Of a DNA stretch of 64,000 nucleotides, positions 1 through 64,000 are shown piece after piece; the first letter of the stretch is position 1; each line of letters opens with the position of its first letter. The DNA comes from Trichoplax adhaerens (Eukaryota > Animalia > Placozoa): positions 8,955,070-9,019,069 of the forward strand of contig NW_002060943.1 in assembly GCF_000150275.1 (NCBI RefSeq). Reading direction: 5' to 3'. Below the pieces are notes generated by a model, which saw nothing but the letters and a program-made list of their open reading frames with translations, had not been told where the DNA came from and ran no database searches. Both the position numbers and the translations under genes were made by a program.

Positions 1-26
1 TTTATTAATTTTGAATTCGTTATTAG

Positions 27-2742
27 ACTCAATGGCGTTAAAGTCGCCATTTCAATGGTTTAAAGCCAATGTCAACAGTTCCGGATATTACTGTGTAAAT
101 TATGATCATGATACGTGGAATCAACTTATTCAATTACTGAAAATTGATCATAAGGTAAATGTCCTAATTCTTTACTTTTAACAATTACTTTAACATAATT
201 TCTGAATGTTCATGAAAAGCAATATATTTTATAGTAGTAATCGTTTTTTCAATTATGTGCTATATTCCATACGTTAGAAATTAAGCCCTTCTGACAGAGC
301 AGACCTAATAACCGATTCCTGCGCATTGGCTGAGTTAGTACAAATTTGATACTTTAAAGAGGCTATAAAAAGATAATTCTTAGCATGAAAGTAGCAAATA
401 TAATATTCAAATAATGACAGGCTGTATCTTTCTTATAGAATTGGCGAGTTAAATATTAATATTTTCTTCGGTACAACGGAATATCTTATTCATGAGAAAG
501 ATGAATTACCACGAGATATGGCATACAATTGCCTGAAAAAAATTCGTTCGTCTTTACAAAGAAAGGCTGATCGAGATAATTTACTAGTAAATAATATCGT
601 AAAAAGCATGATTTTTACTAATAAATAAAGTTATCATAAGAATATAGATTAAGCCAAGAATTCCCTTACATAACATCATCTTAGAAACAATTTATGATAT
701 ATACGCGTATTCTTTTGTTAATTCTCGCCTCCGCTTGCGCTATTAGAAATACATTGCATATCTGAAACTAAAGCCACCGCCCGATTTAGACAAAGATAAT
801 CTGGAAATGGATGATTATAGCTTCCAGTTATCTTCCCAGAATGAGTAAGAATATTTATATGGATAGCCGAAAATATAGCAGAATATATAATAGCCGTTTT
901 ATTGAATTACTTTCTAAGTTAACATCCGCTAATCGTCGATGTTTTTTACATTACTTTTATTCTATCTAATACATTTACTATAAACACAATAGCTCTTTAA
1001 ATTTAAAACTTTATCAATTTAATTGCTAGCCAGTTTGATTGTGCTATATTATAATAAATTAAGTGCTCTAACCTGTCTAGCAATAAGGAAGACAGCTTAG
1101 AAAAACAATTACTAGCTCTTATTCGTGATGGAACACCAGCTAATTGGTACAGCTTATTTTACCAGTATAAAATGTCAAAGAGGAATTGGGAAAAAATTTC
1201 TATGATTAAAGCTCTGGCATCAACTCCTCATCAATTCTTAATTAAGAGGTGAATAACCATCATAACAATTATCCTTATGTCAGCTTACAATATGCTATTA
1301 GCTTATATCTAGAAAACTAATACAGGTACATAACGGTTGATTCATTTTATATCTAGCCTATTAGAGCTCAGTCTTACCAATAAAGAGCTGTCTCCTAGTG
1401 ATCTAAAAGATATACTAGTAGCAATTAGCCGGAATAGGATTCATAGAAAAAGCCTTTTGAACTTCATGACAGAGAATTGGAAACAATTGGCCGAGAGGTA
1501 ATTTAGGAAATAAATGTTTATAAAATAATTGATAAGCAAGAAAGCGATTTTTATGGTAATGAGATACTTTAACGCTTTATGCAATCACGATCAAATTTTT
1601 TCTAAATTAGGTCTTCTCCCGTAACCATGAAACTGATACTAGATGATCTTGTTCAACAACCTGAAATACACGATAATACACTTGAGGTAATTCAAATAAG
1701 ATTAATTATAATCATTCTATAAATGTCAGCAAAGTGACAGAAAGTTATGTTAGTAATATTATCAAACTGAGATTTATGAATTTTTATGCATGAATATGTT
1801 TCATTCTAAATTTTAGTTAAATTAAGCTCCATAGTCTAATATTCCCTCTCTCTGGCTTTCATTTAACAATCCTTATATTTCTTTCGCAGCAACAACTGTA
1901 TTAGCTCTCCAAATTAATAATATTTGCATAACCAGTAAACTTAGATTGTACAGTGATGTTGTTTTATTCATCAATCTAGATATCGTTATGTAAATTTCAG
2001 CGCATTAAGATACTTTACCAGAGTGTGGATTACCGTAATCAGTATGGTGCTGAGTTGCTTTAAAATACTAGTGGAAAAAATTTGCTGAGTAACTCATATA
2101 TTTGATCATAGTAGTCTGCCGTACTATAGCTAGATTGTTACAGTTATTATATAATATAAAGTTTAAAATGTTATCTACCATACTCTCTTTTATTATTTTA
2201 TGACTGTTTACATGTTAATCTACCGTAATGAACGTCCATTGCATACGATTTACAGTATACAACACCGAGCCTGCTTTCTTATTGAAAAACCCTGAGTGTA
2301 AATATCTGGTTACCGCTAAACCTATCCCTAATTTATGTTATCCATAAAAGTCTACAAAATAGATCAGTGCTGTCTACATTAGCTTATTTGCGATTGAAAT
2401 ACTCGTATTACTTACTAGTGATTACTTTATTCTTTAGAGCATAAATATTTTATCGTCGTATCGTATATTTTCCCTGGTTATACACGTACTTTAGATCTAA
2501 TGAATAGCCGCATCGGCATCAACAATATAATTTCTCTCAAATTTACACACTATTCTTATAATGTAACATAGGTTAGAGATTTTATCCAACTTCATAGCAT
2601 CGTCTTCCAGGAAGCACTTCAAAATGACTCCGATGAGAGGGAAAACTTTAAATTTTCTTTCACCAAAATAAATTCTAATAGAGCAAGTCATTGGCTTCGA
2701 AAAACAATTGAAAAACTAAAAAATGAAGGAATATTTAATTGA
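27..2742 (+). CDS. 3' part (ERAP1_C-type C-terminal domain) of a divergent M1-family aminopeptidase; spliced; 5' part lies upstream of the window
   Basis: Hand-spliced GT-AG exons at about 27-153 (WFKANVNSSGYYCVNYDHDTWNQLIQLL), 278-333 (LSPSDRADLITDSCALA), 440-586, 747-844, 1081-1248, 1357-1497 (ISRNRIHRKSLLNFMTENWKQL), 1611-1686 and 2572-2742 (VRDFIQLH...stop TGA). Motifs and intron positions parallel the aminopeptidase at 17271-23999. Confidence 0.85.
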
Positions 2743-5085
2743 GATTTTTTTATTAAATAATGGAAATGATCGACTATAAATTCTTATATTAAGTTCTGTT
2801 ATTGCCCGACATTAGATCGGTCAGGATATTTAATTCATGATACAATTTCAGCTGAACATTTATCTTTATTATAATTTCAGCAATCTACATTTTATTTTAG
2901 CCACAGGTTGTTTATACAGCAGTAACGTTCTCCCTCAACTTTTATTTTAAATTATAGAATAAGATAGGTACACTACAGTATATTGTATATTTGCTTAGCC
3001 TTTGAATAAAGGACGGCTTTTTGAATTAACCCTATTATTAGGAATAGTATCATTTTGTGGGTTTTAATAATCATTCATTTCTAAGTTACATATTATCTTA
3101 TGTAAATATATTTGCTTGCAATTAGATTTATAGATTGCACTTACCTTTAGAACAGTAATGATGTATCTATAAAGATGTTAACCCTCCAAATAAGCTCTAT
3201 AATAGCATCCATTTCCATCGATTAATTAAAATAGTAGTGGGAATACGCAATCTTTTTAATCTAGAAACTATTAACTCGCGAACGAATGCTACCGTTGATC
3301 GTCAGTTGCAGTTCTCACACTATTACTACTCGTCTTTCAATTTATAGTCCAGTAGCATTGACAAAATTTATTATATACTAGAATACCGGTCGGAAATTAC
3401 AGGAATATATCACGTTTTGATCGCAAATGTAGTATCAGAACTAATGGTATTATTTGTCTTTTATTATATCGAATAAAAGTCTTACCAATACAATAATGAC
3501 TGTATTTGAAATATTAAATCATAAATGATCTAAACACAAGCATAAATTTCTTAGTTTGAAGATTCCTTGTTTCACGGTATGCACTGTACTTTATTTTATT
3601 AATATCGAGTAAAATTTCCAATGTGTACTTAAAATAGATCATCTTGGAGGCAATTCGATTCGTATCTTAATAATCGAGTATTTAGATTTCTGACAGCCCC
3701 TAAAATGTCAACAATTGCCTCTAATTAAGGCTAATTTATTTAATTAAATGAACGTTTAACCTTTCCGCTCAAGTGAACGGCCAGAATCTAAAATGTAATA
3801 TCAATGACTGTATAGCGTTGGCAAAGCATCCAATCGCTTCATTGATACCATCTCAAACAAATTATTCTAAAAGCCTTTAACCTAAGAGATATTTAGTAGT
3901 TGATCTTGCATTGAGTACGATATCATAGCTATCCCTCAAGATCATCATACAACGTCATCAAAATAGGATTTTCATGATCAGTAAATTGGCAAATACAAGA
4001 TGTTTCGTTTTACTAATATTATTTTACGTATATTATATAAAGAACGAGCTACGAGTATGCGAGTTTAAAAATTCCTGGATAAGGTTAACTGTCTTGTCGC
4101 AACTCAACCCGAAACAGAATTTTAAGGCATAAATTTTGATAGACCAAGTAAAATAAACATTTTAATGGCCTAAAATTTTTTCAATTTTGTTAACTTTCAT
4201 ATTATACAGTTAGAAACGATAGAGTAGCAATTTTAAGTTTTCTAGTTTTATCATTATACTGTAAGGATTCTTTAAAATCTACCGTAAGAACTTACTTTAA
4301 TAAAATTTAATGAATTGAAACACTTATTTCCGTTTAAGTATGTATTAAACTACAAAGAGATACGAAACAAACAGCCCTTCTTTCTCCTTGAACGAATGTA
4401 TTTATATACGAATCCCTCACAGTACAATAACAGATACACCATATGCTAACCGACTATTATCAACTTGTATATTTTAGAGTCTCAAGATTCAGTTTCTTCT
4501 ACTGTTTAAAGTTCAGTGACCTGAATTATCCTTTTTTTAAATATTTATGATAGCTTAACGTTCAGTATGACAATAATTAAAACCAAATAATTTTTGAAAC
4601 AGTAGTCGCAATCACATTCCTTTCGTGTTCGCTTACATATTGTTTTCCACTTAAACAACTCTATGCAATTTGATATGCCAAAAATTTTTGTGTACAATTA
4701 TAAGGTATACAAGTGAATCAGTTGGCCGCATGGTAACAACTTCGTTTATTGTCTACGTTAAAATCAACATCGTTACTGATGCAATACAGATATACTAATA
4801 ACTATACTTTAATCAAGTTAGATATTGTTCTTCGTATAATATATTAGAATCGACAACTATAGATAATTATCCATTACGTCACGATATCCAATAGTAATAT
4901 TGAACAATAAAATCCAATATCCAGTGGTGTTAAAACAATTTTCAAAGAGATGGTATAATTTTCTATCCATTATACTTGGTACTAGCTATTGCTATAACGA
5001 ATTTACTCATAGCTTTAGTTTTTTAACTAAGTTACTCGATGTTTTAGAATTTCTCTCAAATACTAAATTACAGAAAGCAAGCAGA

Positions 5086-5286
5086 ATGCCTCGTTCAAGC
5101 GCAGCTTATGTCGTCGTGGATAATATCGCTGATTTTCAGCCAAAATCTGTTTCACGTCGTGAATCAACGGTCCAATTCTCGCCAAATCACACCAAAATGC
5201 ATTTAATTATCGCGTATATTACTGTTGCTTTGACAGTTTCCGTGGTCGTTGGGGTTTTAATTTATCTTTTCCAAAACAAAAAGTAA
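5086..5286 (+). CDS. 66-aa single-pass membrane microprotein, paralog A (HLxxAY family)
   Basis: ATG at 5086 (the ORF-track start at 4900 is TTG). MPRSSAAYVVVDNIADFQPKSVSRRESTVQFSPNHTKMHLIIAYITVALTVSVVVGVLIYLFQNKK. The C-terminal TM helix aligns without gaps to the ORFs at 10155 and 12286. Confidence 0.75.
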   Translation: MPRSSAAYVVVDNIADFQPKSVSRRESTVQFSPNHTKMHLIIAYITVALTVSVVVGVLIYLFQNKK

Positions 5287-8051
5287 TATTAACAAGATTA
5301 CATAGCAAAAATATCAATTCGATTGGTAAGTCTATCATTTAAGCCTTTACTGAACAGAGAATATGGCTGATTATTCATCTCTACTAAGATATCAGTTTCT
5401 GGATAAAAATATAAGTATTTACTTTCAAGTTTAATGAAAACTTGAAAGCAAACTTAGACAATACGAACGGAAAAAATTGATGTCTTATCTTTTCGGAAAC
5501 GTTTATTCGTAGCATTTGATTTACTTGGATTGCTTATTGTCTACCGATTTTATTTGGCCATATGAATTTTAACCTTTAACTAAACAATTGACATCTGGTG
5601 TGTATTAATGCACATGCTTGACTATTAAATACTGTACCATAGCACTAGTTAAGATGTGTAGGTCAGGATCGAGAATTTTAAATAAAAATGAAAAATGTTA
5701 ATGAAAACCATCTTGATATCTACACACGACAAAGGCGTTAAGAATGGTGTAGATGATTCACATGATTATAAAATAGAAGTTCAGAAAGTCGCCTGATTTC
5801 GAAGAATAAATACATTGACGATATTATAATCGTCGAGTTGACAGTATGCGAATTAGATTTCTTTAACAGCAGACAGACATTGGATCCGAAGTTTAAATTG
5901 ATAAAATCAAATTTATTGGAAGCCTGAAATACTCCGTCGTATCAATCTCAAACTGTGAAGGTTCCATTCTAGTACACAGTATAAGAAAAATGCAATCATT
6001 TAAAGGAAATTAATTTATTTCATTTGGTGATAATGTAATCAGGAATGATATCCTTCATAAATATAATAACATTTTAAGATGGTATATTAATTAGGTAATT
6101 TTGGTTTTGAAATCAAAATATATGATCATGTAAGATATGAAGGTTAATTCGCATTGTGATCTCAACTTTATCTAAATGTGAGTTTTTATTTGTCAATTAT
6201 AAAATCAGACATGGAACTTATATCGGTATCGTAATTCTTTTAAGGTGTAAACTTGATAAGAGAGTAACTTAATAAAGCTTCTGTATTACAGCTTATCAGG
6301 ACGTTCCATATTAAATTTAACTCTGTAGTCTTGAGATAACTTAATAAAATAAGTTTTAACCCGTAATTGTTATTATCATTTTTTTGTTTTCTGATATCTG
6401 TACACAAAGTTTACTAATAAAAAACGGTAATTCTTGTTATAGTACTATAATAAATAAATAGTATGCTTCCATATAAAGCTCTCTGTTATATAAAAATAAG
6501 ATCTAGATTTTTAAAAGCAAGGATATTGGCATGAAACTAATATTGAATTATCATTTAATTTAATAATGATGCGATTTTGTGTATCTTTCATTTACTGTAA
6601 AATGAAAGTAAAGCTTTTTAAATACTATTTGTGTTACAATACAAATAAATGCTACTTGCATTTAATGTGTGCAATTTTAAAATACTCCATCAAAGGTAGC
6701 AATTAGCGTTCAACTTACGAATAGCTTCGGTTATATTGCTATTCTTTAAGATATTTGATTCTAATGGAAGACGAACTCTGACAAAGATAGTAACAGATTG
6801 GCAATCCTCCTTATATAATATTGTGAATATAAGTGGACAACTCAGAGTAGAAATATTTTATTGTATATCTGAGAAATGTTGTCGAATATTCTAATTACAA
6901 ATTATTGATCAATTTCATTGCTAGTCAGAATAAATCGATAGAGATTGATAACCTAAACGGATTTTAGACATAAATTTCTTCTTGCAATTAGTGAAACAAT
7001 CTCCACCGCTATTTGTTATTGTACTGATGTAGATGAGATAATTACTTTAACACTTTGTAAATTTTATAAATAATAGAAACCATTATAATGCTCTTGTTTC
7101 AGGTCATCACACCTCTCGTTCAATATAAGTTCTTATTGCCAGAAAAGTATGTTTCGAAGGTTATATATATACTGATTACAAAACGGTATTGCTATTTCTT
7201 GGCTGTAGAATATTAGTGTTGTCGTATAGCATTTATTGCATTTAACTTGTAAACCTAATGTACTCGTATATGGGCTGTAATAGTCTCAGAATATTTTACA
7301 TGCTCCTTTCTAGTTGGTTCAATATACCATTTTTAGTGTAAATTATAGTGACGATATTACGTGGAAAAAATCAAGAAGCTCCGATCTCGCCCTACAACGT
7401 GATATAATATCCTCGTACAATATAATACAAGCGTAAATCATCTCTAAATTCTATCTACTTAATAATCTCAATCTTCAAAAGTCTTTGACTTCATAATAAA
7501 TTAGAATTTGGCCACTTTTATTCTCGTCAGCTATATTATTGGTACTTCGTAAATGCATATTAAGTACAATTTACCCCTCTAACTATTAGTTTACCTGGCA
7601 TGAAGCATTCATTTCAACCTGATATACAGTTTGATCAAGAAGTAGTATTACTAAGCTGCTTTTACTTTATTCTGATCCGATCGAAAAAGATTGATGCGGA
7701 TTATAATTGCTTGAAAATAAGTCTATCATAACGCTTTATTAATTACGAATCGTATAACAGTATTGCACCGGCCATTGCAAGTGATTTAATAACTTTTTAA
7801 AGTTTCACTCTATTAAAGGATACATTCAATTCGTGCATCCTATCATGGAGTTAAAAAGACTTCAAAGATTTAGAAAGTTTTTTACCATATAGTAGTGGGT
7901 AAAATTTTAAATTACTGAATAATGCAGTCTCATACATTCAATAGTGCATTACTATACTGTACCGTGTAAATGCAGTCATAGATTAGTGGGTGTACTGCAT
8001 CATCTACCATAGTAGTCCATGATCCAAAGTACAATTCAGTAGAGTGATAAC

Positions 8052-8178
8052 CGTGATACTTTGCGTACTTGTTCACTAGCCGAACAAAGTAGAATCTTAC
8101 TACACTAATTAATACCAGACAGTCTAGACCTACATCTCGTGATACTTTGCTTACTTATTTACTGACAGTAAGTAGAAT
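8052..8178 (+). repeat. Short imperfect direct repeat (~42 bp, two copies)
   Basis: CGTGATACTTTGCGTACTTGTTCACT...AAGTAGAAT (8052-8095) versus CGTGATACTTTGCTTACTTATTTACT...AAGTAGAAT (8138-8178). Confidence 0.7.
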
Positions 8179-10154
8179 ATTAAATAATTAATGAATTAAG
8201 GTTAGGAAGTAAAGTTAATCAACTCTATTATGCAATTGTATCCTATGCTTATGGTCCGTGAGTTGCATGCTAGTCTACATGTACTACTGTAGACTAAGTA
8301 GGATAACAATCAATCACGATATGCAGATGATTGAGGATCAGGATAAAATAATTATTGCAAATACACACTACGAGATCCCGAGATAGCTACGTAACATGTA
8401 TATGTATTACAGCAAAAGCAATACTATTTAACAGTCTTGAATTTGCACTACCTATCTGCAACTACAGTGCTTCATACTATATATGACATGGCTAAAACCC
8501 GATCTCGGTTAATATGCATTCAACCTGCTAAAGCCCGAATTGAAGGCAAAAGTATTACATCTTCGGGCTTGTGCCGGTTATTATCTACTTTACTTTAGTG
8601 TAGTTTACATGCTTAGTGGTACTGCACATATCACACTCGTTTTAGTGTACAGTACAGCATAGTAGATAACTTATTCTCATCCATCAAGGTACTGTGAAAG
8701 AAGAAGGCTTAATCTCCATGCTATTGCATCCCATTTTCCATTGCTTTTCATTAGAGACCCTTAGGGTCTGTACTTTTCATAATATGCAATAGTCTAATCT
8801 TGTAGCACGCCTTCATCACCCCTCGAATAAAGCCTCTTTTAAAGACATATCCTCTCTTGCTATTCCTTTTCCCTTAGTCCCCTCACTTGCTTACTACCCT
8901 CGAATTATAATCATGGTTACTCCTGACCTGCGTGGAGTGCTTCTTTTACTTTTTGGAGCTAGATATCTGATAGAACTCGTTACATCACTACATACACGTA
9001 TGTCTTGTAAATATCATACATTCTGCAGTAATAAAATCAGTTCTCTAGCAAGCTTAGTGAACTCAATAACGTTGTGTTTCCACTCTTAGTCGTTAACGTT
9101 AACACGAGGAACTTTGATACACTCCTACTAGTAAGCTTACTGAAAAGTCTCTTTTATTTAGGATTTACTGCATTTAAATAGTATAGCTGTAATGGCGTAT
9201 TATACCCTTATCTTAGTAATTCATTACCTTATCTTATGCTAACACGTTAGGTGCAGTACAACAAGTCACTGTATTCTTACATACATAACAAATAATACTA
9301 CAGTAATAAAGGTTATGGACAAAAGGTGGTAAAGCTAGTACAGGATTGCAGAGGCTACTTGTATAGCTCACTTTTATCGAAGTCAGATAGCCACACAAGT
9401 TATTATCCCCATCGTCTGGCTATTCCAATAGATTACTAATGCACAAAGAATTGTATACTGCTGAAACCGACCGTACATGTACCTGTGACTGATGATTTGT
9501 ATTACAAATTTCAAAGAGATAAAATAACTCAATACTACAGTAAAAATGAATAGAAATATCAAGAACCAGTTGATTAAAATTGCGATGATCTGTAGACGTA
9601 AAATTTAAGCCAAAATTGAGAATAAATGCCTTGAAAGTTTATAGATCTAATTAAAGGCAATATTATAGCTGAACGGCTTGCAACCGATCTAGAAAGCTTG
9701 CTACACCCCTTTACTCCATAGTGTATGGCAATCATAGACTACTAGATGCATTTAGTAATCCATGGTAGCGGGGTAGGAGAGACAGAGATGGAGAAAGACA
9801 ATGAAGTCGCTATAGCAACAGTGACATCTTTGTCAGATTGCATAATTTAGCAACTCCGAACGATATTGTCCTAATCGTTGTATCTTCTATAATGTATTGC
9901 TCAGTGATTACTGAACAATTGCTTTTTTTAATCAATTCTGGCCACAGTGTAGTGTAGAGCAATTGAAGTCGAATCCTACCACAGCGTCCGGATTAGAGAT
10001 CAAAGTCTTAACATCTTTGAATAGAGAACACGTATCATCAACATTGGCCACTTGTCAAGACTAAAAGTCTTAATTTTCTTCATCATTTGTAGATGAATGA
10101 TCCAAGCTCTGTTCAGTAGTGTTTTTTTCTCTTCTACAAATATCAATATCTTAA

Positions 10155-10280
10155 ATGAAGAACGAACGCATTTATACTAAACAATCTCATACTCACTTGA
10201 TTGTGGCCTACATCATTGTGGCTGTTTTGATTTGTATCATGATAGGCTTACTGGCTAGATTATTTGCTAGACCAGTATAA
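10155..10280 (+). CDS. 41-aa single-pass membrane microprotein, paralog B (HLxxAY family); possibly N-terminally truncated or decaying
   Basis: Below the ORF-track cutoff; read by hand: MKNERIYTKQSHTHLIVAYIIVAVLICIMIGLLARLFARPV*. Shares H,L,A,Y,V,A,G,L,L positions with paralogs A and C, using synonymous codons. Confidence 0.65.
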   Translation: MKNERIYTKQSHTHLIVAYIIVAVLICIMIGLLARLFARPV

Positions 10281-12285
10281 TATCATGAAACAACTGCTAT
10301 GGAGCAAATATAAAATTGGTCATAAAATTTTTAAGTTAGCATGGATTAGATACGAATGGAGCTACCCATAAAAAGATTAAGATGTAAAACAATTGGCTAT
10401 TATTAAGCACCAATTATTTGAGTTTGATATACCGTGGCTGAACTCCTATTAATTTTTTAAAGATTATTTGTACGATCACCTTCGGCACTAAAATGTCGAT
10501 ATTAATGGATATCGATCTAAAGTGGCAATATGATTCTTATTATGGATATAAGCACGCCTTTAAGTGCGTACCGTATCTCTCTAATTTTTCTATCAAAGAA
10601 TTTACTCGAGGCAGATCAATCTTACCAAGGTTTTTTAACGGAAATGATGACAAATTGATTTTTCGAAAGAAGTCGAAAGAATAGTTATTTTTCCGAGCCT
10701 AAATAATTGTTATGTTTATTAACAGATAATAGTAGTATGTTTATTGTCGGTATATGGTAGTTAACGGTAGTGAAGATAAAATTATCATTTAATTAACAGA
10801 AAGAACGCAGTAAGATAACTTGTACAAATTTTTAGGAACACATCAAAGAACTTTCTACGTATGTAAGCCTAACGATGCCCTTAAAAGCTGGATGATTTTT
10901 TAATCTCCACTATATACTTACAGTGTTAATGTGGAAGTACGCTTTGAACTTGAACTGAATGCAGGTATAAGTACATAAGAGAATTGTAGTGAGAACAAGA
11001 GTAAGTGTATATAATAGAATTGATTAAATCTGGAAGCTCACAGCTAAGTCTAAATGCATCTTAGGATTCTATAAGACTGTTTTGTTAGACCAACAGCAAT
11101 TGTAAAACATCTACTTAGCTCCTAATTTAAAGAAGTTAAACTTTAGTCTGTAACTTTATACCTACGCGAAAGCTTCTTAGCTTAGGTAAATTTTTACCAA
11201 CTCTGTTTAAATAATTAGGTGAACTATATCGTGTTTTAGTTAAATTAATAAAGAGCATTTCTATAGAATTGCTTTAGAAGTTATAATAAGAAAATTTGAA
11301 ATTGCTTTATTGCAGCAATGTGTCTAAATAAATCCTCTAGTTTAATAGCCCCGAGTCTTTTAAATAAGTACTCGTTAAGGTGATTGATAATCGTATACAT
11401 AAATTTAAGTTCATATAATGTCAAATAGACTCATTTTGTTGTCATTTCTTGAGCCATCATAAATCGTTCCAAAATGAGTCGACAATTCTATATCTTTCAC
11501 TGCTATAACTATAAAATCTGCGTTTACGTTGGTCTAAAATAAGCACATATCTATTATGCCATGTCAAAAATAGGATGCAGACGATACTTAGCATTGTAGC
11601 ACTGTAGCTTGTACTCTGAATATTCAGTATAATATAACCAACTGTATTCGATGTTATTTACATAATTACATTTAATTTTAAGATATGCAGTTAACCAAAG
11701 AATTTTATGAGTATTTAAGTTCCTGTCAAATATTTCACAAGTAGCCTATTAACTTGATTCTACTGTATAATAGCACATTGTAAATATTCTCAATTCTTAA
11801 TAGATCTTGCAATGAAATATTCTCACCTTAGGCATTAACACTAGCTTAATTTTTTATTTGATAAGTTGTGACTTTGACTTCATACATTTTAATTAACTTT
11901 GCTGATCTCATAGAAATTGTAGTGCCTCTAGCTGTGTAACCCGGTAGCTAGTGTTCTCTCTTTATGCAATAAATAAGTAAGTCGTAAGACTAAGAATTTT
12001 TATCAAAGACTAACCAATAGCATCAGAAGTCAATTGTTTTGACTAATGATGCGTGTATCAAATCTCCTATTGAGTGAATAAATAATCACTGCTGCCGATT
12101 GGATAAAGTTATGCTACGGTGTCTATCAAGGATTCATATTAACTATAATATTTTCATAATCATTCCCTATTTTTTAAGTCCCTGACTGCCAGAATTTTCC
12201 CGTTTCTATCACAAAAAGAAGGAAAAAAGAATTAAAGTTTTTCAGCTAACAATTAAAAACTGGGACGACGTTTCTTTGGAACAAA

Positions 12286-12498
12286 ATGTCTTCAATTCAG
12301 TATCAGAATATAACTAGTGAAGATTTCATTCCTGCTGCAACTGTAAAAATTACCAAGCGTTACAGACGTAGTAGAAGAAGACCAATGGTAAAGAATGAGG
12401 TGCAAGTCCATTTAGTTGTAGCGTATTTAATAGTAGCGCTGTTTGTCATTGCGATGATTGGATTATTGGCGTATCTGTATCGAGAACAGCCGCAATAG
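12286..12498 (+). CDS. 70-aa single-pass membrane microprotein, paralog C (HLxxAY family)
   Basis: MSSIQYQNITSEDFIPAATVKITKRYRRSRRRPMVKNEVQVHLVVAYLIVALFVIAMIGLLAYLYREQPQ*. Start context aaaATG; basic stretch followed by the shared TM helix. Confidence 0.75.
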   Translation: MSSIQYQNITSEDFIPAATVKITKRYRRSRRRPMVKNEVQVHLVVAYLIVALFVIAMIGLLAYLYREQPQ

Positions 12499-14556
12499 CA
12501 TTTAGCTTCAATAAGAATCGTATACTAAACTGGGTGATGTAGTAATAGTTAATTAATATAACCGAATGAATCATTCCACAACATCAGTGCTTATCTTCTT
12601 TACGGTTATATTGCAGATATAATTGCAATAAGACTTCTCTCAATAATAGTAACCTGGATATAGTAACACCATAGCTTTCTTTTCCAATTTCTATTTCGAT
12701 GGATTGTAATTGAAAATATGATAACTAGAGCATCCGAAACGTCATACTTATACTAATATATTTATATTTATCAAACATAAACTGCAATGGAAGGTTTAAC
12801 TCCTAATTTCCATCCAAAGCTATCTTTCTTACAATTTCATATCAATCTAAATATAAAGCACCGTAATGTCTCTTACAACATTTTCAAGATTATCCGATTA
12901 TTACAGCAAATAATTAGATAAAAAATAGTTGCCTAATACTTTATACTTATTAATTACATATTACAAATAGACTATATTTTGAGGCACTTCATTCTTATTT
13001 CAATCAGAACTTTTTTCTGATAAGAATAAACGATTAGTGCAATCGTGCTGACATTGTTTTAAGTGCGATCAGATCTATCAATAAAAGATTGCGGGATGAT
13101 CACTTTGCAATCCATCCCAATTGAATGCAGTTTATAATGCTACCATTATTACGACTGTATTACTTTGTATATGGATTATGTCAACATGTTTACTTTGTCT
13201 TCGTTTTCATTTCGATGGCCAAATATTAGAAATACATTGAATTACAAAAAGTTTTTGATTATGTATCAAATTAACCTGCCTAGCTTTAATTTTAACGAAT
13301 ATTCTTTTATCTTGATATTGAAATATAATATAAATCTTTGTAGCAACATTTTAATAGTGATAAGATTATGAGTGTATTCTATCTAAAACTGAATTTTAAT
13401 AGAAATATTTCAAAGGAACTGCATCATTCATTTATCGACTGTACGCAGAATTTAATAATGTAGCAACACACGAACACTTGAAAGATTATATTAACGCTCG
13501 CCAAGATTTTATTGATAACCTGTGAGAACTAAATCATTACAGTAAAACGGTCAAATAGTTATAGCAGACTTTCACAACCCTTAATTATATTGATAAACTA
13601 ATCCTAATTTTAGCTAATGTGCTTTAATATGTAATACGCTTTCTTTTATGGTTATGTGGTAGATTTTTAACTAATGTATCGGAATAAATTTCGAGATTAT
13701 TATGCAAATGTGATAAACTGCCAGCTTTTAATAAATCACTTAATGATTTTTTAAAAATGACTGATTAACATTACCGCACTGCACAACTTCATTACCTAAC
13801 AATCATAAATGAAGGGTTAGCAGATATGTTCGTAAATTGTTATTTAGTTCAATAAGGGACATCTCTACGCTTATATCTGTCGACTATAGAGTCCGAAACT
13901 AGTTCGTACCTGTTTCAGAAATGTTCAACCATTGTTATATTCAGCATTAACGGTTAACAGTGAAGTTCTTTAACGCGCAGTATAAGTCGTACGGCGTATA
14001 CTATACATTTTTCAGTGGCTATACCCTACTCCCACAGGATTATGAAGTAAAAATTACAAGTACATACAGTAAGCGAAGTATAACAAGCGTGGGCTCGCCA
14101 GATATTTATTTTTCGCTACATAATATCGCTATTACCGTCAGTCCTAAGTTAGTCCTAATTCTTACTGCATCATAACTACAGATTTGCTTAACTACACGTA
14201 GAACTCTTATTAAAAGCCAATTCACTATCGCGAGCTAATTTCAAAGAACGTAGCTCACTCTAATAATGGTACGCAGCTTGCTATACAGCACTATATTTGT
14301 TTAAATACTGAGGTGTGCTCATGTAATTTCAATAAGACAGTGAGATTGTAAAATCAAACTTGATGATGGTCATTATTACGAATTTACGATACAGTAGATA
14401 ATTTTAGTGCTACCAAGTTTATCGAAACAAGTTTTTTTCATGTGCGAGTACGCCAGGGAGAAAATATTACAGCCTATACCAGTACCAGTAATCTAGTATA
14501 CCGTTAAGTGGCACCTTGAACAAAGTCTTGTTTAATAGCGGATAGAAATAGCTAAG

Positions 14557-14607
14557 NNNNNNNNNNNNNNNNNNNNNNNNNNNNNNNNNNNNNNNNNNNN
14601 NNNNNNN
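14557..14607. other. Assembly gap (51 N)
   Basis: Run of N characters. Confidence 0.99.
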
Positions 14608-17270
14608 AGGAGACAGGAAAATTTTAAAGGGTTGACGGGTTGTAAGAAAATTTGACTTTAAAAGCAAACAGAATTGCTATGATACAGACAATAAAGAGCT
14701 ATTTGTCATGCTAGATGATGCACAAAGTGGCTTTCGTGTCTTTAGGACGATGATAACTCGCTTGACTTCATCTCAAATATACGTATTAGTATATTTTGAT
14801 AATTAAAATTTATGACTTTCTTCAATTTGAATTACTTACTCGTATTTGCCATTCCCCCGCTTGTAAACTTAAATTGTAAATGAGCTTACTTTTTCTATCA
14901 TAGAATATGTTGATTTTACAGCAACGTAATCGACTTATAAAACCGTATTCTATTTGAGCACTCCTTCAAACATTTTGACGAGTAAATGCGATTTTTGTAC
15001 AATACGGCGACTCATTCAAATAATTTTAATAATTTCCCACTTTCGTATGACTTGGGAGCCAAAATATTCCGTGATAGAAATAGTAAACTTTTAATAGCTT
15101 AAGCTCCCGTAAGAAAGATGATGCTGAATACGAGTAATATATCTAGGTACTTTAAATTAACAAAAAATTTCGAAGTCTCGAAATATTTGAATATACCTAT
15201 GCACTATTAGGTTAAAACCAGGTAAGAATCATTTTTCCGGGCGTTCAAAAGGCATTATATATTAAACCACAGAGGTAAAAGCCTATCGATTATCCTCTAC
15301 ATCTTCGGTATTTGTTGTATGTTAATAAATTGATTCTTAAAAATGTTATATGGACTAATTTACTGTCTTAAGAATCTGTAAAAAAGCATAACGGTATCTG
15401 GCCTTTGATACAGTAATCATGATTCAACTGGGCTTGTGTGTGATCGTAAAAGTGCGCTTTGATTAATTACCGAAGTAGTGAATATAGTGGGATCGCCTTG
15501 TCATTTACATCATTGTAGTATAGTACCGGTACATAATTTTTAACCTAGTAGTTACAGAGTAATTTACAGAGCTAAACTGTACCAGATCAATAGTCTATGG
15601 CTATTAAATATTTATACACGTAGTTACTAAACAGCTTCTGACAACGCCTGCGTTTATTTTCCATAATTACATTTATAGATTATAAATTGCAATTAAAGCG
15701 GAAGTGCTACCGTCATAGTCGTCCGTAACATAAGCATATACCGTATAATTTGGTTAATTCAATTATTTTTGTTCATGTTTTTCAGCAATAAGTATTATTA
15801 CAAAAATGGAGACGTGCGTATTGATATACAATATAGTACTAAGGTGCTAAATACTCCTGATCAATATGTTCTACTTGTATTTTTATACTCTACTGTCTGT
15901 AGATCATTGTGATCACTTACGCTGAGTTATGCGCAACATCAGTTGTTAGATGTTAGATCTGAACGTATACTGATATCTGTTAAGATAGAATACAATATGC
16001 ATAAGTACTTTATGTCTCCCATTTAAAATTAAACTTAAAGCCTGCGGCGACGTTATAATTCATTATAGTCATTACATTGTTAGTCTATGAAAAGAAGAAT
16101 ATCCCTATGCAAATAATCATATTTTATTCTTTAATAGGCAAACATCATATCCCTACTAAAAGCACTATATGTCTGTAGTCGTATTGTGTCCGTATATTTA
16201 TAATCACTCTGAATGATGTAGGCAATTGACGTACTGTAAATGTAGTTTAATTTCATCAATGAACTTGATCAGGAACGAAATTTTAACACAACAGCAACAA
16301 TCAAGTACTGACTTAGATGAAATTTAAGACTGTACTGTACATTGTACAGTGTATAGTATAAGCCTACATAAGACCATATTAGCTTATCATAAGAATGAAA
16401 AATAAAATTGTATGCTGTTTCCTTACAAACTAATCATTACTTACAATAAAATACGGCAATACAACTGTAGTAATAAGACGATAATCTATTTTAGAAATTG
16501 ATATACGTTTTAGACTGTCTTTCATGCTAGGATTAGGGTCAACAAATTTTTCAACGCTGTTATGGATTACACTGTAATATACGTTGCTCGGGAGATGTAG
16601 TGTACTGTATTTAATGTATTGCTATGGCTAATTATAACAATTATTAATCTAGGCTGTCAGTTGACTCCTCCTTTTAAATATGTTTTTATAGTAATATCGA
16701 AGAATAGAAAATAATTTATATATAGATGTGATGCATAACAATACTTTTAGCTAGAAAATGGAGAGATTCACCATAATTTAAAACCCTCCTTCTACTGTCG
16801 TGTCTACTTATGCGTATACGTTATTGACGTGCATTGTAGTCGTTAATAAACAAAAGAAAGTGTACTGGGCTTCCGCTGGTGCGTTTATTCTATGCACTTT
16901 TATGTCAAATAGCATTTTATACTTCTGTCTTAGACTATTTTCTCACTAACACCTGTAGATAACAAATCAATGAATTTTACGTCCTAAAAGTTGGTGTTAC
17001 GAAGCAGTTGACTTTCCAAAGAATAGTATTAAGAAAAATCATTAAATCTTAACCCTGTATTTTTTAGTTCTTCTTTTTTACCAAATGGATGATAATTAAC
17101 TTACACATATTGTAGTCTAAGAAATAATTTGATTTCATTAGGCCGCCCTTATTAAATTATTTAAACATCTTCGCATAAAATCATCCTAGTTTTCTGTTTA
17201 GTCAATTCTTTGATTTATTTGGTTATTAGTACTTTACTATTTAACCGAAGAAACCAAACTTAACTTCACT

Positions 17271-20200
17271 ATGGTATCCCAAACTAAGTATCACCAGTTA
17301 CCTAAGGAAGATGAAAGCAAAGAGAACGAAGGAGAAATGGGCGAACAGAAGCAAGGTCAAGTGACTATTAACTATTTTTGTGGTCGTCGTCAAGTACCAC
17401 GGAAAGACTTCTACTTGATCATGGTTACTTTAATCGTCGTCTCAATGATTCTACTTGCGCTGTTTATTACCGCCGCTGCTCGACATCATAAATCTCAAAC
17501 GTCATCGCAAAAGCACGGACATTCAAGAGTCACTCCATCACCGACTTTGCCTTTTCCCTATAAAAGTTTTCGATTACCGGCGTACATTCGTCCAAACCAT
17601 TATTTAATTGACTTGCGCCCGAACTATGATCAGCTAACAACTGCTGGTAACGTTTCAATCAACGTTACCAGTAGTAAAAAATCGAATTTTATTATTTTAC
17701 ACAAGAAACATGTCAACATTCTTGACGTTAAAGTCTCAGAATTAAATAGCAAGAAAGATATCAAAGTCATAAAAACTGATGAATATCACAAATATAATTT
17801 CTACTACATCAAGTTAGAACACTACTTACAACCTAATAAAGGCTATCTTATTCACGTAAGATTTACAAGTCAAATAAAGACTAAAGTACTTCATGGATTG
17901 TATCGCAGTCATTACCGAGCAGCAAGCGGAATGACCAGGTTATATATCTCTTATTAAATTATATTTTTTAATTGACGTATGTTATTGAAGTATGTTAATA
18001 CTAAATGACTAAGATTGGAGTATAGCGTTTTATTAATTTGATTGAACTTCAGTTTCTTCAGTGCAAATAGTGTAGCGAAAAATATAGCTCTATTATAGCA
18101 TTACTGTTAATATGCGATTTATGTTAACTATTTTGCTCCTGCTAGCAGAAAATAACAATTAAAGTTTCAAATTGTTATATTCTACAATAAATTACTGTAC
18201 CGTAGACCGTAGATAAATATAATCATTCCAATGTAAAGAATACTGATTTCATCTTTTAAGTTCGGGTAAATTTCCTATCTCCCACGACTACTTCAAGTTC
18301 AAACTACCGATCATTTGTTTATTAATTTTACAGTATAATGACCACACTCGTTTCGGCAGTGATAATTGTTTGATTATTCTCAAGCTATGATTAAATTCTG
18401 TACCGTCCATACTCCCGTAAATTGTTAAGCATATCTTCATTATGATGGATTATATTTATGATGTAAAAATGGTTATATATATTTATCTATGTTATAATTA
18501 CAATTGCTCATTATAAATCGTTATATCACATTAAATCATTATAAGACTCACACTAGATAGACATTATTAGAGGGGAAACCTGTAAGAAAAGCCTAAAACG
18601 GTAGGTGATTTACTTTACTAATAAGTATTACCTTTTTCTGTTACAGATATTTGTACAGTACCCACTTGGAAGCCACTCACGCTCGAGAAATATTTCCTTG
18701 TTTTGACGAACCAGCTATGAAAGCAATTTTCACACTGACAATCACTTCACCTCCTGGCTATACAGCTATTTCCAACAGTGAAATTCATAAGAAGAAAGTT
18801 TTACAGAATAATTATACATTAAATGAATTTCATCCTACTCCTCCAATGAGCACTTATTTAGTTGCCTTGGTAGTATCTGATTTTAAAAACCTTGAAGGAA
18901 GAACTATAAATAACGTTCGCGTAAGTCAATCTCAATTTTACCATCATATCCGTTTTCCTGTATCACATAATTATTGTTTAAATTTAGGTTAGAACATGGG
19001 CAAATCCGCTTATGTACAAGTATACGAACTATTCGTTACATGTAACAATGAAGGTCATCCCTTTCTATGGAAAAACGTTCGGGGTAGCCTATCCTTTGCC
19101 TAAGATGGGTATATATGGTTTACTTTGATAATTTTACACGTATTAATTAGCTCATTTACGTCTATTTCGGTATTAAAGTATATGGATTTATATGTTTCTT
19201 CTTATATAATATAATGTAAAGACTACTAATCAAATCTTATTTGAATTAGATCTGGTTGCTATACCGGAATTTGCTGCTGGAGCTATGGAAAACTGGGGAT
19301 TAATCTTATACAGGGAAACATCAATGATATATAATAAATGGGTTAATACTTTGCGTACAAAGCAGTGGGTAACTGTTGTAGTTGCACATGAATTAGCACA
19401 TCAGGTATAGTACAACCTATTTTCGTATTTATATTAGATGAACCTAAATTCATTTCTTTAGGTAGGGTATATTATAATTTTGCTTAATACAATCTAATTA
19501 GATCACTATTTTCTGGCTTTATAGTTATCTTAAATTGTATTGTACTAAGTGTTCTTTCTGCTTAAGTTGTATTACTGTATTAATATATATTATTTATTTT
19601 CTACTGAATATCTTTCTTGATTTATTATACTAGTGGTTTGGAAACTTAGTAACGATGAAATGGTGGAGTGATATTTGGCTTAATGAAGGTTTTGCAGCCT
19701 TTATGGAACATGTTGGAACAAATCATGTTGCCCCTGAATTTCAAATGGTAGAATAATATTTACGATGAATTTTGTTAATTTGCTGTTTGGTCATATATAA
19801 TTATGGACTCTTAGGACAATAATTGTTATTTATCTATCTCATGTTCTAACTAGTATGTTGTATACATAGATGAAGCAGTTTCTATTGCGAAATTTTCGTC
19901 GGGCACAGTATGCTGATAGTCTTCCTACGATACATCCTCTTGTATCTACGGCAACTAATAGCGATCAGATCGAGTCCTTATTTGACAGTATTTCCTATAA
20001 AAAGGTAGTCAAGATAAACTACTTTGTCGAAGAATTACAAACTGCTATTTCATAGTATAATTCTACAATATTATGCTGTGTAGTCATGCTATCTATTGGT
20101 TAATGTAGGGAAGTTGCCTTATAAGAATGGTGCGGGATTATTTAGGCATACCAAACTTTAATCAAGGAATTCGCCATTATTTATCTACGTATAAGTATAA

Positions 20201-23200
20201 GAATGCAGATCATAATAACCTATGGCAGGCTCTGCAATGGGCAAGTAAAATTTGGTTGATTTTATTTTTATGATGAAGGGATTAGGTACACCTGTTTACC
20301 ATCTGGATATATACGTACAACATTTACTAAGTTGAGGCTTTTAAAATAATAGGCTAGCCATGGTAAAGTTAATATCTCTTCGATGATGAGTACTTGGGCC
20401 TTGCAACCTGGCTATCCAGTAGTAACTCTTGGAAGTCATAATAACAATGGTACAGCAACTATTAGTCAGCAAAGATTTCTGTCTGTTCGAAAATCGAAAT
20501 CTGGGGATTACGGGTCGATAACTGCCTCGTGAGTAGATGCGGTCACTATTTTTATAATATTCAAAGAAGTCTTTCAAGAATTAGGCAGCAACATAGCATT
20601 AGCTTAAAGTTATTACGAAGATACAGTCGGAAATGCAAATTGTTTATATATCTACGTGCTATAACTTTCTATCTATTTCGATAAGCGATACTAGCGATGT
20701 TTGTACTTCGATCTTGGCACGTGAGATTTAAAAATAAATTAGATATTAAATTCGCTAATATTAATATTATCTTATCATTTTAACCAATACCAGGTCCCTT
20801 TGGCATATTCCCATATCATTTCAGACAAAAAATAACCGGACTGGTAAATTCATGTTGTTGAAAAGGGCCGGTATGTTTCAAGATAACTAAAATACATCAA
20901 TGCATTATATATATCAATTAATGATCGGTATCAGCCGGATAGAATTTCGTAGCTATTAACTGCAAATCATTAAATAAATATAAATTGTAACTTGGTAGCT
21001 AGTACTACCTTTTAGAATGTTTTCATATATATTTGATCAAAGCAGTGAATAGCCAATTTGTACCATGTGCATAATTGCTAGGCGCTATCAACCGAGTATT
21101 CGTGAATACTAGTAGTATTTTCTAATTTGTTTTAATAAATCATAAATGTTTATTTCAGATATTTTTCCGTGGAAAAATACTGATGGATGGATAAAATTGA
21201 ACTCTAACCAAATCGGCTATTTTACTGTTAATTATAACATCCAAAATTGGAATTCGCTGACAGATCAGTTAAAGAAAGATTTCTTGGTAATACATTGAAA
21301 TTGAATAAATACAATAGCTTTATGATAGTAAAATAGACCATCAAACTGTTCCATCTATTTAAAATCTAGGACCAAAAATAAATACATTTGCGATTATAAG
21401 CTAATACATAATAGTTTTATATTTATACTCGTACGATAGTATGATGATTTATTTGGGAAAAGGTATTCCACTTGCGTTATTATATTCTTAAAAATTGAAC
21501 TATAACGCCAACTAAATCGGTATTAAGCGAAAATTATTGAATTTACGAACGAAACTAGACAATTATCGCTATTACCATAAAAATTGTCGGAATGTTTATA
21601 AGTTATTCATTAATTCAGTATGATGACCAAATTATTGCGACTTTTTGATATTACAGGTGTTCAATGACATAGATCGCTATCAGCTCTTAGGCGACACTTA
21701 CATGTTAGCTAGGTATGTGAGAACATATTGCGGATATTGTAAGATATGCAATGCATTAACCAAACCGGGAAACTGTTATCAAATAGGCCTGGCCTGCTAA
21801 CCATAAAAGTCTTCCTTAATATGACAACCTACCTATTTAAAGAAAAAAATTATCTTCCCCTATACGCCGGTTTATATAGTTTAAGCGTAATCAAGCAGGC
21901 GATGTCATATAACAAAATTATCCACCAAAAATTCGAGGTAACTGTTTAATGATCAAATGTTAAATAGTTTGCTTTCCTATAAATTTTTAAAACCATGACG
22001 TAATTATTAAAAAGATCCAGAAAATAAACTACAGTGTATAGACTGCCATTATTAATAATCGATTATTGATTTCTAATTACCATTTATGGTTAGTAGTCAA
22101 ATCCTTATTATTGATCTATTATCGTAATAACCAAATCTAGGCATATATCTATCGTTTGATACGACCTCAGATTCAGAGATTAGGCTGGAAACATCAAGCT
22201 TCGTATTTGCAGAGGTAACTAGATTTTATTACTTGTCTTGTTTATCATTATAATTATTAGCGTTCTCTTATTGATATCTACAACTTCATGAAGGACTGCA
22301 GTTTACTATCACTTTTTTCATCTATAGTTTTCACGGACTTGCATTTTGATTAATTACTTTATAATCCATCTAGTAAATTACAACATCTAATTTTGGTCTA
22401 TGGCGTTCACTACAACGATAGTACAATAAAGTCATATAGTTTATCAGCTTATCATCAGTGGGTTTATAATAATACCAGGTAAGACTTAATAATTGCGTAT
22501 CGCTTGTAGTTTTTAAATTGAATCAATAATCCAGAATAGGTGATAAAGCTATTGAAGTAGTTTAATCTCAGTAATTCTAAGGATTTATGAATACAGTTAT
22601 TATATTGTAATTGAAAAATTTTATATAAGATAATTTTATATTAGATAACTTAGCGCGATTGTTTCGTATCATAGACTGCCTACGAAATTTCGTAGCCTTA
22701 TCCTATCGGTAGCTATGAAATATGGTGGGCAACCGGCAGAAAAAGTTATGATGGATAAATATTTACATACAAGTTCATCATCTATGAAACGTTTATACTT
22801 TGCAATAATGGCTACATCAAAAGATCCTACATTTCTAAACAAGTATGGAATATAGCTACATAATTAAATAAGCAAATAAGTTTGTGAAATGAACTGAAAA
22901 ATGTCTTGTAATAGCAGAAATTAGAAATCTATTAAATGTTAAAATTTTAATCGATCAGAGCAACAGTGCTTCTATACTTTTATATTATCTATTTTTGCTT
23001 AAGATTTCAATCTTTTCTTGGCTTTTTAGGCTATTGGTCATGACTTTGGATCCCAGTAAAGTAAGAATTGAAGAAACTGTAACGTATATGAGTTCTGTTG
23101 CTAGGAATTCTGTCGGATCTAAACTCTGCTGGGAATTCTATAAGAAGCATTTTCAAATTATTCATAAAAGGTATGCAATTATTATTACTGATAATAATTA

Positions 23201-23999
23201 TTGGGTAAATGACCTGAATAGATGAGTATCCCTAGTGATATATAAATGATGAGTATTGACGTCATTAAATTTATATATTAATATAATAAAACACGATGTA
23301 CTATTAATCTATTCATTTAAAACTGGAAGCGGTTATAGTAGTATTTTCTTTCTTGTTATAATCCTTAATATGTGTTGATAAGCGTATATAATTTGTTTAA
23401 TAAAGCACGATCGATCAAAGTTAGAGAGCTATTTATTATATATTGGAATGACTATCAAAGTATTAAAAAATATTTTCTACGTGACATTGATTTACAGGTA
23501 TAATTCAGAATCCTTTTCGTTATCTCACTTGATGAATTCTCTTACTTCCCGATTTAATACTGAAGCCCAGTACAAAGAGGTATCTAAATAGCAATTTTCC
23601 ATTATTTAATACTCGCACGTATGATATCCTAAAACTTAGTTCTTTAACAAGCTAATGTACTGGATGTTGCAGTATATTCGAATGCACAATATGATTAACA
23701 TTGTACATTAAGTATTTTTAAACGATATAATGACGTTTAACGCTTACTACCGTACTATTAAACAGAGCTTAATATAGAATGTAGAAAAGTAAAATTTCAG
23801 AAATAAGGATATTTATTATTTATATCTATCTTATAAAATCAATAATCATTAGGTAAAGGACTTTTATCGTGTGCATAATAATGTCGGCGTGGCAAAATCT
23901 ACAATTCCAATTATCCTATCGAAAATCCGAGCTAGAATTGATTGGAAGATATTAAATGAGGCTGATGTAATACAGTGGGCAAACAAACATTTAACTTAA
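17271..23999 (+). CDS. Type II membrane M1 zinc aminopeptidase (APN/APA/ERAP/TRHDE-like), multi-exon, apparently catalytically intact
   Basis: N-terminal cytosolic tail plus TM anchor; [11 protein letters not shown]; FPCFDEP; [10 protein letters not shown]; GAMENWG (~19279); HELAHQ/WFGNLVT...WLNEGFA; FDSISYKKG (catalytic Tyr); last exon 23853-23999 ends NKHLT-TAA. Confidence 0.95.
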
Positions 24000-25299
24000 A
24001 TGAATCGTATTAGATATCTTCATATACCTTTTAAGAAGAAATAAGGTCAAATCTAGTTTCATTTTATGGGATTACGTATGTTATATAATTATACATACAA
24101 TACAGTACTGTCATAAAGTAAAATGATTCCGAATGTTAATTACGGCTATTATGTGTTTCATATTTAGCTTATTGTTGATAGATTTGATGACACTAATTTA
24201 GCTGTTTTCTTCATGATCTGCTGTATCTATCGCGAAATAGTGAAATTGCAGATTTATAGTGCTATCATACCTACTTCAACTGCTGTACAATATTGAATTG
24301 CACATTTCTCAGCCTTTTTATCTCTTTATGGCATATAGTATTATATATCATGTGATAGTACTGTATCTGCTGCCGGTTAAAAATCCATATAATAATTGAA
24401 TTAAAATATTCCATTAGGTGTGTTTCAATTTTTTTACAAACCATATCAATCATTATATAATTAGATAATATTTATTACAATAACTAATTGCGTTTGTAAC
24501 CTAATACACATTACTGCATAACAACTTATTCAGGATACCAATTACCAAGTATCCACTAGGGTCTTTTAACGTACTTCTTTAATTGCAATCAGTACCGTAC
24601 TTAAAACACATAGTGATAAGATACCTATTTACATGTATATTATCATTTAATTAGAAGGTAGCTCCCTTTCTTCTAGATCATGACTAGAATATCGCCTAGT
24701 AAATTTGTAGTTACGAATGCGGTAATGTACTGTCTAATACCGTATAATACATGTATTTTAAGTGCCTTTATTTCAAGATAAAATGATTTTCGTGTTTTGC
24801 TAGTATTTATGTAACATCTTCATAGAGGTTAACTTACATACTGAATTGTGACTCATTTGAAAACTTATGTACGCGTACAATAAAATAAAATAAATAAATA
24901 AGTGTAATTTCGAACTACGGTAAAATTGCGTGTTTTTCGTTTACTTTAATGATTGAGAAAGTCTATTCACTCTTTGCCTAACAATTAATGATCTAGAGGC
25001 TTTTGTTTCAGTTTAAAATCTTTTAACGACACCGTGATTCCCGCAAATGCCGTACAACAAAATACCATTCAAAGTTAAAAAATAGTTACATTAATCATGG
25101 ATTTTTGAGGATTATTTATTAGCTACAGTCTCAGGCTCATAGAGTCAAACTCAAACATCTATAATACTCGTATACAATAGCATAAAACTTGTCGTGAGAT
25201 GCAGTAATTTTCTCTGGAGTTGATTAGGCATCATGACCAATACAGTAATCTTCCTTCTTCAGGTTAAAAAGTAAAAAGTAAAGTCAAAATTAGCCGGAT

Positions 25300-26090
25300 T
25301 AATATCTGTACAGTGTGTACAGTACACGGCACAAGTTTCGTTGATCAATTACAGTACTGCTGTAACTGCGCCTACAGTATGATCTAGTATAGTACAGTGC
25401 ACTAGTCCATATTTCTCTATAGCTGAGAACAATGGGACTGTAGAAAATTTGACTTTAAACTGTAGAACAACTTACGATTATTACTATATTACGCCGTAAA
25501 TATTGTATAAAATAGAAATTGAACTACATACTTCAAATATACAACTCATATGCTATCGATTGATATAATTTTACCCTAAGCTGGTCGATACTTCTACATG
25601 TATTCCATTTTTTAGTTATCTACTGCGAAATTAATCACGCTCTGTACTGTACAGTACACTACAGTACAGTACAGTACAGTACAGTGCACTCAGGTCTACA
25701 GTGCAGTACTGTACATGTGTACTGTACAATAGGCAACTTTTTCAGGGCGGACGGACTGACGATCACTGACGTCTGATGTCACTTTCGCCTCTCTTGACGT
25801 ATTTTGTACAGTACAATACTGTACTGTACAGCATCGTACTGTGCAAACAGGGACCTCTAATAATGAATGACTCAGTTTATTACCGTACTGTTCAGTGTAG
25901 AGTACTCTGATGTCCTGTACTGTACTGTAGGCTGTAGAAAGTAAAAAAAAATGGGAAAGTCTCTGGCTGTAGCTTCACACTGTGAGTGACAGTTGTGACA
26001 GTGAAGCTCTGAGAGGAGTCGCTGCGAGACTGCATTTAGCCCAGGTGATAATAATCGTACCGTACCGTACCGTATAGCGGTCCTACTGTG
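25300..26090. promoter_or_regulatory. Putative talin promoter region rich in TACAGT/ACTGTA arrays
   Basis: Dense (ACAGT)n array at ~25643-25690, many GTACTGTAC copies and (ACCGT)3 at ~26059-26073, next to putative non-coding exons ending at 26044 and spanning 26135-26257. Confidence 0.5.
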
Positions 26091-26506
26091 CTATTTTATT
26101 TGTGGAGGTGTTCTGATTTCTGCATGTTTTCTAGCTCACAAATACCATACAGTCCTTGCTGGATACGGTAAATCGGTAATCGCCCATCTCGAAGAAGGAC
26201 GTAAAGCTGATTGAAAAATTGTGGTTAAAGTTCAGAAGCTAGCGTGTATTCCGACAGGTGAAAGAAATTTTAGACAGTAACTATAAATTGATATTGACCA
26301 GTATAAACCTTGTAGGCTAATCAGACTTTTCTGGTACTTGTAACAATCTGCATAAACAATTCCACTTCATACCGTATTGATGTTGAGCATATCCAATTCT
26401 CCATATAGGATATTGTATGAGTTTTAATGTACTTTATCTCTGTCCAAGGCTATATTGTTCATTCCGTTGCTAAAGATTGTTCCTTCGCTTGCTTTAGGTA
26501 GCCATC

Positions 26507-29500
26507 ATGTCGCAATCGTTAGCGCTGAGGATTGTCCTCATCCATCTGCATGTGAAACAAATTAAAACAATGAAAGTAAGTGGATCAACATGACTTTATG
26601 AATTTTGCTTCTTGTGTTTTTTTTATCCTTACATCGTATTGAAATGGAATTGAAATCTTGCAAGATTAAGGCACACAAGTCAGGAGAAATTAATATGTGA
26701 TTGATCTTGAATTGTACTAAGTAAAATCTTGACAAATTTTTGCTATGCCTTGCTTTCCATTGAAAAGTCTATAATGGACCTGGTAGTGTGACTCATAATA
26801 CTCTAGTCTTGATACGGCATTATTGTTTGAATGTTTTCTACCTCCTGTCTGGGTAGTACGGTACTATTGGTACGTCCAATCAATGTGATCGTCCATCACC
26901 ACCAAGGCTCTTCTACTTTCCTTCAATACATTACAATTCTGGTGTTAAAGTAAATTGTCTACAGTATTCCAACTGAGCAAGATTCTGGATTTTATTGATG
27001 TCTTCGTACTTGCCATGCTTTCAAATGTATGTTTAGTCATTAGTCTACTCTAGGCTTTTTACAATGTTGGCAAACTTGAGCCATTGAATGGATTTACCCT
27101 ACGTTATCTTACTGTACAGTACTGTATATGCTGTAGTACAATACTGTATTGTAGTGATTGTAAATGAATTACACCAGCAATAAATACGTATAGGATACGC
27201 CATGCTTACAGCTAGAACGTGTTCATGCCATCTAAATGGTTGACCAAACGGCCTACTGGTAAGACCGATTCATTAGAAGAACAGTACTCTTGCTTTATGA
27301 CGGAAATAGCGGATAGGCTATTTGGGGACTAGACCCACTGACGACTGGAAGTACTTTGAGATTGAATGGTAGATGCGCGTGGGTTTTTTGTTCACTAAAT
27401 CCAAAATATGATTTCTAAGGATTCAGTACTCTGAGGAAGGATTCGGATTCGATTTTACCGGATGAGAATCGGATTTCGTAGTGCACAATTCACTTGATCG
27501 CTGCCAGCAGTCGACATTACACCGTAATTAAGACTGAACTGTGCTGTGAACAGCACGGTACGCTGTAGCGACACAGTAGTTGATTGCTGAGCTCTTTAAT
27601 CGGGCCTAATTTTAATTTTGTCCAATACGTAAGATGTGTTTTGACGTAATTGCAAATAGTGTACAGTACAATCAAATCGTAGTTGCTACAATACAGTATT
27701 TGATTCGTGAAATGATAGCGGTAGCATTGTTACCTGGGTAGTTTCTCGTATACTAGCCAGTCCTTTGGTGCGATAGAATAGTCATTTATGTAATAATATT
27801 GTGTGTGGAGCTTTTGCTTCGCATTGTTTTCAAACAGAATCCCGTAGTGTGAGGACCTGATTGGCAGATGATCGATAGAGCTTATGATTAATACGACAGA
27901 ATGACAGCACAGTAGTAATCGATATCGCGTAGTTAGATACCTTCCGCATCTGATAATGACAGCATTATGCGTACACGTACATTGTATACCCGCATACCAT
28001 AGTCCATTGAAAAAGCTGTTAAAGAGGTTAACAACTTGTTTAAATAGCGTTTGACGTTCCTCCCTGTAATTAGGTGTTTCTAATGCTAGTATAGTAAGCA
28101 GTAATAGCGAGAGTACAGATACTGTATAAGTCAGTATAACCCAATGACTATAATGTAATCATATAAATTAATTAATTATAAAAGCCCTCAAGTGACAATT
28201 AAAGGATCATATTTGCTTTTCTATAAATTATTTGAATCAATTTGTTTACGTTAACCTTGACGGACTCACTTTTCAATACAGTGCATGATGTTTCCTGAAC
28301 TTTGTTCCTAAATCGTATCGAAATTTAGGATTTTAAAGTGATCTTGTAGAGGACATAGTATTCTGTGGCTTTATACATCGTTATGTAATTTTAATATTTG
28401 CATTGAAAAAGGTTAAAATGCTAGAGTTGTAATTACTTTATACACACGCAAGTGTTATAGACATTTGTACGAATATAATCGATGAGATTGCATGATTCAG
28501 CCCAACCCAGAGAATCGAATAGCTCTACATTCAGTATTTCACCTAAAATGCCTTATTTCATTCACGAATCCCTAGTTGTGCCACCTCTTGGTAATACAGT
28601 ACTTAAATCTTGCGCTAAACTGTACAGTAGCTGAAGAATATATAATGTGTACAGTACATAGCACATTACTAGGAGATAGTATGCCTTAGCAATTCTAACG
28701 GTGTAAGAGCGTAGTGAGAAGCAGCGGCTAATACCTTTATTCTTTAGTATTCCCTGGAAAGATATTGAACTCGTCTTTGTTTTTATCTATTTTTATGATA
28801 GTTTGACAGCTCATCCATTATTTACGATGTCTGCAAGTCTATTTATGAAAAATTTAGTGATTACAACTTAGGTCCAGGTAAGGAATGTATGTATGTTAGC
28901 CATGTTGTAACTTTTGAAAATTGTAGAAGTGTCTAGATAAGGATAAATTTTTGATAATAATATATTATTACAACTAAAACAATAGATGACAAAGTATAAG
29001 CTGCTTTTGAATACCGTAGCATGTCTAGTAGTAAATTGCGTCGCTATCGAAGGGAGAGACCATCATAGTTAAAAATAGTTATTGTTTCAGTAATAATTTT
29101 TGTGCGTTTAACCAAGGTGTAAATAAACTTGGTTTAAAAGATAGTGAGTGAAATTTTCCATTAGTGTTAACGTAAATTAAGGCTTTTTTGTGATAGATAA
29201 GAAATTATTCTTCTGTACTAAACTCTTACTCTTTATCAATGATTTACTGTGTGTGTAGAAGCTGATTATGGTCTATTCTTAGCGGATGAAGATCCTAAGA
29301 AGGGTATTTGGTTAGATCCTGGCCACGCCCTAGATTTTTACATGCTAAAAAATGGGGTATAGTATTCCGATACAGTATTAGTTTTAACCTATCATGTCAG
29401 GCTATTAAAAGTCTGTATGTTCTGAAAGTGGACAGTGGGTCAAATATTTCTAAAAAAGTTGAATTTTTCATTCAGTGTCAGAGTTTTTATTCATTACTTA

Positions 29501-32500
29501 ATGAAATAATACTGTGTAATCAATCTGAGCAAGTCATGAAAAGCAATCATTGTAATTTTGGATTGCCTTTTTATGAGTAACACTACTATATCCTAAAGAA
29601 TGATTAGGAGCTACCATATATTACGCCTGTAAAACATAACTTCTATTATATAATATTAGCTATAATTGTTAAACTGAATTAATTCAGTAAACGCGTGACT
29701 ATTAATCATGTAAAGATTAATGTAGTAAAGTGATTTATGTATGGTATGGTAATGGTACTGTATACCTAGTATTTGTCATAAACCTTGACGTAGTGAAAAG
29801 TGTTTCAAGAGTTTAAGTTACGTAGGATGTTATATTTGTAGCTGTTCGTAATGACTACATATTTTTTCTTAATCTTTAACTGATTATTTTGGATAATATT
29901 TAAAACAGGATCTAGTCGAGTATAGGCGTAGAATGAGACCCTTGAAAGTAAAAATGTTGGACGGAACAGTCAAGACTGTCATGGTAAGTGGCCGTAAAGA
30001 AACGATGACAATCGACAGGATATTTCACCTTTATTTTGTCACGTCGGTGATTATAAAAAACTCACCGACGGGAATCAATTATTCTCGGATTTGAAAAATA
30101 TATTAGAAGTATTTTCAATAGCATAATAGTTAAATGATTTTTCTCATAATTAGACCGATATATACAGTACGCGTATATTACTGTTATCAACTATAATATG
30201 ACCGTCGATTTGTAATTATAGAGTATATTGGTAATACATATACATGTCGGGAAGTATAATTAAGTTAAATTCTCTCTGCTGTTAGGCTGACGACAGTCAT
30301 CACGTTGGACAATTAATAAAGTCCATTTGCTTAAAATTAGGTTTGGATCTATTTATTTATGTTTTCACAATAATGGAATAGACTAGATAACACGTAAATT
30401 TATTAATATCTGCCTATTACCAGTAACTCCGATAACAAAAATGTCTTAGGGAAAAAAGGAAATAATTTATTACTTGTTATCATCATGTAGGTATTCAAAA
30501 TTCGGATGAGTTTTCCCTTGTTGTAGAAGAAGTCAACGATGAGATATCGAACAAAACTCAAACGAAAGTAGGCAAACAAAAATGGATATTTATCGTTGAT
30601 TTTTCAAGACTATATATACAGTATATAGTACATGTATTTTGATCTTTAAAATCATATAGGATAAAACTATCCAACGAGACCAGAAAAAATTAGATCAACT
30701 TATCAAGAAACTGCATACGGATGATGAATGTACATACAGCTTTCCATTGATTTTCTCAACTATTTGCTTGTTTTGTTGCTTATGCATGATCACGTTTTTC
30801 AGTAAATTGGCTCGCTCATGAGAAAACATTAAGAGAACAAGGAGTTGATGAGTCGCAAACTCTTGTACTTAGGTAATAGAAATTAGACCAATTGTTATCG
30901 GTGTAGAAGTTGACGTATGTTATTTTAAGAAAAAATTTATAATACATTTTTATTTTCATGCTTGTAGACGGCGGTTTTTCTTTGCTGACTCCAACGTCAG
31001 TACTCTAGATCCTGTTCAGTTGAATTTGCTTTATGTACAGGTATAGTGTTTGTGTTGTAATCACATTATTATTATTAGAGATAAATGTTAGCGTGTACAT
31101 CATAATTTATACGAGTAATACAGTATAACAGAAAATTGAATATTATGCAGTGCTATTCATATTATCTACTAATGTCTTTGCTAGACGCGTGATGATATTA
31201 TTAAAGGCACGCATCCGGTAACCTTTGAAGAAGCTTGTACGGTTAGTCCTGTTGTCATTGAGCTTAAAAGCGGTTACCATTTAGCATTTATATTTCGGAT
31301 TAAGTATCATATATGTATCCAACTTTACATATTGTTTTTTTTAACTTTTTTAGTTTGGTGGTCTGCAATGCCAAATTCAAATTGGTAATCACGATCCGTC
31401 AAAGCATAAGCCTGGATACGTAGAGTACGTGTTAACTGATCGTAATCCTTTTTGTCAGATTTAAATTTTTTTACGGAAATTTTTATTAATTCAATAGTTT
31501 AAAACAGTACTTGCCTGCTGAATATGTAAAAATGCGAGGAGCAGAAAGAAAGATACTTTCGGTATTCTAGAAAAGAGCAATTCTTATATTTTGAAATTGA
31601 GCGATGAATTACTATAAAGCCTTCTGTTTGTGATTGTAACCTCCGTATCAATCTACGTAAATAGGAACATGCAGAATTAGGTGGCTTGTCAGAGTTAGAG
31701 GCAAAAGAACAGTACGTCAAGCAATGTCGTGCACTTAAAACCTATGGTGTTACTTTCTTTGTAGTCAAGGTAAGTTCTTGATTTTTGTTTAGTTTTTTGG
31801 CACTATTTGAAGCTAATGCAATGTTTTGCTGATCATATTATATTAGGAAAAGATAAAAGGAAAGAATAAATTAGCTCCACGATTATTAGGTATAACACGA
31901 GACAGCGTTTTGCGAGTAGATGAAAAGACAAAAGAGGTAACTCTTTTTTACTTGAAATATTGTCATCGTTGACCAACTTTATTTATAAAGTTTACATTTA
32001 TTTAGGTTCTAAAGTCATGGCCTCTCACAACCATCAGAAGATGGGCAGCATCAGCGAACAGTTTTACGCTTGTAATAGACAACTTAAATGGCTACCTTGA
32101 CCATATCGGTTATGACTTTGTACCTACTTAGATATGATTATGTTTGCAGGATTTTGGTGATTACTCGGATTCCTTCTATTCCGTACAAACAAAAGAAGGA
32201 GAGCAAATTTCTCAATTAATAGCCGGATATATTGATATTATTATAAAAAAGGTAAGTTTCAATCGCCACCTGAACTGATGTATGATAATAAATCTTTACG
32301 AAGGCAGAGTAGTTGATACTTCCTTACTACCTGTACATTCAGAGGAGAGTTGAAGGCCGTCAGTTAGACTTTGATGAAGAAGGCGCAGTAATGGAGGATT
32401 CTGTATCTCCGGCTAGGTACTGTTCGTAAATCATTTATAATTAAATTTTTAAAATTAATAAACCAATGACAGTTTTGGGCTATACGTGTTTATTCACATC

Positions 32501-35500
32501 GTTTAGTGCAACAGTAATTCAACAAAGGCAGGGGAACTCCGCTCATTCTGAATCTCAAAGTGTCTCAGTTCCTGGTATTGTTGGGCAAGGCGGACAAGGT
32601 AATGCGTTGTCATCATGGATGTTATGCTAAATTGTTATGAGCACTTTATACGAAAACGCCCTTTCTTAATTTACGATAGCTCCGCAAAGTCTTATTATGG
32701 GCTCAGTTCAGCAAAATGCGCATATATCTTCCAAAGAAAAACATGCACATCAATTACATGCGCCGTCCGGGGTAAATACTGTTATTAATAGGACGGAAAC
32801 CTGGAATCCAACTTACAGTAATATCTTGGATATATCCATTAATTTTACAGGGTCCGCAATCGGTTATGATGGGCAGTAGACAGAGTCCAAAAGCAGCCTT
32901 TTTAAGTAATATTTCGGCTGGTTTCATGGCAGCATCTGCCACAACTGCAGCATTAGATGAGCCAGCCGAGTTGCCAGATCTTGGTTCAGATCCGGCATCT
33001 TTACAGTGGAAGCGTAATACCCTTCACATATCTCAAGAAAATGTCAGAGCAAACATAGCTGCAATTAATGGATCCGCTGCTGCAATAATACTGTTAACAT
33101 CAAGTTAGTTACATTTAGACTGGCATTCTGCAAATTATTAATATCTAAATTTTATTGGTTAACATTAACATTTTAGATCCTGATAAAGAAATTGATTATA
33201 CAGCCATTGGCTCTTCCGTAACAACCATTTCGTCAAATATGAATGATATGGCCAAAAGAATAAAAATGATTGCCGCTTTGCAAGACGATGAGTACAGTGT
33301 TGACTTGATTACAGCAACTAAAGAGTTAGCTTCTGCATTTGTAAAACTGCTAAAATCAAGTCAACCAGAGAGTATGGAATCGCGGCAGAGTTTGTTGGAG
33401 GCAGCTAATGATGCCGGAATTCATAGTAAAAGGATCCTAACGTATATGGGGGATAAGACCTTAAACGAGCAATTTCATGTACGTAGCATTTCAGCTTGGT
33501 AGTAATAGTAACGCATGTATCTTTATCAAAAATTTTCAATGTTCTAGGAGGATCTCCTTAACGCCGCTAAAGCTGTAGCGTTGGCTACTACTACTTTAAT
33601 GAAGCAAGCGAAGAATGTTGCGTCCAATTCTAACGACCCGTCTCTTCAAGATACCGTAATCATCACTGCTAAGAATGGAGCCATTTCTTCATCGCAGCTT
33701 GTAACCTGTGTCAAAATTCTTAGTCCCACATTGGATTCCCTACTTTGTCAGGAGCAACTTTTTGATGCTGGTCAAAATGTGATTAAAGCTATAAATAACG
33801 TTGTTGCTGCTTGCAAGGTAATTCATTTCGGATTATATTATAACAATATCTTATTTAGATGTGATATTACAAATAAAAACTACACGTAACCAGTTCATTT
33901 TAGAAAAGGACTGTATATCTTCTTATTTAGAATGAAAGCGTAGACGAAGATTTACAGGAAGATGTTGACGAGGCAGCTAACCAAGTTAAAATCGCTATTG
34001 ATAACCTTAATAACTTTGTAAAGGGAAACTTATCAAGCAGTAATGAAATAAGCAAATACGATGGAATTTGTGACGTGATATTAGATGCCAGCGAGAAATT
34101 GTTTAATAGCGTTGGTAACGCTGTAGAAATGATAAAACAAGCTAAGATGATGGCCCAGGTATCGTAGCTAAGCTTTCTGAAGATTGTTTTGCACGAAATT
34201 GAGGCTATTAACTCCCGTAACATTGTTTAATAGGGTGCGTCTGATCTCGTAAATTCTATCAAACTGGAGGCAACAGAAGAACAATACGAAGGGGACAGAC
34301 AGAAATCGTTGCTTTCTGCAGCACGCATGGTTTCGGATGCAACTGGTCAAATGGTTGCTGCCGCTAAAGTATGATTTATTATTCTTGGTCTTCTGTGTTA
34401 GATGATTTTCGTTTTAAATCGTAAAATTTTTTAGGCTTGTACGCAAAGACCAAATGATCCAGTATTACAGCAAGAACTTAAAAGAACTGCTGAAAATTTG
34501 AGATATTCCGTAAATGCAGCTTCAGGAAATGCCCTTATAAGAAAACGAATATTCGATCTAGAAGTTAGTATTAAAGTCAATAAAAAAGTAACGAGTTACG
34601 GGTATTATTAATAACTTTTATTAATAAATAAATGTAAAGATTGCCGCAAAGCAGTTGGCGATATCTACAATGCAGCTAATTGCTGCAGCTCATGGAGTTT
34701 CTACGTCCAATAGAAATGAGAATTCACAGAAAGATCTTGAGGCTAAGTGCAAGGTTTGCATTTTACTTTTAATACCTTTTCGATTTAATATTTAGAGTTA
34801 TTTGTCGTATGATAATTAATTTATTACCAAATTGAACAGAGTACTGGCGATAGCTGTGCTAAGCTTATTGAAGGTTACAATAATAGTGCTGCTAATCCGA
34901 ATAAAACTGGATATTTACTAGCCCTTATTAGTGCCAGTGAAGAAATGATACAAGTATGTCTAACTTCGATGGAAATTTCTATTAAGCAATGCTTACATCA
35001 TTTCTAAGTTTTATTGTCCTAAAAATTAGCCTGCAAGTGACCTCATTACATCAGCAAGATCAGCTAATCCGCATGTAAATAATATGGCTGCCGCTAATCA
35101 GTTGTCAGCTTTTACGAAAGCCACTGTTACTGCATTGAATGATCTCAAAACAGCTTGTAATAAGGTACACCACTAAAATTCTTACAAGTACCTTCAAGCT
35201 ACTATGGCTAGGTAGTTTTGGTATGATCTACGGTATATTTTCAAACTGTACGATTCTTTTGGTATATTCTTTGTTAAGGCCTCCGAAGTTTGTGGATCGG
35301 TTGAAATGGATACCACCTTAGAAGTTGTTGATTCCTTAATTGAAGACCTAGCAGCTATCAGAGTAGCTGTAGATGCGAAGAAATTATTACCGCTACCTGG
35401 AGAGTCGGTAAGTGTAGATCTATGTAATTGTATTCAATCATTCGTACCAGGTTATACGTGACAATTTTATTAATCTATTTCTTTAATTAGCTGGAAGCAT

Positions 35501-38500
35501 GTACAATGGAATTAGGCGCTACCTGTAAATCCCTAGGATCTGCGATGGCACAATTAATAACAGCTGCTACACAAGTAAACCTTGGTTTATCTTATTTTAA
35601 GTTAAAGTTAGTTTAGTTCTTTTCAACTGTAATTCATCTGATATGTTCATATACAGGGGAACGAAAGCTATACAGGTTTGGCTGGACGTGATATGACCAA
35701 TTTACTACGTGCATTAACCGGATCGGTGCGAGGAGTTGCAGCAGGATCCGATGACGTTATTGAACAAGCAAAGATTATTAATAATGCTGATGAAGTATTA
35801 AGGAAGTCGAATACACTTTTAAGTAACGCAAAACTTCTTGCCTTGAACCCTGGCGACCCGAACCTAAAAACATTACTGCATGAGGTGCGAGTCTTAACCT
35901 CGATGAAAGCTTTGCATCGTGTTTCTGTTGCATACACTAGTGTTATTTATAAAATTGTTTATAATTTGCTATACATATACCGTAAAAATATTTGCACTGA
36001 TGTCTATCTGAACTGAATGACGTTAAATTAATGAAGGCTGCTAAGGATATGGCCAGTGCTTTAACTAAGTGCATTGACTGTTTACCTGGTCAAAATGACG
36101 TCAACACTGCTATTGATTCTATTCGTGACTCTTCCAATTCTTTAAAGGCCAATGTAAGACCCATTTTATCAGTAAAGGGAATTTCACAGCTAATTGCTCT
36201 TCTAACTTGAGTCTATTTTAGCTATCAAGGGATAGAAGCCTTCAAGACTGCCAAAATAAATTATCCACAATGGCGGCAAGTCTCAACGTACTCGCTAATG
36301 AAGTAGTTAAAGTATCGACAAATTCTTCCCAGGAACTTCCCGATTCAGCTAAGAAATTTGCAGCAATGCATAGCCGACTACTATCTACGGGTTCAGACGT
36401 AGCAGGACATTTTGACGTGAGACTTTATTTTGGTGTAAGTGTCATTCTTGTTGTTGCTATGTATGTATATTGATACTACTTTGTGCAATTGTAGGATAAT
36501 TTAGAGCAAGATAAAATTGTTGGAAATTTAAGAAACATTTCTAAGTCCTCCATAAATCTGCTATCAACTGCAAAGTTGCACTCTATGAACCCTTCTGCAC
36601 CGAATATTAGAAACGAATTAACCGCAGCTGTTAGGTAAAGTTTTCTACGATTACATTCATAATAATCTTGTAGAATTCATAAGATGATTGATTATGCAAT
36701 AAAAAAACAATTTACTTCTATGTATTTGACTACTATAGGGCTGTTGCGGAAGGTATCAATAAGCTAATCGATTCATGCACAAAGGTATCATCACTTGGTG
36801 CTAAGGAATGTGAGAGGGGATTAAGAAGGATTCAGGTAAGTACTTACAAGATTTCAGTGTAGCTTTAATTATGTTTGCTATATTCATTTCGCTAAAGTTA
36901 CTCAAGGAAGAATTCAACATCTATAGGTAATGGCCGGTGTCATTGACAGCCCTAAAGAACCCGTAACAGATGCATCTTACTTTGCTTGTCTTGAAACTGT
37001 TGTCGAAAAGTCGAAACTGTTGGGAGAGACTATGTCTTCTGTCAATAACCATGCTAAGAAATCCGAAGAACCTGAATTTATTAATGCTGTCAAGATGTCT
37101 GTGGATCTCATGTGCATACTACTTGAAGCAGCTGCACAGGTATGTACCGTATTTGTGATAACGTTTATATTAAATTTAAGATCTCAATGTTTTTCTCTAT
37201 GTAAGAATAAATGTTTATATTTATTTGATTATACTGTAGGCTGCATACCTAGTTGCAATCTCTGATCCAAGCAGTATTGCTGGCAAGCCTGGATTAATAG
37301 ATCAAGCATACTTTGCCAGGCTTAAACAAGCAATCATTCAAGCAACTGATACTGTTGCCAAAACAGATAGTACTTCGGAAGAATTATTAGTAGCAGCTAC
37401 TGAAATTGCGAAAAATTCTACTTTACTTTGCACGGCATGCAAAGAAGTCTCTGTAAAAACAAGCAATCCAGTAGCTAAAAGACAATTTGTACTCTCAGCT
37501 AAAGATGTTGCTAATGGAACAGGAAACGTTGTTCGAAGTATCAGAGTATGTATAGATTATTGCTTTAAATGTTCGAAAATAACCTCAGCAATTTTAGTCA
37601 ATTATGTATGATGACTAAGTATCTTTTACAGATTTAATAAGCTTACTATTTGATCTTATATAGAATCTTGCTGCTGCGTACTCAAATGATGCGAAAGAAA
37701 CGTGTATTGCGGCAACTAGACCATTGGTAGAGGCTGTGGAATCTCTAATATTATATGCATCGTCTCCTGAGTTCGCCTCTGTTCCTGCTAAAATCAATAC
37801 AAAAGTATGTTCACGAATAACACTTATGAGTAAGCCAATACATATAAATTGTAATCTATCTATCATTAATTATCTTTCTATCTGTAGGCTCAGGAAGCCC
37901 AGGTACCCATAGTTACTGCCGGTAAAGTGATTGTATCTACTGGTAGCACTTTATTTAGTGCAGCGAGAGACCTAATGTTTGACGGTGAGGACAATACCCA
38001 GCCTTCAAAACTTTCTGGCCACATCAAAGGCGTTCTTTCTGCTATAAAACAATTGGTAGCAGCAATTAAGTAAGTCAACTCATCGATAATGGTATAGTGT
38101 TACTAAGCGTAGTAATTTTTAGAGCGTGGATTTAATTAAATTACGGTACACTTGATAGAGAAAAAGCCCCAGGACAGCAGGAAATTAGTCTAGCACTTGA
38201 TCAGATCAATCGATGTATAACAGCAATTAATCAGAATGCCTTACTGGCTATCAGTGGCATGTTATCGCCTCAGGAAGATGCTACACTTCAGGTGAAATGC
38301 AACAGATATATAACATTTAGGTTTTGTATTGGGTATATCTTAACTAAAATGAAATCTCGTTAGGCTCTGCAAGATCGGATGACTGGGTTAGTCAATGAAA
38401 TGCTATACTCTGTTGATGGCTTGGCTACAGCTGCTAAAGGAGAACCTGAAAAATTGGGTCACCAGGTAACATGTAGTACTTGCTTTTGACACTTTAAAGG

Positions 38501-41500
38501 AAATCGTTCTCATACTGTACACATTGTCATAGGTCGCAGCCTTTACCAATTTTATTGAGCCTTTAACAAACGCTGCCATTGGAGCGGCATCAGTAATGAA
38601 TAATCAATCACAACAAAGGAATTTGCTAGATCAAACTAAGACCGTTACTGAAGCTCTCTATAGCTTGATGTCGGCGGCAAAAGAAGCCGGAGGAAACGTC
38701 AAGGTTTGTACATTTGTGAAATATCGTATTAAAATCCGTTTTTAAGGTTCTTACTGATACATAAGTTAATATGTGTTAGTGATTTTATAACATATCAGAC
38801 GCTATATTATTACAACTCTATGATTACGTAGATTATACTTTAACTAATGCCGTTTTGCTTTATAAAGGCTACCATCCAACATGAACATGTTAACGAATCC
38901 AGAAGCGAAGTTTGCGATGCCTTAAACGATCTAAGAAAGACTCTTGAAAAAGCTAGTAGTAATGCAAGCGTCATAAAGCAGTATATTGAAAATATTAATA
39001 AAGCAATGGAAAAAGTATGTAACATCATTAAAATGTACTCTGATAAAATAAATGATGCGCTGTAATTTTAATTATTTGTTATTATTTGTGCAGGCATCAA
39101 ATATTGTTGAAGCCAAGCCAGAGCACTCTTTTGTGGATTATCAAACACGAATTGCTCGAACTGCTAAGGCTATAGCTACTTGTAGTCAGGACATGGTATG
39201 GCTTTTTTCTCTTATCATGTAGAATTCTTGCGCCGTTTTACTATTATCAACAATGATTTATTAGGTTGGAAAATCGGCTACCAATCCGCAAGATCTTATT
39301 CCTCTTACCGGAAATTTAGCCAAGAGTTATATATCTTTGGCTGATGATACACGATGCGCTGTCGTGACGATTGGAAATGCAGAGGTATACTATCACTGCA
39401 TCTAGACTCACAAATAGACGATAGCTCATAACTCACTCATCGTGTAGTGAAATCCATGTTAAGGTATACAATTCATAAAATGTAGGTATCGACAAGAATA
39501 AAAACCTCAGTTTATGAAGTGGGAAAATCTTCATTAGCGCTTACCAAGTTATGTGGACTTGTGGAGTCTGATCCTGATGATCAATCCTTAAAAAGAAAAC
39601 TAGCTGACAGTGCTAGAAGTTTAGCTGAGAATGTTAGCACTAAAGTTATTAAAGTTGACTTTCATGTTTTTCCTTTCACTTAAATTACGACATTCTTTAC
39701 ATTCAATAGGTTTCCTATTTAATGGCTGCAATGCAATCGGGATCAAGAGGTACCCAGGCATGTATTGATGGTTGTACTATACTTTCTGGTTTAATTGGTG
39801 ACCTGAGTACATACAGCATGTTTGCCTCTGCTGGGACGCTCGAAAGTGAAGTTGAAAATGATTCTTTTGTAAATTACCGGTACGTGACATCTAAGTTCGT
39901 TCAGTTGATAGAAATCTTTTCTACGTCTCTTATCATAATGCTATTGACATTTCGTAAACAGAGATGAAATCTTACTGGCCGCAAAATCTTTGGCTGAAGA
40001 TTGCTCAAAACTGACTGCCAGCTCGTCGTTTACGCAGGAGCAGCTTGCAGATGATATTCATAAAATTATTGATCGAATATCCTGTCTTAGCAACAGTATT
40101 AAACTAGGAGCGTCTGCCCTCCCAGTAGCTGAATTGGATACTCAAGTTGGTGCTCATAAGTTATCAATTTATGGCTTAAGCAATTATTACTTAGTTCAAA
40201 TTCGTTGATAATTTACTGTATAGAAATCTTTTATAACAATGTAGGTTATGCTCTTAAACAGCGCTATGGATGTAGCAGTTGCTTTAAATAATCTCCTAAA
40301 TGCGACCAAAAGTGCATCTGGAAAGCCAGATTCAGATCCTAGTTTCGCGGAATTGAAAACGAATGCAAAGGTATCTTCAAAAAAACTGTTTCTCTGATAC
40401 AATTTTCAAAAAAAGAAAATCGCATTTGAAATGATGGATGTATCATTTCGATTTGCAACCTCTAGAGTCTCGTAGAATCAGTATCGTCTTTAATTAAAAC
40501 GGTGACGACTGTTGGAACATCCTCAGCGCGAGGCCTAAGAGCCCTAGAATCAACAATAAATGCAATTAGCCACGAATTGAAGGTATTTTAGATGCTGTCT
40601 ACTTTATATCCAAAATTTTGATAATGAAAATTTAAAGTTTTATTATTGGGATTGATTGATTAGTCAATCGACAAACCACCTGAAAATTCAGAGAGAAAAG
40701 TGACTCCGGAAGATTTAATCCGTAGTACTAAAGGAATTACCGTCGCCACTGCTAGGGCTGTTGCTTGTGGCAATTCTGGTAAACAAGAGGATATTCTTGC
40801 GGCTGCGAATGCTGGTCGACAAGCTGTATTCAATATGATTGAAATGGTCAAGGTTAATATGAATATAAACTGAGTGTATTGTTTATGAAGAACCTCCTTT
40901 CATTTAAGAGAGGTAATGAATTTTTGTTCGTATATCGCAGCTTGCCGCACTCGAATGTAATTTGGATGTTAAAACGGATCTCATAAGTTCATGTCAAGAT
41001 TGCGTGAACTACTTCTTGAAATTATTGCAGTCTTTATCGCAGGTAAGTGTTGTTGCTACTTTATTTATATTGCAATAGGTAAATAGTATAATATTAATTA
41101 TTTTCTGTACGAACGTAAATGATTTAGACATTAGAGAATCCAACAACTGAACGAAAACAAAGTTTACCACTACAATCAAGATATGTTGCCTCAGCTGTTA
41201 GTGAATTAGTTAGAATCGCTCGCGAATTGAAAGGTTAGCATTGTTTGATAATGTTAATGTAATGTATTATGTACTAAAGCTAAACGATACGTAACATAAT
41301 GTTTACAACAGGAAATGATTATGTGGATCCTGAAGATCCAGCTACTATGGCCGAAAATGAGCTTTTAAATGCTGCGGCTTCAATCGAAATGGCTGCTAAA
41401 AAGCTGGAAAAATTGAAGCCAAGACAGATGAAAAATGTGAAGTGCTAGATGGTTTTAAACATATTAAATGGAATATATAAATTGATTGTAGTATTTTACT

Positions 41501-42454
41501 CATTTTAGAGTGCGGATGAGTCATTAAATTTTGAGGAACAAATTATAGAAGCAGCAAAATCTATCACCTCTGCTACTGCATTACTTATAAAATGTGCTAC
41601 AGTTGCTCAGAGGGAGCTAGTAGAACAAGGAAAGGTAATTTCGTTTGCTATTACTTTTTTCAATATTGATAATATTCGAATACTTTTGCTCACATACTGT
41701 ACTTGTATATAGATAAAAGATATTAAAGGTGGTGAATCTACTCAGGAGGAATCTCAGTGGTCGGAAGGCTTGATTTCAGCTGTATGCCAATCTATATCAT
41801 TCCTTACTATTATTTCTTAATTTGTATTAGCTATAGATGTAAATCAGTTTAAATTCTATCGGATTTTAGGCACGTATGGTTGCAACTGCAGTTGGAGCTC
41901 TTTGTGATGCTGCTAATGCGGCAGTACAAGGAAATGCAAGTGTAGAACGCCTTGTTTCATCGGCTAAGGCAGTGGCTGCTTCTACTGCTCAACTTCTTGT
42001 AGCATGTCAAGTTAAAGCTGACAAAGAGAGCAAATCGAATGCTAGACTTCAGGTAATGTTAGACTATTTGTCCTAGCTCCTATTTGAATGCAATACATAG
42101 AAATGTCTAGCGCTAACTTTGATTCTTATTCAGGCCGCTGGAAATGCTGTAAAAAAAGCAACAGATAGTCTGGTTAAAGCCGCTAAGGTTGCCCGTGGTG
42201 ATCGCAATAGTGATCCAATTGGTCAACCTGTAATAGTTAATAAAAAGCTAGTTGGAAGCTTAGCCCAAGAAATTGAGGCGCAAGAAGCGATTTTGAAAAA
42301 GGAAAGAGAATTAGAAGAAGCAAAGAAAAGGTTAGCTGCTATTCGTAAAGCGAAATATCACCATGATTCACAAAATAAGCCTGGCAAGGGTAGCGAAACG
42401 CCTGAGACGAGTGGAAGTAGTAGCAGCGGATTGGATGCCTTTGGATCACAGTAA
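26507..42454 (+). CDS. TLN: Talin, full length (FERM F0-F3, rod R1-R13, I/LWEQ actin-binding domain, dimerisation helix); about 58 coding exons by hand count
   Basis: Start MSQSLALRIV...KTMK/FDSS; DYGLFLADEDPKKGIWL; KMLDGTVKT; DPVQLNLLYVQ; TYGVTFFVVKEKIKGKNKLAPRLLGIT; WPLTTIRRWAAS; LIAGYIDII; NPVAKRQFVLSAKDVAN; LNFEEQIIEAAKSI; QWSEGLISAARMVA; ERELEEAKKRLAAIRKAKY. Confidence 0.98.
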
Positions 42455-44322
42455 AGCGTATTTTAGCCGCAGTAGATATGTAGTTTAGTACTTCGTCTAT
42501 GAAGGAACATTACCACCTTGGACGAGTAGCTTCGTGAAAGTACTATTTAATCAATTTTATTATGATCATGGAAAATATAGTTTTTGGTTACATCCCACAA
42601 TGGATTTTAATTTATAAATGTTTTGCTAATGTCCTCTGTGTATCCGATGGTAATGTCCTTGATTCCGATAAGATACTTGATTTGCAGAATGCGTTAATAC
42701 CAGGTAACCTGGACCCGGTTTTCCTAATCTTTTGAAAATGTTTGCTTAAGTAATTGTGAAACTTTATAACTGATCTAATCAATAATTTTAACCTATCAAA
42801 AATGTTAAAGGATACAATACCAGAATCGCTAAATATTAACAGTATCAGTTTTTAAACTTGGGTGAAACTTGATCTATAAATTGCCGTCCAATATTAAATG
42901 ATTATGCCTTTGAAATATCAAAACAATAAATTCGATTTATTAAATTGCGCTTGTTTAATACTTTTTTCGAAATTTATGCAGTGCGATACTAACTACTATA
43001 GCCAGTTTTAGAATTATTGGCCGGTCAGTTTTAGCTGCTCAAATTTATATGATGTAAGCGTCAATAAGTCAGCCGTCAGGTTATCTAGATCTTGCCCTTC
43101 TATTTATAGTCAAATACCCTTCTCGATTTTGCTTGAAGATATATTAAAATGTACGATTGAACTTGCTGTAAGTAGTAATTCTTCTACTCCAATTATAACA
43201 CAAGATTCAAGATACTCCCGGTTACGTTGTATTCTTATATACTCGTATTGGATTGCTAATTGCAATAATTCAAATCTTAGACTCATCTCAGATATTGATA
43301 GCGATAAAACTTCTTGCATTTTCTTCATTTGAGATTCACTCCAGTAGCAATGTTTAAATATCTCAAGTGATGAGGAAACCGGTATTTCATTAATCAGAAA
43401 ATAGTCTAACTATAAAGGAGAGACAATACTGAATGGTCATTTTGATTGTTATGATATCTATTGCTAGTAGCATGTGTGTTGTTGACTTTCAGCTAAAGTA
43501 AGATAATTTTGGATACTAACATAATGTAATCAAGCATTTGTTACTCACTTTAGGTCCTTCAAGTTATATAACAGTAATGCTGTATGCAATAATTTCGTCA
43601 GATGGAACTTTTATGTCTATTGCTATTGATGTTTAAGTAGTATAGGAACCAAGATATTAAAACTACAAGGTAAAAAATTTACCGAAAATTAGAATAATCA
43701 TACGTCCTCGAGCATATCTTGTCCATCATTTACTAATTTTTGGATTGATTGACATTGAGTTACACATCTTAGTAAAAGCATGATTTGACTTCATTTATGA
43801 ATCGTGTACACTAAAATGTAACGTAGTATAGAAGTACAGCATAATTGCTGTTAGATCGTAAATTATAAACTTGTGTAAAGACAATTAAATAGCATAATCT
43901 ATGTATACGCTATAGACGATAACAATAAAAAATTTCTAAATTTATACAAATAATCTCTTTTTGAGTCTTATATTAAAAGGCTATAAGTAGGGATCCAAAT
44001 AGGTATCAGTCTTGCATTATTTACATAGAATGGTGATAATGTAATTGGTGTGAAAGGCAAAGATTTTTTCTAATGACAAATTAATATATCATCTCGTTGT
44101 CTTTCTAAACTTTCCACTTTAATTACTTGTATCGTGATAAGACAACTTTCATATAAAATAAAATTGAATATTGAGAACATGATTTTTTATCGGATCTATT
44201 TTATACATATGCAGTTTAATTATCTTTATCTTTATAAAGTTAAATCATATTTTCATCAAAAGAAATTTATATATTGATTATGGGAGGTTTTTCAAAAGAT
44301 ATTTGTAGCACGACTGTTTATG

Positions 44323-47050
44323 TTAATCATCTTCAAACTGACTTTCTTGAAAACTATCAATTGCAGTCTTCATGTGTTCCGCATCATCCGATAGTAACTT
44401 CGCGGATTCCAATGACTCATAACCTGGTGTAACATTTAAAATTTACAGTGTTAAGTCCTACATTTATTGTATCAACATTACATATATGAATGAATGATGA
44501 TATTTTTTACGTTCATTCATGAACATACATGAATTCCCATCAGTAACTTCCAAAATCTGTTCACTGCTGTTGACATCAGGTAGTCCTAGTTTACGAGGAC
44601 TAGATTCAGTTACGAAACCGTTGCCTATAAAATCGCTATTTTGACGAAATGAGAAACTGTCATCAATAACGTCTTCTACATGTCTATCTGACAGACAGGT
44701 CACGTTATCCTCCGTTGGATTATTGCAACTATTTGTGGCACGGTTGAAATTGTCATTGGATAATTTAGAATCTCTATTTTCGAGAGTGTTAACGGAAGAA
44801 TCGTTGTCGATTTGTGAACGGTCAGAAACAAACGATGTTGCTATTTCCTGCATTTCCACATTAGCAGAAATTACGGAAATAAGAGAAGCATCACTAGTCT
44901 TTTTCTTTGCACCATCATCTATGTTTCGCGAAGAAGAAAGTTCACTAACAGCCAAAGGAACTTCCAAAGTTATTTGACATAAAGAAGCTTCATCTGTTAC
45001 ATCCGATAAGGGAGAAATTGTTTCATCTTTCAATACATATTCATCATTAATGCACTTGACATAACCCGATTTGACAAGTTCATAATTAATATTAATATCC
45101 TATAATCAATATATGTCATAAAGATAATAAATTTAATTAGTTATTTCCATATATGGATAACGGAAGCGTCTCACAGTCATCACAATATAGTCCATATCAG
45201 TATTAAATACTAAACACCATGCTAATGCTAACCAGTGATTGACTTGTGTCGATAAGTTCGATTAAAGGTAGACTAGTAGATTCTTCTGGCTGACTTTGAA
45301 AGTCTATAACCGTTGCGTATAGCTCGATTAGGTCTGGGTTATCAACGTATTGACGAAAATATTTGGTAGCTTCTTCCGACCAGTATTTTCCATCGGTAGG
45401 TTCTATATTCGCCAAGGAACATCTAACAGCTTGAAATTGCAGCATTCGAAACTCTGCACTAAACATATCGTAGGACATATTAAATCAAACTATCAAGTTT
45501 AATGTCCGGTTGAATTGTTATCATAAAACATTGGCTTACCATAAAAATTTTAGCTTTGATTTGGGAACATCACCGATAGTATTCCCATAGTCTAATCGAA
45601 AAGCGTCTGCGGTATTTTCATCTATGATGTTTATAAGTTTGACACGATACCATTTGTTGATGTTATTATCATAGTAAGCACAAAAATCACCAACACGGAT
45701 ATCATCCATGTCGTTGCTTTTATCTGCACTATAAAATTTGGTCAAACGATCCTCTAAATTTTCAAAGTATACACGTTCTCTACTTAAAGGTTGAACCCAA
45801 AATTCTGACGGGGATTTAATAGCAGTTACATAAACCGGTTGAAATCCATCATTTTTGAATAGTTCCATAGTCACCGATACACCTTATAAAGGTCGAAGTA
45901 ATGCAAATTTACTAATCTGTGCATAGATCTTTAAATTAATGGAGGTATCATTTAAAAATCCTGCAAAATTATCGTATGCTAGTAATTCCGTTATATTTGT
46001 ATAACCTGGAGCTTTAGTTTCCCTTTCTATAAACATTGCATCAGCACAACGAGATTCCACGTATGATTTAGCCTGTAGTACTGAAACCAAAATTATAAAA
46101 AGTTATTCGATGAAGATAAATGAGGTAAAATAACAGCAAACTATAATCTATACTACTGTACTTAGCTGCAATTTTACATAGCTTTCTTATTGTATGTCAC
46201 ATTCGATTATGCTAATTCATTTAAATGAGGAACATTTCAACTATTTAAGTATCCAATTGGTGACCAACATACCATCATAGAGGTTACCAGTGATGACGCA
46301 TAGACTATGTTCAGGACTGTATTGAAAATTAGGAGGTTCCAAAGCTATGCAAGCGCCAGTTTTCAATGTTAACCTTCTTAAGCAAGCTCCATGACGTCCC
46401 ATAAATCGATCATACACTTCCATAGGAATTTTAACAATAGCAGTAAAGTCATCTATTCTACATTGTATAAATTCCGAAAGGGCAGATTCCGCAATTCGAA
46501 CATTGTCTGAGCTGCCTTCAATGACGGCAATGTAATCTAATCCGTTATCCTACAAGTATAAAATTCGATATTTATTGTCCATGGCAGCGCGTGCGATAGA
46601 TCGCAATTATTACTGAAATTATTTTCTACTGCATTCTATTTACATCACATGCATGACTGTAAATAATAAACCAAAAAATGATACTAGTGTATACCTAAAA
46701 TAATGGAAACAGCAAGGTTGATACAAGATGTATACTACAGACATTGTGTAATACTATTTGTGACAGGCTTATAACAATTCAGGTTTATCATCTCAATATA
46801 GGTATTTCATCAGAATTTTTAAGTTTGTAATTTTAGATAATATCAAATACATTGTAGTATATATCAAGTTGCAAGAGGGACACAGGATAATTGTTTCAAT
46901 TAAGGAAAGATACGTTCTGTAAATTAAATAATGAAAGTGCTGGCTATTTCAGAAAGCTTACCTGTAATTTTACGTTTATCTTTACGTTCGCTTTCTCTTC
47001 AATGGAACGTAAGTTAGTTTTATTCTTGCCATGCACTTCGTTTATTATAT
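44323..47050 (-). CDS. TDRKH: Tudor and KH domain-containing protein (TDRKH/Papi-like); N-terminal exon(s) upstream of 47050 unresolved
   Basis: KH1 (DIINEVHGKNKTNLRSIEEKANVKI...AVIEGSSDNVRIAE); KH2 (VKIPMEVYDRFMGRHGACLRRL...ITGNLYDVLQAK); extended Tudor (VYVTAIKSPSEFWVQ...VGDFCA...WYRVKL...LDYGN...FQAVRCSLANIEP...WSEEA); acidic Ser-rich tail; last exon ends QFEDD-TAA at 44323. Two KH domains favour TDRKH over AKAP1. Confidence 0.8.
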
Positions 47051-49259
47051 CTGTAAAAAATTAATTACCATGGGTTATAATACGAACAACAGGACAACAG
47101 TCTTAGTACCTACTACTGTCAGTATTATCTCTAGACCGACTAAAGTGTGTGCTCTACAGGAAATTGTTTTACTTTCTTAATTAATTGCACCTCTTGCTAA
47201 ATATACTACCGTGGCGGTATTTGTGGACAGCGGACACGCAGATTTATGCGTATATTACAGTTATTACTTCAGTCATTCATTATAATTGCATTCTTATACA
47301 AGATCAACTCTGAGCAAGGAGTATTTTACTGTCGATCTTTCTAACAGTAATGAAATATATCAGCATCAATAAATTAATTATAAAACAAACTATACAGTAT
47401 ACTGTAAGCGTATATGCGTCTAATCACGGCTCTCTCTCTGTAACACGGTTAATAGGTAAAGTACCTATATATGAGTATGGATATTAAAATAACGGTCATT
47501 GATTGAGCTTGTTCACTTTCATAATGATACATTCTCTCCAGAGTCTCTCATCTGTACATTTATGAGGTAAATAAAGAAAAGCTTTTGCCTGTATGATCTG
47601 TACTGGATGATTCAGGGTATCGTACTAGTGCCAAAAATTGAGTGGGAATGTTGGCATCTTTTTACGAGTTCAATGCTGAGCATAAAAATGTACTGCATCG
47701 GCAAGCAAACTAACTCCGGAATGATAACACGTATTATATACCAAATTGAGGAAATTTTTATGCTTGCTGTACTTCCTGAGCTAATTCTATGGAACAGAAA
47801 TAGGCTGATAAAGTATAGGAAACATTGCACTGTGGTAGAGTGTAAAAGCTACCATATTGTCATTAATACGAGGTTTACGCGAGTACACCTGAGCAATTTT
47901 AGCAACACCAAATTGAGAAAATTTCCATGTTTCCTGTACTTTATGAGCTCATTTTATACAAAAAGAAATAGCGGATAAAATGTACGTCATTACTGCTATT
48001 AATAAGAGCGTTATGGGAGTAAATATAGTTAGTACACTCATTAGCAACTAAATGTAAGATATACAGTAGTGAGTGTACACTACTAAGCCTCATTACTGAA
48101 TTGCTGTACTGCCCATTGTGCATCTTATTGCTTCATAGTTTATGAAATGGGATAAATCTAGACAAGCAACGAGTATTTTTAGATCATTTACTGTACCTTC
48201 ATTCCAATAGTTTCAGAAGATGAATCATTAGAACATTCATTGAGTACAGTATACTGTAATAATATACGCATACAAATACATCCATCACGCAAGCATGGCA
48301 TAGTGCTTTAGATTACCCATAAAGTAGCTGCGCTACTTGCATAGCAGCTCCTGCGATTGCAAGATACTTGCACATCAAATGGAGAGTTGTATGTGAAACT
48401 AACGACTGTTGCTATTGAAATTTATTTGGATCATCATATCATCATCCAATTTCTATTGTACTTTGTGTAGTTAGCTATGGCTATTGGAGAATACGAATCT
48501 ACTGTACGTATATACAGTATCGTTATGGATTGAGAATATAATTTTACTCTATGATGTTAAAGCTCACATGCTATCGAAGCGAGTTCAACCAAACCAATGT
48601 AAAATCTTATGTAATCCTGCTATGTAGTATTGCAATACAAACGCTAGCTTTGTGCAAAATATTTCATTACTTTACAGAAGTGTTTTACTTCATCTTTCGC
48701 ACAATATTAACATGCGATGGGAGAGTTTTTGTTGACCATGCTTGGATTCAAACCTGCAGCGAGCACACACACTACAGTAGTGTAACATTTGTGGATACAC
48801 AATCATTCATTAAGATCATTTCTCTAACCTTTTGGAATGGTTACTATGATAGTTATCATTTCTGTAAATTGCACAGAGTGATCATTCTTTTTATTTTTCC
48901 ACCAAAGGAAAATAGCAAATAATGTCACTGCGGAGAGAGAATATCGGTTGACTAGCCTGCCATACCATGGATGTCCAGCCATTGCAAAAGAATTGAATAA
49001 TTTTTTCTATTCTACTACTTTGAAACCCCAGTAGGAAACAGTTAATAATCCACGTGTCCAGTTAATTACTCTCCAATAGATTATCCCTTGTTCTTATTCA
49101 ATTCAAGGTTACTCTAATCCCTTCAAGCGTTAATTTAAAGCGATTTCCTGCTGTATTTACTATACAATATTTGATCTTTCAACTGCTTTTGGCGGAATGC
49201 AAATGGTAGAAGGGAAGTCGGATTTTCTAACGTTACTGTCTTGTCTGCCGTCTAGTCCG

Positions 49260-50995
49260 TCCACAGTACGTGCCACTGTAAAGTACGGTACACTGTACTG
49301 TACTGTACTGTCTGAACTGTACATTGTACAGTACAAGGATTTCCATCCTGGTACCGGTATCACTAATCTAGACCGAGTTGGATTCGGTTCGGTTCGGTTC
49401 AATACCTTTATGATCTACTGTATATGACTAAACCTCGATCAAATTGCATTTCATCTAATGTTGGAGTTAGCAAAATGAGCAGTAGTACAGCAGGCACTGT
49501 GCTTATCCTTATTTTTGGGCATGATGATGGTGATAAGATACTACAATTCGAGCTAGCTAGCTAATAATTAAGTCATAGCAGTGATTCATCTCAGAAATTC
49601 AATCTATTCTCCATTCATATCATTCCTACAACATGATATCACAGAGGGAATTGGATAATGGATATGTTGATGAGGCGATTTCATGCAGTAGTTACAATCA
49701 CTGGTGTAGTCAGACGGTATGCCTTCTTCATGCCTGTACTGCAAGTGTCAGCATCTATCAGCATGGAAATAAACGGCTTAAATTGAAACTGCAACTCTCA
49801 CAGTGTGCTGATGTACTGTCAGGGACTACTCAAAATCGTAATTAGCTGCCTAGTAGTATCGTGTACGGTTTCATCGCTAACGTAGAGTAGAATGATGGAA
49901 AAAATGATCAACCTCCACATTATTTTGCACTGTGGTCGTTTCCTATCCCATCTCTTTTCTTTTGGAGTAGTCGCTGGTACTGTACAGTACTGACTTTTCG
50001 ATTATGCCGTGGAAAAGAACGAGAGAATCACCGTTTTATATCCACATGGACTCTACTCAATACTGTACTTGCAGCAAACCTATTGAACAAGGGGGATGTC
50101 ATGATGGCTACAATAACACGGTAATAATATTCTATTCTATTACACGTGATTTGCATAGGTAGATGTATATGAACAGTACATGGATACTCTGCATTCATCA
50201 ATATTATCATGTAGAATAATGTCCGTCTTCTTACTGCCACACAGGACTCTTTTCCTTGATATCGATCTCATCTTCATCCTCTGCATCCTCTACCCTACGT
50301 GTCCTTCTCAGTTTATACAGTTACAGTATCACACCCTCTACAGTGTACAGTGTACAGTAGTATATCTTCTGATTATACAGCACAGTACTGTACTGTAGAG
50401 ACCAGCGTTGTTGATAATGTTGAATGTTATGGCAAAATTTACTGTACATGTATTCAAAATGCAGACCAAAAAATCGAGCTTTGTTGAAATCTCTATGACT
50501 GTAATGGACTGTATAGTGTCTAATACTCTAAACTCCTTTTGCATGTGGAGCATGTCCATTTCCCGTCCATTCTGCAGATCTTCTCACCTTCATAAAATCT
50601 CATCCTCTACTGTACACTGTACAGTACACTACGTGTCATTCTCTGTTCGCACCATACAAGAGTTAACAAACTATAGCACAGTATAGTTATACAGTATCAC
50701 ACATGGTACTGTATGAACAGTACAGTGTACAGTGTACAGTACTGTGCCTTCTAATTGTACTGTGCTCTGTACTGTACAGTACTGTACTCTACAGTGTACA
50801 ATGTACAGTATGGAGTGCCTTTCTACGGTATGTTGTACTGTACTGTACTGCACTGTACCATGGGCTGCATTTAAAATACTGACCAAAGTATCATAGCTTA
50901 TTGAAATCTCTATGACTGTAATGGACTGTATGGTACTCGAAACTCCTTTTGCATCTAGAGCATGTCAGTTTCCGTCCCTCTGAGATCTTCTACTG
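49260..50995. promoter_or_regulatory. Putative divergent promoter region between TDRKH (-) and MCCC2 (+), with TACAGT-rich arrays
   Basis: Head-to-head gene arrangement; dense GTACT/ACAGT arrays at 49283-49335, 50335-50400 and 50605-50860; (TTCGG)3 at ~49383-49400. Confidence 0.5.
50450..50991 (+). repeat. Imperfect ~125-bp direct repeat pair (about 50450-50584 and 50868-50991)
   Basis: Both copies contain TTGAAATCTCTATGACTGTAATGGACTGTAT...AAACTCCTTTTGCAT...GAGCATGTC...TTCC(C)GTCC...AGATCTTCT. Confidence 0.9.
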
Positions 50996-51044
50996 ATTGA
51001 AATCGTCAACCAAACCCACTAGAATTGATTAGGCGATCAAGACC

Positions 51045-54000
51045 ATGGCTACCATGAACAGATTGCAGAGGTGTACAATTCTTGGAAGATCTTGGATATC
51101 AAATAAAAAGTTACTCGCTCTTAGCTATCATGACGAGAGTAGATCCAGTGTTATTCCATCAACTGTGGTTACCAATTCTAGTGAGTACAAGGTCAGTTTG
51201 CAAGGATATCGCTTTGTCTGATGAGAGCGAATTCATGGTTGTAGAGTATGTTGCCAATTATGCATTACTTCGTTTCAATGCAGATAGACTGCAGTAATTT
51301 GATCGACCACTCCCAAGAAAGGAGTGAAAGCTTCTAGCTTGCTTTACCACTTACAAGTTGCAATCTTATTCCTTACTTTAATTCCTATTAGTAGCCTTTC
51401 AATCTGGACCAATAGTTTGCTTTCATCAAATTACTTATACACGTACGCGTATACTTTGAGTGGACAGTAGAATCAGGATAGCGGGATGCAGTATTTGACG
51501 TGTACGACGTACACTATATCGTCCTCATCAAAGATTCTCTACTTTTGTAGAAGGTCTGTCGTTCTGTACAGCCAAAAACAAGACGAGCAATATACTACAT
51601 TAACTGTAGTGAACTTAAAAATAATGCAGTAATTAACTTCTATTGCTTAATCTGCTATCTATCTTCAAATGAATCTGATATTAGGAAAACTACTCACAAA
51701 TGAAATCTGTCGTTGATGACCTACGCCAAGTGGTGGACAATATTAAACTAGGTACAACAACTTTATACAACTGTTATAAATTGTCGTTTTGATATTCTTA
51801 TTAGAGTATAAATATACAGTAGGAGTGATCACAACTGAATATTGTATAGTCTATGCATACGTCATCACTTTAGCTAGTGATTTCTATTCTAAATCCGCTG
51901 CCTCTTTAAAAGTCCCTATTGATGCATGGACGCGTAGATGCGTATTCAACAGCTAGCATTATTGTTATAATTGAGAAGAATGAATGAATTCTCTTAAACA
52001 TCTAGCTACATGCATAAGATGCAATAGCCTTTGTACCATCAACAAAATATATTAGCGGCTAATCATTTTAGCAGTGCAGTAACTGTTGGCTTGCGGCTGC
52101 AAACCTGCTCGTAAAAGCAGAAAAAAGTGCGACACCAAATTACTGTACGATCCATTACTATTGCGCGTTCACACATCTGATAATACTATCGTTTAGAAAC
52201 ATTCAAAGTTTTACAAATATCCGTTGATATCGCCAAGCCCATAGTGCAAAAGTGTGCATTTGCAATACCCTCTAAGTTTATGCGTACTACGGTAGGAATA
52301 CTTAGAAATCTTTATAGATACACACAAAAACTTGCTTGATTATACAGTATAGTCTATAGCTATTTTATAGGCACGAAAATCAATTTTATATTAGTATATT
52401 TAGGCATCAATTTGTTATTTAATTTATCTTAAGGTGGAGGAGAAAAGGCTAGGCAACGCCATCTGTCGAAGAATAAGCTACTGCCGCGCGATCGCTTAGA
52501 TAAACTTATTGATCCTGGGTAAATCTCAATCCTTCACCATGCTAATTTTACAAAATTTCTATAGACGCTTTACTCATTAGCCATATTATACGTTGTTTTT
52601 CAATCGATGTTGGGATGGTATGATTTTCCATGAATAAGTTCGCCTTTCCTTGAGCTATCTCAACTCGCTGGACATAAATGCTACGGTAAAGAAGAAGTTC
52701 CAGCTGCTGGCATCGTCACAGGAATCGGCCGTGTCTCTGGGTATTATATTTATCTTATGAGTCATTTTACGTTAAAATGAATACAATAAATAATAATCTA
52801 TTAATTTCTATTTCAGTTTGGCTCAATAAGTATTTACTTTCTGAAATTTTGAGTTAAAACACCTAAATAATGTATCATTACTAATATAGAACCGAATGCG
52901 TAATTGTTGTCAACGATCCAACTGTCAAAGGAGGTACCTACTATCCATTAACAGTTAAGAAGCACCTTCGAGCTCAAGAAATTGCTCACCAAAATCAATT
53001 ACCATGCATTTATTTGGGTAAATTTATGGATCGATCGCTATCGTATAACTGTCACTACATTACATTTTACTTCGCACACCGAATGAAAGTTCGCTAACAT
53101 AATGAGTTATGATTGTCTCAGGCTTTCTCTATTGCTCTATGGCCTGTATTTATTATTTTTCAATACCTTCATAGTTGATTCAGGTGGAGCAAATCTACCG
53201 CGCCAAGATGAAGTATTTCCTGATGTTGGCCATTTCGGAAGAATATTTTACAACCAAGCTAACATGTCTTCTGATAGAATACCACAGGTACTAAAGACGG
53301 CTTGTATCTAGGTGGACCTCAAATGTTCCCTTAAAGTTTAACGCAAAGTACTGAGTTATTAGCGTGCAGTATCTACTTTCAACAGTTTATGTCGATCAAC
53401 TGATCGCACGCAACAATACTTTACAGTGTATTTAATTCGCATATCCTAATGTAACCTTATGAAACTTGACCATAGCTAAACATTTTTAAGCTTTACTATA
53501 TCTCTGAACCTAAATCGATCTTAATTAATGAAAGATACAGAAAAAAATTCAATACCGTACGTGATCTGAATACATCCTATTCTTTACTAGATGAAATAAT
53601 GACCTTGCAACTTGCTTACTGTTCGTTAAAGCTAGTGGGGATAATCTACGTACGCAATCTAAATGAGCAAACATCTCTTTATTAGTTGAATTATCTGTCA
53701 TCAGGTCATGCAATCGATCATCGGTGTTAGGCCGGTGTACTATAGGTCCAATAGCTGCTAACACCTAGGTGATACCTATTTCGTCTATCTATGAAACTGA
53801 TTACTATTTCATATAGTTTGATACATCGTAGTGTCGTATTCTTACTTATCCCCTCTAATAATACTTGATCTAACATTAAAATACATATCTGAAATTTGAA
53901 GGTCGCTGTAGTATTAGGTTCGTGTACTGCCGGTGGTGCTTATGTGCCTGCTATGTCTGACGAAGTAGTTATGGTTAAAAATCAAGGAACTATATTCCTG

Positions 54001-56195
54001 GGTGGACCTCCGTTGGTAATATTTTAGATAGCACCTTATCGATAAATTTTGTATATCATACTATCTTAAGATACAGTATAGCTAAATCTTTAATCACAAT
54101 ATTTAAATTGATACATTGTATAAATTCATTCATCTAGGTCAAAGCTGCCACTGGAGAAGTCGTTAGTGCTGAAGAACTCGGTGGAGCTGAAGTTCACTGC
54201 AGGTGAACATGCTACTGTATAGTATCAACGTTAATTAAAGTAAACTCCAACCCGGCATCATTCACTCATATACTTGTGCCTTTTAATAGCGTTTCTGGAG
54301 TGAGTGACCACATGGCAATGGACGACGAGCATGCGTTACATATTGCTCGTCAAATTATCTCTAATTTAAATTATAAAAAGGAAGTTCAAGTAAGTATCAG
54401 ACGTTAAATGTGATTTCATTTATATCAACTCGTTTTAGATTCTTATCATAGCTTATCATTTCTGTAATTGCTTGAACATAATTCACTATGAGTTTTAAAT
54501 CCATTAAGAGCGTTATGCAGCCCCCTGAAAAACCGGCCTATCCATCGGATGAAATTTACGGCATAGTAGGAACAAATCTGAAGAAAAGTTACGATGTTAG
54601 ACAGGTATTAAGTTATAATGTTTACAACACGCAGAACTATGTAAGAAATAATCCATTGCTGAAAATGCGAATATATGATGTTAAACATATTGTACACCTT
54701 TCACAAATTATATATCTATGTTGTAATCCTTCAATTATGCCAATCATTTACAAACAATTGGATATTACATAAATTTAGGTTATTGCAAGAATAGTCGATG
54801 GTAGTAAATTTAACGAATTCAAAGCAAATTATGGCAAAACATTAGTTACAGGTTAGTTGATAAAATAAATAATAATTTACAGATAAATTAATTTTTGATT
54901 CAGTTACGGTTATAGTCATCATCCCACCTATAGAATAACTGAAACTGTTCTTCATATATCTTTAGGATTCGCACGTCTACATGGATACCCAGTTGGTATT
55001 ATTGCCAATAATGGTATCCTATTTTCAGAATCGGCACTAAAGGTATTGACAAACACGAAATATCGATATCAGCAGTTTATGCATATCACATAATCTTCAT
55101 TTTCATGGCATGATAGGCTACACATTTTATTGAATTATGCTGCCAGCGAGACATCCCTTTAATATTTCTTCAAAATATTACTGGTAGGCTATCGCATTTA
55201 TAATTATATCTTGCTTACTGTAGTTGAAACGGTGATAAATCAAAATCTAATCGCAGTATATACATACGTTTTGAACTTCTATTCACTATAGTGAAATGTG
55301 TTGTAACAGTCGTCTGATTTTTGTTAATATTTAGGATTTATGGTAGGGAAAGAGTATGAAGCAGGTGGTATTGCAAAGAATGGCGCTAAAATGGTTACCG
55401 CTGTCGCTTGTGCCAAAGTACCAAAATTTACTGTTATTATTGGTGGTAGTTATGGAGCCGGTAATTACGGCATGTGTGGTAGAGCCTACAGGTAACCATA
55501 CTCTACAAGTCTAGTTCTGAACATGATTTCATAAAAGCGAAAGATTAAACAATAGGACCTATAAGAGCCGAATACGAAATGTAATACTGAATTTTAAAAT
55601 AATACCATTTATGCGCTTCTTCAGTCCGAGGTTTTTATTCACATGGCCAAATACGAGAATATCTGTAATGGGAGGAGAACAAGCTGCAAACGTTCTGGCT
55701 ACTGTCGCAGCGGATCAGAGAAAACGTGAAAATAAACAGGTAACAAAGCCAAATCCTTTAGCCTCGACATATTGTATGTGTCAAATATTTATTGCATTTA
55801 CAGCATTAGAATATTCTAATACAAGCTTACTTTACGTCGATGTAGTGGACAGAAGAAGAAGATAAAGCTTTAAAAGAGCCAATTATTAAAAAGTATGAGA
55901 AAGAAGGACATCCATACTATTCATCTGCAAGGTACTTCTAACTAATATTACCGTTTAATAAGAATGATTTAGTGGACTAACATATTGCATACTGTACATC
56001 GTGGAGCAAACAAATGTTCAACTATATGTTAGTTCAGGCCATAGTGTTATTATTTATTGAAAACATTCCTATTTCAGGTTATGGGACGATGGAGTTATCG
56101 ATCCATCCGATACAAGAACTGTTTTAGGATTATGCCTAAGTTCAACTTACAACACGTCCCCGCAGAAAACTAAATTTGGCGTATTTCGAATGTAA
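51045..56195 (+). CDS. MCCC2: 3-methylcrotonyl-CoA carboxylase beta (carboxyltransferase) subunit, mitochondrial; multi-exon
   Basis: Exon 1 (51045-51191) [29 protein letters not shown]...EYK is a plausible transit peptide. Then [123 protein letters not shown]. Confidence 0.97.
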
Positions 56196-57059
56196 ATTAG
56201 GACATACAATAGACGAAATTACGATTATAATTTTCGTTAAATTGAAATTCACAAGCTATATTTTGGACATTTAATATAGAATGGATTAATATGCAGTATG
56301 ATCATAGTTAACATAAAGATGTTTCTTGGTTAGAGTTTCACTTTGTGTTATTTACATGGAAAAATTTTTAAAAACATACTGAAAAATTTTGATGGCCAGT
56401 ACGATTTCATGCAATAGAGATATGTACTGCAATTACTGTCGCTTATTGCAACTACAGTTTTGCTAACTGCATTTAAGATACTAAAAATAAAATTGTTTAT
56501 CAGTTTTATTAAATATTTTGCTGTTGATATCGGTTACAGTAATAAGTAGTAGCGCCAATTATACCCTTCTACTTCCAAACAGCTGAACGTAGTCTTTCCA
56601 ATAGATTAAATCAAAGCGTAATTTGTCTACTTTAAATTAAATTCCTTTTTGAATTCCTCATAATCTATCTATAGACGCTACTCTTACTAACCAATCACTC
56701 CTTCGTAGTTAATTGTATTATTTACGCGGTTAGAAATTTTAATATGGATCGATTTGCAGATCAAAGGTATTGCATTGCAATGTAACTTCATTGAGAACAA
56801 GTTTATTACAAATTTTCGAAATCTTTTAAAAGACATAAAAAGCAACCGATTCGGAAATTGCTAATATACAAGAAGCTTTACACTTTTCAACGGTTAACTG
56901 ACAGAAAATTCTTACTTTTAATAATTAACAAATTATTTATAATCTGTTTATCATTCCGAATATCACATTCAGGCAATCTTAAAATCTCACATATTTGATT
57001 AATAGAAATACCTACTTTAATGTAGTCCAACTGATATATGACACGTTTACTTTAACAAA

Positions 57060-60000
57060 TTAAATTAAAGTCAGCGTATATTTATTCTTTTTACCGTGAG
57101 CGTTGTAGTTATTAATTCGAACCCACCTTACCATGAAAATGATCATTCCAACGACTACTATACATACAATTGCAATTGCAAAACCTTTGTTTGGTTCTTG
57201 AGATGTTACAACAAAATCGTTAAGAAAAATTGCCTGAGCATAATTTGAAACCGATGAATAGCTGTATACATCATCATAACTACGTATAGCAAACACATAC
57301 GGTTTATTTAAAGCAATCTGCTCAAATTTAATTATTATTCTTTCGACACTGCCGGCTGATTTGGGTAAATCTAATCTAGCGCCATTGACTATAGATAATA
57401 AACTACTATTAATTAGACTTCCTTGATTAAAATCCGCGGTAAATGACGTGAAGTTATTGCTCATTCTCAATTCATAACCTTGAGCTATATCAACAAAAAC
57501 AAACTCATCATTTCTATGGGAAAATCTGTAAGCGTATATGTATTAACAAAATGTAAGAAATAAGTGGTATCTCAATGCATAAAATTTGCTGTAGCAATAT
57601 CAATCCAGCGCGATAGTTATTGTAAACTTACTACAATTCCTGTTGATCTACTAATAGATTTCGATTACAAAGCTGTCAATATCAAAATTCAGCCTACCTG
57701 TGCCGGTATCCATATCACTACCAGGCGCGGTCCATTGCAGCGCAATTGTAGCATTACGATAGTTAACTTGTAGGACAGTAAGATCATGAATGCGACACGG
57801 AGGGTAGTTATCGATAGCTATAAAAAAAATTTGAATACAACCAAATATATTATTTCCCCTCATAATGATGACTATTGATAATTTTATTGTTGAAGACCAA
57901 CGTTGTATGTACCAAAATAACAATAGTAATGGATACATTATTTCATAAGTTCTAATTAAGACTTTAATTTTAGCGTTACAATATAGGAAATTAGCAAATT
58001 TGACCAGGTAAGATGGTATGTATGAAACACTAAGGATAATAATATTAGAATGAATTAATGTATTATGTCTAAATTACTGTTACGAAATTTTTAGACCTAA
58101 CAAAAATTTACCTACAAGAATCTTGCATTAGTGAAATATTTCTGTAATTATTAAAATTAAAATTAACAGCGCCCTGCGCCCTGTAGCTATGGTTACCACT
58201 TTATTACAATTTACTATGTAGTAGACCAATTTTAAGTTTTACAGCATAAAACTTAATCGGTCTTCTGTGTAGTCGTTGCCTCGTTGGCATCAATTTTTAA
58301 ACGAGTATAATCAGTACTTATTTATAGCAATATTGCATACGGACATCAATAACTACAATATAATATTCCCGATATAAAGTGAAAGTAGATTTGCAACATT
58401 GTCCTCAAGCGTTACCTGCAGTATAGTTTATGACGTAAAAGCAATGGCCCGATCCCATCCTAGTAAAGCTTTTCAAGTATGTGATAGTTTTGTTGACTTT
58501 ACCCACAACAGCAGAAGCAAAAGTAGTATCGCTGTTCGGCAATCCAACCATTTGGTGCGTATCTGTTTTTGTTAGATTAACAGTTCCTGTTACAGTAACC
58601 AACATACTATAGCGTCCATTGTTGGAATATTCCGTAAAGTAGGCCGAATAAATACCATCATCTTTAGTAATATCTGCACCTGTGATAATAAATTACAAGA
58701 GGTAAAATTAAACTTATAAACAAAAAAACAGTTACCCATGCAAAAATTCAACCGATCTTAACAAATGTCACAATAAAGTATCACCGTAATGCGGTAATGA
58801 AAGTTATCACTATAGATGACTCTTAAAATCGAATAAGTTGCCCACAAAAACTGTACTTATATAATTAAATGCATAAAAAATTTTAGAAAGCTGGACTTTC
58901 CAGAAGGTTTACGTTAATTTCCTTTGATAGAGTGCACTACCTGCTCCATCGTCTCGAAAGTTTATTCTACTTGGTACATTAGTAGATGGACGAGCTACTG
59001 TTCCAGAAACTTGGCATCCGACCACAGCTAAAAATCCTTTTCGCACTACTACCGACAAAACCGTCTAAATTTGAATTATATGTCGCATTACTGAGGCTGC
59101 GTTACACATATCATTTAAACTAAATCTTGAAATATTAAAGAATAGACTTGATACACATTTACGTATACAGTAAATGCTAACCGGTTGCGGAAATGATATC
59201 TGAGATCCATCCATCTTTAATTGCATGGTTAACGGATAATTATCTGCAATAAGAGATGCTCTAGATAGTAAAAAAACTGAAATTCTACGAGTAGGTGTTC
59301 CAACCGAATCAGGATTTGTAACCTCAAACTTCCAACTCCCAATCTAAAAGTATAAAAAAAAGGTATATTATAATACTAAACACCAAAATGGTATTTAATG
59401 ACAGACACGTATATTAGTTACCAATGGAAATTAAGTCTAAATAATAACGATATCCGGTATTACGGTACGTTATTGACACATATTATTGTCACTATATGAG
59501 CTTACTTCTGTCTGGTTAGGGCCTAAATAAATCCTGACACGCTGATACACATTATCCACTGTGTACTCAGGTGAGAAAGGAGTGTACTCTTTGCCGGTTG
59601 GGGACGTCAATATAACCCGTACAGACCTTCCTTGATAAATAACCAAAAATTCGGTATAATTCCCAACGTCATTATCGATAATAACTTCCTGTTGCGAGCT
59701 AACACCACCACTTAAGAAGAATTCGTTACTATACAGCTAACGAAAAATACAAAAGTCGTCAGTGTTACACTTATTATCTTATGTCAACTTGGTATAACAT
59801 TCATTCCATGGCAAACGTAGATTTAACCGCTGACGTCGTTAGTTCACTAACCTGAACGAGTCCATCCAGATTTGGTCCAATCAACAACAGATCGATAGCC
59901 AACAGGGTATCAACTAAAGCCTGGGGACTCCCATAAATTGCGTAGTAAGATTTACCTCGACTTATTGTAGCAACTGTTTCTAAGATCATAGGAGGAAGCT

Positions 60001-62328
60001 GACCAATAGAAATAGGTAAGACTGTAATTTTGTTGCTTCGAATTAATTGAAATGTCCGTTGATCAACTTGATTTCGATCTGCACTACCAGTTATAATAAT
60101 TACCACACCACCGGATAGAGTAGAAGAGTTGGATGATTGGCGAAGCAGCTGCATAAATTTGCAACGGAAATTAATTTTTTAAAATTCTTTCTTAAAAAGT
60201 AATCAAGTATTACGATGCTATTGTGTTCTTTTAATGGCCCGAGTGATCACACAGTACCGTATTAAATAGGGTGGGTAATGTATAGTAACATTAATTAAGT
60301 AAATACTGTAACATTAAAACAGCTTGACGCAAATAGTCGTCGCTGCGATTCGGATTATAGAAAGAAACACAAACCTGCACTGAAGTCAGTAGACCAGCAG
60401 TCAAGTTGGCAGTGACAGTTGTTACAGCAGTCTCTGTCGGCAACAAATTAATTAATTGCTGCCGATCATTAGTATTTTTGATTGATACTAATCTCGATTT
60501 TATATGAGCTGATGAGTCGATGGTAACAAGGCCTAAATCATTGATGAAACACAAAATGAATTCAACACAAAGCTCGAGCCAAATCGATTGATAATCGAAA
60601 GTACCTGTAAGCATGAATCTTTAAATACTATACAATGTTATTTATACTGTACAGCAATCTAAAATTGTACCATTACATAATAATTGTGTATAATTATCTG
60701 ATCGAAAATACAACTGTATCCATCTCGTTATCACCATAAAATCTTAGTAAAATATCAGAAATAAAGTACTTGGATATACATTATAGTATACATCTACCAA
60801 AACATCTTGACCATTTCACGTTTGACTACCTACCAATTGATTGTCCATCTCTGATGATGTATTGAAGGAAGAAAGCAATGGATTGCCTAATTTGTGTTAA
60901 AGCTTCCCCTCTCATACTATTGGAAATATCTATAGCAATGACTATTTTTGGGTAAGCTTGCCGAACAACTGTAAATATTGGGGTGACGTCGGTTAAATTA
61001 CGTGGTAAATTATTTCCTTTAGCGAAATCATTTGAGCTACTTATAACATCCCAAACGCTCCTGAAACGGCAGAAATTATTTTGTCGATTTATTGCTTGAC
61101 GATTATGTAAAGTTTGTGGATTACTTTTGTTGTCATCACAAAATTCAGATATCTACAAAGATAAAATTAGGGTTATATATGTACATTTACCGAAATTGTT
61201 AATGATAATATCGCACTACGGTTCTGATCATTATAGAACATGACTTAGAGAGCATCAATAACTCATGTAGAATACTATAGCGTATAACAGCATATACTTA
61301 ATAAATTGAACTACTCAGCACATTATCTTGATATGCAATACTAAGTTTAATTACACTATTGCCATCCTACTAAATTAGCTATTTGTTACCCCGTTCAGAT
61401 GAGGATCAAGCATGATTGAAGCCGTTGCCATGGAAGGGTCATTAGCTGAAAATTTGCATTGATCGCTATATGGCAATTTGCATATTTGACGAGTAGCAAT
61501 GTGACTGATGTTGCCTGTTAAAGACGCAGAGCAGCGAGTTGTTTGTAATTTTCCATAAGAGTCTATCAGATGAACCAAAATGAAAAAAATTGTTTATTCA
61601 CATACACAGGAATGTAAAGCTTGTCCCGATCGATATGTTCCTTGTGAAATAGTATTGTAGCACTTGTAAACAACAATTTTGTCGAATTTGTTGTAACAAG
61701 TACGTATTTGATAGACGTAGAACTTATATCCAACCCTATGTACAGTTGTACTGTATATACATCAAATCATTTTCTACTTACCAAGGTAAACTAAATCTTG
61801 ACTACGCATAGCGTATTCTTCAAAAACGCCATATTGATACTGAGCCCATAATTGCACCATTTCACGCCCAGCTAGAGAACGATCTAACCATAATGGCGAC
61901 ATGGAAATTGAATGGCCAGCTACACTACAACCGCCAGTCCTCAAGACATAGGCAAATTCAATATCAAGCAATCGTCGATCAAAAGAATCAACTTGGATAT
62001 CAGCATTCCAGTAATTATCTTGAACTGTAACCGATTGATCGGATGTCGTTGACCAGCTAGAAGGTAAAACGATGGTAATTTGGCGAAAATAAGCTCGGCG
62101 ACGTGTGGCTGTATATAAATAGCCAGAAGCGACCGTCAATAATTGACGTATTTTATCGATTATGTTAGCATTGGATGTCTGTGTTATGCTCGGCGAAAGA
62201 GCCACTGTAATATCTTCGTAACCGTTATTGTTTATTGTAACAGCATGAACATAGGATAGCGTACTAATATAAGTATTGGACGATAGTAAAATGATTGCCA
62301 CAACCACGAATAAAATCTTATAATCCAT
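57060..62328 (-). CDS. CLCA: CLCA-family protein (signal peptide, CLCA N-terminal domain, vWA, beta-sheet/FnIII regions, C-terminal TM), predicted protease-dead
   Basis: NNGYEDITVAL, ASGYLYTATRRRAYFRQITIVLPSSW, YGVFEEY, ASIM...EFCD...HNRQA...QNNFC..RSVWDVI, vWA DISNSM, DDGAGADITKDDGIYSAYFT, PPCRIHDL, LQWTAPGSDMDTG, YVFAIRSYD; TM FAIAIVCIVVVGMIIFMV. Confidence 0.93.
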
Positions 62329-64000
62329 TGCGACTACAAGTGGAGATCGCAGTTTAGCTCATCAATAAAAGTGGCCCAATTTTCCTGGATGAAAAATTGG
62401 AATTGGATTTAGACTGACCTTGAAGATATTAATTTTTCCTCTATCGCTCTAGTGTCTGACATAGATAGTACGAAAGAATCAATCCATTAGTTAGGCATCC
62501 TATTTTAATGGAAGGAAAATAACGAGGATAATCTTTATTGAGGATAAACAGTTGAAAAACATCCAAATATTTTGATAGCGTAGACGACGCAGTAAGGTTG
62601 CCAGTCCCAGCCTACCAGTCCAGTATAGCGAACCAGCCAGCAATGGAACGGATGTCAATGCGCAGGACTGTCGCATATTGTACTGTAGTACTGTAGGCTG
62701 CGTATTACTATTTTCCTTACTTTCCATATTAGTCATTACCAATATGGTGCCAAGTGTTTTGTTCACTTACAATACTGTCCACTGTACATCGTGGACTGCC
62801 ACTGTAGATACTGGGGTAAATCCATCATGGCGATCACCTCGAAAACTCTGGAGTTTTACTAGTCCCACTATGGAATATTGTGCCGGCGTTGTCCTTTGAT
62901 CTAATAAATTGATTCTACAATGGCGCAGCTAGTAGTCGATGCTACAGAGCTCTTCAAGTTCTGATAATTTACTGATGCACACTCCTATCATGTTCTCACT
63001 ATCGATAAAAGAAAAACCTTTAACCCTGTTGTACTTAGTACAGCCATTACTAAATTGGAAAACTATAGTGGTACGCAAAAATCTACTAGCGTATTTTGAA
63101 AGTTATAGTCTGCCCCCCTATCGATCGATCTTAGATGGAAGGTGTATACTGTCGAATGATAGTTATGGATTACTAGATGATGGGACTGTACTGTGCATAC
63201 ATCTACAGTTTTATACAAGCCCATGAACATTGGAAGAGTAGATACAAATTTGAAATTGATATTTGCAATATTTGCTGGATAAACTTACTAAACTGTTCTA
63301 TAAACATACCGTGAATTGCACAGTATGCAATAAACATTGGTACTATACGAGTATACAGTATGCTCGTATACCGTAGTTGCATCAAGGTTCAGGAACTATT
63401 AAAGAGAGAAAACCTTTTCTCTCTTGCAGTTGTCCCGGATTGTATGCCAATGACTAAAATCGATTACATTAAAATGACCAAAGACTGCTAACTGTTAATT
63501 AATACCCTACAGTAAGCTCTGACACTCTAAGCTACGGGATGAAACCAAAGGGCGACTTTGTCTTGCATTTTACTAGATACGAGTTATTGAATGTACTTTA
63601 CTATGTTAAAACTCTCACGCATAAAGATCAACTTTCTATGAGTCAAACTACAAACACTTGATAAAAGCTCTTTCGTAAAATTAAAAGCGACTCCAACATG
63701 ACAATAATTATATGCCGCTATAAAGTTTGAGAAATGGAGAAGCTTGTGCTATCGTATAGGATATGACCTTGTTGCATAGAAATTTACCAAATAACCACAG
63801 GATAACATACACGCGTGTAGAATAATATCAATCCAATCTTACTCAAAGCCACATAAGAGTGTACGTAAATATTAATTATCAACTAGTCGTTGATTAACAA
63901 TAATACTGGAATACACATTTAGTAATAGAGAATGAATATTTTAGTTATAAAAGGATGCGGTGGGGGTTTAAAACCAAGAAAAAAAACTTTTTTATTGACA

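Follow-up and report, generated by a model that had tools for sequence, protein, structure and literature searches.

Three short open reading frames in the window, a 64,000-nucleotide stretch of the Trichoplax adhaerens genome, are, judged from their conservation in diverged relatives, genuine and complete protein-coding genes under purifying selection (copies 1–3; c1, c2 and c3 in Table 1). On balance, we favor a joint reading in which the triplet would be a tandem set of genes, each with a start of its own and a single coding exon, that encode small tail-anchored membrane proteins, and in which these would form a small orphan family of intramembrane accessory or regulatory subunits. The original prediction described three same-strand ORFs of these lengths, and they are present on the forward strand as listed in Table 1; neighboring ORFs are separated by 2–5 kb. 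The c1 protein consists of an N-terminal part of ~38–40 residues (with the motifs SS-x2-YxxV, DFxP, and SRREST), a transmembrane (TM) helix that starts from H39 (~residue 40), and the tail QNKK. The c2 protein has 13 residues (MKNERIYTKQSHT) before its TM helix and ends with the tail RLFARPV; the c3 protein has an N-terminal part of ~40 residues (with YQNI, EDFIP, and a run of basic residues, KRYRRSRRRP), a TM helix from H42 (~residue 43), and the tail REQPQ.

Table 1. Coding sequences of the triplet and the conserved blocks upstream of them (positions in the window).
Feature	Position	Strand	Description
Copy 1 (c1)	5086-5286	+	complete 66-codon CDS, stop included; 66 aa
Copy 2 (c2)	10155-10280	+	complete 41-codon CDS, stop included; 41 aa
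Copy 3 (c3)	12286-12498	+	complete 70-codon CDS, stop included; 70 aa
c1 upstream block	4875-4950	+	136-211 nt 5' of ATG; TACGTCAC, CCAAT x2; ~90% identical to L004
c2 upstream block	9787-9846	+	309-368 nt 5' of ATG; 79% identical to L004:4047-4106
c2 second upstream block	9959-9975	+	short conserved block; GCAATTGAAGTCGAATC
c3 upstream block	12013-12105	+	181-273 nt 5' of ATG; CCAAT, CAATTG, inverted CCAAT

The three ORFs share a C-terminal signature, a hydrophobic helix of the form HLxxAYxxVA...G.L..L. As originally described, the C-termini align without gaps, with H1, L2, A5, Y6, V9, A10, G18, L20, and L23 invariant among the three paralogues and with 28, 28, and 29 residues from the His to the stop; the invariant residues are encoded by synonymous codons (cat/cac/cat, tta/ttg/tta, gcg/gcc/gcg, tat/tac/tat), and the flanking DNA is dissimilar, with no alignment between the copies beyond the helix-coding part. 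Pairwise BLASTP comparisons (E = 6e-9 and 2e-9) support paralogy at a level of similarity far above chance; when the entire 105.6-Mb genome was searched in six frames with an HMM, these three loci alone were matched (E ~1e-19 each). The long copies, c1 and c3, are also weakly alike at the N-terminus (M-SS-x-Y...[DE]F-P...SRR). Adding the orthologues to the alignment breaks the invariance of A10, which is replaced by V in a single copy-1 orthologue. The conserved residues had further been proposed to occupy one side of the helix as an intramembrane binding surface; this is weakly supported. The conservation moment of the helix, taken at 100 degrees, exceeds that of shuffles at p = 0.04, but the conserved positions fall into two stripes (H1/L2/A5/V9/L20/L23 and Y6/A10/x14/G18), with a middle that varies.

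An 8-kb syntenic contig of a diverged relative (L004) carries 1:1 orthologues of c1, c2, and c3, all intact from ATG to stop. The c1 orthologue is an intact 65-aa ORF (L004:400-597 and L009:371-568; 85% identical), the c2 orthologue is a 39-aa ORF (L004:4390-4509), and c3 orthologues, both 71 aa, are found in two further lineages (P0001, 87%, and P0002, 83%); the third lineage (L006-L008) carries copy 3. From these sequence relationships, the triplication is older than the split of this genome from two diverged relatives, and strong selection keeps the three genes in at least two to three placozoan lineages. In the orthologue comparisons dN/dS ranges from 0.04 to 0.13 across the copies, well away from 1 (c1, 0.105 with dS of 0.91; c2, dN of 0.11 with synonymous sites saturated; c3, 0.037–0.13). 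Pooled, 32 non-synonymous differences are found vs 76 synonymous differences (Fisher p = 2e-35), giving a dN/dS of 0.057 with synonymous sites saturated; mismatches by codon position 1:2:3 number 22:9:77 (p = 2e-16), and those in c2 number 8:2:20. Low dN/dS at saturated dS, together with the third-codon-position bias, bears out the purifying selection on a peptide that had been postulated. The ORFs do not exceed 100 codons, are conserved across species with a coding signature, and retain intact starts and stops in 2–3 lineages, which places them among smORF microproteins. That they are instead chance or decaying ORFs without function, as short ORFs in AT-rich DNA might be, is next to impossible: this explanation is refuted by the dN/dS values at saturated dS and the strong codon-position bias, and the starts and near-identical stops have been kept in two to three lineages.

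The 5' boundaries of the ORFs bear on whether they could be the terminal (TM plus tail) exons of larger tandem genes, or could serve a single gene as its alternative last exons. Short exons are usual in a eukaryotic genome, 73 codons are open 5' of the c1 ATG in the window, and protein searches limited by length might miss long gene models; each of these would be compatible with such exons. However, the ATGs are conserved, the DNA just 5' of each ATG is unconserved between species, and in each copy conservation starts exactly at the ATG. Six of the seven sequences have an in-frame stop 0–15 codons 5' of their ATG; in c2 an in-frame TAA abuts the ATG in both species, and in c3 an in-frame TAA (12247-12249) is located between the ATG and a conserved pyrimidine-tract/CAG acceptor-like site that immediately precedes the stop. 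The upstream frame of c1 is unconserved and contains non-triplet indels, and in the relative it closes 10 codons upstream. Furthermore, a profile search of 1.84 billion proteins of any length identified no longer protein with the segment. We consider terminal exons extremely unlikely; exons of a larger gene, internal ones included, are largely refuted by the upstream stops, the indels, and the onset of conservation at the ATG, in agreement with the single-exon ORFs that were originally proposed.

By their pattern of conservation, the three ORFs are independent units, each with its own conserved upstream block (Table 1). The c1 block is a candidate promoter and/or non-coding first exon, and the DNA between it and the ATG has diverged from L004; the blocks of c2 (9787-9846) and c3 may each be a promoter or 5' exon, and that of c3 is conserved in three lineages (the window, L004, and L006-L008). 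Between the copies, L004 conserves only the short blocks 5' of each ORF and two weak blocks, as expected for the gene-free spacer in which the ORFs had been placed. An interspersed repeat of ~222 bp is located between the copies at ~9070-9291, and no Rfam match was obtained.

Each protein has one hydrophobic segment (19-residue KD maximum 2.66–3.22; 2.66 in c1 and 3.22 in c2) that ends 5–9 residues before the C-terminus in all seven sequences; the tail beyond the helix is 4–8 residues. The N-termini are polar or charged (MPRSSAAYVVVDN..., MSSIQYQNITSEDF..., MKNERIYTKQ...), and neither a signal peptide nor a second hydrophobic maximum is found in the sequences and KD profile. For c3, AF2 predicts a helix-linker-helix in which the long helix (residues 34–65 of 70) is confident (pLDDT > 90) and the first helix is of low confidence. 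The single C-terminal helix, short tail, and polar N-termini without a signal peptide agree with the tail-anchored architecture proposed at the outset. The topology, insertion route, and membrane of the triplet, as well as its binding partner and regulation (vide infra), are inferred. Because the helix is still within the ribosome at the end of translation, the proteins are predicted to be inserted post-translationally, with the ER as the most likely target and GET/EMC as the route. In c3, as judged by eye, the residues ahead of the helix carry a net charge of ~+5 and those behind it ~0, which by the positive-inside rule supports a cytosolic N-terminus for c3; the charges on the two sides of the helix are ambiguous in c1 and c2, so an N-out orientation could apply to the 41-aa copy.

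The profile search of 1.84 billion proteins together with Pfam, the PDB, and the ESM Atlas retrieved no relatives besides the family's own orthologues. The Pfam phospholamban (PLN) and sarcolipin (SLN) models are absent even at E <= 10 for all seven sequences, and at the same threshold the PDB profile search returned only FlhB and an IGF1R TM peptide, with no PLN or SLN chain. Pfam PF15012 (DUF4519), which may be the C4orf3/another-regulin (ALN) family, scores 16.4–16.5 bits with two c3 orthologues only, that is, below its gathering cut-off of 27 bits and no better than plainly spurious matches (e.g., m04gp34like and AMA-1); run on the triplet's own genome, this model has no match. Because only its own orthologues were detected, the family is an orphan and apparently placozoan-restricted, known so far, as it appears from these searches, from placozoans alone. 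The expectation that no described family would match strongly thus held in the profile, Pfam, and PDB searches, and the unannotated state of the copies is consistent with the protein collections searched, among which no protein from this genome is found.

In the accessory-subunit reading that we favor, the shared module would be a helix that an invariant His opens on the cytosolic side, with AY following one turn later and small residues forming a V/A...G stripe; this helix would pack against the TM helices of a larger membrane protein, or those of the copies against each other, so that the family would act as intramembrane accessory or regulatory subunits. A basic phosphorylatable motif in the cytosolic part (c1, SRRES-T; c3, RYRRSRRRP) might tune or localize the interaction; such N-terminal regulation cannot apply to c2 because it is almost without a cytosolic part. 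PLN, SLN, MLN, ELN, ALN, and DWORF are tail-anchored and work through binding to the M2/M6/M9 groove of SERCA; inhibition is relieved when the cytosolic part is phosphorylated (PMC8396278; PMC11588527). Against the favored reading, conservation concentrates on one face only weakly (p = 0.04), and the conserved His and Tyr could serve oligomerization, cofactor binding, or pH sensing instead. Between species, the cytosolic parts, which differ from paralogue to paralogue, have changed even less than the mid-helix, and by alignment count they exceed the helix and tail in identity between orthologues (c1, 92% vs 77%; c3, 90% vs 79%). The latter would also fit passive anchors, in which the helix only tethers short cytosolic linear motifs to an organelle membrane and c1 and c3 are trafficking or tethering adaptors. 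Candidate motifs are a YxxPhi sorting signal (matched by YVVV/YIVV and YQNI in all five long sequences), an acidic-F-x-P, and an Arg-based RxR retention signal; RRSRRR would resemble the Arg-based ER retention signals, an established motif class. We regard passive anchors as rather unlikely because they leave unexplained the invariance of His, AY, V, and G.L..L among paralogues with hardly anything else in common, as well as the selection on the 41-aa copy, which lacks those motifs. Self-assembly is very unlikely; in this reading, the small-residue stripe (Y6/A10/x14/G18) and the His would drive the formation of homo- or hetero-oligomers of the paralogues, which would make up a small pore or bind a cofactor through the His, by analogy with the two single-pass subunits of cytochrome b559. 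One invariant His is present per helix, c1 and c2 show the small-xxx-small packing pattern A10-x3-(S/C)-x3-G18, and PLN and SLN also oligomerize (PMC8396278); however, the middle position in c3 is I, M, or V instead of a small residue, and polar pore-lining residues are absent.

Quite unlikely is a further reading, drawn by analogy with the known micropeptides, in which the triplet comprises regulin-type subunits that bind the TM groove of placozoan SERCA (or of another P-type ATPase) and inhibit or tune the pump, with phosphorylation of the c1 RRES-T relieving the effect as a switch. The layouts of c1 and c3 are close to that of ALN (66 aa; disordered cytosolic part ~1–42, TM 43–65; PMC8396278), and the c1 SRRES-T, identical in the orthologue, recalls the RRxS site of PLN and ALN, phosphorylation of which relieves inhibition (PMC8396278; PMC11588527). 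By motif presence, the candidate phosphosites are this RRES-T and the Ser within the c3 RYRRSRRRP; c2 has none. Regulins need a polar residue at the position of PLN Asn34 (PMC8396278), which contacts SERCA Thr805, and the invariant polar His at the cytosolic end of the helix (with an invariant Tyr at +5) may be compared with it; toward its lumenal end the helix has an aromatic Y/F, a feature that SLN and MLN also have (PMC8396278). The genome contains a SERCA-type gene, split among many short exons, and the c3 orthologues have their sub-threshold DUF4519 match (16.5 bits). These similarities are countered by the lack of sequence homology to any regulin, the silence of the PLN/SLN models and the PDB matches without PLN or SLN chains at E <= 10, the absence of Asn from the helix, and a DUF4519 score under the cut-off and level with spurious matches; moreover, an RRxS and a C-terminal helix carry little information. 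The triplet thus has the size and anchoring of regulins (tail-anchored single-pass, < 100 aa; PMC8396278) without a sequence relationship to them. If the regulin analogy were true, phospho-regulated micropeptide control of ion pumps would predate Bilateria or would have arisen separately in an animal that has neither muscle nor nerves, and the triplet would be functional, possibly evolutionary, counterparts of phospholamban/another-regulin in a non-bilaterian.

Among known systems, ALN (C4orf3, a ubiquitous SERCA2b inhibitor) resembles c1 and c3 in size, tail anchor, long cytosolic part, and small ORF, and c1 also, by motif presence, in a candidate RRxS-type phosphosite within the cytosolic part; however, ALN has no significant sequence similarity to the triplet, and its helix has Asp at the Asn34-equivalent position, whereas the triplet has His at the helix entrance and Tyr five residues in. 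PLN and SLN are likewise tail-anchored single-pass microproteins: RRAS16-T17 in PLN and RRES-T in c1 are at similar distances before the helix, SLN relies on the short aromatic lumenal tail RSYQY, with which the triplet's tails YLFQNKK, RLFARPV, and YLYREQPQ may be compared, and the helix-linker-helix that AF2 predicts for c3, with its low-confidence first helix, is a further point of likeness. In contrast, the triplet has no LFxNF-type motif, no Asn34/Asn11, and no Leu/Ile zipper, and the range of the PLN/SLN family is given as 'from insects to humans', not non-bilaterians (PMC8396278). Sarcolamban (Drosophila SclA/SclB) provides invertebrate smORF single-pass peptides encoded by clustered paralogues, which their small size kept unannotated for long. 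The sarcolamban ORFs (~28–29 aa) share one common transcript; unlike them, each ORF of the triplet has its own upstream block, the spacing is 2–5 kb, and the sequences are not similar. Sec61beta, RAMP4, cytochrome b5, and the SNAREs also lack a signal peptide and end in a single C-terminal helix with a short lumenal tail, and the high helix hydrophobicity of the triplet is typical of ER-directed GET clients; none of these families was matched by the triplet's profile, and these generic tail-anchored families are single-copy and pan-eukaryotic, whereas the triplet is a lineage-restricted tandem set.

Three tail-anchored microprotein genes (c1, c2 and c3) are a real, well-supported finding; they are a known kind of gene, not a new system. 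The original prediction placed three same-strand ORFs of 66, 41 and 70 aa in this part of the window, and it is correct in every checkable detail. Alignment bears out that their C-terminal 28–29 residues match without gaps, with nine residues (H, L, A, Y, V, A, G, L and L) invariant among the three copies. Comparison of the DNA agrees with the further claim of synonymous codons at invariant residues and little flanking resemblance: the likeness is limited to the helix segment, in which different codons often encode identical residues. In pairwise BLASTP, c1/c3 and c2/c3 give E-values of 6e-9 and 2e-9, respectively; c1 and c3 also have in common a faint N-terminal pattern, that is, M-(x)-SS-x2-Y-x2-[VI], [DE]-F-x-P and a basic SRR cluster. 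The c1, c2 and c3 loci are the sole matches of a six-frame HMM search of the whole assembly (105,631,681 bases, 1,414 contigs).

Coordinates of the three ORFs, their lineage A orthologues and the conserved upstream blocks
Feature	Location	Strand or orientation	Conserved between
c1 ORF, 66 aa	5086-5286	+	
c2 ORF, 41 aa	10155-10280	+	
c3 ORF, 70 aa	12286-12498	+	
c1 orthologue, intact ATG-to-stop	L004:400-597	same as window	
c2 orthologue, 39 aa, intact ATG-to-stop	L004:4390-4509	same as window	
c3 orthologue, intact ATG-to-stop	L004:6558-6773	same as window	
Non-coding block, c1 upstream	4875-4950		window and L004
Non-coding blocks, c2 upstream	9787-9846 and 9959-9975		window and L004
Non-coding block, c3 upstream	12013-12105		window and relatives

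Protein searches with c3 retrieved two 71-residue orthologues (P0001, 87% identity; P0002, 83%), and those with c1 retrieved one of 65 residues (P0003, 85%). The contigs encoding these orthologues belong to ENA metagenome assemblies and to the Logan assemblies of three runs. An 8-kb contig of lineage A (L004) is syntenic with the window and carries orthologues of c1, c2 and c3 in the same order and orientation; c3 is also present in the lineage B contigs (L006–L008). Because of this synteny and orthology, we call both lineages placozoan. With sensitive blastn, the window and L004 align nowhere beyond the ORFs and one short upstream block for each, so the genomes are deeply diverged; since each paralogue has its own orthologue, the triplication predates the split of these lineages.

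The claim of purifying selection on the peptides was checked using Nei-Gojobori estimates, and it holds: the signature of translation under purifying selection is unambiguous, including for the 41-codon c2. The pooled comparison of the window with lineage A is based on 32 non-synonymous and 76 synonymous differences (Fisher p = 2e-35), and the mismatches at codon positions 1:2:3 number 22:9:77 (chi-square p = 2e-16).

Nei-Gojobori estimates for orthologous pairs
Gene	Comparison	dN	dS	dN/dS
c1	window vs A	0.096	0.91	0.105
c2	window vs A	0.111	saturated	not computable
c3	window vs A	0.061	1.66	0.037
c3	window vs B	0.085	2.13	0.040
c3	A vs B	0.051	0.39	0.130
pooled	window vs A	0.085	1.48	0.057

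The ORFs could instead be terminal exons of larger genes; we reject this reading because conservation starts at the ATG, stops lie upstream and no longer protein is matched by the profile. In c1, c2 and c3 alike, conservation between the window and its relatives begins at the ATG, and the c2 ATG is directly preceded by an in-frame TAA in both species. Upstream of c3, a pyrimidine tract and CAG ~40 nt 5' of the ATG are kept in three lineages; in the window they are immediately followed by an in-frame TAA (12247-12249), so an intron ending here, if any, would be confined to the 5' UTR. The frame upstream of c1 is open for 73 codons in the window and for 10 in lineage A; the open stretch of the window is unconserved and differs from lineage A by 8- and 9-nt indels. 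At the 3' ends, stop positions differ between species by 0–2 codons, and the sequence beyond them is unconserved. A profile of the seven sequences (c1–c3 and their orthologues) run against 1.84 billion representative proteins of any length matched P0001 and P0003 only; therefore, the segment is not part of a longer protein in any public gene model. Each ORF has its own upstream block, 140–370 nt 5', containing CCAAT and CAATTG elements; these blocks may serve three separate transcription units as promoters, as non-coding first exons or as both. A perfect splice-donor-like G|GTAAGT is found 40 nt past the c1 stop (5320-5330); its lack of conservation in L004 makes coincidence the probable explanation.

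The original prediction would have been refuted by a strong match to a described family, and no family, structure or Atlas cluster matched. Pfam gave sub-threshold, transmembrane-driven noise only, the PDB search gave no relevant match, and the best ESM Atlas scores (0.77–0.78) are under the meaningful level. Exact-sequence look-up of c1 and c3 in assemblies found nothing on record; word-indexed protein searches returned only close orthologues of c3 and c1 and no candidates for c2; and no relative of c1–c3 was found in JGI metagenome contigs. Nothing relevant was found in the literature on placozoan micropeptides or regulins. The family is new and apparently lineage-restricted, where 'placozoan-restricted' means no match at E <= 0.001 among public predicted proteins; short helices quickly lose detectability. 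To judge from their absence in protein collections, the three genes appear to be unannotated.

The architecture is textbook tail-anchored, as predicted. Each protein has one very hydrophobic segment (mean Kyte-Doolittle 2.66–3.22 over 19 residues) that ends 5–9 residues before the C-terminus, and none has a signal peptide or a second hydrophobic stretch. AlphaFold2, given the seven-sequence alignment, models c3 as a single confident helix (residues 34–65, pLDDT above 90) with a short low-confidence helix (17–27) and a disordered N-terminus. A helix so near the C-terminus cannot engage SRP co-translationally; the high hydrophobicity would favour the ER/GET insertion route. By the positive-inside rule, the c3 N-terminus is clearly predicted to be cytosolic; the charges across the c1 and c2 helices are balanced.

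Adding the orthologues leaves H1, L2, A5, Y6, V9, G18, L20 and L23 (numbered from the helix His) invariant in 7/7 sequences, so all but A10 of the originally proposed set stand; A10 is nearly invariant, and positions 11–15 vary freely. The proposal that the conserved residues form one intramembrane surface fares less well. The conservation moment at 100 degrees is larger than in 96% of shuffles (p = 0.04), which hints at one-sidedness; by eye there are two stripes, not one, that is, H1/L2/A5/V9/L20/L23 and Y6/A10/x14/G18, and in c1 and c2 the latter has a small-xxx-small-like pattern. The cytosolic parts of c1 and c3 are conserved at least as much as helix plus tail (alignment counts of 92% vs 77% for c1 orthologues and 90% vs 79% for c3 orthologues) and contain motifs identical across lineages (SRRESTVQFSP in c1; FIPAATVKITKRYRRSRRRPMVKN in c3).

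Because no family, structure or Atlas cluster matched, any functional reading rests on architecture and precedent. The helices might be passive anchors, or the proteins might self-assemble; a helix-helix contact module best explains why paralogues that are otherwise dissimilar have kept the same polar and small residues, and the strongly conserved cytosolic parts, which are specific to each paralogue and contain basic Ser/Thr motifs, point to an action that is regulated or localised. From these two features, we favour the reading that c1–c3 would act as accessory or regulatory subunits of larger membrane proteins.

The regulin family offers the nearest functional model for such subunits: its members are tail-anchored, bind the SERCA M2/M6/M9 groove, depend on a polar residue close to the cytosolic helix end, and exert an inhibition that RRxS phosphorylation relieves (PMC8396278; PMC11588527). 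In layout, another-regulin (ALN; 66 aa, TM 43-65) is almost superimposable on c1 and c3. Membership fails at the level of sequence, with no similarity of c1–c3 to regulins in Pfam or PDB. The sole hint comes from DUF4519, which may be the C4orf3/ALN family (an assignment that carries no weight here): it scores 16.5 bits with c3 orthologues, short of the cut-off of 27 bits and not above matches that are plainly spurious; its model finds no match in the genome that contains the window, and no paper mentions the family. DUF4519 membership is rejected on the score and the silence of the model on this genome. The genome does encode a SERCA-type Ca-ATPase (L016, G000:C1406:2887500-2897400, + strand, many short exons), whose M6 calcium-site motif is VTDGFPATALGFNPPD, with Phe at one position where rabbit SERCA1a has Leu. 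That c1–c3 act on SERCA or another P-type pump nonetheless seems to us improbable.

Gene finders routinely miss small membrane microproteins, and those that have been studied potently regulate pumps, channels and fusion machinery. The present case, from one of the simplest animals, is a cleanly validated, apparently unannotated family of three anciently duplicated members with 1:1 orthologues and an intramembrane motif with invariant His and Tyr, providing placozoan biologists with three concrete targets. Should the partner be SERCA or another pump, the family would bear on the time at which ion transport came under micropeptide control. With any other partner, it would remain instructive as a case of microprotein innovation restricted to a lineage, and as a demonstration that a gene of 41 codons can be validated from comparative evidence alone.

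Setting aside c1, c3 and an ORF at 13960-14175, the first ~17 kb of the window contains no ORF of >70 aa, and the first obvious large gene downstream of c1–c3 is an M1-type (aminopeptidase N-like) peptidase gene with an N-terminal signal-anchor, present as long ORF pieces at 17271-23225 (+). The c1–c2 spacer contains two weak conserved non-coding blocks relative to L004 (5546-5607, E = 0.004; 7009-7099, E = 6e-4; 68–70% identity), and in lineage A a 142-bp direct duplication, 95% identical (L004 ~3478-3749; L009 3449-3720). Also between c1 and c2, ~500 nt upstream of the conserved c2 block, lies a ~222-bp interspersed repeat (9070-9291) that looks SINE- or MITE-like and occurs in at least 40 copies (80–100% identity) on many contigs of the genome.
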